Assembly (NCBI GenBank): GCA_965645245.1
Contig: OZ287084.1
Coordinates: forward strand, 372,001 to 436,000
Direction: 5' to 3'
DNA length: 64,000 bases
From: Massalongia carnosa
Taxonomy: Eukaryota
The notes beneath the pieces were generated by a model, which was given only the letters and a program-made list of their open reading frames with translations, did not search any database and was not told the origin of the DNA. The first letter of the stretch is position 1, and each line of letters opens with the position of its first letter. Positions 1 to 64,000 of this stretch are shown one piece after another. Position numbers and translations under genes: made by a program.

Positions 1-8
1 ATCATCCA

Positions 9-233
9 ATGTCCGAAGAACCTGGAGATGAGGAAACGGCCTCAAATAATCCTCAAACGGGGCGTATTTCCGTGTCTTCACTTCTTAATGAGGCGGGCCA
101 CGAAAGCACCTCTTCAGCAGCGCCAATACCCGGCCAGAGTTCTGTCCACACCAAGATGAGTGTTGCCAGCCTCCTTATACACGCAGAGGCTGTGACGGAG
201 ACAAGGAATCAGAGCGGCGACGGGGACGCCTAG
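9..233 (+). CDS. Probable 3' end of a gene entering from the left window edge; low-complexity C-terminus with a repeated 'SVxSLL' motif
   Basis: Open frame from the window start to TAG at 231-233; 'ISVSSLLN' and 'MSVASLLI' repeats. No recognisable family. Confidence 0.35.
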   Translation: MSEEPGDEETASNNPQTGRISVSSLLNEAGHESTSSAAPIPGQSSVHTKMSVASLLIHAEAVTETRNQSGDGDA

Positions 234-1491
234 ATGAGATTCGACTGAGCTCGGGGCAATCTGTATTTACCCTAATATGTATCGTGCTCCGGTGCCGTTC
301 TGGAAGTACTGGTGCATTAAGATGCATGGAGATGAGAAAGGCCGGATCTTGTGCGACTCTTTGTCTTAGTTCATCAGTCGGATTCCATTCGTTCTTTACT
401 CACTGTGGGTGGGTAGTAGTTATGTACCGTTGTTCGCTCGACGCCTGAACTTTCCCTTGCCCGCATATGTTGTTTTAGTTCTCTTAAAGTGCGTTCAGTT
501 AAGAAAGCTAGATTATGCCATATTTCCATTCAGTAAAGCATTACTCTGTACACTTAGATACAGTGTGAGAAAAAACCCAGACTTGTGGACGCCAGAATGT
601 ACCTACCTCTCCTGCTAGAACCCCAACCATTCAAACCACTCCCATTCTAAGGCAGCGGATAGGCAGCACAGATTTAGCTGTCAAAGAGAATCCCTTAACC
701 TTTGACTGAGCATATCTTCTCTTATTGAAGGTTCGACTCGCTAACAGAGTACACAATACACAATACATCATAAGCTACGCGGTATGATACAGACAAGCGC
801 CATGGAACTTTCTTGTTCTCTTAGCGAGCAAACGTCATCGCAATTGACTCACAAACGAAATAGGTAGATAGGGGATGTAGTTAGGATATATTTTTCTGGT
901 ATCAATACTCATCTACGCCTCTTCCTCTTCACTCCTCACGCTGGCAGTCACAAGTGCAGCTGGAGGGCTGCATTCCGTATTGCTCAAGCGTCTTTCTTCG
1001 AAAAGTCCACAGGGCTTTTCGGAATATCTCTTACCATATAGCCGCCTACGTGAAGAATACAACGAACATAGAGGGGACTCTGTGCCGGGAGGCGATTCAA
1101 AGACAGCGGTTTCACAACACGCCGCCTTGTTGCTGGTTGCGGGAAGATGGTTGTAGAAAACATGTTGACGGCTAGTGTAAGGGGTTGCTGACTTTACCCC
1201 GTCCCTGCCGGCGATCAAGTAAATCTCTACCAATACGGGGCTGATCGATCTCATAAACATTTCGCAAAAGTACGCAAGTTTTTCTATCCTATCGATCATT
1301 TCTTGCAACATAATATCATTTTACGAGTAATCCAGCCCTTGGATATTGCCTCAGAAGTCCCTCCAGCAGATGCTCCAGGAAAACCCCCCCATTTCTGAAA
1401 ATCCATCCTCCCGTAGCCCGCCAACCCCTAAAGGATACGTCGTGCACTCAAAGATGGGTATCAGATATGACGGAGATGTGGAGAGTTGCTT

Positions 1492-2835
1492 TCACCAGCA
1501 ACTGTAGTGCAAGAAAATGTGGATCTCCATCGAGGAGTCGGACAAATCCCCCTCGTCGTCCATCCTCATCACTTCCTCAATCTCGTCGTCCGTCGTCGCT
1601 TCCTCGATTTCATCGTCTGTCATCGCGTCCTCGGTTTCGCCGTCAGTCGCTTCCTCGATCTCGTCGTCCGCCACAGACGCCTCGTCCACCAGAATGTCAA
1701 TCGTTATATCATCACTCTTCACAATTTCTTTCACCGTATCCTTCTCCACTTGGTCCATCTCAACAACCGCCCACGTCCTCTCTCCACTTACCTCAACCTC
1801 ATGCGAGGGGTTGCCTTCCAAAGTCCCCTTCCAAACACCAATTCTCTCCAATCCTCCAACTCTCCTCTTCAACTCCTGCAGATCCTCCTCCGAGATCCAG
1901 CATCCCCCTAAACATATCTCCTTGCAAGATTTCCACCGGATAGCTGGTGCACTAAACCACTTTCCTTTCCCCTCCTTTGCCGCCACCTCATCTAACAACA
2001 GGGGGTTGTGCCCCCAGACACCGTCCTCGAAACCAACCCACTCAAATGACAAACGGTCCATGCTGTTTTGCTCGAAGCTCTTCACCCAATCGTGAAGAAT
2101 CTTGACGCCCTCGCGCTCGTGAATACGGTCCATGCGCTGCCGCTCCGCTGCGATGCCGAACAACGGTTTCTTTTCGACCTTTGTTGGCCACCAGGGGATC
2201 AGCCGGACCTCCAAGACCTTGATGCCGCGCCAAAGGGTGATACCCGTGCAGCCGGCATCTTCATAAGACGAGAAAGGGCCCCAGCGCAGACTAAGAATGC
2301 CTTCAAGGGTGAGATCGTCGATGCCAACGTGCGTAAGAAGAGGCGCGCCGGTGAATTGTAGGAAGAGGCGAAACGCAAGGAGAGGTTCCAGCAAATCTGC
2401 GGCCGGTGGAATTATGTAAAGATGGGTGAGGGCCGGGAAGGCGGGGAGCTGACTCTGCTCTGGAAGACTCTGATAAGTCCAAGGCGGAGTCGTCGAAGGG
2501 AGGATCTTGACTGTTAGGCGTTGGCAATGCGGGGACACACAATGGAGCGTAGTGGGGGTGGAAGAGTGGCATTCCGGCGTCGGAAACTCCATATAGAGGG
2601 TGGAGAACGTGGAGTTATCGGCCGCTTCGGTCCATTCTTTCGTAGCGCATGAGACTTGGCGAAGGGCTAGTAGGCTCTGGATGGGGAGCATCGAAAGCAG
2701 CCGTTCGGCTGGGCGGTTGGGCGAAAAATCAGGGTATCTCTCGCAGAGAGGCTTCAGCACCGAGAGGGTGCTTTTCTTCTTCTTAATGAAGGCTTCGAAG
2801 GTCGCCATCAACGGCGATTGTTGGGTCAGCATCAT
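1492..2835 (-). CDS. Hypothetical protein with an F-box-like N-terminal motif and an acidic repeat tail
   Basis: 447-aa intronless ORF; 'ERLLSMLPIQSLLALRQVSCATKEW' resembles an F-box; C-terminus has three DDEIEE repeats. Confidence 0.6.
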   Translation of the reverse strand: MMLTQQSPLMATFEAFIKKKKSTLSVLKPLCERYPDFSPNRPAERLLSMLPIQSLLALRQVSCATKEWTEAADNSTFSTLYMEFPTPECHSSTPTTLHCVSPHCQRLTVKILPSTTPPWTYQSLPEQSQLPAFPALTHLYIIPPAADLLEPLLAFRLFLQFTGAPLLTHVGIDDLTLEGILSLRWGPFSSYEDAGCTGITLWRGIKVLEVRLIPWWPTKVEKKPLFGIAAERQRMDRIHEREGVKILHDWVKSFEQNSMDRLSFEWVGFEDGVWGHNPLLLDEVAAKEGKGKWFSAPAIRWKSCKEICLGGCWISEEDLQELKRRVGGLERIGVWKGTLEGNPSHEVEVSGERTWAVVEMDQVEKDTVKEIVKSDDITIDILVDEASVADDEIEEATDGETEDAMTDDEIEEATTDDEIEEVMRMDDEGDLSDSSMEIHIFLHYSCW

Positions 2836-3350
2836 TAGGTCTGTAAGAATGACTTGCAGAGTTTAACGAAGTTTACCAGGGGAGTTGATTAGGAACGGTG
2901 GGTTGTTTTTAGAGAAAGAAAGAATGACGGGGGAGAAAAGAAATGCAATGAAGAGGGGTTTCTGTTCGAAGGATGTGGTGATCGCTTGTTTCGGCATCTT
3001 CCCTATTTAAACGAGCAAAGTGAACACAAGTTCTGAAACCATGAAATAACACAACTTCAGCGTGAATATATGCATAGAAAATAGACAATGGTCCAATCAG
3101 CGATTGCTTCTCGTAACGACTAGAACATAAAAGAAAGCAGTTGTTAGGTATAAGGCGGGATGCCCCTAAGTAGGTAGAGTGTACAATTAAGGTGCACGCC
3201 ATCGAGAAGCTTCCTGAAACAGTGTCTTTGAAAGTCTTTGAAGGATTCTCGCCCCCTACGACGATCACCACAACAACACACCATATCACATCACATTCTC
3301 ATGGTCTCGCATCCTTCCTACCTAAGTACATCGCATCGAGTCGCGTCTTG

Positions 3351-6300
3351 TCACGCTGGCTCCGGCGAGAAGATGTTCCGGAAAATATCCATCCACGCTT
3401 GCTGCTCCGGCAAGAGCGCCCGGCCCGGCCTACGGATAGACTGAGCCATGATCTGGCGCATGCGCGTTCGCAGCGTTTTGATGGCGAGCATGGTTTTCCA
3501 GTCATCTACGCGGAGGCGCACTCGGTTGCCATCTATGACAATCACCCCAGAATACATCTTGGAAGCCGAGCAAACATGGGATTAGAACTCCCTACCGCAT
3601 CATGTCGACAGGAAGAGGGCTGCATACCTTGAATTCAGCGTTTCCGCATCCTAACGCTATTGCCAAATCCTCGACTGCTGTGGTTTCATGAGCATTGTAG
3701 AATCTGAAGCTCCTATTAGTCGTACTACGTGAAATGCTATACCGCACATACCGGTTACTGGATTGCATGATGTGGTAGAAAGATAACCACTTCATGGGGT
3801 GCCCGGCGCCTTTGTTGACTGATGTCGCATGCAGACTCACGGATTGATTGTTTGTCACGTTCTTCCAGCCTTTGCCATCTTGCACAAGAAGTTTAGGGTA
3901 AAAGCTCCAAGCAATGACAGAATCCATTATCCGGTCATTGGCGGTGTTTACGTTATATCTGTCAGGGATTGTGAAGAAATGTCGCTTGTAAGAGTAAAAT
4001 CGGGCTCTGGTAGACGTTAATGGCGGTAATTCAGATACAATTGGGGGACAAACTTGTTCAAAGATGTCTTTTCTCCATCATTCAGCCGCAAGAACCCAGC
4101 GTCGATCAGCGAGGTTGTCAGCTGCATTTTCAGGTCTTCGATATTCGACATTGTTTGCTGACTAAGGAAGTTCTTCCGGCAGAATACAAGTTCGGAACCC
4201 TTATTCATGCATACTCGTCGCCAAGCGCAATAGGCATTGTACACAGTTAGCAAATCGGAGTCACCTGGGGAGACCGTGGTTAGCACGACCCAAGATTGTA
4301 GAAGCCGTGCTGACCTCGCTTGAACGCTAGTCTGGCTAGATCTGCCTGCGGCCGCGCACCCAGGGGAGCGGAGAAAGGAGACTTTGATGACAGAATTGCG
4401 GCCATACTGAGCGTAGCATCGAGACATTGATAAATCGCTCCGAGCAAAATCAATTTTCCTAGGAAGACGTCAAGCGGCAATTTACTGAGTTTTTCTCCCA
4501 GAGGCGTCAACTCTTCCGTAGAAGTGAGAGCCTTCACGTCGATAAGGGAATCAATGGCCCGCTGAATATTTTTTGCTGTAGGAGGATCGAGAGCTTCGGA
4601 GAGGGTCTGCTCAATACCACCCAGTTTACATGTCTTAACGCGCAACACAAGATCTTGCAATGAGAGTCTCAGCATTTCAGGTATCTGTTCTTCGAGCATC
4701 TATAAAAGATGATCAGTGATCATAGTTACGAGTTTTGATCTAACCTACCAGTTTATCATGACGAGCTTTAGTGAAAAGGTGAAAACATAGCCCTTTCTGA
4801 ACACGACCAGCACGTCCACGGCGCTGCTTGGCATTTGCACGAGAAATGAAAGACTCGACTAATCTCGAAAGTTGTCGCCTCTCATCGAATCTACTTTGAG
4901 CGTTAGAAGATGGGAGACATTCGGTATGAATAGCTACAAACCTCATTTCCTTATGCTTTCCTATATCGACGACACAAGTCACATCTGGTATAGTAATGCC
5001 TGTCTCTGCAATATTAGTAGCCAAGACAATTTTCCTTGACCCTTGCGGGGGCACAATAAAAGCCCGCTCTTGTTCGTCGGTGGGTATAGTTGAATGTAAC
5101 GGATAGATTTGCCATCCTTGAGAGAAGATAGGATGACCAAGAATCATGTCACCAAGACGGCGGATCTCTGCGATCCCAGGGAGAAAGACTAAGATTGCTT
5201 TACTATAGCTGGAATACATCTTCTTGGTGGCAATGGTCTCGAGGAGTCGCAAAATAAGATCGTAACCAATCCGATACTCGTTTACCTTTGCCAGCGTTTT
5301 TTGCGTTTTTACACTGTATGCATCCAGTGCTTCGATGGAAGTCTTCTTCTCAGACGAATCCATGACTACTTCCTCGTTGTCCTCGGATTCCTCACTGTGA
5401 TACGATCTGTCAGGCGTTTGCTGGTAATCAAGGTCTATCGCTTCCACGACATCTTCAAGATACTTTGTTTTAACTGGGAATGTACGGCCTGGAACGTACA
5501 AAATTGGAGCTTGGGATAAGTAGCTGGAGAATTTGAGAGCATTGACTGTGGCACTCATTAAGATGACTTTAAGATCCTTCCGATGGTTCATTAGCTTTCG
5601 AAGGACAATCAATAGGAAATCGCTGTCGATGCTCCGTTCGTGCACCTCATCAAGCACTAAGGTCTAGAACAGGCTTATTAACACATTGATCCTTAAAAAA
5701 CTTGTTGATATAATAGAGCTCACAGTTATCCCTTGGAGATTGTCTGACTGCTCCAACATCCGCATTACAATTCCGGTAGTTGCATAAATGAGTTTGGTTT
5801 GGGCAGCGACTTGGCTTTCTAACCGTATCGCATATCCCACAAGTGAATTCGAGGTCCCAATATCGCCCTTTCGTTCTCCTAGCTCCTCGCTTACCCGTCG
5901 TGCTAAGGAAATTGCAGATATTCTGCGAGGTTCTGTGGTATATATCTTGCAATCCCGGCCATTCGACAACTCGTTTTCGAGTATAAAAACGGGTATTTGA
6001 GTACTTTTACCACACCCCGTCTCGCCACAAACTATCACCACCTGATGTTCGGCAACGGCTCTGAGAAGTTTATCCTTAAAATTCCAGATGGGCAAGGCCA
6101 TACGGGAAGCCAACATAGCACGGTAAGACTGCGTCGATACTTTTAACGACCAGATTTGTTTCAAGTCGTCCGAAGACAAGGAGATTAGATTTTCTCTGAT
6201 TGTCTGAGGCATATGATTGATATCATCGTTTCTTCTCTTTGCAGTATTAAAACTACTGAGAGAATTGGACCCATAAGCATCCTCTATGTGCTCAGTTCCT

Positions 6301-8115
6301 GTTATCATGCTTCTAATCTCTCTCAAAACATTACGATCTGCTTTATTTATCTGCTGTTTCTTACCTTCCGAAATCTCTGCCCATAACTCTCTCCATATAG
6401 CTGGTAAGCGAAGATATACTTTCTCTTCCTTAGGAGAAGAGGAAAAGAGAAAGTTCATAGCAAAAGTAGACACATAAGCCTCAGACTGTTGAGGATTGGG
6501 GGTGGAGATAGAAATCATTCGGATCTCCGCATATTCATCTGTCACCTCACAGCCCATTATGGGATCCACAAAAGTTGCTGGTAGATCCTGGCTTCGAGAC
6601 CATTCAATAAGCACTGAGTGTCTAAATGCGAATGGAGACTCGGAAATAATACTATAAGTAATAATACAGGAAGAATCTCTGACAGCAACGTTAGCTAAGA
6701 AGATGTAACATCAGGAGATATATCAACCTAGCCCTGCATGCTTCTTCAAAGACACGACGTGGATTTAGACCTGCCCATCGTCCAAAATCCCGAACGGCTA
6801 CAGTATGCCCGTCCTTGGTATTACATAACAACTCTGTAGCTCCAGTTTCAGAGCTTATAGAAGTTTCTGGAAGACTAGAAAAAAGATTTCCCATCATCTC
6901 CAGTGGGTCCTCGGCCTCAGCATTTTCTGGACCATCGGCGTGTATTGATGATGATAAATTGACGACATTTGATTCTTGCAACGCTTTTTCGTCTAACTGG
7001 AATTTCCTGCGCTCAGCAGTCTCTTGAACAAGAACACATCGCATCTCCATCCATCTGAAATAAGCCTCATCGCGATCAAATAGAATATCAGACTCTATTT
7101 TTCCAATCTTAGCCATGATTCGTGCAGCTCGAGGGTCTGTAGTAGTAGCCTTTTTATGCTTAGGGGTTCGATTTTGGATGACAGAACACTCTGGTTGAAT
7201 GTGATAAATCTGGGATTGAAGTGAAAGATACTTGGTCATCAGATAATCTGGCTCGATTTCTCCGGCGGATTCAGTCTCACTGTCGGTGATTTCCGCCTCA
7301 TGAACCGTATTCGGTTTCCTGGTTGATGTGGCAATATTAGTGGGCATTGGCTTACCTAAGCGATTGATTCTCTTGCTTCGTTTCGTCTGATCCGTAGAAT
7401 AGAGGAGGTCGTAATCTGGCATTTCTTCAGGTGCGCAAACTCGAGCCAGAAAATCAAAGGCCTCTTCCAAGCCCCAGATACTATCTTTGGTAGAAACAGA
7501 TAGCATCCTCGTAGACTGCCAGTTTTGCAGCAATAAAAGAAGAGCAGACTGAATTCTGTCCCTTAAAAACCCCAACTGCTCAAGAGCCTGTTCAAGTGTC
7601 CATAATCTAATCATTAACTCTTCCTCTGAGACTTTAGTTCCGACCTGCATGACTACACATTCTCCCTCAACGCTCTGATTAGTTTCCTGAAAAAGGATTA
7701 AGTCAAGAATTCTCTGGATCATGTCGTCCGTAAGCCAGGAACTCGCTTTAAGGTGTTCTGATTGTGAACGCAGAACCCGTTGCTCTGTCTTCAGTTTGTT
7801 GATCTGGCGAGAAGCGTCCTTTTTGGATTTCTCACCGTGCCTCTCTAACAGGATTTGCAGCGCAGACTCTTCAAGATGAGTTTCCAGCTCCTCGGGACCC
7901 ATCGTGTGCAGCGTCTCGCTCACTGCTCCATTTGCAAACGTCGAGCATGCAGGCTCCGGATTTCTAGAACCAACATCAATAGTAGGGTTTTTTAGAGCAC
8001 CATTAACAACTTCGTCTTCTTTTGAACTCTCCACAATCTTCGTTTTTGCTGGTATTGACGTAGTCGCAAACCCGCGATCTGGGTTGTTCACCTTTTTCTT
8101 CTTCTTTGGAGCCAT
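3351..8115 (-). CDS. DEAH-box RNA helicase, DHX29/DHX57-like (multi-exon)
   Basis: Starts MAPKKKKK at 8115; motifs [28 protein letters not shown] and QRRGRAGR; HA2/OB region; last exon ends ...IFSPEPA* at 3351; GT-AG introns join the ORF pieces. Confidence 0.9.
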
Positions 8116-8246
8116 AATTAAATGCCTTAAATTGTAGGTACGGCCAAGTATCGTTAAATAAAAGACGATAGAGTTAAGCACGAGTCACGTGTTGGGATAA
8201 CTAGCTATGTAATGGATAAGGCAAGTCAAAATCTCGCTAATAAAAT

Positions 8247-8282
8247 TGAGTCACTACTACATGTCTCAACAATAGTGACTCA
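8247..8282. promoter_or_regulatory. Two Gcn4/CpcA-type TGASTCA sites in the divergent helicase/GCN1 promoter
   Basis: TGAGTCA at 8247-8253 and TGACTCA at 8276-8282, about 35-70 bp upstream of the GCN1 ATG. Confidence 0.6.
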
Positions 8283-8315
8283 TGCAATCGGATTATTGGT
8301 GCTCCTTTCAAGGCC

Positions 8316-11300
8316 ATGGATGGTGCCGCTGGTCAAAGTAATGAAGAGTTAGACTTGAGTGCTTTAAATGAAGCTCTGACATCAAGTTCTACTAAACGAC
8401 GAGGTTTAGAGTTATTTAATCTGCGTCAGCGACTTGAAGATTCCCGTATGCAAGCAAACAATATGAGAGGATGACAACGCTGACTGACGAGAGTCTTAGG
8501 TGTTCCTAATAGCTCCTGCTATACAGTCATTGAGATCCTCTTTAAAACCTACCCTTATTACACCGACCGTGCTTCTCGAAGAGCTACCCAAAGATGTCTT
8601 CAGGCATTGCTAGGGAATACATCATATACCGCCAACATTAGTTTCTTAATTAAGGAGTTCAAGAAAGAGACTCATAAACCAGGGCTTGCTCCATCCAATG
8701 CATTCGTGCTTGTAGAATGGGGATGTGTACTCCTGCAATACTGCGTCGAAAGCTCAGAAGCTTGGGCTCGATGGGGGGTCGAGATTGCCGTGGCAGATGC
8801 GCAAGTGCTAGAATTATGTCTCTCCTCTAAAGCGAAGCCGAGCGTCAAGCATTCCTCCGTGGTAGTAACCCGGCGGGCTCTCCGCCGGTTCTTTGCTAAA
8901 AATACCGCTGTAGGCAAGGATGCCATTAAGAATGTGATTTCCCACCTCACAGCGAAATCACAATCTTTAGGAGTAAAGAGCGCTTGCTTTCTAGGCGTTG
9001 TGGCGGGAGTTTGTGCACGTTTGCCTACAGGGAGAGCTGTGCTACAAGCTTACAAGGACCACTATTACTCTTACTACCTGCGAGAAGTTATCGGTTCACG
9101 CGCTATTGTACCACAGCATTTAGCCTCGGCGTTTGCAGACTTCTTCTCACATTTCACCACTTCTGAAGATTTACATGTGATTATTGCACCTGCGTTTGAA
9201 AGGGCACTGCTAAGAGCCCCAGAAGTGGCTTTAGATCTTTTGCCTCCCATGGTACAATCTATATCCTTAGAAATAGATTTAGCTAAATTTTTGGCGGATC
9301 ATTTGTTTAAACCACTCTTGTCTAACATCAAATCCCAAAATTTGGACACCCGCAATGGAGCAGTATCGGCCTTTTCAGCACTCATAAGGCGATCACACAA
9401 CGAGTTTTACCTAAAAAGGATAACGGATGATATCTTAACTCCCCTTTTAATAACAAAGGTTGCATCAGCGGACCAGAGGGCTATTCACGCTCGTTTACTC
9501 GCTCTAATTCCACTTTCGCCATCTCTATCCAAAGCAGCATGCGAAAAGCTCGCAATAGTCATCTCTAAAGAGCTCAATGAAACAGCGCTTTGCGCAGAAG
9601 TGATTGCACTCACGCATTTCTTTTCTTCTATTATTCTGGTGGACTTGGATACCGCTTCAAGTGGATCTACCTCAATCATCGATGTATACGTGAAAGGATT
9701 AAGTGATAGACGGCCGAGCATTCGCAGGATCTGGGCTATCAGGACTGGAGACATCATTTGGTCATCGGTTGGCCAATCCATAAATCCTATGACAACTCAA
9801 TTCATTGAAGCAATATTACCTAAAGTGTTGGAGGATTTTGATGAAGTTGTGCTCAATCCGCAGCACGCAGGAAACTCTGGCTTGTCTATAATCGCATATT
9901 TTGTTACAGCTTTATCCAAATTCCTGTTAAACGCAGTACAGACTGAGAAACTCAGATCCTTAATTATGAAGGCAAAAGTACATGATCGAGCTCTCTCAAT
10001 TAGTCCTAAACCCTCATTCTTACTAAATCATCGACTTTATACAAAGATCACTGATCATGAGGAACATATCTGGATAGTTCGTGCACTTGAGGCTTGCTCA
10101 GGCGATCTCTTCAAAGCTGGTCAGGCTGTTCCGGCTACTGATGCGTGGGTCCAAGCACTTCTGTTTTTCATGACAGCAGCTGAACTTCCTTTCACCGTCC
10201 AAAAGCAAGCAGCGAAAGTAGTGACCAATGCATACCTTCGTCAGCCAGTTCTCATCAGCAATATAGTTGTTCAAGGCCTGTGGAATTGGTACAGAAGTAT
10301 TGAAAATGCCGAGAAAGATAGCGCCGCGGCAGCAGCTAGGACAGGAAACAATAAGGCATATTTGGCTGTTCACTCGATCTGTTTACCTCCCTCCGATCAG
10401 CGGTTAAATGCTTCGAATATTGAAGCTGAAGCCTTGCAAGCTCAGCTTATCAATATGCTGGTTCTATGTCGTCCAGAGATATTACCCAATACGAATTGGA
10501 TTGAGTTATGCCTTAGAGTAGGTCAAGATCCAGGGGCTTTGGTTCAATGCATGGGTGTGCAATGCTTGGAAAGGATTGAGAGCTGCCGCCGTTCTGGTCC
10601 CCTAGAAAACTCTTCTCCTATAGTCAAGCTAGCAGCCAATAATGCGGCTGTTGATCTTGCATTTGTCGCGCCAGATAAAATATTACCTCTACTTCTTGAG
10701 AGTATTGAAGGCGATCTACGTGCAGAAGATGTACGGAAGTATGGACCTACTGAGGCTGCAATCTCGCGTATGCCAGAGGGAACAGCATTTATAGACGTTC
10801 TGAGCAAGGACAAACGAAACCTAACATTGGACAAGAACTCTCGAGATTATGATACTATTAGATGGGAAGAAGACGTTCGGAACCAGGTGGCTCAAAAGAA
10901 AGGGCAGGAAAAAAAGCTTACTCCCGATGAGAAGGCAAGGGTGAACGCTCAATTGCTGAAAGAATTTGCGATAAGAAAGGACGTGAAGAAGCTTGAAAGT
11001 AGATTAAATAGAGGAATTGGACTTGTCAATGCCCTAGCGACAGGGCCGCCCACGGGTACCGATACGTGGGTTGGTAGATCATTAAAAGCGCTACTAGCTA
11101 TAATCGCAGCTGGTGCTGGATATGTGGTGGGAAGTGCTGCCGATGAGGCTTACCTAGCTTGTGCCACAGTTGTTTCATCTAGACTAGGTGCTCTTAGACA
11201 ATTTATTGGAGTTGCTACACTTCGGGCGTTGGGCTTTTCTACGCTACCTGCCCATCTTGAGGAAGAACCTCTCCCAGGTGAGAAGGTTATTCTTTCGACT

Positions 11301-14300
11301 GCTTCCAAAAGGCTAACCAAATGATAGACCTCGCAACAAGGGTATTATACCGACTCCGCTTCATGAGCGAACAACGTCCTTTCGACAGCGTCTCGTTGAG
11401 TTACATATTCCCCTTAATCTCAATGGTTCTGCAGCACAATGGAGTGGGCACTTCAGATGCGAATGAGAGCGTCGAGCAAGTAACTCTTGCACTAGATTTT
11501 CTGTCGTTTCACACCGATGCTCGTAAGTCGATCTTAGATAAATATTGTTCCATCTAAACGTAAGCATAGGTTTGTTAATCTGTACACAGTCTCCGATACA
11601 AATCTACCTCGTGGCGAATTTCTTTCATTACTGGTAGAGTCTATGCAGCGATATCATCAACACTATAAGGTCATTAAAGATTGTATCCTGGATATGTGTA
11701 GATCTCTGGCGCCAAATATTTCTATAACAGAGATATTGCTTCTGCTGAAAAGCGCGATCGTACCTCAAGCTTCTGTTCGGACCACAGTCTTGCAAGGCAT
11801 TAGGGAAGACATCGATTTAACCACACTTGACTTCTCTGAGGAGATTTTACTAGCATGTCACGATGACGTGGAAGAGAACGCCGAACTTGGGCGGGCTATC
11901 TGGCAAGAGAACGCATTGGAATTTGAGCCTTCAGATGCATTCAAGATACTATCATACCTTGCCAGCGCGGATAAGCAGCTCCGCCGAGCAGCCTCGCAAG
12001 CAATTACGGATTGTGTTGGGAACGATACCTCAACTTTCTCTGCACTACTACTCCGTCTGGAAGAATGGTATCGTGAACTATCCAAGCCAAGGATACAGGA
12101 AAGAGACGAGTTTGGGATGCCTAAAAAGACGAACCTTATTGATCCTTGGGAGGCTAGGAGTGGCATAGCTTTGACTTTCAGAGCCATGGCGCCAATATTT
12201 GATCAATCGAAACTAGTGAGCTTTGTTCAGTTTTTGATCAATGATAGTGCACTCGGCGATCGAAAGGGTACAGTAAGAGATGAAATGATTGAGAGTGCTA
12301 CTAAAGTAATCGCCATGCATGGGGCGAATAAAGTGGAAGAACTTATGAGTATATTTGAAACGGCATTGGACGAATCCGATAAGAAATCAAACATTTCAGA
12401 TCTGGTCAGTGAGGCTATTGTCATCCTCTATGGGGCGCTCGCTCGCCACCTTCATGATGGAGATGAACGAGTTCCTAAAGTTGTCCATAGGCTGCTGTTA
12501 ACATTAAGTACTCCCTCAGAAACTGTTCAATATGCTGTTGCTGGCTGCCTACCCCCTCTAATTCGGACCTCTACCCAGAACACGCATGAGTACGTTCGAT
12601 TGGTGCTGGACGAGCTCCTTAAATCAAAAAAGTACGCAGCTAGAAGAGGCGCAGCATATGGGCTTGCCGGTATAGTGAGTGGAAAGGGCATCTCTGCCTT
12701 AAAAGAATATCGGATTATGCCAGCGCTCAAATCTGCCATTGGGGAGAAAAAAGACCAAAACCAACGTCAAGGCGCTTTATTTGCTTATGAGCTACTATCA
12801 CTAATCCTCGGCCGGATCTTCGAACCCTACATTATACAAATTGTGCCACAGCTGCTGGCTGGTTTCGGAGACTCAACGGCCGACGTACGTGAGGCTTGCC
12901 TTGACGCGTCAAAAACCTGTTTTGCAAGTTTAAGTTCATACGGAGTCAAGATAATTTTACCCACACTGTTGGAAGGTTTAGATGAGCAGCAGTGGCGGAG
13001 CAAGAAAGGCGCATGTGATTTACTTGGGGCGATGGCATATCTTGATCCTCAACAACTGGCTCTAAGTCTTCCAGATATTATACCGCCCCTGACCAATGTT
13101 CTGAACGACAGCCATAAGGAAGTAAGGGCGTCGGCGAACCGCAGCCTGCAGCGATTTGGTGAGGTTATAAGTAACCCTGAAGTCAAGGGGCTAGTAAATA
13201 TTCTTCTTAAGGCCTTGAGCGACCCCACAAAATACACCGATGAGGCTCTTGATGCTCTCATCAAAGTTTCATTTATTCATTATCTCGATTCGCCCTCTCT
13301 AGCTCTTATCGTTCGCATTCTAGAACGAGGGCTTGGGGACCGTTCCGCAACGAAGAGAAAATCATCCCAGATCATTGGGAGTCTGGCTCATCTAACGGAA
13401 CGCAAGGATTTGATCTCTCATCTCCCAATTCTTGTTGCTGGTCTGAAGCTGGCGGCCGTAGATCCAGTGCCTGCCACTCGAGCTACCGCCTCGAAAGCCC
13501 TTGGATCGTTGGTTGAGAAATTAGGCGAGGACGCATTACCAGATCTAATACCAGGTCTAATGTCGACTTTGAAATCAGATACAGGTGCAGGAGATAGACT
13601 TGGCTCCGCTCAAGCCCTCAGCGAGGTCCTTGCAGGACTTGGAACTAGCCGACTTGAGGAGACTCTACCCACAATCCTCCAAAATGTTGCCAGCTCTAAG
13701 CCAGCAGTTCGCGAAGGATTCATGTCGCTGTTCATCTACTTGCCTGCCTGTTTTGGGAACAGCTTCGTTGTATATTTAAGCAAAATTATACCCTCGATAT
13801 TATCGGGACTGGCAGACGATGTCGAGTCAATCAGAGAAACGTCCTTACGAGCAGGCAGATTACTTGTAAAGAACTTTGCCACGAAGGCCATTGACCTGCT
13901 ACTACCTGAACTGGATCGTGGACTTGCAGATGATAATCATCGTATCCGCTTAAGCTCGGTGGACTTAGTTGGGCATCTTTTGTTTAATCTCACTGGAATT
14001 AGCGGCAAAACCGAGCAGGATGAGGAAGACGGGGCTGCAGAAGCTGGACAGTCATTGCTTGAGGTACTCGGAGAAGACAGACGAAACAAGATTCTCTCGT
14101 CGCTATATATCTGTCGATGTGACACCTCTGGCCTGGTACGAAATGCGGCAATTAACGTTTGGAAGGCTCTTGTAGCAACCCCAAGAACCTTAAAGGAGCT
14201 TGTACCTACCCTCACTCAACTTCTAATTCGCCGTCTGGCTAGCTCAAACATGGAGCAGAAGGTTATAGCCGGAAATGCGCTTAGCGAATTGATTCGAAAA

Positions 14301-16813
14301 GCGGGCGAAGGGGTTCTTGCAAGTATCTTACCAACTCTGGAGGAAAGTCTCCAGACATCGACAGATGCGGACAATAAGCAAGGTATATGTATTGCACTTC
14401 GAGAAATAATCTCCTCGGCTGCGCCAGATATACTAGAAGAGTACGAGAAGACGTTGATCTCCGTGGTACGCGTTGCACTAGTTGATCCCGGTGACGAGGT
14501 TCGGGAAGCAGCTGCTGAAGCCTTTGACTCGCTGCAGAAACTTTTTGGGAAGAAAGCTGTTGATCAAGTGCTCCCTTACTTGTTGAACCTCTTGCGAACA
14601 GAAAGTGAAGCTGAGACAGCGCTTTCTGCTTTGCTTACCTTACTCACCGACAACACAAGGTCAAATATTATATTACCAAACCTCTTACCCACGCTTCTCA
14701 TTTCTCCCATTACTCCATTCAATGCGCGAGCTATTGCTTCCTTATCGCAAGTTGCAGGGCCTGCGATGACACGAAGACTGCCTTTAATATTGACGACCCT
14801 CATGGACAACCTTGTGAATTGCAAAGACGACGAGCTTGAATCTGAGTTGGAAGACTCGTTTGACTCTATCCTGGTTTCTGTAGATGAGTTTGACGGCTTG
14901 AACGCTGCTATGAATACCATGCTTACTTTGGCGAAACATAATGATCATCGAAGGAGGGCAATTGCGAATACGAGGCTCAGCAGGTTTTTTAGCAAGGCCA
15001 ATGTTGATTATTCGCGCTACCACCCGGATTTGATTCGAGTGTTGCTTATATTATTTGATGATTCTGATACGGAGGTTGTGAAAGCAGCGTGGTTAGCTTT
15101 ATCCGAGCTTACTAAACGCCTTCGAAAAGAAGAAATGGAGGCTTTGGTATCCTCGACTCGTCAAATACTCCAACAAGTTGGTGTTGCAGGCGCTAATCTC
15201 CCGGGTTTCTCTCTTCCCAAGGGCATCAGCGCAATTTTGCCAATTTTCCTGCAAGGCCTGATGTATGGGAGTGCTGATCAACGTACAAATTCAGCACTAG
15301 CAATATCCGAAATCATAGATCGCACCAGCGCAGATGCCCTTAAGCCATTTGTGACTCAAATCACCGGTCCGCTGATTAGGGTTGTCTCTGAACGATCTGT
15401 GGAAGTAAAATGTGAGTCGTGGGTCGTTATCCAATGCTTCATGTATTTTCTAACGCTGTCGTAGGTGCCATTCTCCTAACGCTAAATAACATGCTGGAAA
15501 AGATACCAGCATTCCTGAAGCCATTTCTGCCTCAACTCCAGCGAACTTTTGCTAAGTCTCTGGCCGATCCCTCTAGTGAAGTTCAGCGATCAAGGGCGGC
15601 TAAAGCATTAGGCACGTTAATAACTCTGACGCCAAGGATAGATCCTCTTATTGCAGGTTCGTTGAATGAGTTCTTTTTACCCTCTGGAAAGAAGCTGATT
15701 AGAAACATAGAGCTTATTACGGGCTCAAAGACATCTAACTCGGGAGTTCAGAATGCCATGCTACGAGCGCTTTATGAAGTCGTAAGTAAGTCAGGAGCTA
15801 ACATGAGCGACATGTCCCGAAACACCATTCTAGGGCTCATTGATAGCGACACTGGCAGTACTGATGGTAAGCTACATCGAAACTGCAGAAAAATTATCCA
15901 TAATTGATGGCAGTATAGAATCTATGGCGATAACGAATTCACGTTTGCTGGGAGCGTTAATCAAGAGTCTTCCCATGACAGTAAACTCTACAGGGCTCAT
16001 AAAGTATATATGTCTTAATAGCGGTGCATGCAAAAAAATTACTAATTTTGGCAATGCAGACAACGTGTACTCACGCCACATATAAGCAACTTTTCCGTCT
16101 TAAACCTCAACTCTATCCTGCTCGAGTCGCCGAAATCGCTTACTACGGCCTTCCCACAGGAAACGCCTGCGATCATCTGCCAAGGAATTGGTAATAAAAA
16201 TGTCCGTGGCTCCCATGTTTGTGATAAAGTTTTTTGTTTAACGTTTGAGGTACAGATTTTCGTATCTGATAATAGCATTTTGGCGGCAGGAAAATACCTG
16301 CTTGCTAAAGGAGGTCCTCCTAGCCTTGAAGCTAGCAAAGGTGTTGTACAAGCTCTCGCTGCAGCAATCCAGCCTGGTGGTCCTGTGGATTCCCGCCGAC
16401 TCGCACTTGTTGTTATTAGGACAGTAAGCCGCAAGTATGACGATTTCATTCGGCCTCACCTTCAGCTTGTTGCACCGCCAATATTCGCTAGCGTGCGCGA
16501 TCCAGTCATACCGGTCAAACTTGCCGCCGAGGCGGCGTTTTTGGCGATATTCTCAGTTGTGGAGTTAGAGAATTCTGTATTTGACGAGTACCTTGTTGTT
16601 GCAGGACCAGGCTTGGCACCAAACTTGAAGCGAAGTATGCAAGACTATTTCAAGCGCATAGCATTAAGGCTAGGGTCACAGGCTAGAGAGAGAATAGAGG
16701 CGGAAGGTGGTCAGGGTGGTCTCGGGCTTTCGAATGATGAACGTGACGATGAACGGGAGATATGGAGTGTGGGAAAGGTCGACCTTGGGGAGGGTGCATT
16801 TAATGATGAATGA
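8316..16813 (+). CDS. GCN1: Translational activator GCN1 (HEAT-repeat activator of Gcn2), multi-exon
   Basis: Very large HEAT-repeat protein with GCN1 signatures ([53 protein letters not shown]); ATG at 8316; stop at 16813. Confidence 0.95.
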
Positions 16814-17141
16814 TTGACCATGATTACAAAAAGGGTTGTTGATGTTACTTCATATTTATGAGTTCCTTCAAGTCTGAGCCCTGTAGCATAGCGAGGTATT
16901 CAAAAGCTGATAGATTATTATCGTAAGTTTACTGGGCAGTGACCTTTTTACAGTCCAGAATAAATAGCGCCAAAAATAGTAAACTAATCTAGACGTTTTG
17001 AGGAGAGTCGTTTTCGGCGAGTCAATCCTGAATCTCGCTTGTCATAGGGCTTAGTTTCTGGCGGGCACACAGATCTACGACATCATTTCATCCACGTTTA
17101 ACGACAATTGAACACCCAGCAAGAACGATCAGGGACTCACC

Positions 17142-18062
17142 ATGTAAGTTGATCATGTTTATGAGACTAAATTTCTGCGTCTACTCTTCAATATGAGCTC
17201 CCTCTTTTCACTGAGATCTGCTTCGCCAACAGGTGCCTTTAACCCCTTGTCTCACCAAGCTGGCTAATCCTCCTCTTTTTCCTTCAGGGTTAACCTTCGT
17301 ACTCAAAAACGGCTTGCAGCTTCCGTGGTAGGATGTGGCAAACGTAAAATCTGGCTCGACCCTAACGAGGTTAATGAAATCTCCAATGCCAACTCCCGCC
17401 AGACGATTCGTAAGCTTGTGTCCGATAGCCTCATCATCCGCAAACAGGTGACGATGCATTCGCGCGCTCGTGCTCGAGAATTGACGGCTGCGAGACGGAT
17501 TGGGAGACATCGCGGTTTTGGAAAGCGGAAGGGTACTGCGGATGCCAGAATGCCAAGGTGGGTTTTTCATAGTCAGATGCTATAGATTTAGGTGCATTGT
17601 TGGCACTTCAACTGGGATCTATAAAATGAACAAGAGACTGATTCTTTCTTTGCGATCTAGTCAAGTACTATGGATGCGCCGCCTTCGTGTCCTACGTCGC
17701 CTCCTCGTTAAATACCGCGCTTCGGGCAAAATTGACAAACATCTTTATCATGAACTTTACAATCTAAGCAAGGGTAACACATTCAAGCACAAGCGCGCCC
17801 TAGTCGAACATGTAAGCAACATGCACAACTCAAATATCAATTCATCCAAGCCGTGAGCATTGTTCTACAATATACTTATGCGTTCCGCTCAAATCAGATC
17901 CACAAGGCTAAGGCCGAAAAGCATCGTGAACGCATCTTGAAGGAGGAGATGGACGCCAAGCGGGCGAAGACCAAGGCAGCACGTGAGCGGAGACAAGAGC
18001 GTGTTTCGGCTAAGAGGACCGCTTTGACAGGAGAAGGAGATGAGGAGCCGAAGAAGGAGTAA
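17142..18062 (+). CDS. RPL19: 60S ribosomal protein L19 (eL19), 4 exons; start codon split by intron 1
   Basis: AT|gtaagt...cag|G GTT AAC CTT CGT gives [28 protein letters not shown]; also contains [20 protein letters not shown]. Confidence 0.97.
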
Positions 18063-18455
18063 AACAATGATGTTGCAATCAAGGACACGAAATAGCGAGA
18101 TATTACGTGAAAAGATTGGCAGGAGGTAGTGTCTTGTTGGTTGGGATAACATGGAAGACGCAGGTACTCAACTTCATATGTAGCAAATACAAGAAATTTT
18201 TGCCAAACGAATGTGTTAAGTCACTTCTATGGGATGAATATTCGTTTTCAAGCATGCAGACATAAGTTTCTAACTTTTTCTTTAAGTAAGCCGATGTATT
18301 GTTTGTATTCATGTCCTTTATGAAAATATAATAGATTACAGAGTATATAGAATACATACGAAACGGCTAATAACGCATTTAGCCTCCTGTAGAGTTGCAT
18401 GCAATCTTAGAGCCTCAAATCCATCTTTTCTCATGACGGTATTCATATCGCCACT

Positions 18456-21400
18456 ATGAGTGACCTCCGGACTTGGATCTCTGATAACGTCATAAAGGTA
18501 TGTTTTCGTTTGCTATCTAATGGCTATTCTAAATGCTAAAGATGTACCTAAGCTTGCTGGCGCGTCAGACCCTACTGTCGTTGACTTTGTCGTAGCAACC
18601 GCCTCATCAGCCAAATCCTCCGCTGTATTAGAAGAGAAACTTGCCAACCTTTTAGACGGCTCACCGAGTGATTTACATACCTTCTCCAAAGATCTTTACC
18701 AAAAACTCCCGAAGCAGAATGGCGGTTCTATACAACGGAGCTCCATGTCCGAAAAGGAGAAAGGGAATGGGGTGAAGGAGATAAGGAAGAAATATAAGCT
18801 GCTTGAGATGGAGGATGGAGATTTGGGACCTACTAGAGTGGCGAAAGTGGATAAAAATCATAAGGCAATTCGGCAGTCGAAGGAGGATGGGAGCGCGATT
18901 CTGGAGAGAAGGCACTATGAGCGCAGCGGGGACAGAGAGCGGGAGTGGCACAGGGCTAAGAAGCTAAGGAAGAGGAAGGATGAGCAATCTGAGGATCGTT
19001 GGGGTGACGAAGATTACATAGAAGAGGAAGAGTTTGCCCAATCGCCGGGGAAGAGAGTACGCCTGAATGATGGCTCGTCGTCGCCAAGAGAACCAAAGTC
19101 TGAAGTTGATGAGGTCACGAGGTTAGAGGATGAAATGGACAGGGATCGGGTGGAAAGGGATGAATTTGCTAAGCGACTGAACAAAAAAGATTCCGAAAAA
19201 ACAAAGAAGTTGGTTGAGGATCGCTCGTCTACGAAAGAAGGCAAAGAGGTAGCCCGTAGGCGAGCCCTTGCTGAAGATGTAGCAGCAAGGCAAGCAGCAA
19301 TGCCAGATTTAAGGGAACGATCAAGACAGGAGTATTTGAAAAAGCGGGAGACGGAAAGGTTGGCATTACTTAGAAAACAGGTCATCGAAGAGTCGGAGGA
19401 GGCACGGACAAATCCTGATCTGACGAAACGGGAGAAGAATGAGTTTGCAAAGAACAAAGAAGTTCTTCGGATCGCAGAGGAACGGCTACGTATCGATGAC
19501 TACCGAGACGGTTATACGATGCCGGAGGACTATATCACGGAGAAGGGCAAAATTGATCGGAAAAAGAAAGAAGAAGCTTTGTACAAACGCTATGTGGATC
19601 GAGATGAGCATGGCCAAGAAAGGTTCGTTACGGAACAGGAGGAATGGGAGCGGGAGCAGACCGCAAAGGCAAAGGCGCAAGTTTCACAAAGCGAAAGGGT
19701 GGATGAAGGGGAGTATGAGTACGTTTTTGATGATGCGCAAAAAATCAATTTCGTTTTGGACTCCAGACTAGAAGGAGACGGCAAAGCTCTCACGAAAGAA
19801 CAAAGATTTCTGCAAGAGCAACTTAAAGCTGCAGAGCGAAAGGCAGCTTCGATTGAAGATACTAGGAAAAGCCTCCCTATTTACACATTCAGGGATGATT
19901 TGCTGAAAGCCATTGGGAAGTATCAAGTACTTATTATTGTTGGAGAGACGGGCAGTGGAAAGACAACTCAGATACCCCAATATCTACATGAAGCCGGGTA
20001 CACAAAAAACGGCCTCAAGGTAGGTTGCACCCAGCCTAGGCGAGTTGCTGCAATGAGCGTTGCGGCGCGCGTTGCTGAAGAAATGGGCGTTAAGGTTGGC
20101 AATGAGGTAGGATATGCCATACGGTTCGAGGATGCCACTTCAGACAAGACTATTCTGAAATATATGACAGATGGAATGCTGCTACGGGAGTTCCTGACTG
20201 AGCCAGATTTAGGCGCATATTCGGCCTTGATGATTGACGAGGCCCATGAAAGGACTTTGCATACAGACATATTATTTGGCCTGGTGAAAGACATTGCCAG
20301 ATTTAGACCGGAATTGAAACTTCTCATATCGTCCGCTACTATGGATGCGCAGAAATTCGCCAAATACTTCGACGATGCTCCAATTTTCAACATTCCAGGG
20401 CGCAGATATCCCGTAGACATCCACTACACCCCCCAACCAGAAGCCAATTATCTTGCTGCCGCGGTAACGACCATTTTCCAAATTCATATCACGCAAGGAA
20501 AAGGTGATATATTGGTCTTCCTCACCGGGCAAGAAGAGATTGAAGCTGCAGAGCAAAATCTTCAGGAAACTGCAAGAAAGCTTGGATCCAAGGTTCCCGA
20601 GATGGTTATCTGTCCAATTTATGCAAATCTACCATCGGAGCTTCAAAGTAAGATCTTCGAGCCTACGCCACCAGGTGCCAGGAAGGTTGTTTTGGCTACT
20701 AATATTGCAGAGACAAGCTTGACTATTGACGGGATTGTCTATGTCATAGATCCAGGTTTTGTGAAAGAAAACGTTTACAATGCTCGCACTGGAATGGAAT
20801 CCTTAGTGGTAACACCCTGCTCCCGAGCATCCGCGAATCAAAGAAGTGGACGAGCAGGACGTGTGGGGCCTGGGAAATGTTTTCGCTTATACACTAAATT
20901 TGCCTTCTACAATGAGCTTGACGAAAATACCACACCTGAAATTCAACGCACTAATCTCAACAGCATTGTTCTCCTTCTCAAATCCCTAGGTATTAACGAT
21001 CTAATTGAATTTGACTTCATGGACCCTCCACCCGCCGAAACCCTCATTCGAGCTCTCGAGCAGCTCTATGCTCTTGGTGCGCTCAATGACCGTGGCGAAC
21101 TCACCAAAGTAGGGCGTCAAATGGCAGAATTTCCCGCAGATCCCATGCTTGCCAAGGCCGTACTTGCTGCCGATAAATATGGCTGTGTTGAAGAAGTCCT
21201 TTCCATCATTGCCATGTTGGGAGAAGCTTCTGCCCTATTCTACCGCCCCAAAGATAAGAAAATCCACGCCGACAGCGCCCGCGCCCGCTTCACCATCAAG
21301 GAAGGCGGTGATCACTTTTCGCTCCTCAACATCTGGAATCAATGGGTTGATAGCGACTTCAGTTACGTCTGGGCTCGGGAGAACTTTCTCCAGCAACGAA

Positions 21401-21822
21401 GTCTTACCCGCGCCCGCGATGTTCGTGATCAGCTTGCCAAGTTGTGCGACAGGGTCGAAGTCAGCATCTCGACTGCTGGTGCTAACGACCTTATCCCAAT
21501 CCAGAAATCCATAACCGCAGGGTTCTTTCCGAATGCCGCGCGCTTGCAGCGTGGAGGGGATAGCTATCGCACGGTGAAGAACGGCATGACGGTCTATTTG
21601 CATCCCAGCAGTACCTTATTCGAAGTCAACCCTAAATGGGTGCTATTCTACGAGCTGGTTTTGACCAGCCGCGAGTATATGCGCAGTAACATGCCCTTGC
21701 AGCCGGAATGGTTGACGGAGGTCGCGCCGCACTTCTACAAGAAAAAAGATTTAGATACACTCGGGACGGATAAGAAAATGCCCAAAGGGGCTGGAGCGCT
21801 CGGGATGAAGAGCGTGCTTTGA
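18456..21822 (+). CDS. PRP2: Pre-mRNA splicing DEAH helicase, Prp2/Cdc28/DHX16 family
   Basis: Exon 1 [14 protein letters not shown], intron 18498-18552; motifs [19 protein letters not shown] and QRSGRAGR; N-terminal region typical of DHX16/Cdc28. Confidence 0.9.
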
Positions 21823-22047
21823 GAGGGTTTCCACTCGTAGTCCGGGTATCCACAAGGTTTAGGTTTAGGGAGCCAACGGACGAAACGGTGTATAGCGAGA
21901 TATACTGTGCAGGCTTAACCTGTTTACCTTTGCTATCAAATCCTTTTTACATCCACCATAAGTAGTTCATCTCGGTACAACTAGTTCTTGCTAAAATACT
22001 GTACCCGCGCGCCAATGGGTATTCCGACGTTCTTTACGGAGTACTCC

Positions 22048-23343
22048 TGCCGAGGTTTACCCCTGCCGAGCCCCATCAAAAATATCAACAAATTTACATC
22101 AACAATTCATTTAATAGTTCACATCATGCCTCCCAAATCGTATAATGCTCACTACGACACACCTCAGAAGGCCAAAGTTCAGGGAGTTTATCAATATCTT
22201 CTTTCCAAAGGTATTCCTGTTGATCCGAAGGATATTTTCAAAGAATTCGGTGTGGAGGCGAGATCGGGTTATCGAATGATCGAGAGAGGCGCTTCTTGAC
22301 GAACTCGACGTCATTCTGATTTAAATGAGACTCGGAGTCGAAAATCAAAAGTGACGGGCGTGCAAGTACGAGAAGCTGACCATATTTTACAAGATAATGA
22401 GCTACGATTGGAGGGAAAAAGACTCACATGGGATCAGTTAGCTATGGAGGTGGGAGCTGACGTTGTTGGTCGAACTATGCGAAATGTTCTTCAGTCGGCC
22501 TCGATTACGAAAAATGCATGGCCTGTGTGAAAGGATGGCTCAGTGATCCACCCATGGACCGCAGAGTAGAGTACTCGAAGGTTATATTAATGAGATATTC
22601 CAATCCAATAGACTGGAATCGTGTCCGATTCAGTGACGAAGTGCATTTTCGACACGGTCCTGAAGGTCAAATTCGAATCATTCGACAGCCCGGTACTCGA
22701 TATCGATGGGACTGCATACAATATCGTGATCCTCCCCCGGAAAAATCCCGAAAACGAAAGCATTGTTGGGCTGCTATCGGACACAATTTCAAGTCTCAGC
22801 TCGTCTTTTATGATGTTCCTGGAATACTAATGGAAAGATGACCCATCAGGTCTATATCTATTCCATTCTGGAACCAGTCGTCAAGCCTTGGCTGAAAAGA
22901 GGTGACGATTTCGTTCTGGAGGAGGATGGCGATTCGGGGCATGGAACGGGCAAAACCAGAAACGCTGTCAAAAAATGGAAAGAGGACCATCATTTGGAGC
23001 ATTATTTCAACTGTTCTTCGTCACCCGATTTGGCTCCCTTTGAAAATTGCTGGCTACCAATTAAACAGCATGTTCGTAAATATCCTCATTGAGATGATGA
23101 TGCTACTTTAGAACAGCTGATTCGAGAGGGCTGGGACCGTGTTTCTCAGGAATTCATTAATGAACGAGTTCGATCAATGCCTAATCGATTGAGAGCCGTC
23201 ATTGATAGTCATAGAGCATTAACGGGGTATTACTCCGTAAATGTAAATAAATGAACCAATTTGATTATTTTTGATGTGTTTTTGGTGAGGTTCTCGGTTG
23301 GGTTTACCTCGGCACTGTGACAGTTAATTTTTCACCCGCGTGG
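22048..23343 (+). mobile_element. Decayed Tc1/mariner DNA transposon with pseudogenised DDE transposase (ATG 22126 to ~23240)
   Basis: Motifs RFSDEVHF, WAAIG, VLEEDGDSGHG, SPDLAPFENCW and SMPNRLRAVI spread over three frames, with in-frame stops at 22297 and 23090; imperfect inverted repeats (TGCCGAGG... left, ...CCTCGGCA right); right end CGCGTGG is followed by TA. Confidence 0.9.
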
Positions 23344-23573
23344 TACCCTATACGAAGTACCGTTTTCACAAAAGCTTGGTCGATAAGATAAGATAGCGGA
23401 TAGATTTGTATTAATATCTCATCTAAGTTTCGCATGATAAATTACGCAAAAATTACATCAGAATAGCTTTCGTAATAATATTCATGTGGCCTTTCCAAAT
23501 TCCCCCTTACAAGGTATGCAAAAGAAACCCTTTGCAAAGATAAGACCTAAATGTACTATAAGCTAATCATACA

Positions 23574-25437
23574 ATGGACCAGTCTCGTCCTTTACTCGTC
23601 CAAGGACCAAGTTCTATCCTTGCAAAGTCAGCCCAAGGTGCGACTTTCCTCATCCTCCTCCAGATTGGATCCCGAGCCATAACTTTTATTGTCAACCAAG
23701 TCCTCCTACGTTATCTGTCTCCAGAAATTCTTGGAATCTCCACACAGTTGGAGCTTTTTGCAACCTCTGTCCTGTATTTCGCAAGAGAGAGCTTACGAGT
23801 TGCCCTCCAGAGACAACGGCTCTACAATGACCAGCCAGAACCCAAGGCAGAGGACGTCAAGTCAGGCAATGAAGAAGCCTTCTCTCGCAAAGCATCTAGC
23901 AATGAGCTGGGAAGAAGTGCGCAGGAAGTTGTTAACCTCTCCTACATAGCTATTGGACTCGGGCTGCCGTTAACATATTTGTTCGCAATGCTCTACCTTC
24001 GTAGCGCTGAGCCTGCAGTGCTGAACACAGCCTACATTCACCGGTCGCTGGAATTATATGCGCTTGCCACGTTTCTAGAACTTTTGAATGAGCCGAGCTT
24101 TGCTGTTGCGCAGCAGAGGATGCTATATAGCACCCGCGCCTCGGCGGAGACCTTTGCGACGTCAGCAAGATGCCTTGTCACTTGTGGCATGGCCATCTGG
24201 GCTAGCAAAACGGGCTCTAGTATTGGCGCTTTACCTTTTGCTATCGGCCAGCTGAGTTACGCATTTGCACTTAGTACGGTTTATGGCATCAAACTGAATT
24301 CACAAACTGATTTCTCCTTTTTTATCAAACGCCTCCCCGCAAACCCAAATCTCTTTCTCTCTCGCTTCTCTCGTCCACTTCTCACCTTGGCTCTAAATCT
24401 CTACGCCCAATCAACTCTAAAACACATTTTAACAACCGGCGATGCATTACTAATCGCAGCCCTTACCTCACTTTCATCCCAGGGCGCCTATGCCCTCGCT
24501 TCAAACTACGGCTCCCTCGTAGCTCGCATTCTTTTCCAACCCCTCGAAGAGTCATCTCGTTCCCTCTTCGGTCGCCTTCTTCCTCCTCAACAACAATCGT
24601 CCACCTCAAACCCTAGCCTCACTCCACCCACATCCGAAATCCGCTCTCTTAATCAAGCGGTATCTTATCTGCGCTCCATCCTTCGCCTATACTCCCTCAT
24701 TTCCCTTCTCTCAGTCTTCCTTGGTCCTACTTTTGCCCCTATTCTTCTTCGCCTTATTGCAGGTCCGCGATGGACTTCCACAGCAGCTCCAGCCGTACTA
24801 GCAGCGTACTGCTATTATATCCCTCTCCTGGCCGTCAATGGTATCCTCGAGGCATTCGTCTCCGCCATCGCAACACCAGCTCAACTCCGCCGACAGTCAG
24901 CGTGGATGTTCGCTTTCAGCGCCGCCTTCGCAGCAACAGGATACCTGGTGCTCCATGTGTGGGATTTAGGCGCCAGGGGGTTGGTGTTGGCGAATGCGAT
25001 AAGTATGCTCTTGAGAATTTTCTGGAGCTGGAGATTCGTGAACGGGTATCTTTGGGTGAGAGGGGCTAGCTTAAAGATAGAGGAGACACTGCCAAGCCCT
25101 GGCTCTGCTGTGAGTGGAGCGGTAGCTTTATGGGGGTTAAGAGTCGCGCAGAGGGGATTTGATGAGGGAGTATGGGATTTAGCGAAGTGGGCGGCAGCCG
25201 CCACGGCTTATGGCCTGTTCATGTAAGGCTTCCCTTCCACCCCCTTCCTTTCAGGATTATAAATCCTATCTACGCTATCACGACCACAAATGAACATAAA
25301 GACATTAGAACTAATCTGGCATGTGAAGATTGTTTTTCGAGCAGAGTTTCTTCTATGAGTGCTATCAGATGCTGCGTTTACCGACACCGAATACCAAGGG
25401 TGCCGCTGAGGAAAAGGGTAATCGAAAGAAGGAATAG
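23574..25437 (+). CDS. RFT1: Oligosaccharide translocation protein Rft1
   Basis: GATFLILLQIGSRAITFIVNQVLLRYLSP, QGAYALASNYGSLVARILFQPLEESSR and LAVNGILEAFV; intron from 25223, short last exon ends with TAG at 25437. Confidence 0.93.
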
Positions 25438-25725
25438 GTAGATTCTCTTTTATAGGACTTCGGTCTGTTCGTAAAGTACCATAATTTATACTAATAGAAC
25501 AAATTGACCTCCATCTTTATTATATTATTTTTCTGGATCTTAAGGGTCCATGTCGTCCTGTAGACTGAAGAGAACCATGATGAGAAGAAAGTGACTATGA
25601 TTGATAGAAGCCGTGTTAGGGCTTCGGGATAGGGCTGACATCGGCTAACCTGCCCAAAAAGGATGCGCACTAGACAACTCTTCCTCACATCCGAAAATAC
25701 AGGATTCATAAAGATTGCGCACCAA

Positions 25726-27741
25726 ATGGGAAAGCGCGCTTTTGATGATGAAGAGGCTCGGACAGCTCCGCTCGAGAAATTTGCCGCAATCGAGAATTCG
25801 GCGAAGAAACGCAAAGTTAAAGTGCCGGAGGCAGAGTCTATAATCAACAATGGAGCCGTTGAGAGGAAAACTGCCAAAGAGGAGAGAACGGATCTAAAGC
25901 GCTTAAGAAAAATAAGGAAAGAGCAGGATAGCGAGTCGATTGTGGGTAAAGAAGTTCTTCCCATAAATGGAGTTGAGGAGGGAGTGGGAGAGTTGGGCAA
26001 TATTGGCGACAAAGCTCCCGGAAAATCGGAAAAAAAGGCAGAAAAGGCACGATTAAAAGCCGCGAAGAAGTTGGCAAAGAGCAACGCCAACAAAAGCATA
26101 GGTTCCTCGACTGTGAGTCCGGAAGCCTTGGCACCACCTCCTATGACACAATCCCCATCTACAGCCGCACAAGACACTTCTGCAGCTCAGTCATCATACG
26201 AGGAAGATCCGACTCTGACAGTTCTCCCTCAATCCGATATCGACTCATATCTCTTGGTCAATTACATAAGAATTACCGATCCAACATCCTCCACCATTCT
26301 ACGCCCTATAACTAGCTTCTCCCAGCTCCCGAAAGCTGCGACCAAATTCTCCCCCTTCACCAACTTTAAATTTCCCACCCCCATTCAGTCCGCTGCTTGG
26401 CCATTCCTCCTCTCTGGGCGAGATGTTGTAGGGGTGGCTGAAACCGGGTCTGGCAAAACCCTTGCGTTTGGAGTCCCTTGCATCCGCTCTATAACCGCTA
26501 CTCCTCGTTCACAAAAGTCCAGCCCTGCCACCAAAGCTGTCATCGTGTCCCCAACCCGTGAGCTCGCGGTTCAAATCCATGACCAAATCTCCCAACTTGC
26601 CTCTGCCGCCGGCCTCCGCTCCGTAGTAGTTTATGGCGGAGTCCCCAAGGATCCACAACGTCTCGCCGTTCCCACGGCCCATGTTATCGTTGCCACCCCC
26701 GGCCGGCTAAACGATCTCATATCTGAAGGAGCCGCAAACCTTAACGCAGTTACCTATCTTGTGCTCGACGAAGCGGATCGCATGCTTGATAAAGGCTTCG
26801 AGCCCGACATTCGTAAAATCCTTGCTTGCACCCCAAACACCGGCGCCAGGCAAACCCTTATGTTTACAGCCACCTGGCCACCTTCGGTCCGCGCCCTTGC
26901 ATCATCGTTCATGCGTGATCCCGTTCACATCTCCATCGGTAAGGATAACCCCTCTGGTGCCCTCCGGGCCAACACGTCCATAACCCAACTTGTCGAAGTC
27001 ATCGCCCCGTTCGACAAGGAACAACGGCTCCTGCAACTCATCAAGCAGCATCAAAGCGGTACCAGCGCCAATGACCGTATACTAGTATTTTGCCTCTACA
27101 AAAAAGAAGCCACCCGCGTAGAAGGCTTTTTGCGCTCCCGAGGTCTCCGCGTAGCAGCAATTCACGGCGATTTAGGCCAGGAGAAGCGCAGCGCGAGTTT
27201 GGACGCGTTCAAGAAAGGCGACTGCCCGCTGCTGGTGGCGACTGATGTGGCGGCGCGGGGGTTAGATATCCCGGCTGTGAAACTGGTGCTGAACATGACG
27301 TTTCCTTTGACCGTGGAGGACTATGTACATCGGATTGGAAGGTATGCCAGCCTGCTGCGTTTCATTTTCTCATCTCTGGCTCCAATCTTCCCCATTCAAT
27401 CATATATCAAAATATCTTGTTTTTCTTCACAGCTCCCATTTCATAAACCACCATTCCCCTCTTTTCTCTCTTTCAAGCCTAACGACGTCTAATGATCCTT
27501 CACAATCCACAGAACTGGCCGCGCAGGCGCCATAGGCCTGGCCATAACTCTCTTCACCGAGCACGACAAAGCACAATCTGGCGCCCTGATCAACGTGCTC
27601 AAGGCCGCCAACCAGCGGGTTCCGGACGAGCTGCTGCGTTTCGGCAGCACAGTGAAGAAGAAAGGGCATGAGGCGTACGGGGCGTTTTATAGGGACGTGG
27701 GCGCGGGGGGTGGCGGGGTAGGGAAGAAGATTGTGTTTTGA
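25726..27741 (+). CDS. DBP3: DEAD-box rRNA-processing helicase Dbp3
   Basis: Lys-rich N-terminus; [36 protein letters not shown] (intron 27342-27512); ends [14 protein letters not shown]...KKIVF*. Confidence 0.92.
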
Positions 27742-28002
27742 AGGTGCGGGGGTTGACGAGGATGCTAAGGGAGTAGGAGCGGGATGGCTCGGGGATGGGA
27801 CGGATTTTGAGTAGAGGAGCAGTCAACACCCCATCTCAAGCTCGCCTTATAGACACGATCTACTCAAACAGAGAACCCCCTTCCAGAATAGAACCTGCCC
27901 CCAAACCCCATTGGCGAATTTCCCTAAAACATAGAGCCACCAAACACCTAGGCACGACAGAATCCAAGCCTGGGAAACCCCGAGAGCCCGATTTTAGACA
28001 GC

Positions 28003-28270
28003 TAGGTACGTAGGTATGTAGGTACGTAGGTATGTAGGTAGATAAGTAGATAGATAGGTACTAGCTACCTCTAGTCTACTAGGCTAGGCACAGGTATATA
28101 AACATTTATACCTAGGAAAACTCTCTTCTGGTCATGCTCGGTCGCTTGTAGTTTCGTATGTTTGTTCTTCCCTTGCCCCCCCTACTCTCCTCTACTCTAC
28201 TCTAGCCTGCTCCTGCTCCTACTCTACTCCTACCTACTCTACCTAGTTACTTAGATATGTAATTACGTAC
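28003..28270. repeat. Low-complexity TAGGTA/TACCTA/CTACT simple-repeat tract
   Basis: (TAGGTACG/TAGGTATG) tandem units at about 28003-28040 and CTACT/CCTACT repeats at about 28180-28245. Confidence 0.75.
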
Positions 28271-28639
28271 CCACCTAGACCCAAAAGAAAAGAAAAGAAA
28301 AAGTCCCCGAAAGCCCCCCCCAACCCCACCCCAACATCTCGTTGCTCACAGACAGAAACCGGGGAGGAAAGGAAGGCGTACATGACCTGGCGAGACTTTC
28401 CCTAGAGTTATTACTCATGGGGGTTTCTTTGAGATATTAAGGAAAAAGGATAGGGAAAACTTAGAGATGTAAAATAGACTAGACAGTGTTTGAGGGAATG
28501 CATAAGTTGTTCGATGAGAAGGCAGATAAAACGCCTATGTCGAATTAGGACGTAGAACGCTTCCTTGTTAAATTTGATGAAATGAGATTAGATATTAATC
28601 CTTGAGGACGTTTCAAGGCCAAACTCCCATCTCTACCCT

Positions 28640-29968
28640 GTATCAAATTTCGTAAAAGAAATAACAGTCGTCAAAATTCGTTAGAACAAAAGAAGGGGGT
28701 CGCAACCGCATTCGACTCATGTAGATTGGAAAACTCCAATGCAAAAAAATACGACCACCATGAAAACTCCGCTGAGAGACGAATTACCCGTAAAGAAGGA
28801 GAACAGGTAGGAAAACAGACAATCCGCCCCAAAGGAGACTCCATGCCTGATCCAGTCGAATCGAATCCCAGCGACTGAGTTTGTCGGGCCATGGCTCCAG
28901 CATTTGCCATATGAAAAGTAATTTTAGCCGGCCCCAGAGAGTGAGTGATCCATCATGAAGTCGTGCCCATCGATCGCCATTGGAGCTCTTGCCACTTGTT
29001 AGATCGTGGATTTATTGCATTTCCGAACAATCCCGGAGCCTTTGCTTCCATTCTCGTTGCAGTCCTCCGTCAAAATACGGCTTGGACCGCATCCATCTGC
29101 GCCAACTCTGCACTACCTCCATGGCCTGTTGTTCGCCGATTTCAAACCACTCGCCATGCTTTGTAGCTCCACATTCGTGTTTGCTGTCATGCTTCTTGAC
29201 CCGCACTTGACATGTGCAACTGAAGCAGCGCCGCTCATTGTGTAATTGACGATGAATCAAACCTTCCACCCGCTTGTGCCATGGAACCGATATGAAGCAT
29301 TCAGTCCCGACTGTTTCTAAGGTGTATGTCTTACAGGTTGTCATTATTTGCTTTTGCCGATCTTCGATCATAGCCGTTGTTCGCCCAATCTTAACAAATC
29401 CTGGCCGATCTGGAATTCTAAAGATATAGATAAACCCATCGTCCAAACCTCGTGTTTCCGTTTTTGAATATAACCGCTTCAGCATCAGTTTGATTACGCC
29501 TTGAGCCACTGTCTCTACATTAGCCATCGAATGAGATGGCGTAAATCTTGGAAAGCTCTGGGGAAGTCCAGGCTCCGTTTCACTGGTGTAAAGTGAAGGA
29601 TGGATCGGCCACGCGAACTTGCTGGGGAATAATCGCCATCGTTAGAAAAATCCGAAGTCGCATGACCGGCAGATCCGCGAGGATTCTCGGGCTCCATAAG
29701 TGCAGACTTGGAAGCCCTTGGAAAGGAAGAATGCTCCCTTAATTTGCGCCAAACGCTATACCGTCAGGCAAGACTTTTTTCGTTGGAAATCCGGATCTTA
29801 ATTAGTTCAAAGGTTGTGTTTGCTGATAGAAATGACTTATAGAACACATGAATCCATCGGCGGCTTTGTGTGCCAGATCTAGATGATTCGTGGCAACGAG
29901 AAAGATGGGTGAAATGACTGAATTGGTTGGCAAAGCAGGATGGCCGATAGTGTTGAACGATGGCCCAT
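28640..29968 (-). pseudogene. Disrupted T5orf172/MUG113 (GIY-YIG-like) domain gene
   Basis: ORF 29012-29527 has GFIYIF...VKIGRT...RVEGLIHRQL...HGEWFEI; flanking protein-like frames are broken by a frameshift near 29520 and in-frame stops. Outer boundaries are approximate. Confidence 0.65.
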
Positions 29969-31010
29969 CTTTACATTTTTATATCTGCTTCAAAATCCGC
30001 CTAACCATACACCCGCCTTTTTCATGCATGAGAACATAGCCTCAGTTCTAGTCATAAACAGTCACACAGTTTCGAGCCCCGGGGAGCCAAAGTTTTGAAT
30101 CCGGCGCCTACAGAACCTTGAATCCATTTGGAGATGTCAAGCCGGTTTTTGCAGACGAATGAAGTGAGGAAGTATCGCCAGAGTATACCCGAAGTCAACT
30201 CTTCTTCAACGGGAGAAGCGGAACACGTGAAGTCACGTGGTAATTGGTTGATGGAAGACTTGGCGGCTAACGGCTATTCTGCACCAACCAGCTCCGAGAG
30301 CCCAACATCCACCAATTCACTTCGGAGCCTCGCTGCCTGATATGTTATGGTCCGGACTTGAAGCATGTGTTTCATATCTCGACGTTAGCTACCTGTTCTC
30401 ATGTTCAGCTGCTCGCCAACTAGTTGCAGCAGTTGGCAAAAGTGACGCGTTCATCTCTTTCCCGTCGCTCTTAAACATGAATTCAGCTAATGACGTGGGA
30501 AATTCGACTCAGCCGGCCAGCGATTTTGGAGTTTGCACACTACTGGAACGCCCATTGGTCTCGTTGTACAACGGTCATATAGCTATGCAGGAGAGAAATG
30601 GTTTCCGGTATCCAGGAGCAGGCTCTCTCAAATTAAGCAGACACATCAGTCAGAGGAAATCACAGTCCTGGAAGTCTCGTTAGCTCGGAATTTATGAATG
30701 GTAAAAGGCACAGCATCGGAACTAGGATAGAGCTGGCCTTTCGCTTGATCATGCTTAAACTTCGCTAGCATTCGTAGACGCATATCTAAAACTATTTAAT
30801 GAATATTCTGCGAATGATATCCTGTTGTGGCAAAGAGCCCTTCAAACTACGCGATGCGCCGATAGGGGAGGAGGTTCTGAACTTATAACTTTCGGAGATC
30901 AACAATGAAGGAATCATGCATACAAACTATTTTGATTTGCACTTAGCTCTATACTGCTCCTTTTCCTTCAACCAGCTTCCGCTTTACTCCCACTTACTGG
31001 TCCAAGCCCC

Positions 31011-33693
31011 TCATACCCTGCTGAAGAAGTAAACGTAAGCAAACTTCTTCATCTCCTCCACGTCGCCCTCCGCCTTGACCACTTTTTCGTCGTTGAACAA
31101 CACCCAAGCTAGCCCTTCTTTTGGAATCTCTTTCCGGATGAATGCCACATAATGCCTAACGGTCTCCATCAGCTTCATGGTCTAAGTCATAACAAGACTA
31201 CTTACCCGGCATGAATAGAAGCCCCTTTGTGGCATACAATACTCTGCAGCTGATACCTAACCGGCGACCCCATGTTGCCTGCCAAGGCATTCTCCCTTTT
31301 CCCAGAAGGATCACTTGGTACAGCTTCATCTGCAGGTGTGGCGTCTTCATAACCCCCTTGATCTTCTGGATGGCTAAAAACCCAATCGAGAGCCCGATTG
31401 ACGTCTCCTCCCGTCTCCTTTAGAGCCTTCCGTGCTTGAGGCGCACTGATACCCATAGCACCAAGCGCCTCGACACTCTCAGGGCTAATGCTGTTTGTAG
31501 AGTCTTGCCCCTCTCCGCCGCTACCGAGAATGAACGGCGTGTCAATATCGGGGTCCTCCATGTGCGAGAAGAGCCACGTCATGGCGGCTTCCGCGTCGGA
31601 ATTGCCCGTCGCGTGAAGCGATTTCTCGCAACGAACGCGGGGGAAACCCATAGCTTCCAGTTGGCTAAGAGCACCTTGGTTGGGGACGAATTGCGGAGTT
31701 GGTACGGTTTGGGCGTCTTCAGGAAGGAGCACTTCGCCATCTTGCAGGCCTTTTGACATGTAAATATCCATATCGAACGCTTCGTCTCCCACTACAACTG
31801 GGACGTCAATCTTCGTGGGGACCCAGTTGACGATTTCGAAGCGTCTAGCATTTACTGCAAGAACAGCTGGGAAGGTCTTAAAGAGCGACCGCTTGGTGAA
31901 ACCATCTTTGCTACCACAAGAAGGGCATGTAAGCTCTACTATCTCTGCTCCCGTAAATGTATCAAAACATTCTTTAAGCGTGACTGGCTCGAACTCGTCT
32001 TTCTGCTTCTCCTCCCCTGACGCATCATTAACGACACGTAACTTGCGGCGTACGGGGACGGGAACGGAAATATTTTCCTGCTCGTCGCTTCGATAGCGTA
32101 CTTTTTTGCAGTGTATGCACTTAAGACGTTGCTCCATGACAAAGCGGAAGGCTTGGATGGGATCTCGAAAGGGGGCATGATGTGAGGAGCGCGTGATGAG
32201 CTTGAAAAGGTGGAGCAAGAGTTCAAAGGCGTCTTGCTGGCGCATTGTACTAAACTCTTCGTGTCCTCTACCGATCAGGTGCTTCAACATAGCAGGAGCT
32301 AGACCTTTCTGATGGGGTATCTCAAGGGAATGCTCTGAAGCAACAACGTCAGAGTCCGGATGCGAATACCGCCCAGATATTAGGCCGTCGGCCAGTTTCC
32401 TTAGCTGTGTCTCTAGATCCTCCGCTGGGGCCCGATATTCTAGAGGAGGATCCAGCGGATGATAGTAGCGATCGCGAAATACAGGGAGAGAGAATAAGCA
32501 CTGGAGTATACTAGCTAAATAGCAGCTATTACCCAAATTTTTCAGACCAGTAAATTGGGGTCCAAAAAGAGGTGTCATCTCCTTTCCATCTTCGGTGGTC
32601 ATAGAAAACTCCCATTTTAAGTTTTGCTCTATCTGCATTTCTGTGAGGCTCTTTTCTGTTTTTTGCCGATCTGCAATATTGATCCCCCAGTGGGCCAGAT
32701 GATGAGTGAGCTCTGGGTCTGTAACCTCATCGTTGCAGGCATAGCAATACACATCAGCTGTTCCTTCAGGCGTGATGGACCCAAGCTTAACCGCAATCGT
32801 GTGCATTGTGAGATCCGTGTGCTTTACACCGTGACCGTTCCCGCCCACACCTCCAAACTGAGCTCTGCCACAGCCTAAGTTGCCACACTGTAAGCATAGC
32901 CATAGATTCTCTTTTAAATCACACATTGAACAATGTCCTAGCGCTACTTTGGGTGTCAGCAGGCTGATGTTATCATCGAGAATCTAGCATACCCTGCGAG
33001 TCGATTTGACGAGCTTGATCTTGCTCCAGGTATAGCGTATGCTCGCAAGGTCTCATCTCTTGTTCCCAAGCTTTCACCTCAGCTTGTCTTGCAAAGGTAT
33101 TGGCACTGAGCACGCCATGGATAACCGCTGGAAGCTTGCCACTAGTAGCATCAATGTCGTCAACTTTACAATCGTAACAGCGTATATGGGTCTTGGTTTC
33201 ATAACGATCTGCTTCTGTTTCAGCGGCTATAGCGAGCTTCGATATTTTTTGAGGTGGCTCATCACGCTATTTGGAGTTAGCACCCCCAAAGTGTATCTGG
33301 CAAAAGGCGCCTAAGCTAGCACTCATGCCAAGGAGCCGGAGAAATTGGCTGACCTTAACCTTCTTTCTGCTTCTCTTAATGTTAAGTACCAACGGGTGTT
33401 TAGAAGTTTGGCTATGTAGACGAGCATGATTTCTCTCCCCGGCGCAGCCTCCGTTAAAGCAGAATAAACAAACATTCAGCCCGGCGGGATCATCCTTGTG
33501 AAGTTAGTCATTGTTCATCTATATGTACTCCAACTAACAGTAGAATCGAAGCACTGTGTGCAGTCTTCCCTGTACACTGATTGAAACGGGCTTGGAGGCT
33601 GTAATTCTGCAATTTTTCATCAGTATCATAACAAAGATGAAGAAGCATGAAGAAAATTTGCTCACCCACGGCGCTTATATGCTCGCAAGCCAT
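31011..33693 (-). CDS. UBP14: Ubiquitin-specific protease Ubp14 (USP5/isopeptidase T)
   Basis: ZnF-UBP (LWLCLQCGNLGCGR), Cys box GLKNLGNSCYL, two UBA domains, His box HKGASIHAG|HY; ends AYVYFFSRV*. Confidence 0.95.
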
Positions 33694-34095
33694 GTCGATG
33701 ATATTTCACGTTGGGGAAAGAAAATTGACAGATATGAGCAAGGAAGAAAAGCAGTTAGGTATCTACATGAAAGTTAAGAAACTTGTCGTTGCTGAAACGC
33801 TCAAAAGACTTATGGTTAACGTAATTCTACACAAATCCAAATCTTCGGTATGATTGAACACTCTTCCTTTGGATCGTTTAGTGAATACACAGGAGGCGCT
33901 AGGGCATTCATAAGGCAACTAAAGTTTTATCTTCATACAGACGAACGTTTCTCCAATAGGCATGCTCACTTCATAGAAATGTATTCTAAATTTTCAAAGA
34001 CATCAAAGCTATGGTGGTGGCATTTAAAAAATAAGATCGACTATGCAGCTGCGGGTATTACTTTGATCTTTAGACAAAACGATAGTCTCCAATAG

Positions 34096-35662
34096 CTAAT
34101 GTGCTTTCAGCCATCCAACCATTTGATCAAAAGCCGATCTTTGTGCCTCCTGAATATGAGAATCTTCGTATTCACCCACCACAGCAAAACCTTTCACCAC
34201 GCAATCCAGTTAGTTGATATATAACATAACGCATATTGTGAGTAGCTGCACTCTGCCTCCAGGAGCCAGATTTGCAGTCCCTCTCATCTTCGCACTTATA
34301 GTCCAGGATTCACTCACCATGAGGCACCCCTGAATAAACTTTAATCTCGTGCTCCACCTTATTCTCTTTGAGAAAGCTCTGGCCGGCGGTACGAACATCA
34401 TCTGGAAAAAGCTGATCGTTTTCTGTTGAGCTGAATTAGGGGTTTTTCTACCAATCGAAGGGCTGAAACAAAGGTTTCTGTAGTTATGGAGAAGAAAAGA
34501 GCGCTGGATATTATTTCGAGTAATACCAAAGTAGCCGAAATCTAAAGATCTCATACGTACCAGTGCAGGCCATTGTGATGGGCGATTTGATGCCTTCGAT
34601 ATCCTCTTTAGTCACGAGCGTGCCTAGATTACATGAGAATAAGAGGTTTGAAGACCGATAAGCGCTGCTTACCATGGGCCAAGGCGCCAGCTTTTATAAG
34701 AGGTCCGGCTTTTACCACTCCCTGCTCTTCGTCTTTCACAGCTTGACCCTGAGCAAGAGCATCGGGTAGCTCGGAGCCCAGCAGAAGCACATACTTTCCT
34801 CCAAAACAGTAGCCCACTGCATAGACTCCCCCGCCGTTTGCGACTGCATCAGCAAACTCTTCCTTTAACCCTTCGATAACCTTTTGTAGAAGCGGCAATA
34901 CTTTCTCAGGCGTCTGCCGAGCGAGCCACATGTCTATTCTGAAAGACTTGGCCGTCTCTGCTACGCCAATTTTCACTTTCTCTAGCAAAGATGGATTTGA
35001 TTCCGAGTCACCAATGGGCTCCGTAGCCATGGTAGGCGCTGGATCTCCTGCGAATCTTGAGACAGGACTTGTCAATAGAGGATCCCACATCTTATGTACG
35101 GAAAATACATACTGATCTGGCATGACAACAAGGAACCCTTCGCTTGCATATTTGTCTGCTTGAATTTGATTGTTGATCGAGTGAATTCCTGTACCACTGC
35201 TCAAGAAGATCAAAAGCTTGGAGGGAAGGTGAGGGTAGTCGCTTGGCTTGGTTATGTAAACCTAACAAAAACTCAGCACTAGAGAAAATGGTTCAAATAT
35301 TGAAGTCATTGATATTACATCAACATCTGAGATTTTCGATATTTCCTATCCTCCATGGTCAGCATTAACATGCTACAATGGCTCCAGCTCAGAACCCACA
35401 CCACTTGGAGTTGTGGAAGCTGCAGCCCCTCTCAGTCTCAACTTAAGAAAACGAGGATGACGCGAAGCTCACGAGTTGGTCGATCTGTTACGCAGTGCTC
35501 CTAAAGATGATGGTCAATTAAGCATTTGGACGATTCGTGGTCGATTCGAGCAGCTCTCACTCCCATGCTTGTGCCTTGTTGAGCGGGTGTATCCCCCGGT
35601 ATAATGCTTTTGGAACTTGCTCCAGTCGCAGGAGTTTTGGTTGCTACATTGTCTTCAGCCAT
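34096..35662 (-). CDS. Dienelactone hydrolase family protein (multi-exon, with microexons)
   Basis: Nucleophile motif GYCFGG, ENDQLFP and VYSGVPHGFAV; ends WLKAH* at 34096. Confidence 0.85.
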
Positions 35663-35806
35663 AGTTGAGGTTAAGACAGCGTCCCTAGGGTTATTGGACA
35701 GCCCGCACAACGCGGATTTATTGAAGGAATTGTGAGTTATCTGCTTGATTGCCCCGCGCGAAAAACCTTACAGGCGTCTAAAGGCTAAGTGTAACCTATT
35801 AAACTA

Positions 35807-35921
35807 CGCACGCGGGTGAAAAATAAATGTCGCTGTGTGCCATTATAATTCGGTGCCTAAGGTAAAGGTCGCCCCACTAAGTTATAGTGGCACAGTGACA
35901 GTTATTTTTTCACCCTCGTGG
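35807..35921. mobile_element. ~115-bp MITE with ~42-bp imperfect terminal inverted repeats, related to the transposon at 22-23.3 kb
   Basis: Left CACGCGGGTGAAAAATAAATGTCGCTGTGTGCCATTATAA pairs with right TTATAGTGGCACAGTGACAGTTATTTTTTCACCCTCGTGG; the right arm matches 23311-23343; TA at 35805-35806. Confidence 0.8.
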
Positions 35922-35931
35922 TGGGGCAAAA

Positions 35932-35977
35932 CACGAAACGGCTTTAAGTTACACGTTGATTACCGAAGAAGACGCGT
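35932..35977 (+). promoter_or_regulatory. SCB-like (CACGAAA) and MCB (ACGCGT) G1/S elements upstream of RFA1
   Basis: CACGAAA at 35932-35938, ACGCGT at 35972-35977 and CGCGAAA near 35757; RFA1 is a classic MBF target in yeasts. Confidence 0.5.
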
Positions 35978-36055
35978 CGTGGCGTATAGATATTAACAAT
36001 CCCGACATTTGTCACACAGTAAAGCTCATTCCAGATCAAGTACCAAAGATCCAAG

Positions 36056-38180
36056 ATGGCAGCAGATGCAACTTCTTATATCAGCCAAGGCTCTTTGAAG
36101 TAAGCATTAACACTTCTTCGTAACGTCTCGCTTTGTTGAATACTCACGGCTCTTCCTTCGCAGGGCCATATTCGATGATCCAGAGAATGCGGTGCAGCAG
36201 CCTGTTTTCCAATGCGTCCAAATAAAGCCCTTGGCAGGTCAGCAAGGGACTGCAGAGAGGTTTAGAGTAGTCTTTAGTGACGTTCGGAATTTTGTGCAGA
36301 GCATGCTTGCAACTCGTACGTAAACTTTTGCTCTGCGCGTGAAAAGAAGCTCTAGCGGTTTTTTTGGGGGGGTAATATGGCTGAGATATCAGCAGAAGCA
36401 AGCCACTTTGTTCATGAGGGAAAGCTTAAAAAGGGCTGTTTCGTGCGCCTAAAGTCGTTTCAAGCGAATGAAGTGAAGGGGAAAAAGTACAACCTGGATA
36501 CTAATCATTCTGGAGCTCTGGCTGACAAGAGAATTAGAATACTTATTGTGCTAGATCTCGACGTGCTTGAAGAACTTGGGGAAGCCGAAAAGATTGGGGA
36601 ACCAAAAACGCTAGAGATCAAGGCGGAGGACGGAAATCAGTCGACAACTATAGCGACTAATAGCTTCTACGGAACCAAGGTCGGACAACCACAAGAAAAA
36701 GCCCAGCAACAATCGCTGCCCTCAAGATCAAATGCCTTAAGCTCGGCTTCTCACGCTACTATATACCCCATAGAAGCGATATCGCCGTATGGGCACAAAT
36801 GGACGATCAAGGCTCGGTGTACCAACAAATCTGAGATAAAGACATGGCACAACAAGAACGGTGAAGGGAAGCTGTTTAGTGTGAATCTACTAGACGATAG
36901 CGGCGAAATCCGAGCGACAGGCTTCAAGGAGCAATGCGATACCCTTTACAGTGTCTTTCAAGAGGGTGGGGTCTACTACATAAGCTCTCCTTGTAAGGTA
37001 CAGCTGGCCAAGAAACAGTTTTCGAATCTAAGTAATGACTACGAGTTGATGTTTGAGCCTGGAACTGTTGTGGAAAAGGTTCGTTAGAAGGAGATTTGCC
37101 GATTCTCTTGTATACATACTTACAAGGGAAACAGGCAGAAGAGCAAAGTGGTGTTCCTCAGGTCCGCTATAATTTTACTAATATTGGTGACCTTCAAAGC
37201 GTTGAGAAAGACAGCACCATAGATATCATTGGCGTCCTCAAAGAGGTATCCGATACCAATCAGATCGTTGGAAAGACAACAAATAAGCCCTACGATAAAC
37301 GCGAATTGACTCTTGTGGATAACACTAACTTCTCTGTGCGGCTCACCATATGGGGGAATACAGCCACCAAGTTTGATGTAAATTTGGAGTCGGTGATAGC
37401 GTTCAAAGGCGTCAAAGTCTCCGATTTCGGCGGCCGGAGTCTTAGCTTGCTTAGCTCTGGATCTATGACTGTGGATCCAGATATTGATGAAGCGCATCGA
37501 CTCAAAGGCTGGTACGAGGGTCAAGGGAAAGATGGTACTTTCACCTCTCACGCCTCCATGGGTGGTTCAATGGGCGCTGCTGGTGGCAGGGACGACCCTC
37601 TCAAGACAATTCTTCAAGTCTTGGATGAGAATCTTGGCATGTCGGAAAATCCAGACTACTTCACTACCAAAGCGACCATCATCTATGTCAAGCAAGAGGT
37701 CTTTTCGTACCCGGCTTGCCTGACACCTGATTGTAGCAAGAAGGTTGTTGAGGAGGAGCCTGGGCAATGGCTATGTGCACGATGTGAAAAAACACATCCC
37801 AAACCGGAATATCGGTACCTCATGTCCGCTAATGTTAGCGATCACACCGGACAGATATGGCTGAATTGCTTCGGTGATGTGGGGAGGATGATTATGGGTA
37901 AAACGGCCGACCAGTTGAATGAGTTAAAGGAAAATGACGAGAAAGCGGCGGGTGAGGTGTTCCAAGAGGCGGCTTGCAAAACCTGGTTGTTCAAGTGTCG
38001 GGCGAAGATGGATACCTATCAAGAGCAGCAGAGGTATTCATCTAGACTCTAGTATGCCGCGAGTAGTACTAACGTGTTTACAGAGTGCGATATCAAGTGA
38101 TAGGGGCGAACCCCTTGAATTATTCTAATGAATGCGGAAAGTTGGCGGAGCTGATCAAACTTTATAGCATTGAACCCTGA
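36056..38180 (+). CDS. RFA1: Replication protein A large subunit
   Basis: OB folds (WTIKARCTNKSEIKTWHN, GKLFSVNLLDDSGEIRAT, VSDFGGRSLS) and Zn finger YPAC...CSKK...CARC. Confidence 0.96.
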
Positions 38181-38784
38181 TAATGATGAGACTCTTTCTT
38201 TTCGCACTGATTATGTCATTAACGAATATGTCCTCCACCTCGTCCTTGAAACAATCATCTCTATGTGAGCGTAATATCGGCGTCAATCTTCTCTGACGAC
38301 CTGCGGTGTCCTTGGGCGTCTCTGGGAACTGGTTGTAATGAGCGACGACACAGGTACCTGCGCGAGCTCTCTGGAACTCCACAGCGAAAGTGCTACGAGG
38401 CATGCGCATCTTTGATCATATACTCTGTATGGAGTACCCAAGCTCGTTTATCTAGCTCGTCTACACAGTATACGCTTCAGTCTTATCTCCGTCCTAAACC
38501 CACTGATGACGTCCCTCGCCCGTTCCCAGCCGGATAACTACTAATACTCCATTTATCTTCGTCCATCTTCATCTTCGAGCCACAATAGGAGCATCGATCT
38601 GTTTGCATGAGATGCCGAATGAGATGCTCAAGTTTATACTACAAAGTACTTGAGTTCGCTAGCAAAAAACCTTTCGTTAACATTTCCACATCTTTCGTGT
38701 ATCTATTACGATTTCCCCAAAGCCCAGCACTTCAACCCTCTGATACCTTCCTCAACGCCACAGGTCATATCTTCAATCTCACTC

Positions 38785-40091
38785 ATGGCTGCCGAAACAA
38801 TGAGAGCAGTCGGTGAGCCGGCCCCTTGATCCAATGCTCAGTTTTGCACTGAATTCTCTCTATACCCTTTGCTATAATCCATACCCGCAACACCAATCTG
38901 AAGCCTCCTCTCACAAACAGACGTAAAAAATGGCACCGGCCCCGCCTCCGCCCTCTACATTACCAACATCCCAAAACCACATCCCGACCTGTCGGACGCC
39001 ATCGTCAAGATTAAAGTCTTTGGCCTCAATCGAATGGACCTGCTTCAGCGTGAAGGCCACTATCCTGTTCCTCCGCAAGCGCCCAAAACTTTAGGTGTGG
39101 AGTTTTCGGGTGTAGTGGAGAGCTTAGGAACAGAGGCGGAGGGGGAATTCAAAGTAGGTGATGAGGTGTTTGGGTTGGCTTATGGGGGTTTGTATGCCTA
39201 ACCACTATAAACCCACCCCAACGGACCCAAGGTGATGATAGGGTGGTCACAGACCAGAAGAAGCTAAAATATATCCTGTTTCGACAGGAGCATATGCGGA
39301 ATACATAGCCGTCTCCACCCACATGCTTATCCATAAACCCACAGAGCTGTCCTGGGACGAAGCAGCCGCAATCCCAGAGGTTAGTCCCCTAATATAGAGC
39401 CCCCGCCAATTCATCTGTCACTGTCCGCTAACGGCGCTCCCATTTTCTTTAAATAAATTCATAGACATGGATAACCGCCTACCAAGCTCTCCACCAAATC
39501 GGCGCCTTCACCCGTAGCAACACCATCCTCTGGCACGCCGGCGCCTCGGGCGTCTCAATCGCCGGCATTCAGCTCTCCCTCATAGCCGGCGCCTCCGCTG
39601 TCTATGTCACCGCGAGCACGCCAGAGAAACTCGCCTTTTGCACCGACACCCTCGGCGCCACGGCCGGGTTCAACTACAAGACGCAAGACTGGGCGCAGGA
39701 AGTGCTGGCCGCCACCAAGGGCCGCGGGGTCGACATCATCGTCGATTTCGTTGGACAAGCGTATTTCCAGCAGAACCTCGACGCCGTCGCGCCGGACGGG
39801 CGCATCGTGCACTTGGGCTCGCTGAGCGGCACCAAAGTCGCCGCCGGAGTGGACCTGGCTGCCTTCGTGCGCAAGCGCGTGCGTTTCGAGGGCAGCAGTC
39901 TGCGGAGCCGCGACGTAGCCTATCAGCGTAAGCTCCGGGACGGGGTGGTCCGCGAGGCGCTGCCGGGCTTGCGGGAAGGCCGCGTGCGGGTGTTTATCGA
40001 GAGGGTGTTTGGCTGGGCGGAGGTGGCGGAGGCACACCGGCTGATGGAGGGGAACGGCACGATGGGGAAGATTGTTTGTCACGTGGAGTGA
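38785..40091 (+). CDS. NADPH:quinone oxidoreductase (zeta-crystallin/PIG3-like, MDR family)
   Basis: FGLNRMDLLQREGHYP, LGVEFSG, AAIPE|TWITA, WHAGASGV and AHRLMEGNGTMGKIV; three introns. Confidence 0.9.
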
Positions 40092-41537
40092 GGGAGTGGG
40101 TAAGTGGGTGAGTGGGTGAGTGGTAACTAGGGATATTTTATTTATTTTATGGGATCAATACAGGGGCGTCACGTTTGTTAACTATTGCCGGACGAGGAAA
40201 ATGAAAATCGATATCTTAACCAGGGTAGTTATTCCATTTTTCATGCCCATGCCCACCAGCAAATCTATCCACTTTCCCGGTTCGATGTAAAAATTTTCTA
40301 TTCCGGCCAACTACCATCATTAAAAAGCCCGACTGACTGATCAGCTGAACCTTGATCTCGAAATTATGAGAATAAAAAGGCAAGGTTGAGACAATGAAAA
40401 GGCACGGCAGGATTGGCGGTGGGAATGGCAGTTTTGGGGGGAGGGAAGGAGGGAATGATGATATTCAGGTATAGAGCTGGGTTTTTCTTTGTTGGGTATG
40501 AGGGGAGAGGGGATTCTTTCTTCGTCAAACCCTACTATTAATTTATTATTCGCCCACACGTCGCACTATGCTACGAGTTGGATATTGGGAGGCGCATCTC
40601 AGCGCAAAAGCGTTTGGGTTCATATACTGGCGACATAGGCGAGGAGTTTAGGGTGTTGCGGGACTTACATAGTTAGGAGATTTTAGGGAGGTGTAGCTGG
40701 AAAAGGGGAAGGGTGGGTTTGGGGTGGGGGGTTTACTATTATGCGTTCATACATAGTGGGAAGACTAGGTATCTGGCTGAGAATATTATCTGTAGGGGTG
40801 AAACTGGGAAGATCATGGATTGAAGTAATTGGAAGGAGATATGGACCAAATGTTGATTGTGGAACCTGGGCTATTCTACTAGGGTGTAAGAGGCCAAATA
40901 GAAATGAATTGCTCGTCAAGAAAACAATAGTAACGAGTAAGATATTAAGGTACATGATCAAGGAACCACATGCTAAAGCTATGATAAAATCATGTCCTAC
41001 TAATCGGAAGTAAAACCGCATCTCATAATTTTTGCACTTATCCAAAACTGCAGATGTTTGACGAGTTGTCCTACGTACCTGGAATAAGTTCAACTTGAAA
41101 ATGAGGAATCGATCCCGCGCTTGCTGAAAATGGGGGACGGGGTGGTAACGACGACGAGAAGGGGGGGAGGGCGGGGACAAGCAGGAAAATTGCGAATCTA
41201 GGAAGTGCGGAGAGGAACTAAAGTCGCTTAGGATTTGAAGATAGTAAGCTATCGGATGGTAGGCATCGCTGGAAAACGGTCGAGGTCTTGACGGTCGGGA
41301 CCGAGCTGCTAGCTAAATGAATTAAGTAAATCCTAAAGGGTGCCCTTGGGCCCAATGGGCACACATTGACGAGTGGAAAGCAGTTTAAGAAATGAGACCC
41401 CGGATACTTGACCTATCGAAAACTTTTTGCGCGCAAGCCCTTAGCTTCATGCTGACAACATCAATGATCCTAATCTTCCAAACGTAGCTTCGCCCAGATC
41501 TGGAGAGCTAACAGATCGTTGGCTGCTGGCGGTTGAG

Positions 41538-42631
41538 TTATTCAGCAGTATCGAGCTCGTCATGAGCAGGGATGGGAGAATCTATGGGGCCTGTAGAGAA
41601 AAGCAAACGTGAGCTTCAGTGCTTCACTGCGTCCTAGGACTTCATCACCTTTACGATCATCCCCATTTGTTCCATTCTCGCGATCATCGTCGTCACGACG
41701 GTCCCGGACATCTTTCATCTCACGGTCTCGATCGTCCGGGCTTCGAGAACGATCACGATCGCGCCTATCATAATCACGCTCACGACGATCATCTTTACGT
41801 GGAGAGTAGTCTCCACGTCCGCGACGCGGAGGAGTGGGCGAACGTCCCCGACGAGGCGAACGGTCTCGACGACCTCCAGATGAAGCTGGTCCACGATCAC
41901 GGCCAGAATCAAAGCGCCACGAGGCAGACGGAGGAGTACGTGCCCACTAAAGAAGCTGTCAGCTACATGCCCGCTGACACAACGATCGCAAGCGGAACCG
42001 TACCTCAATCTTTAGCACGTCATCTCTCCCCAGCCGCTTGTTATGCATCTCATGATAAGCATCATCGGCATCACGGCGACTCTCATACTCGACAAAGGCA
42101 AACCTACTTGTCGTGTTAACGGACACCGCACAGGAGTGACATCAGAGATGCCCGAAATCTGCGAACTTACAGTCGGCTGGCCGCGCTTCGGGGAGCTGGA
42201 ATATCACAACGCACGAGGCGTCCATAACTTAAGCACGCAAGACGTTAGATTCGATTAGATGGGAGGAAGGGCAAATCGCGAAACTAGCACGACGACGACG
42301 AGAGAATAAGAAGGGCGAGGATCGCGATGGTGAAACGTATTCGGCTTGTGGCACCGAGGCTGGGGGAAGGAGGATGAAGAAAGGGAGGAGGTATACGGCG
42401 ATCGACCGTTCGACGAGAAGAAAAGAGTTGGATCGTAGACAAGATGGTCGCAATGTCTCGGAATACGAAGGAGGAAGGACGGGAAGGAAGATTTCGAAGG
42501 AATTGACGACCCGACTCGTCGCTTTTGCGTGTTTCTCAGACGTACCGTTCGAACTCGTAGGCAAGGTCGCGGGCGCGGGTGCCATGGCCGAAACCAGTGA
42601 CATAGAGAGTTGTGCCCCCTCCTCGAGACAT
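41538..42631 (-). CDS. srp1: SR-family pre-mRNA splicing factor Srp1 (RRM + RS domain), 5 exons
   Basis: Exons 42631-42546, 42227-42171, 42103-42004, 41946-41649 and 41590-41538 give TLYVTGF...FER|YGRLVRCDIPAPR...FAFVEYE...WARTPPSASWRFD plus an RS/RD-rich tail. Confidence 0.9.
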
Positions 42632-43670
42632 TTCTGCAGATGTAAGTGTACCTCTCTCTAAGGATGTGGGTAGGAATAGACGGTTCTGATAAATGAGATG
42701 AACGGCGGGAAAAGGTTGAAGGTGACCAGGCGATTGGAGAGCAAATGTAGAAGTACGGAGTAGGTATAGATACACAGCAGTACACAGAGTACCGAGTACA
42801 GAGTACAGAGTACAGAATACTCAATACTCCGTACTCTGTATGGAATTGTGGTATTGTGGTATTGTGTTAGCACGTGAGGAGTTCAGGTTTGGTACGGAGT
42901 ACGGAGTACTATGTACTTCGTACATGGCGTTTATTATTGGCATCGTACTCTGTACGCTTTGAGACCAGCGCATAGTGATCCCTAGAGCCTTCCGGAAGAA
43001 TAAAGGGGACGAAGAAAGGGGACGACCGGAGACGATGTGATTGATCCGTATCTAACTACAGAGTATGATTCATGCTTTCCAACGCTCATGTTTAGCTCAT
43101 GGATCTATCTGACTGCGTGCAATATACGTATTTCATCCGTGATTCGTCTCCTTGTCAACGGCTGCCTTCAACCCGATGCCCCTTTTTCCATTCTCGACTA
43201 ATGCATAGGCTGAATGAAATCTAAAAACAGCATCGTGCTCTGTAGTGGCTAGTGGTCTCGTGTATCTCAATGTGTTACACCGGTGCCACAGTGGCGCGGT
43301 GGCACATTCTGGTGGATCTGACCACTCGAACACATTAACTTTAGGTAAACCCATGACTGTAGAGTCATCCCATAACGCAACTCAACGCTCGATATTCTTT
43401 CTCTTGATATCATTTCCCTCTTTTTCATGGACATCTCTCTTTACGACAAAATAGGAGCCTGTCTTCTGCCATCGCCGCGTCGTCCCAAGTTGGATGCCAG
43501 ATCGGAGGGAAAAAGTCTTCGCCGCTCGCTTTCCAAGTACCGCCACTCCAACAATCGTGCCAGAAGTAGCAGCGCGTAGGAAAAGTCCCTAAGTCGGGGG
43601 CTAGTGCTGCGAGCTATACCTGAATTATCATATCCTCAACCCCCAGAACAGCATCTTTTCAACCTGTGCG

Positions 43671-44950
43671 ATGAGTTTAAACCCAAGCGCCCCTTCGCCG
43701 GTTGAAGGCGCCAAACAAGACAATTTACCAGCTCCCATATCAAATTTAATACATCTACGGCAAACCGTATCGCAACCGGTCTTCGCGGCCTTCCTCGCCG
43801 GAGGAGTGGCTGGCGCCGTATCCCGGACCGTCGTCTCGCCCCTCGAGCGATTGAAGATCCTATTTCAGATCCAAAGCGCGGGGAGAAATGAGTACAAATT
43901 GTCAGTGGGCAAGGGACTAATGAAGATGTGGAAGGAAGAAGGGTGGAGAGGGCTTATGCGAGGAAATGGCACCAATTGTATACGTATCGTACCTTATTCA
44001 GCAGTGCAGTTTGGAAGCTATAATTTCTACAAACGGGTAAGCAAAAATTCTTGTATGATTTGAAGTAGAGAAGAGCCACAAGACGACATAAGACCTCGGA
44101 TACAGTCTCAATTCTAAGCACGATGCTGATAATTACCTCGTACCAAATCAGTTCGTAGAACCATCACCGGGGGCAGACTTGTCACCATTGCGCCGTCTTG
44201 TCTGCGGAGGTGCAGCTGGCATAACCTCCGTCACCTTCACCTACCCCCTCGACATCGTCCGTACCCGCCTCTCCATTCAATCCGCCTCATTCGCCTCGTT
44301 GGGGGAAACATCGAGAAAAAACCTTCCGGGGATGTGGGCCACCCTGATAACCATGTACAAAACTGAAGGGGGTTTTTTAGCGCTGTATAGAGGTATCACC
44401 CCTACTGTTGCTGGAGTCGCTCCCTATGTGAGTTCTCCAACTCTTCACTAGACGCTCTTGGAAACTGACTGGTCATATTAAAAAAGGTTGGCTTAAATTT
44501 CATGACTTACGAATCCGTCCGCAAATGGCTTACACTTGATGGCGACAAAAACCCGTCCGCTGTTCGCAAACTTGCCGCCGGTGCCATATCAGGCGCCGTT
44601 GCCCAAACATGCACATATCCATTGTATGCGCTTCCCCTTCCCCTAGGTCCTTCCCATCTCATACCTCCTTGCTTCCCCCCAAATATCCACTCCCAATCGC
44701 TAAACATTTCCTGTCAACGTTTAGTGACGTCCTCCGCCGCCGATTCCAAATAAACACCATGTCCGGCCTCGGCTACCAATACAAATCCATCTGGGGCGCC
44801 GTCACGGCCATCGTTACGCAGGAAGGCTTCCGTGGGCTGTACAAAGGCATTGTGCCGAATTTGCTCAAGGTAGCGCCGAGTATGGCGAGCAGCTGGCTGA
44901 GTTACGAAATGACGCGGGATTTTTTCTTGGGCCTGAATGAGGAGGGCTGA
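43671..44950 (+). CDS. Mitochondrial carrier protein (YPR011C/SLC25A42-like)
   Basis: Three carrier repeats with PX[DE]XX[KR] motifs (PLERLK, PLDIVR, PFDVLR); RGNGTNCIRIVPYSAVQF. Confidence 0.92.
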
Positions 44951-45817
44951 GATGGGGAAATTGAGAAAGGGGGAAGGTGGTCTAGGTGGAGGAGGAAGAG
45001 TCCTGGAAATGGAAAGTACGGTGGTGAATCTCCTGTTAATCCCTATTTAACCCCCTTGCCTGTCTCAAACTTCCTCTTACGCTATCCTTACCCGCTATCG
45101 TTCCCTCGCCCTAGAGCTCGCACCACATCACGATCACAAATGTCGATACTACCCTGCAAGCAATGCTGCCTTTCTCAAAACACTAGAAAAGCAAACCCGA
45201 AACATCTAAAACAAACGGTATCAAGCAGTTAGAGCATCTGAGGTTTCCCAAGTCAAAAAAAAAAAAATTTTGCGGCATTGGGTTTGTTCAGGAGAAATCA
45301 TATTAGGCTTTGGGGGGTTTGGATCATTAAGGCGTTTATTTTGGTGCGGTGGGGCGGGTGGGGGAGCTTTCTTTTCCGAGGGTGGCATTGGAAAGCATCG
45401 TGGATGGGGGAGCTTGTTTTTGCGAGAGGGGCGGAGAGGGGTTTAGATGGCTAGAACTAGACGCATGCACCATCTCCTATGTTCATTTCCTGGGAAGTGC
45501 CTAGACAAAGGAAAAAGAAGGCCTTGGAGGAGTAGAAAACGGCAGTTGCGAATAAAAGAAGTAGTGTAGTTGATTAAGACTTTCTTTGCATCTGCTTCCC
45601 AGTTTTGCTACACAGTGCACGACTACTTATTGCGGCAAGCCTTCTCTGCAACGTTTCATACCGCACTGTTGCACCATCCCTCCCTAATTTCCTCGGAATC
45701 TTCACCCTTACTTCCACCCAGTATACTGAAGATTGATTTAGGTTTCCATGCGCAGTTACCGGTAATGGGCTTGGGATTGAAAAGAAAAAAAAACCCTTGG
45801 GAATGGTGGAGGCGAGA

Positions 45818-46699
45818 TTAGACCTTGAAGCCGCGCGAGCGTCTTCGGCCACGGGCACGCTCGAATTTGCGGCCTTTGCTCTCAACGTAGGGTTTCTATG
45901 GAGGGGAGGTCAGGGTTAGCTTCCTGTCTTCCTGTATCGGGGTGGGGGTGGTGGTATGGTAGCCAATGCTCGCTTCATAATAACTAAGAGTCTTCAAATA
46001 TGAAAAAGAAACCAAACGGATCGAAAAATTGAGTCCGTGGAGAAACACCAAAAACGTACCTTGCCCTTGTGTGGCCCAAATCCAAAATGTTTTACCGCTT
46101 CCCTTGCATTCTTTGGCCCCCTCAGGAGCAGCGTGTTTGCCCCCGTGGGCGCCTTTAATGCCAATTGATCAAGCGTCAAGCATTCCCCGCCCGCTTTCTC
46201 AATTCGCGCGCGCGCGGTGGCCGTAAAACGCAGTGCCGCAACTGTAAGCTTGGGGACAGTCAACAGGCGCGTGTCATCGGTGATGGTGCCGATGACGACA
46301 AGGGTTTTCTCAGGGCGAGCGAAAGCCACGAGGCGAGAGAGGGAGAGGGGGGGGCGATTAATGCGGGAGGTAAATAGGCGGCGGAGAACCACAGCGTTGA
46401 AGGGGGAGGAAGTGCGCCCTGGATTTCAAAAAGGGGGCTTATTAGCTTTTCGCCGGTTGGTGAGATTGGAAGGGTGACCTACGTGCTAGAAAGCGATATA
46501 GTTTGACGAGAAGTTTGAGGTAGACGTTGTCGCTCTTGGGGGCTTTGCGATGGGTGCCGCGCACATGATGCCTGTCAAGGTCGATACCTGCGGGATGGAG
46601 AGTTTAGCCTGGTCGTGCTTCTGAAAGGGTTCTTTGAGCAGTGGCACGAATGATGTAGAGCTTCGGTCGATGCTGCCTGAGAAGAAACCACTCACCCAT
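45818..46699 (-). CDS. RPL18: 60S ribosomal protein L18 (eL18), 4 exons
   Basis: ATGG|...|GTATCGAC gives [37 protein letters not shown]; ends [11 protein letters not shown]. Confidence 0.97.
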
Positions 46700-46908
46700 A
46701 TCTGCGTTACTGCTTGGATGAGTTTGTTGATGGAGGTTTTTGAGGTTAATTCGGCAAAGCCATATTCTACTAGTGAGGATTTATTGTGGGAGTTTCTCGC
46801 TTAGCCTTGGCTTAAGTCCTACGAGTAGCAAGTTATCTACAATCATTCCGTTTTAATTCAATAAATATTTCCACTGCCATGAAGTCTATTCCTATATTCC
46901 AGCCTCTC

Positions 46909-48539
46909 TTAGCCATCCACCGCAAGCCTCTCATGCTTCCAAGCCTTTCCCCCATTACCCTTAAAATAATCTCCTGCAACCTGTCCATTCCCGTACATAA
47001 AATACTTGTAGATCATGAGTCCCTCCAATCCAACAGGGCCTCTAGCATGGATTTTATTTGTACTGATTCCCACCTCCGTTCCAAATCCGAACCTCATTCC
47101 ATCTGCCATACGTGTGCTTGTGTTCCAGAAAACACAGGCACTATCAATGCCTGCTTGAAATCGGCGTGCGATATCTCTCGACTTGGTCAGAATTGCTTCG
47201 GTGTGTTTTGATGAATGGGCGTTGATATGAGCTATTGCCCAGTCTACGGAGTCCAAAGGTGACGGAGTGGAAGGGACCGTTTTGATAGCAAGGACAAGAT
47301 CTAGGAACTCAGTGTCATAGTCCGCATCCGAGGAGTCCTGGAGGAATGCAGCTTGTGAGTTGGACAGGGAAGTGCTTAGCGCCGCTTTCGAGAGAGGATC
47401 ACATCGAAGGGAAACTCCATTTTCAAGGAGTGCTCCCGCTATGGCTGGTAAAACTCTAGACAAGGCAGCTTCGTCCACAAGTAATGTTTCTACGGCATTG
47501 CAAGCCGCCGGATAGCCAAGCTTAGCGTCAGTTATAATTTTGACTGCCATCTTAGGATCAGCATCTGCATGAACGTAAATGCTGCAGAGGCCATCGGCAT
47601 GACCCAGGACTGGGATCCGGGTGGTGTTCTTGATATAGCGGACTAGCTCATTTGAGCCTCTGGGTATAACAAGATCAATGTATTTGTCTAAGTCAAGAAG
47701 TGAAGCAACGACGTCCCTAGTAGTCAACAACTGTATGGACGCATTGGGCACCTGGGTTGAAGCTAGTGCGTTGGAGATAGTATTTGAAATCGCGATAAAA
47801 GATTCTGTGGACTCTTTTCCACCTGTAAGGGATCAGCAAAGGACACTCAAAATCCTTATCCAGGTAGTTATCAATCACCTTTTAGTATAGCAGCGTTTCC
47901 GGATTTTATGGCCAAAGACGCAATGTTAGCTATGACTTCCGGGCGTGCTTCGAAAATGATAAGTAAAACCCCGATTGGAGAGCTGACTCGCTCGAGCTCT
48001 AACTCGTCATCCAATCGTGTTCGTAACGAGACCTTGCCAACTGTGTTGTACAAGGTCACTGGGAGCATGCAGGACAACAATCAGAGCTCTCAGAGGAGAG
48101 GCCTCCAATTTTGATGCAGCACGGAAACTGGCTGTGAGGCTTCAGTCGGGGTCCTTGTTGCAATGCACACTCCTCCGTGACCCAAACGTACAGCTTATCA
48201 GCTATAGCGACCATCATCTGATGGGCAAGGGTTCTCACTTGGATCTTCAAGGCTTCGAACATCAAGGATGCCTTGCAACATATCTTCCCATTTTCCCTTT
48301 CTAGCTAGATCGAGTCTTTTAAGTACACTCTGACTAAGATCACCATCCACGGCAGCCTTTGTAGCTGCCTTCACGTCTTTTGCATTTGCCGCGAGGATTG
48401 TTTCTTTAGCCTCAGATAGAGCTTGATAGATACTAAATAGAGCATCATTGCGAGCTTGGGCTGATAGAACCGCAAGGCTTCGGGAGGAAATTGACGCGGC
48501 TTTTGCAACATCTATAGGAGATGAATCTGTAACAGACAT
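46909..48539 (-). CDS. PRO2: Gamma-glutamyl phosphate reductase
   Basis: [43 protein letters not shown] and [24 protein letters not shown]. Confidence 0.95.
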
Positions 48540-48959
48540 AGCAGTTGTGAAAAGAGTATTTTCAATTAGAGGCAAAAGGAAAAAGGACAAGTTCTTCCTT
48601 CTTCTAAATTCACAGGATTGAGAAAGTAAAATTCAATCACAATCTGTGACATATGTCATGTGATGCTGTTTAGTCTCGCCTACCCACCAAAAAAACTTCA
48701 ACGTCTTTTTGTAACGACGCTAACCTCAAAAAATAACTCAAGCGAATAGAATCATGACCACGGAAGATAAAACGCCGACTTCCGAGATGCTAAATTATTT
48801 CCGTGAATCTTCTCCTACAGATGTTTGGGCTTCATTCTCTACCCACTCGTCACTACTGATCAACCTTTTTTCACACCACCACATAGTTTCACACAATCAC
48901 CACCGAATATTTTCACACAGTCACAATCAAGTCTCCCTATTATAGATGAAGCTTGCAGC

Positions 48960-50728
48960 ATGGATGCCATTTTGCCGCAGCTTCTCGCCTTTCCTCCTCA
49001 CCCACCGTCACTTATTCCGTTGCCGGATGCCGAGTACGACAAGCAGATCAAGAGCTTGGTTCAGCTACTCAACCAGATACCTGCAAATAAGCTCACCGGT
49101 GGTGTGACGGCAGGAGGTGATCTTTTAGATGTATGGTTTCTTTTTCTACATTACTTTTGGATCGCTCACTAATGCTGCCTTGGCTGTGGTAGATTCTGAA
49201 TCCATCCATTAATACGCTTCCATACCTCTTCGCCCTCCTCGCTCACGTGAATGGCTCAAGCGGCAAGCAAGCGACTAGAACTCATTCCAAGAAAATCCCT
49301 TTAGATGGGCAGTTATGGCGCAAAATGGTGGAGTTCTTGGATACATTTGATCCAGTACAGGTCAGATATGGAGGTCCAGAGTTCAGACGCCTAATTGAGG
49401 TTGTCGCGAGGACAGCAAACGCAGATTCAAACGTAGGACTGACTCATGTACCATACCGAAACCTATGCACCTGGCTGATCTTGTGTAGCCGTTTTTCGCT
49501 GTGGGCCCAATCAGATCAGCACTTCTACGCCTAGACTCTTCAAGTTCTTGCTTCACATCTTTACACTTGCTGTTTGTTCGCCTTTGTCTTGGGGCAAAAG
49601 ATTTCATTGGCGCCTTGCCTATTCTTGACAAAGATATCTCCCATATCATTATGGGTTCGGACCGTGGATACGGTTATGCAAACACACGTTACCTGTGCGC
49701 TCATCACGACTCTGGTTCTACCTTTATCACAAATGCATCAGGTCTATCAGACAAGCTAGAATATCTAGATCATTTACAGTATTTCCTTTATGGTGCAATG
49801 ATCTACATGGCTCTCAAAAAATGGAAGCGTGCACTTTTCTTCTTAGAAATAGTCATCATGTCTCCAGCGAACAACACGGCCAGCATGATACAGGTCGAGG
49901 CTTACAAGAAATGGGTTCTTGTAGGGCTTTTGCTCAAGGGGAAAGTACGGATTCCCTCCCTCAAGTCTTTCCCTGCTGGCTACGAGGCTTATCTCGTTAT
50001 AGACTTCACCATTACCGAAGACTATTACTTCTCAAACAGTGAAAATCTACGCAGCCCTCGCTAAGTCATATGACAACCTTGCAAAGACCTTTGAGGATGG
50101 CATATCAGGGGAGACTAATGCAAATAGACTAGTTGCAGAATCAAATGCAGGGGAGGCTGTGTGGCGTGAGGTATGTCTGCCCTTCAGCACAACACTCAAG
50201 TTTTAGGAATATCCAATAACAACGGTTTAGGACTGTAATAGTGGTATTGTGAAGCAGGTCATTGATGCTTTTCGTCGTACCTCGATATCTACGCTTGAGA
50301 AGACTTACGTATCTCTTCCCATTTCTGATGTGGCACATCGGACCTCGCCAGAGCCGAAGAATTATGCCGAAACTGCGGCCTATGTCGAATCATTGATTTC
50401 GGCTGGTCACCTTAACGCTACGCTTACAAAATCGTCAGAAGGACCTCAGACCTGGGCCTTGCACTTTGCAGAATCAGCCACAACTGGCCCACAGGCGCGT
50501 TCTGAAGTACACCAACTCGAAGATCTTGTTGGCTATATAAATAGCACGGCGAAGCTCATTGACCGTGTTCAAGAGGCCAACCGACGTATGGGACTGAGCA
50601 GGGAGTACATCGACTGGTCCAAGAAAATGCAAAAGATGAAGAAATCTATGGGAGCTGGGGAGCCGAGCCCGTTTATCAGTACGGGCGAGGACTGCATTGC
50701 CGAGGAAGATATGATGGCAGATCTGTGA
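48960..50728 (+). CDS. CSN3: COP9 signalosome subunit 3 (PCI protein)
   Basis: FDPVQVRY, FTSLHLLFVRLCL, LQYFLYGAMIY and SMIQVEAYKKWVLVGLL; four GT-AG introns. Confidence 0.85.
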
Positions 50729-51408
50729 AAGATTCCAGCTGTATAAACCTTTTTATGATAACGACGGCGTTGATCTTCAGCAAGTGCTGCTGAAGATTTC
50801 ATATCATGCTGATGTTAGGGAGGCAGGCGTTGGCAATACCAGCAATCATGAGTCTTCTCAGTATTTGAAAGCCTTAAAGAGTAATCGCACGTGCAATCTT
50901 TAAGGTGATTCCTGGTGGGATAAGGATGAACTCGACTACTTTCCACAACTACCTATTTGGGCCCTCACCTTGAAAGTGGCAGTCAGGTAATCCACGCACT
51001 CACCCTTCTCACTTGTAGTTTGCAACAGCAACTGATGATAATGTAAGCTGAATGGGCATAACTGCTTATGCAGTGTCAATAAAGATGTCTCAGTTGAAAA
51101 ATAGCAAGTAATAGTGTAAACATATAAGTCAAAATGATTTAACTACAAACATCGCGCCTAGTAACTACTCTACTGGGCGGGAAGCATCTCTTTAGGAGCT
51201 TTTGACGCGCGTATGTAAGGCCTTGTCCTTTCCCCGCGTTGCCTTAGATCACGTGTTCACTTCCCTTGCCACCGGTAAAAAATGCGGTCATGATGTCCGA
51301 TTTCCGTTTTATTTCATGGACTAACAACCTCTTATTCAACAAATCTAACCCACGCGAACAGAGTTGTCACCACTTAACACTTCATCTACAACAACAGCTC
51401 CCATCGCA

Positions 51409-52246
51409 ATGCTGAGAAGAGCAATCACGATAGCACCTCGCCGAGCTGGCAGGACCCTCTCAGTAGCCTCAAGACCATGTATGATCTCAGTACCACACTC
51501 TCTTGCCCCAGCATCCGTCCCATTGCGGAGAAGCTATCATGAAAAAGATAAGTCTCTCAGCCCTCCCAATTAAACACTAAATATGCTCTATTATACCTTC
51601 TTCCGCATCTTTTTCAACTAACGTCCCTTCTCCCATCCACTGCTCGACCACTACAGCTCTCCCCGAAACGTCGGCTCTATGACTAAAACCGACAGGGACG
51701 TCGGCACGGGCCTTGTCGGTGCGCCAGCCTGCGGTGATGTCATGAAGCTTCAGATCCGCGTTGATCCTAATAGCAACACCATCAGCGACGTCAAGTTCAA
51801 GACGTTTGGGTGTGGAAGCGCAATCGCAAGCAGTAGCTATTTGACTGAACTTGTCAGAGGTATGACGCTGGAAGATGCAGGGAAGATTCGAAACACAGAG
51901 ATTGCAAGAGAGTTGTGCTTACCACCTGTCAAATGTGAGTTTTCTGAGTTGGAGTTTTTGTTATAAATTTTCGGTATTTTTTTTCTTTGTGATATTCTCG
52001 AGAGACATCCTTTTTCGGCTCCCCCCTACGGATATCAAGCCAAAGGATCTACAGTACGCTGACAAGAATCCAGTGCATTGCTCCATGCTCGCCGAAGACG
52101 CCATCAAATCCGCAATCTCAAATTACTACACCAAAAACCCAAAAGCTGCCACTACAAACCTTTCCGGCACCGCTTCCACCCTGCCGAAAGTTGAAGTAGA
52201 AACCATTGCTGAGCCTGAAGCGCAGCAGCAGGCTGCGATGGCTTAG
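51409..52246 (+). CDS. ISU1: Mitochondrial Fe-S cluster scaffold Isu1/IscU; exons 51409-51547, 51641-51934 and 52074-52246
   Basis: Arg-rich presequence; YHEK(V)LDHYSSPRNVGS, GLVGAPACGDVMKLQI, FKTFGCGSAIASSS and LPPVK|LHCS. Intron 1 has AT-AC ends. Confidence 0.95.
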
Positions 52247-52346
52247 GCGTGCAAAAGGGGTTGAAGAGATGTGAGCTGCAGTTTACTTAAAGGGTAGGGA
52301 TGCGAAAGTAAAGTTTTGGAAGGGACTTGACGACGGTAAAATCTGT

Positions 52347-52366
52347 GGGTGGGTGGGTGGGTGGGT
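52347..52366 (+). repeat. (GGGT)5 tract, potential G-quadruplex downstream of ISU1
   Basis: Five perfect GGGT units about 100 nt after the ISU1 stop. Confidence 0.7.
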
Positions 52367-53888
52367 GTACGATGTATAGAGGTATGCTAGTGGGAGGTTG
52401 AAAATCGTAAGGAAAGTGAAGAGCGTCAACTTCTATTATATCATGGAAGGGGTTATGAATAGCAACTAGGTAAGGAAAGGTTCGAAAGCGCAGTGGTCAG
52501 TCCAAGGAGCGTTCGCAACTACCTGCAATAGGCGTTGGAGGTGTGGCAAATAGGTGTTCCTGTTATAGTGTTGTTTCACAACAAATCAAAACCACGTTCT
52601 TTGAACGTTATCAGGATATTGCGATTCTGTTAACTTGCGTTCTTAGGCGGGTGAGATGTGGGGGGAAATGAGTAATCCATTACTCCTAAACCCAGTTTTG
52701 TTACATAATGTTTGCACCTATATCTACCTACACAGGTATGCTTTAAAAAATATTTCTAATGAGTACCTACCTATCTATAATAAATAGAACATAAGCCCAC
52801 GGCCGAGGTAATATCACGGAGCCTACAGGGTATGGGCTTAGAGTATGAATAGTCATAAAAGGGGTTTTGGCGTTCGACCTCCTCGTACTATACAAAGTAC
52901 ATCTACCTGTATGTGGAACGCTAAAACTGGAAACCCCCATATTCACGATTGTGCGAACACATGTGCTAAACTCCCTATCTTCATCCCAAGTAGGTACAGG
53001 TACCCCTTAATCCAGGAATGAGTAACCGGAGCCTCGGAAGAACCCAAAATAAGTAGCCAAACAAAAACCGAGGCAAAAGCGCATCGTTATGCTTGCAAGA
53101 GGACCAACTTGAACCCCCCGTTCTCTTAAGGACTTCCGTTATTGTTACATATAAGCTGCGGTGGGTGCGTAGACTGAAACGTGCTTCGGCGTGACGTTCC
53201 CTTTGCTGTTTGATCCATCGTATTATATGTAAGTTGCCCGATTATTTGGAATCGCTATTCATAAGCATGTATACCCATCCGAGTGGATTGATAACCCGAT
53301 GTGTGAGCTTCCAATGGGCCGCAACGGCTTGCAGCATTCAGAGCAGATGTTAAGATAGCATGGATCTCTGACCAAGTCAGTCTCATTGAATTTGATGTCG
53401 GGGCTTTGTTATGGAATATCCCTATTCGGGAGGAAGGAGGATCCTCGTTTGATAGAGTCAGATCGTTCAACCAATTGGCAACACCCTAGGTATACCCGTG
53501 GAGAAAATTCTCAACGGACTAGAACATATCCCTATTCTCCGCCAACACATCTATCGGTATTTGCTGCGATTAGGAAAGCCCGAACATCAAGCGCTGCACT
53601 CGTGTTTTTTTCGGCACCTTCGGAGGATTTGCTGCATGATCAAACCACACGTGAACTCCCACCACGTAAGCAGACATATCAGACCGTATCCATTCGTTGC
53701 TGCCTAGTGAATGGTTGAGATTGATTGGGGTCATGAAATCAAATGGGTTTTAGAGCACAATCAAGAACTGTAGATGCTGCATCCAGGGATGACCATCGAC
53801 TACATATGCTCGTCGCTTGCGCCAGCTCCTCTTCGTGTTGTCGTCATCCCTGAACTGATCACCTGATTCTGATCTAGCACGGCACATT

Positions 53889-56512
53889 ATGGACTCGTCG
53901 GTTGAAGTTGATCTTCCATCTCGGTCTCCTAAACCTCCTTTTCTTGCTCAGGATTCAATTGACGACGAAGAGCAAATCGTTGGAAATCTCACGCTGAACA
54001 CCACTTTGAACGGGAAGTCTAAATCCCGCAAGGCTAATTCGCCTAACGGGGATGTGAACCTGCACAACAACCTGAGTGCGACATCGCACGAGTCTTATGA
54101 TGAGGAGGACTACGGTCTACTCGAATTGGATCCTAGAACAGTGATACGAGGAGGTCGAAGAGGTGTTTTAAAGGACGAGCCAACCTTAGATATCCCACAA
54201 AGCATCACCTTGAATACGCAGTATGAGGGTATCTTGGAATCAGATTCCTCTCATCAGTCCTCAGCTGAAGGATCGTCATCGGATCATGGTCATCGTGAAA
54301 GACGACAAAGTTTCTCGATCAGGCTGAAGAAAAGCCGTGAAAATGGTAGATATACGTTGAAAGCCGATGACCCCGAACTACGAGAGATTCTGCGCAAGGG
54401 GCTGGAGAGAGAGGCCGAAGAAAAAGGCGTAAAAAGAAGAGCCATGTTTGGTGATCTAGTGTTCACGCGACAGTTCACAGCTTTCGATCGACAGAATACC
54501 GAGAGCTCTCCGTTTCGAGGTTTCTATACTCTGTTTTGGCTTGGGACTTTCCTCATGCTGGTCAAGATTGCTGCAAGCAACTGGAAAGTCCACGGCAATA
54601 TATTTGGTAGGAATGAGATACTCTCAATGATGTTTCATCGGGACGTGATCGTATTGGGACTTACAGACGGCTTTATGTGTGCGAGCACTGTATTTTGTTT
54701 GCTGTTGCAAAGAACTATATTGGCAGGGTATCTGAGTTGGAACAGACATGGCTGGATCATCCAAAATGTGGGTTACATATTTCATTAAACTGTTCTGCGA
54801 ATAGGCCGAGAATGTATCCTCATTCAATACAGTTTCTTGTCGGTCCTTGATTTACTTCTTCATTTTGCTTTTGCATCCACAAAATTTGGGCAAGACTAGG
54901 ACAATTAGCTTACGCACGGATATCTTCAAACTGACAAAGGATGTGGCTGATCGGTGGCTTAGATCTGGCAAAGTTTATACTTGGCCGCAACGATAAGTTG
55001 GACGATTCACCGTGACTGGCCATGGACTCATACCTTGTTTCTCGTTCTGCACTGTCTGGCTATGCTCATGAAGCAGCATAGTTATGCCTTTTATAACGGC
55101 CATTGTAAGCTTCATTCCTCTCAAAGCTATACAAAATGCAATGCGGAAGCAGGCGTTGATCGGGTGCACTCATAGTATCCGAGACTCTTCGGCAAAAAAA
55201 CTCACTGGAGAAAAAGCTTCAGCAGCTGAAAGATTTTGACCCAGCCACCAGCCCGACGACCCCATCTTCCCCAACTGCTTTTGCTACGTCTTATTTAGAT
55301 CAAAATGACATGAATAGCATCCACCGCCGCCGAACTTCGATGCATTCTAAAAGCAGCCCTCTTCGGGAGGACTCAGACCTTGCCAACGTTGCCGCGGCCA
55401 TCGAATCAGAAGCACCTCTTGATTTCGACCAAATATGCTGCTTCGAGCGAATCATCAAAGAGGAAATCGATGGTCTCAACGAAGAACTTCGAGGGAAATG
55501 TTCCGTCAGCAACAACTTCTACCCTTTGAACCTAAACATCCGCGATTTTGCAGGGTATATTCCCCTGCCAACTTTAGTATATGAGTTAGAATATCCTCGT
55601 CAGGAGAGCATCAACTGGTCGTACGTAGTCGAGAAGACAACTGCCACGTTCGGAGTACTCGGGGTCATGAACATTATAAGTCAGGCGTACATTTATCCTG
55701 TTGTCATTGCATGTCTTGAGATGAAAGATCAAGGAATCCCCCTTCCACAGCGCCTGCAAGAATTTCCTTGGGTCCTCAGCGATCTTATTTTTCCGATTAT
55801 GATGGAGTATCTCCTCGCTTGGTACGTGATTTGGGAATGTATAGTAAGTTCCCCTTTCCCCTAGCCGTTCCGGAGCACGTCCTTCTACCTTCTCGGCCAA
55901 CTTATCCATTCTCATCTTTCCAACTTATATCTCCTAAACATTTTATTCTTACTCATCATGTAACCCCACAAATTCAGCTCAACGTCCTCGCCGAACTCAC
56001 CCTCTTCGCCGACCGGGGCTTCTACGCCGACTGGTGGAACAGCACCTCCTGGGACAAATTCGCCCGCGACTGGAACCGGCCCGTGCACGCCTTCCTCCTC
56101 CGCCACGTCTACCACTCCTCCATCTCGGCGCTACGCCTGTCGCGCCCGTCGGCCACGCTGGCCACGTTCCTGCTCAGCGCCTGCGTGCATGAGCTGGTGA
56201 TGTGGTGCATCTTCAAGAAGCTCAGGGGTTACTTGATGATGATGCAGATGATGCAGTTGCCGCTTGTGGGCCTCAGCAGGTTGAAATGGATGAAGGGGCG
56301 GGACGTATTGGGGAACCTGGTCTTCTGGGTGGGGATTTTTACAGGGTGAGTTTTCACTGGAGCTTTCATTTTCTCCCTGCAAAAAATGGGGAGGTTTTTT
56401 TTTGGAGGGATTTTATTTCTTCTTTTCTTCGAGGGCGTTGCGCTGCTGAAGAAATCCAGCTAACCATGTTCCCAGCCCGAGCTTCCTCTGTAGTTTATAC
56501 CTCATCATCTAA
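53889..56512 (+). CDS. ARE2: Sterol O-acyltransferase (MBOAT, Are1/Are2-like)
   Basis: FTRQFTAFDR, LMKQHSYAFYNG, PTLVYELEYPR, FYADWWNS, WNRPVHAFLLRHVY and SACVHE; ends GPSFLCSLYLII*. Confidence 0.88.
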
Positions 56513-57196
56513 CCGGCCGACCGACCATCAATCCATCCTCATTCCCCTCCCCCCCCCCCCCCCCCCCCACACGGCGGTTGTCATCAGGAGAGAAAGCATG
56601 GGCTGAAGGGGGGGGGAGGTTCATACATATAATACGATACATAGGTTTAGTAATTTAAAAATAATCGAACTAGACGTTTGCTCTTCGATTTCTGGTATAC
56701 CCTCCTCCGTTTCACGCCTACCGCTTTGGACGTACTCCTGTGAAAAGCGGGAAGAGACGCATGAACGAACGGATGTCCTAAACGACCCGACCCAGTACTT
56801 TACCGCTGCCCACCACCTTCGCGTTTTCTTAGCTTCCTCTTGTCTATTCCTCCCTCCTTCCCTTCCCCTCGCCACTCCTCCCATCCCTCCCAGCCTGAAT
56901 AGACAAACACCCTACGCATCCCCCCTTCCCACCCCTTCTCTCTCATCCACTCATCCACTTCCTTCGTTCGTTCTATGGGGTACTATTCTTATAGAGGGGG
57001 CTTCTATTCTTCTGTTTCTTTGGGAGTAGGAAAGTTTTGCTCAAGGGAAGGGAAGGGGGGGACAGGGGGCACACACAGTTTCTACCACCGGATACTCATA
57101 CTCAATTACCGTGTTATTTACAGAGAAACATGTCCAGCGGGATATGTAAATCCTTATTAAAATAGTACCTAAACAGTCTTTGGAAAAAATGTGCGT

Positions 57197-57887
57197 TTAT
57201 ACATCTTCCATAAGGACATCGACGTCCGAAGTATCGTGCATCGCTGCATCATCGACAGCGACGGGAACAGCACGGTTGGGAGCATTAGCATTCCCAGCCT
57301 CCATGCCAGTGGGAGGAAGGTATGTTGCCGTGGCATCACCCATAAAAGAGGGAATAGCAGTTACGGGGGTATTCACAATCTGCGTCTTAGTCGCGGTCGT
57401 GTCCGTAGTCATCGTCCTTGTCCCATCCGTAGGCCTAGTCCCATTCCCAAGCTCAGCCGTAATCTCGCTTCCTCTTGTAGTTTTAGGCACCAACTCCTCC
57501 CAACTTCTCGGCGTAGGTATAGAGAGGCCTCCCCCATCCCGTCCTATAGCATTATTTCCCCTCGAATCCCCTGGCATTCCCGTAGTGCTACCGCTGGGTC
57601 TATAATCGCGGAACAGACCGCCAGCATCGAACCTATTTGCTCGGGGCCTTCCTCGGGGTCTGCGGCTAGGGTTCCCGCGTGAGAAGAGACTGGGTTGAGG
57701 GGGAAGTAATGAAAATGTGCTAGGGTTCCCGCGTGAGAAGAGACTGGGTTGAGGGGGAAGTAATGAAAATTTTGGATTTGGGGGATCACGGTCACTTTCA
57801 GGATCAGTTTCTTCGTCGGTGGATTCTTCATCGTCATCCTCGTCCTCGTGAGCATCTTCATCTTCATCAGCTTCATCATCATCATCC

Positions 57888-57921
<34 letters not shown>

Positions 57922-58858
57922 TATCGTCCTCGTCATTCTCATCGTGATCGGCATCAATGCTTTCGCCTCCTGCTACACCTACAGCATCCTCCTCTTCCTC
58001 TTCCAACTCCCGTTCGATGCGCTGCCGTGCGCGCCATCCTGTGCCCGTATACGTCTTCTTGGCGTAGACCGTTACCTCGTCGCGCTCGCCTTTTGCAGCT
58101 TTCGCGGCCATAAGACGCTCCAAGAATTGGGCCTGATTCCGGCGTGCGAGAGTGGCATGCTTTTCGAGAGGGATTTTGGGAGTTGGGAGGGAGTGTATCG
58201 GCGCAGCCGGTGGGGTTGTTGATCCTTGTATAGTGTCCTTGTTGCCAACAGGGATGGAGGACTCGACGACAGATAGCTGCTGTGGTTGGAAAATTGGATC
58301 TTGGGGAGGTTTGTGGCTGGGAAAAACGCGGACGGGACGCGCAGAGAGTTTAATGCGTGTTGCCGCAAGGATTGGAGGGTGTGGAGACGACGGGGAAGAG
58401 GTAAGCAGGAGGTCGGTGCCGAGGGATGTAGACCAAGTGCAACTGTAGAAGCGGTTGCGGTAGGATATGAGGGGGTTTGAGCCGTGGAGGTCGAGGATTT
58501 GGATGGCTTCTGTAGGGGAAGGAGCGGGATTTTGGGTCGCATGAGAATGTGGCGAGTGATCGTTGGATGATGTGGAGGCAACGGAAGGGGAGGCCCTTGT
58601 AACGGTTGTGGCAGTGGGATTAGGCACCGTAAGTCTTTGTTGTGCTCGTGCAACGACGGAATGGGACGAAAGATCTAAGTTCACATAAAAAGTCTGGAAG
58701 GGATTATATTAGATGGCGTTAAGATGTAGGGTTTGAGGAGGATTCATGCAGACATCTGTCTCCGTCTCATGATACTCATATTCCCACTCTGAATCGTCGT
58801 CCTCAATAGGGATTCTGACATTGTTTTGATTATTAGGTATCTGTGACGGCTCTGCCAT
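57197..58858 (-). CDS. TFIIIC subunit-6 (Tfc7/GTF3C6-like) domain protein with an acidic tract and an AT-hook-like motif
   Basis: Exon 1 MAEPS...EWEYEYHETETD, intron 58694-58753, then TFYVNLDLS; domain IQILDLHGSNPLISYRNRFYSCTWSTSLGTDLLL; RRPRGRPR. Confidence 0.75.
57665..57770. repeat. 54-bp-period tandem duplication inside the CDS
   Basis: Identical 52-bp units at 57665-57716 and 57719-57770. Confidence 0.9.
57829..57940. repeat. (TCA/TCG/TCC)n trinucleotide microsatellite encoding poly-Asp/Glu
   Basis: Run of tcatcatca... corresponding to DDDDDDDDD in the minus-strand ORF. Confidence 0.85.
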
Positions 58859-59616
58859 AACAGCTGTCCCAGGGATTTGGACTCCCAAAATGGGTTTGAT
58901 GGGTCAAGGAGGAAATTCTTCAGGAGCCTGAGCAGACTGGCCTTGTCTTTGAAATGGAATGATCATCTTCTTGATTCGGTGTAAGAACTCGGGCATGTCA
59001 GTTTGTCAAGAGTTTTGTCTTTTCCGTCCAAACTTTAGAATACTTCGTTAGTCTCGGGTGAAAGAAAGGTTGATGATGATCGTTTCCCCATTTTCAGCCC
59101 CGTAGGGCAGGTTCCGTAGTACGGAGTACAGAGCGTGAGAGCATAGCAGAGTACAGAGTACAGAGTAGGGATGGGGATACATGTGGCGCAGTCGTGTCAG
59201 CATTTGGGCCAGCAAAAGCTAAACAACAATAACAACAACAACTATCCTCACCCCTGCGTCCCTTCTATGATCTGGTGGCGACAATTAATTGCTTCTATTC
59301 GTTACTTTGTTTCACTCGTTCAGCAAAGGGTTCGTTAGGTGGGCGAGCAATTCATCAAGCTGGCGCTGCTTCATTATAGAGTACCACCATCTAACAACCT
59401 CCAAGACTAGTTGCCGAGCCTTTGTCTACCCACATATGCTACCCTTGCTACTGGGGCTGAAGAAGCAATGTGGATTCGGAATTGAAGGTTTTACAGCTAA
59501 TGCTCGATTCCCGCTTACTCACTCTTCCAAACGGAAAACAAAGCCACCTGCAACAGAAAACTCATCCTGGCTTGCGCAATTGCCTGCAATAGCAACTGGC
59601 TTGCTTAAGCGGATTG

Positions 59617-61245
59617 ATGTCAGACCGAAGGAGAAGCCTTCTTGTCATCATTCTCTTCGCTCTTGTTGGCTGCACCAATGCTTTTGGCTGGCGTTATCCT
59701 TTTGCCCTTTCGGAGCAGCCTTTGAGCGTTGTAGATCCAAATGGATCAGAGAAACCCTTTCGGTCATGGATAGGGAGTCAAGCATGTGGTTGGCTTACAT
59801 CATGTGTATTGGAGCGTCCACCGAGCCGGTCACTAGAAAATTTTAAATGGAATCCGGATACACACTCAGAGCTGCTAGCAGGAAACTCTCTTAATTCTGA
59901 GAATGAGGGAAGAGCAAGATCAGAGTCTGGGACAAGCCAATCGCAGGTTATTCACGAAATACCTCAATACGTATTAGACCACGCGCCACTAGTTCATTTG
60001 TATTCCGGGGAAAAATTCTGGCCATGTGACATGGTTGATCACCTATCCCATGTTACGCCGAACCTAAACTACACCCCAATTCAGGCCCGAACTCATACCT
60101 TGAATCTCACAAACCTCGACGAGCTAAATGAATGGAACAACGGGCGCTTTGTGTATCTCACGAGTGATGACAATGTTGAAGGCCGGCCCGACTGGCTTGG
60201 GGGTGAGAAGAATATTCCTGATCTACCAGAGGGTTTAAGTGGTCGACAGAGTGTTGATAGCGAAGGTAGAAACTGTCAAGATGGCGTAACGCTAAGCTCC
60301 GAGGCTCCTGAAGAATCCCAAGTGAGAGATTTAAAAAAACGGATACGGCGTCAGGTAAAGCTCGATCCTAAATTTTCACAGTATCCTCCTTCCAAGGCGA
60401 AAGCAGAGAAATACCTTAAAGATAAACCTGTTGATCCAGCTGAAGAGATTAGAATACGGCAATTAGCCGGTCGAAGTGACGCGCCAGCTGTGCTCATTGT
60501 AGTCAATAAAGGCCATGGAATAGTTGATGCGTTCTGGTTCTTCTTTTACAGTTATAATTTAGGTAATGTGGTTTTCAATGTCAGATTTGGTAACCATGTC
60601 GGCGACTGGGAACATACGCTCGTTCGATTCCAGCATGGAAAGCCAAAATACGTCTTCTTCAGCGAGCACAATTTTGGAGAGGCCTACGGTTATGGGGCGG
60701 TAGAGAAGATTGGAAAGCGAGTACGTATTCGTTCCTCTTTGCTCCTAGAATGCTCGCTGAATCGACCACTATTAAAGCCTGTGGTCTACTCAGCTACAGG
60801 CACGCACGCCATGTATGCCACCTCAGGAGTGCACCCATATATTTTACCTCTGGGTATCCTCCATGATCAGACTGATCGGGGACCTCTTTGGGATCCGGTC
60901 TTGAATTCGCACACCTACACGTATGACTATCTATCTGATGATTTGCGAGCGTCAAATATAACTCCACAAGCCCCTACGGAATGGTTCTATTTCGGGGGTC
61001 ATTGGGGAGACAAATTCTACCCCCTGAATGACCCTCGGCAATATCATTTTGCTGGCCAGTATCACTACGTTACCGGACCACTCGGACCGAGATTCAAGAA
61101 TCTTGGCCGCAGGAAGGTATGCCAGGGCAAATATAGCGATCCATGTGTTATCAAGAATTGGCTTGCGCCGGTGACAGCTAATTACCGGGAGGGAAATGGG
61201 GAGGGTGAATTTAAACTCAGCCCGGAAAATGACGAGGGAGTGTGA
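59617..61245 (+). CDS. VPS62: Vps62-family protein with an N-terminal signal/anchor; one 57-nt intron (60721-60777)
   Basis: IPQYVLDHAPLVHLYSGEKFWP, DAFWFFFYSYNLG, FGNHVGDWEH, YSATGTHAMYA and GPLGPRFKNL. Confidence 0.88.
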   Translation: MSDRRRSLLVIILFALVGCTNAFGWRYPFALSEQPLSVVDPNGSEKPFRSWIGSQACGWLTSCVLERPPSRSLENFKWNPDTHSELLAGNSLNSENEGRARSESGTSQSQVIHEIPQYVLDHAPLVHLYSGEKFWPCDMVDHLSHVTPNLNYTPIQARTHTLNLTNLDELNEWNNGRFVYLTSDDNVEGRPDWLGGEKNIPDLPEGLSGRQSVDSEGRNCQDGVTLSSEAPEESQVRDLKKRIRRQVKLDPKFSQYPPSKAKAEKYLKDKPVDPAEEIRIRQLAGRSDAPAVLIVVNKGHGIVDAFWFFFYSYNLGNVVFNVRFGNHVGDWEHTLVRFQHGKPKYVFFSEHNFGEAYGYGAVEKIGKRVRIRSSLLLECSLNRPLLKPVVYSATGTHAMYATSGVHPYILPLGILHDQTDRGPLWDPVLNSHTYTYDYLSDDLRASNITPQAPTEWFYFGGHWGDKFYPLNDPRQYHFAGQYHYVTGPLGPRFKNLGRRKVCQGKYSDPCVIKNWLAPVTANYREGNGEGEFKLSPENDEGV

Positions 61246-62899
61246 GAACTATTTAATATACCCTTTACCAGCGACTGGTGTTTTGGGTATACTCAAAGTA
61301 TGATCTACCATCGTTGAATTACAGGATATACTGATGTTTCTCTCGTTCTTCCCTTTGGATAAAAGTGATTAGTTGATGAGGGAGGGGCGTACCTCTTCTC
61401 CCATTGCAAAACTCTATCGTAAATCTCCATAACTCACTGTTTGTCTTCAAGGTAATTAGTATCATAAACACTACGATAGATACCTATGGATCCATCGAGT
61501 CAAGGCACATTACAGATTGAGTATCTCCGCATGGGCCTCGTGCTCACCGATATGGGCAAATGATTACACTACATATATATTCCTAAACGTATTGACGGTA
61601 TAGACTCATGTATGGCTCACTGGAACTGTCTTGTCGGGAGCTTTCGCTAAAGATGTATTTGACGTGGAGCTCAGAGACCGGGTGAGGCCATAAATAACTG
61701 TTTTCCCCGACTATGACGGGTCTCTAATGAGAGATGCAAGATTCCCGCTGCCTCTTTGAGCTATGATAGTGGCCTATTTGAAGCCATCTGCTCTTATCGA
61801 GCATCGAAATTCTTAATTTCAAGTTCTTCCAAAGGCTTAATCTTCGAAGACCTTTACGCCCGTTGTTCTTTCGTCAATGGCTTGATTATGCTGAGACGAT
61901 CTTAGGTACTTTATTGGCTATTGAATTTCTCATTCTCTCCACCTTCTACTTCTAGACTCTCTCATTCAATATCCTAGATACGAGTACTATGCTTGCAAGC
62001 GCATGTAGCCACAGCTGCAAGATGATTAGAGATCCGTTGAGGGTGGGCCGGTTGTGGTTGCACTTAAACCTTGAATCCACGAATGGAGCTGGTGCAATCA
62101 TTTATTTTCGCCCATCGAGCACCTATCATGCTCATTCAAAATTGGAGGACGGTTTACACTCCAGATATGAACGGTTTGAGTATATCACTCTAAACCTTGT
62201 AAGGTCTTCGCTCTTCGCTGGTTTCTTCGCCAGGTAGTAAAGGACATTGGAGACTCTACAATACTAGGTGGAGTCATCTTTGGCTAAGAGATGCAGACAC
62301 CTTTCTCTTATCTCCGTAATATTCTAATGTACTAATTTATATCGTTGTTAAAAGATTTTAGTTCTAAGTAAATTTGAAGTCTCTGTTACCTATGCTTCCG
62401 GTCACTTAGACAAAGCAACAGTCTTTGTGCCTTCCTTACGTATATTGCCTTTTTCTTCCTCTTTCACGGTATTCTTAGAATCCCGACTCCGTACTAGGTC
62501 TCATACCGACTAAAACTGTTCTTATATACCTACAAAATATCCTGTGTTACGCTCTCGGATACTCAACTTACAGCGGAGCATGTAAGCCCCTCGGCTCATC
62601 TACTAATAGCTTCTACGAACCGAGGACTGACCTGACTCAATACAGATGAAGAATAGTAAAGACCTTTAAGTCTATCCCTTGCTTCGAAGAGCCACTTCCT
62701 ATAGTTAAAGGAACCAACTTCCAAGACCTCGATATCGATATTGGTGATGCGAAATACCACCATCTAAATCGAAGAGCCGAGCCTGCTCGAGGGATTATTA
62801 CGATTCCACCAAGACGAAAAACACACGCAAGTCGTCGAATGGAGACGGTACTTACCCCTGAACACCAATGAATGCGAAGCGTGTCAACTTACTAAACCT

Positions 62900-64000
62900 T
62901 TAGATCAGGCAAAGCACATGCTCTAGCAAAGTTTGAAAACACAGACACAAATTCTAGAGCGCCCGGTTCGCTGGGATTTTGCTACTAGCCCATCCTTCGG
63001 AGCGGCTAAATTGGGAGTTTGCAACGAGGAAGCATCCATCCCTAAAGCCAGCGGTGTTGAGATATCTTCTTGAAATGGGTTTCTTTCATTTTGATTTAGA
63101 TTAGACCTTTTTTGAATAGTGAGTTATTGAATGTATTCCGATCGTCAGTTCTTAAGGGCTCGGAAGTACCACTTTGAGTTCCTTCAGATGCTCCATCCTT
63201 GGGCCAAACTTTCAATAACCTCTGTCAGCAAAAGTTGCAGTTCCTTAAGGAACTGTCGCATCTTGGTCAAAGTATCCTCGCACGTGGCAAGTTTCTGGAG
63301 CACCTTGGTCTTAGGATAATCAATTGGAATCAAAGGCGGGAGTGAGACTGTAACCTTTTATTCACCTAAGCACTAGAAATTGGCTGTCATTTCAATCTTT
63401 TGTTTCCAATTCCCACTACCGACGATTTCACTTTGTAAAGACGCAGTGTTCGACGCTGTGTAGGGTTTTCAATACATTGAGCTCCGCAATTGAAGCTGAA
63501 GACGCTTCGATTGGGAGGTTTGGAGTGCCTACACAAACATTTTGGACCACTTTCGATATCGAATCTATATGGGACCTTTATATACCGTATTGCCGGATGG
63601 CCCAGTGTATGTAAGAATTTTTGGTTCTGAACGAGTTTAACAACATTAACGGACCTTGGATATGACCTGTTAGATGCCTCCTCCTTCATAAACTTCCTAG
63701 AGACTCAAGATTTCTTGGAGATATTGACATTTTCACGACCCTAAGGACCTGTACTGTGCCAGCCACCTGAAGTCCTTTGGGGGCGTTCAGGAGCTAGGCA
63801 TAAAGTGTTTGGATGGTGCGCCACGGTTGGGCCCTGGTATCAGCTGGTACAAGATATCTTTCCGTTAGGCTCTTGGGCTTCAGAAGTAGCGTTTTGATCG
63901 CTATTGGAGTTTGGCTAAGCGTTACGAGCAAAGCTGATGTAGAAGCATCTGAGAGTTCCTGAGGATTCCTGGGAATATGTTCGACATCACAGCCAGTTAC
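62900..64000 (-). pseudogene. Probable decayed gene relic, family unknown
   Basis: Protein-like helical stretches (e.g. PKTKVLQKLATCEDTLTKMRQFLKELQLLLTEVIESLAQGW at about 63190-63320) bounded by in-frame stops; no long ORF. Confidence 0.35.

Follow-up and report, generated by a model that had tools for sequence, protein, structure and literature searches.

A Probable U2-Type AT-AC Intron in the ISU1 Gene of Massalongia carnosa, With Counterparts Among Other Pezizomycotina

The ISU1/IscU gene in a 64,000-nt stretch of Massalongia carnosa DNA, the whole of which is hereafter referred to as the window, is interrupted by a 93-nt segment that begins with AT and ends with AC (positions 51548-51640, + strand). 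Removal of precisely this segment restores the conserved motif YHEKVLDHY, and no other junction does so. We consider it highly probable (roughly 0.85) that the segment is a genuine spliceosomal AT-AC intron with U2-type signals, that its removal would fall to the major spliceosome as those signals indicate, that the AT-AC state is ancestral in Pezizomycotina, and that the two ends are held in place by epistasis. In the best reading of the sequences compared here, ISU1 intron 1 would be a U2-type AT-AC (“type II”) intron inherited from the ancestor of Pezizomycotina. An earlier, sequence-only reading of this DNA had proposed a natural AT-AC intron whose other signals are U2-type. The proposal is borne out by the recurrence of the same ends in several classes of Pezizomycotina and by the absence of U12 motifs.

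The ISU1 Gene Model and Its AT-AC Junction

The gene spans positions 51409-52246 of the + strand, on which all features described below are located, and comprises three exons. Exon 1 (51409-51547) begins with an ATG at 51409, is open in frame up to the donor, and encodes a mitochondrial presequence-like N-terminus; its tail reads ...RRSYHEK followed by a G that forms the first base of a Val codon (last bases ...GAA AAA G). Exon 2 (51641-51934), the first bases of which are TG CTC GAC CAC TAC, encodes the NifU_N/IscU core and, when taken alone, matches Pfam PF01592 (NifU_N) with an E-value of 2.2e-38 and a score of 131.7 bits (cutoff 22). This alignment covers profile positions 7-102 of 127, and since it begins only at position 7, the residues that precede it must derive from exon 1. 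The second intron (51935-52073; 139 nt) is canonical, with the signals GTGAGT...CTGAC...CAG, and is followed by exon 3 (52074-52246), which opens with LHCSMLAEDAIK... and ends in a TAG stop codon at 52244-52246.

Joining position 51547 to position 51641 yields a protein of 201 aa that contains ...RRSYHEKVLDHYSSPRNVGSM..., with YHEKVLDHYSSPRNVGS as the junction region. A single frame runs open through all three exons and contains the N-terminal YHEKVLDHY, three Cys-bearing motifs (GAPACGD, FGCGS, and LHCS), and LPPVK. These motifs are conserved among relatives, and we take them to be the defining motifs of the IscU/ISU1 family. The AT-AC junction is not shiftable, as the flanking bases differ at each end. 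A comparison of the exon-1 peptide with 99 candidate longer proteins yielded no full-length spliced protein of the species, with none at E <= 10.

The signals within this phase-1 intron resemble those of introns that are processed by the major spliceosome. The 5′ splice site (51548-51553) reads AAG/ATAAGT, where the slash marks the exon-intron boundary, and corresponds to the consensus GTAAGT with A in place of G at the first position. A strong /ATAAGT consensus is reported for U2-type AT-AC introns (PMC5029451), and the donor in the window fits that consensus. A branch-site-like CTAAC occupies 51618-51622. Its branch A (51621) and the 3′ splice site are 19 nt apart, and offsets of approximately 11-20 nt have been reported for fungal introns (PMC4324775). 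The remainder of the intron (51623-51640) comprises a pyrimidine-rich tract and a 3′ splice site that reads CAC, equivalent to YAG with C in place of the final G. Upstream of the branch site is a 12-nt block, CCGCATCTTTTT (51603-51614), that was found by alignment to be common to two of the related loci described below (L001 and L002). If the intron were retained, translation would proceed through DKSLSPPN to an in-frame TAA at 51571-51573. The coordinates given in the sequence-only reading for the intron and its junction, CTAAC, and the TAA at 51571 were all found to be correct.

Conservation of the Intron Ends Among Relatives

A scan of metagenomes with exon 2 returned 80 loci, six of which were fungal-looking. 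Three of these six loci (L001, L002, and L006) carry an intron at the identical phase-1 site, and in 3/3 of these intron-bearing loci the intron has AT...AC ends. The intron of L001 (105 nt) reads AAAG/ATAAGT...GCTAAC...CTCAC/TG, that of L002 (128 nt) reads AAAG/ATAAGT...CTAAC...CAAAC/TC, and that of L006 (90 nt) reads AAAG/ATACGT...GCTAAC...GCAC/TT. L006 is Terfezia-like, with 99% identity to the Pezizomycete Terfezia boudieri over 67 residues. When the window is included, CTAAC is located 11-21 nt from the 3′ end of the intron in 4/4 DNA loci, and retention of the intron results in a stop or a frameshift in 4/4. The intron interiors exhibit identities of only 39/93 to 56/93, and exon 2 is 73-81% identical at the DNA level. 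The ends are the same while the interiors have diverged, which suggests that the ends have been conserved against a diverged background. The cross-Pezizomycotina comparison of ISU1 loci that the sequence-only reading had suggested as a check thus recovers ATAAGT/ATACGT...AC ends at the same phase-1 site in every intron-bearing locus. With the junction set by protein homology, and with these ends also appearing in dozens of read-through gene calls, the agreement exceeds what chance would give. The three other fungal-looking loci (L003-L005) are contigs of 1.0-1.4 kb with one uninterrupted ORF that reads YHEKVLDHY. Neither intron is present in them, and for this reason they look like cDNA.

We also examined 230 proteins, two of which were bacterial-type fusions and were dropped, leaving 228 fungal-type proteins; the counts that follow refer to clusters at 90% identity and not to independent lineages. 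Many of these database entries are ORFs that were called on fungal genomic contigs without regard to introns, and the intron ends can therefore be read from them. An uninterrupted YHxKV(L/I)DHY motif was identified in 118/228 proteins. Sixty of the 118 continue into intron 2 and represent genomic DNA without intron 1, and the other 58 are also without intron 2 and represent cDNA or curated models.

Among the proteins that read into the intron, 20 exhibit YHEK-D, in which the codon G/AY places A at position +1. The residue that follows is K (10 proteins), T (5), E (3), I (1), or N (1), and these fit ATAAG, ATAC, and ATGAG donors. Another 18 proteins start with M[KR]K[IM], which corresponds to the +1 frame of ...ATGARAAAG/AT[A/G]. 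Counting these 18, which were chosen by that pattern, the readable 5′ ends among the 228 proteins have A at +1 in 38/38 cases and G in 0/38, while the proteins resolve position +2 only as T or C. YHEK-G, as would be expected from a GT donor, was absent among the 228 proteins. One further protein, P0059, starts with MRKSW and would have AGY or TCN at positions +1 to +3 if it is in the same register. At the 3′ end, Leu occupies the junction codon instead of Val in 78/79 readable cases, indicating that the intron terminates in C or T rather than in G. At the position that precedes the junction, the proteins carry A (27), P (17), L (17), S (13), V (3), or T (2). Each of these is compatible with ...YA/C, and compatibility is as much as proteins can establish for the penultimate A.

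A transcript-like ORF was identified in the Terfezia lineage. The protein P0123 is encoded by a contiguous ORF of 179 aa on contigs of at most 1559 nt, reads ...RRNYHEKVLDHYS... with YHEKVLDHY intact, and is without all three of the introns that are present in L006. All 126 residues that it shares with P0121, a genome model of Terfezia boudieri, are identical, and the two substitutions that separate P0121 from L006 are also found in P0123. Most simply, P0123 would be RNA-derived, as its lack of introns suggests. Together with the AT...AC intron in the genome, the intron-free P0123 places the product of the AT-AC junction in a transcript-like ORF. The genome model P0121 has the N-terminus MRKIPALLDHY, which is obtained from the DNA of L006 with a start at the ATG inside CATGAGAAAG and a nested GT-AG (ATAC/GTAGTA...CCAG/CTGCAC).

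Proposed Mechanism and Evolutionary History

We propose that the donor would be recognized by the major spliceosome through an otherwise perfect match to U1 and U6 and that the branch site would be recognized through U2. The second step of splicing would then succeed since the initial A and the terminal C of the intron may form a compensating first-last pair. According to PMC1557818, the G1>A change is rescued by the change of the last G to C in both yeast and human, with less efficiency than is attained by GT-AG. Engineered introns that carry both changes (Parker and Siliciano, 1993, as cited in PMC5029451 and PMC1557818) have the same A...C pair and are removed by the major spliceosome. They are laboratory constructs, whereas the ISU1 intron is natural and has been long maintained.

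Introns with A1 and a final G, or with G1 and a final C, are defective in the cited mutant studies, and the two ends would therefore be expected to be locked together. Under such an epistatic lock, either single change would be harmful and no regulatory role would be needed for both ends to persist. Loss of the whole intron, probably mediated by a reverse transcript, would provide an easy exit. Every sampled lineage has either an AT-AC intron or no intron at this site, and conversion to GT-AG was never seen. The occurrence of AT-AC in Terfezia and in classes of leotiomyceta suggests that this state dates to, or predates, the ancestor of Pezizomycotina. The AT-AC intron would have been present in that ancestor and would later have been either kept or lost as a whole.

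The first intron of animal ISCU occupies a nearby position relative to the protein. It is conceivable, though we regard it as rather doubtful, that the fungal intron descends from a U12-type AT-AC intron that persisted when Dikarya lost the minor spliceosome, since its internal signals changed to U2-type while its AT and AC ends were kept, and that was then frozen by first-last epistasis such that intron loss was the sole exit.

The sequence-only reading had also raised the possibility that AT-AC ends are kept to allow inefficient splicing that is regulated by iron or stress and coupled to NMD. Such a role could exist alongside the epistatic lock proposed above, and it would be consistent with the lower splicing efficiency of A1/C-last introns when tested in yeast and human (PMC1557818), with the age of the AT-AC state, and with retention that is counted as a premature stop in 4/4 loci (or, as tallied above, a stop or frameshift). 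However, intron 1 has been lost in the 60 genomic gene calls of relatives that keep only intron 2, which indicates that it is dispensable. Moreover, apart from the 12-nt block at 51603-51614, the intron interior is not conserved, and epistasis alone would predict equally well that both ends are conserved. We therefore found the regulatory proposal to be unsupported and consider it improbable.

Canonical Splice Site Alternatives

We enumerated all GT/GC donors in 51420-51599 in combination with all AG acceptors in 51560-51799 under the requirement that the frame be kept open. None of the enumerated GT/GC...AG pairs retains VLDHY, and the stretch from the TAA inside CTAAC to the LLDHY codons contains no AG. 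The nearest pair is an in-frame GT-AG junction, TAA/GTCTCT...CTACAG/ (51552-51656), that deletes VLDHYS and yields a product that reads YHEKDNSPRNVGS. The AT-AC model attains 313.5 bits and aligns from position 1 when scored with a profile derived from 58 full-length relatives, whereas the 51552/51656 model attains 289.5 bits (24 bits lower) and loses positions 1-8.

It is very improbable that 51552/51656 is the true junction and that the protein carries YHEKDNSPRNVGS in place of VLDHYS. This junction is in frame and open, and a comparable solution has been adopted in some public models of relatives, including P0171 (YHEKDINPRNVGS) and P0180, in which the motif is deleted. Yet its donor, GTCTCT, agrees with the fungal GTRAGT consensus only at positions +1, +2, and +6, and its acceptor AG is part of a Ser codon, AGC, for which L001, L002, and L006 have TCC or TCT. 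The absence of the AGC codon from those three loci indicates that the junction is not conserved and is an accident of this sequence. Its cost in profile positions and bits, as given above, and the intact motif in 118/228 proteins of relatives and in all cDNA-like contigs likewise argue against it. That the nearest GT/AG options would delete or corrupt VLDHY, and that YHEKVLDHY requires the AT-AC junction, had been stated in the sequence-only reading; the first statement is confirmed by the enumeration, and the second is upheld by the enumeration, the profile scores, and the relatives.

Two further routes were considered and rejected. Two-step or nested (stwintron-like) splicing to canonical ends fails as the base after 51547 remains A whatever is removed internally, and the nested GT-AG available in L006 would retain 10 additional nt, with a frameshift as the result. 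Read-through of the segment as an in-frame insertion meets a stop or frameshift in 4/4 cases (window, L001, L002, and L006).

Probable Assignment to the Major Spliceosome

The terminal AT and AC of the ISU1 intron are shared with U12-type AT-AC introns, and one U12 subtype characteristically has such ends. However, the ATATCCTT donor and TCCTTAAC branch motif that define the U12 type are missing from the ISU1 introns of the window, L001, L002, and L006: a ATATCCTT-like (ATATCC) donor was detected in 0/4 and a TCCTTAAC-like branch motif (T[CT]CTT[AG]A[CT]) in 0/4, whereas ATAAGT or ATACGT in combination with CTAAC was present in 4/4. A search of the 64-kb window with Rfam at gathering thresholds returned 0 matches. 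Surveys of Ascomycota and Basidiomycota report that convincing minor introns are lacking and that minor snRNAs are nearly absent, and for Ascomycota in particular they report neither minor introns nor minor snRNAs (PMC10639083, PMC2846911). It is thus scarcely credible that the intron is of the U12 type and is removed by a retained minor spliceosome.

U2-type AT-AC introns with an /ATAAGT donor are an already described class (PMC1557818). The study of Sheth et al. (2006) defines this class as “AT-AC II” and counts 15 such introns in human, six in mouse, and three in fly (PMC1557818); it also mentions that U2-type AT-AC introns have been hypothesized in xylanase genes of filamentous fungi. In RNA-seq data from Pezizomycotina, AT-AC junctions have been reported as infrequent: 69/14305 junctions in Trichoderma longibrachiatum, a few in Fusarium graminearum, and 0.03% in SnowyOwl models.

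As described in PMC1557818, the AT-AC II introns of human SCN4A and SCN5A and of human and Drosophila TAF2 have the same AT and AC ends as the ISU1 intron, along with an /ATAAGT donor, a branch site of the U2 type, and a pyrimidine tract, and they are likewise rare and conserved in orthologs. Unlike these introns, the ISU1 intron is fungal, is 93 nt in length, occurs in a phylum that is reported to be without a minor spliceosome, and is conserved over at least four classes of Pezizomycotina, with its spliceosome assigned from sequence signals. A nested AT-AC junction in RPL30 of Saccharomyces cerevisiae (Gould et al., 2016; PMC5029451) also comes from an ascomycete without a minor spliceosome. 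That junction is a side product of 1-2% with a 5′ site unlike /ATAAGT, whereas the ISU1 intron fits the U2-type AT-AC consensus and would be the sole route to a functional mRNA.

Sequence Accuracy and the Possibility of a Paralog

Contigs of the sequencing runs X1, X2, and X3, from one study (depths of 396, 105, and 818), exhibit 0 differences from the window over 51300-52337. A contig of run X4 (333 nt; depth of 11.5), from a second study of a differently coded organism, exhibits 0 differences over 51460-51792. X1-X3 are possibly source data of the window assembly, such that X4 is the more independent check. A check of sequencing data at both intron ends had been suggested in the sequence-only reading, and AT and AC are reproduced in contigs of four runs from two studies with 0 differences, indicating that they are not an assembly error.

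We give almost no credence to the possibility that the gene in the window is an ISU paralog in decay or without expression, or that the intron ends are a sequencing error, with a second intact gene doing the work, given that all exons are open and GAPACGD, FGCGS, and LHCS are present, that exon 2 and L001 share 95% protein identity and only 81% DNA identity (mostly synonymous changes that point to purifying selection), that the architecture recurs across classes, that contigs of two separate studies agree at both ends of the intron, and that the other IscU-like contigs in those runs have depths of only 2-3.3 and read LPPVKI as in bacterial-type hits.

Annotation and Significance

That gene predictors would mis-annotate this gene had been anticipated from the sequence, and it is confirmed by at least 20 named public gene models with wrong ISU1 N-termini. 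N-termini that are intron-derived or otherwise wrong were identified in four classes: Pezizomycetes, Lecanoromycetes, Geoglossomycetes, and Dothideomycetes. The correct junction is already present in at least one public model, P0208 of Paraphaeosphaeria minitans, which reads YHEKVLDHYN; a second model from this species, P0227, reads YHEKDESPFAHALASVDHYN and is otherwise identical, a pairing in line with that of P0123 and P0121. Gene finders that are limited to GT/GC-AG introns drop the mitochondrial presequence or the conserved motif of ISU1, and the wrong N-termini spread into protein databases. The ISU1 AT-AC intron, its conservation across classes, and its mis-annotation were unreported in the literature searched, which included few subscription journals and no supplements.

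The product of ISU1 is indispensable in the fungi that have been studied. The intron represents a natural and deeply conserved test case for the interaction between the first and last intron nucleotides in the major spliceosome, and it occurs in organisms reported to be free of a minor spliceosome that might complicate interpretation. The pattern at this site, AT-AC or no intron and never GT-AG, would provide a clean example of the evolutionary locking of paired intron ends.

Public Gene Models of ISU1

The N-termini are wrong in 20 named public fungal ISU1 gene models, and the AT-AC intron (51548-51640, forward strand, in the window) is the cause. The affected models (P0049, P0058, P0063, P0072, P0110, P0117, P0119, P0121, P0122, P0133, P0147, P0155, P0171, P0175, P0180, P0182, P0184, P0185, P0224, and P0227) are from taxa that include Physcia, Didymella, Trichoglossum, Sarcosagium, Periconia, Heterodermia, Candelina, Terfezia (two models), Coniosporium (three), Cirrosporium, Paraphaeosphaeria (two), Mytilinidion, Pycnora, Byssothecium, Aaosphaeria, and Lophiostoma. 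In these models, the presequence is missing, residues derived from the intron are included, or VLDHY is deleted from the conserved YHEKVLDHY motif. Six additional named models (P0141, P0156, P0196, P0207, P0212, and P0222) begin at an internal Met in exon 2.

The Terfezia-like locus L006 carries an AT-AC intron (1109-1198 of that locus) that contains a nested GT-AG pair (GTAGTA...CCAG), offset by +4 and -6 nt from the intron ends. Splicing at the nested pair would shift the reading frame, and it is this pair that the public Terfezia boudieri ISU1 model adopts. The L006 gene also has an additional canonical intron (1289-1363) within the GAPAC|GD codon that the window ISU1 lacks.

Intron Content and Gene Surroundings

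Alignment of the AT-AC introns of the window and of two relatives' loci (L001 and L002) identified a common block, CCGCATCYTYTT (51603-51614 in the window), which precedes the branch site by 4-22 nt in these three introns, otherwise diverged. On the basis of alignment, the sharing of this block could reflect chance, common ancestry, or a splicing element.

Upstream of ISU1, a 165-aa open frame (50231-50725, forward strand) is probably the final exon of an adjoining gene; it had no match in Pfam at E ≤ 0.001. An E-box-like palindrome, CACGTG (51250-51255), is positioned ~155 nt 5' of the ISU1 ATG. On the 3' side, a (TGGG)n microsatellite (52346-52368) lies ~100 nt beyond the stop codon, and the contigs from all four DNA sequencing runs (X1-X4) stop shortly before it, at 52337.

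Low-depth contigs in X1 and X3 touch the window at 52076-52117, at depths of 2 and 3.3 versus 396 and 818 for the fungus. These contigs match the window over the most conserved 40 nt only, and their flanks read LPPVKI, the form found in bacterial-type protein matches. They probably represent other organisms of the same samples rather than a fungal paralogue.

In the relative represented by P0129, an open reading frame (298 aa, on a 7.9-kb contig) spans an in-frame AT-AC-type intron 1 (YHEKDKSSSS...VLLDHY), and intron 2 is absent. Thus, the AT-AC intron can persist in a gene that has lost intron 2.
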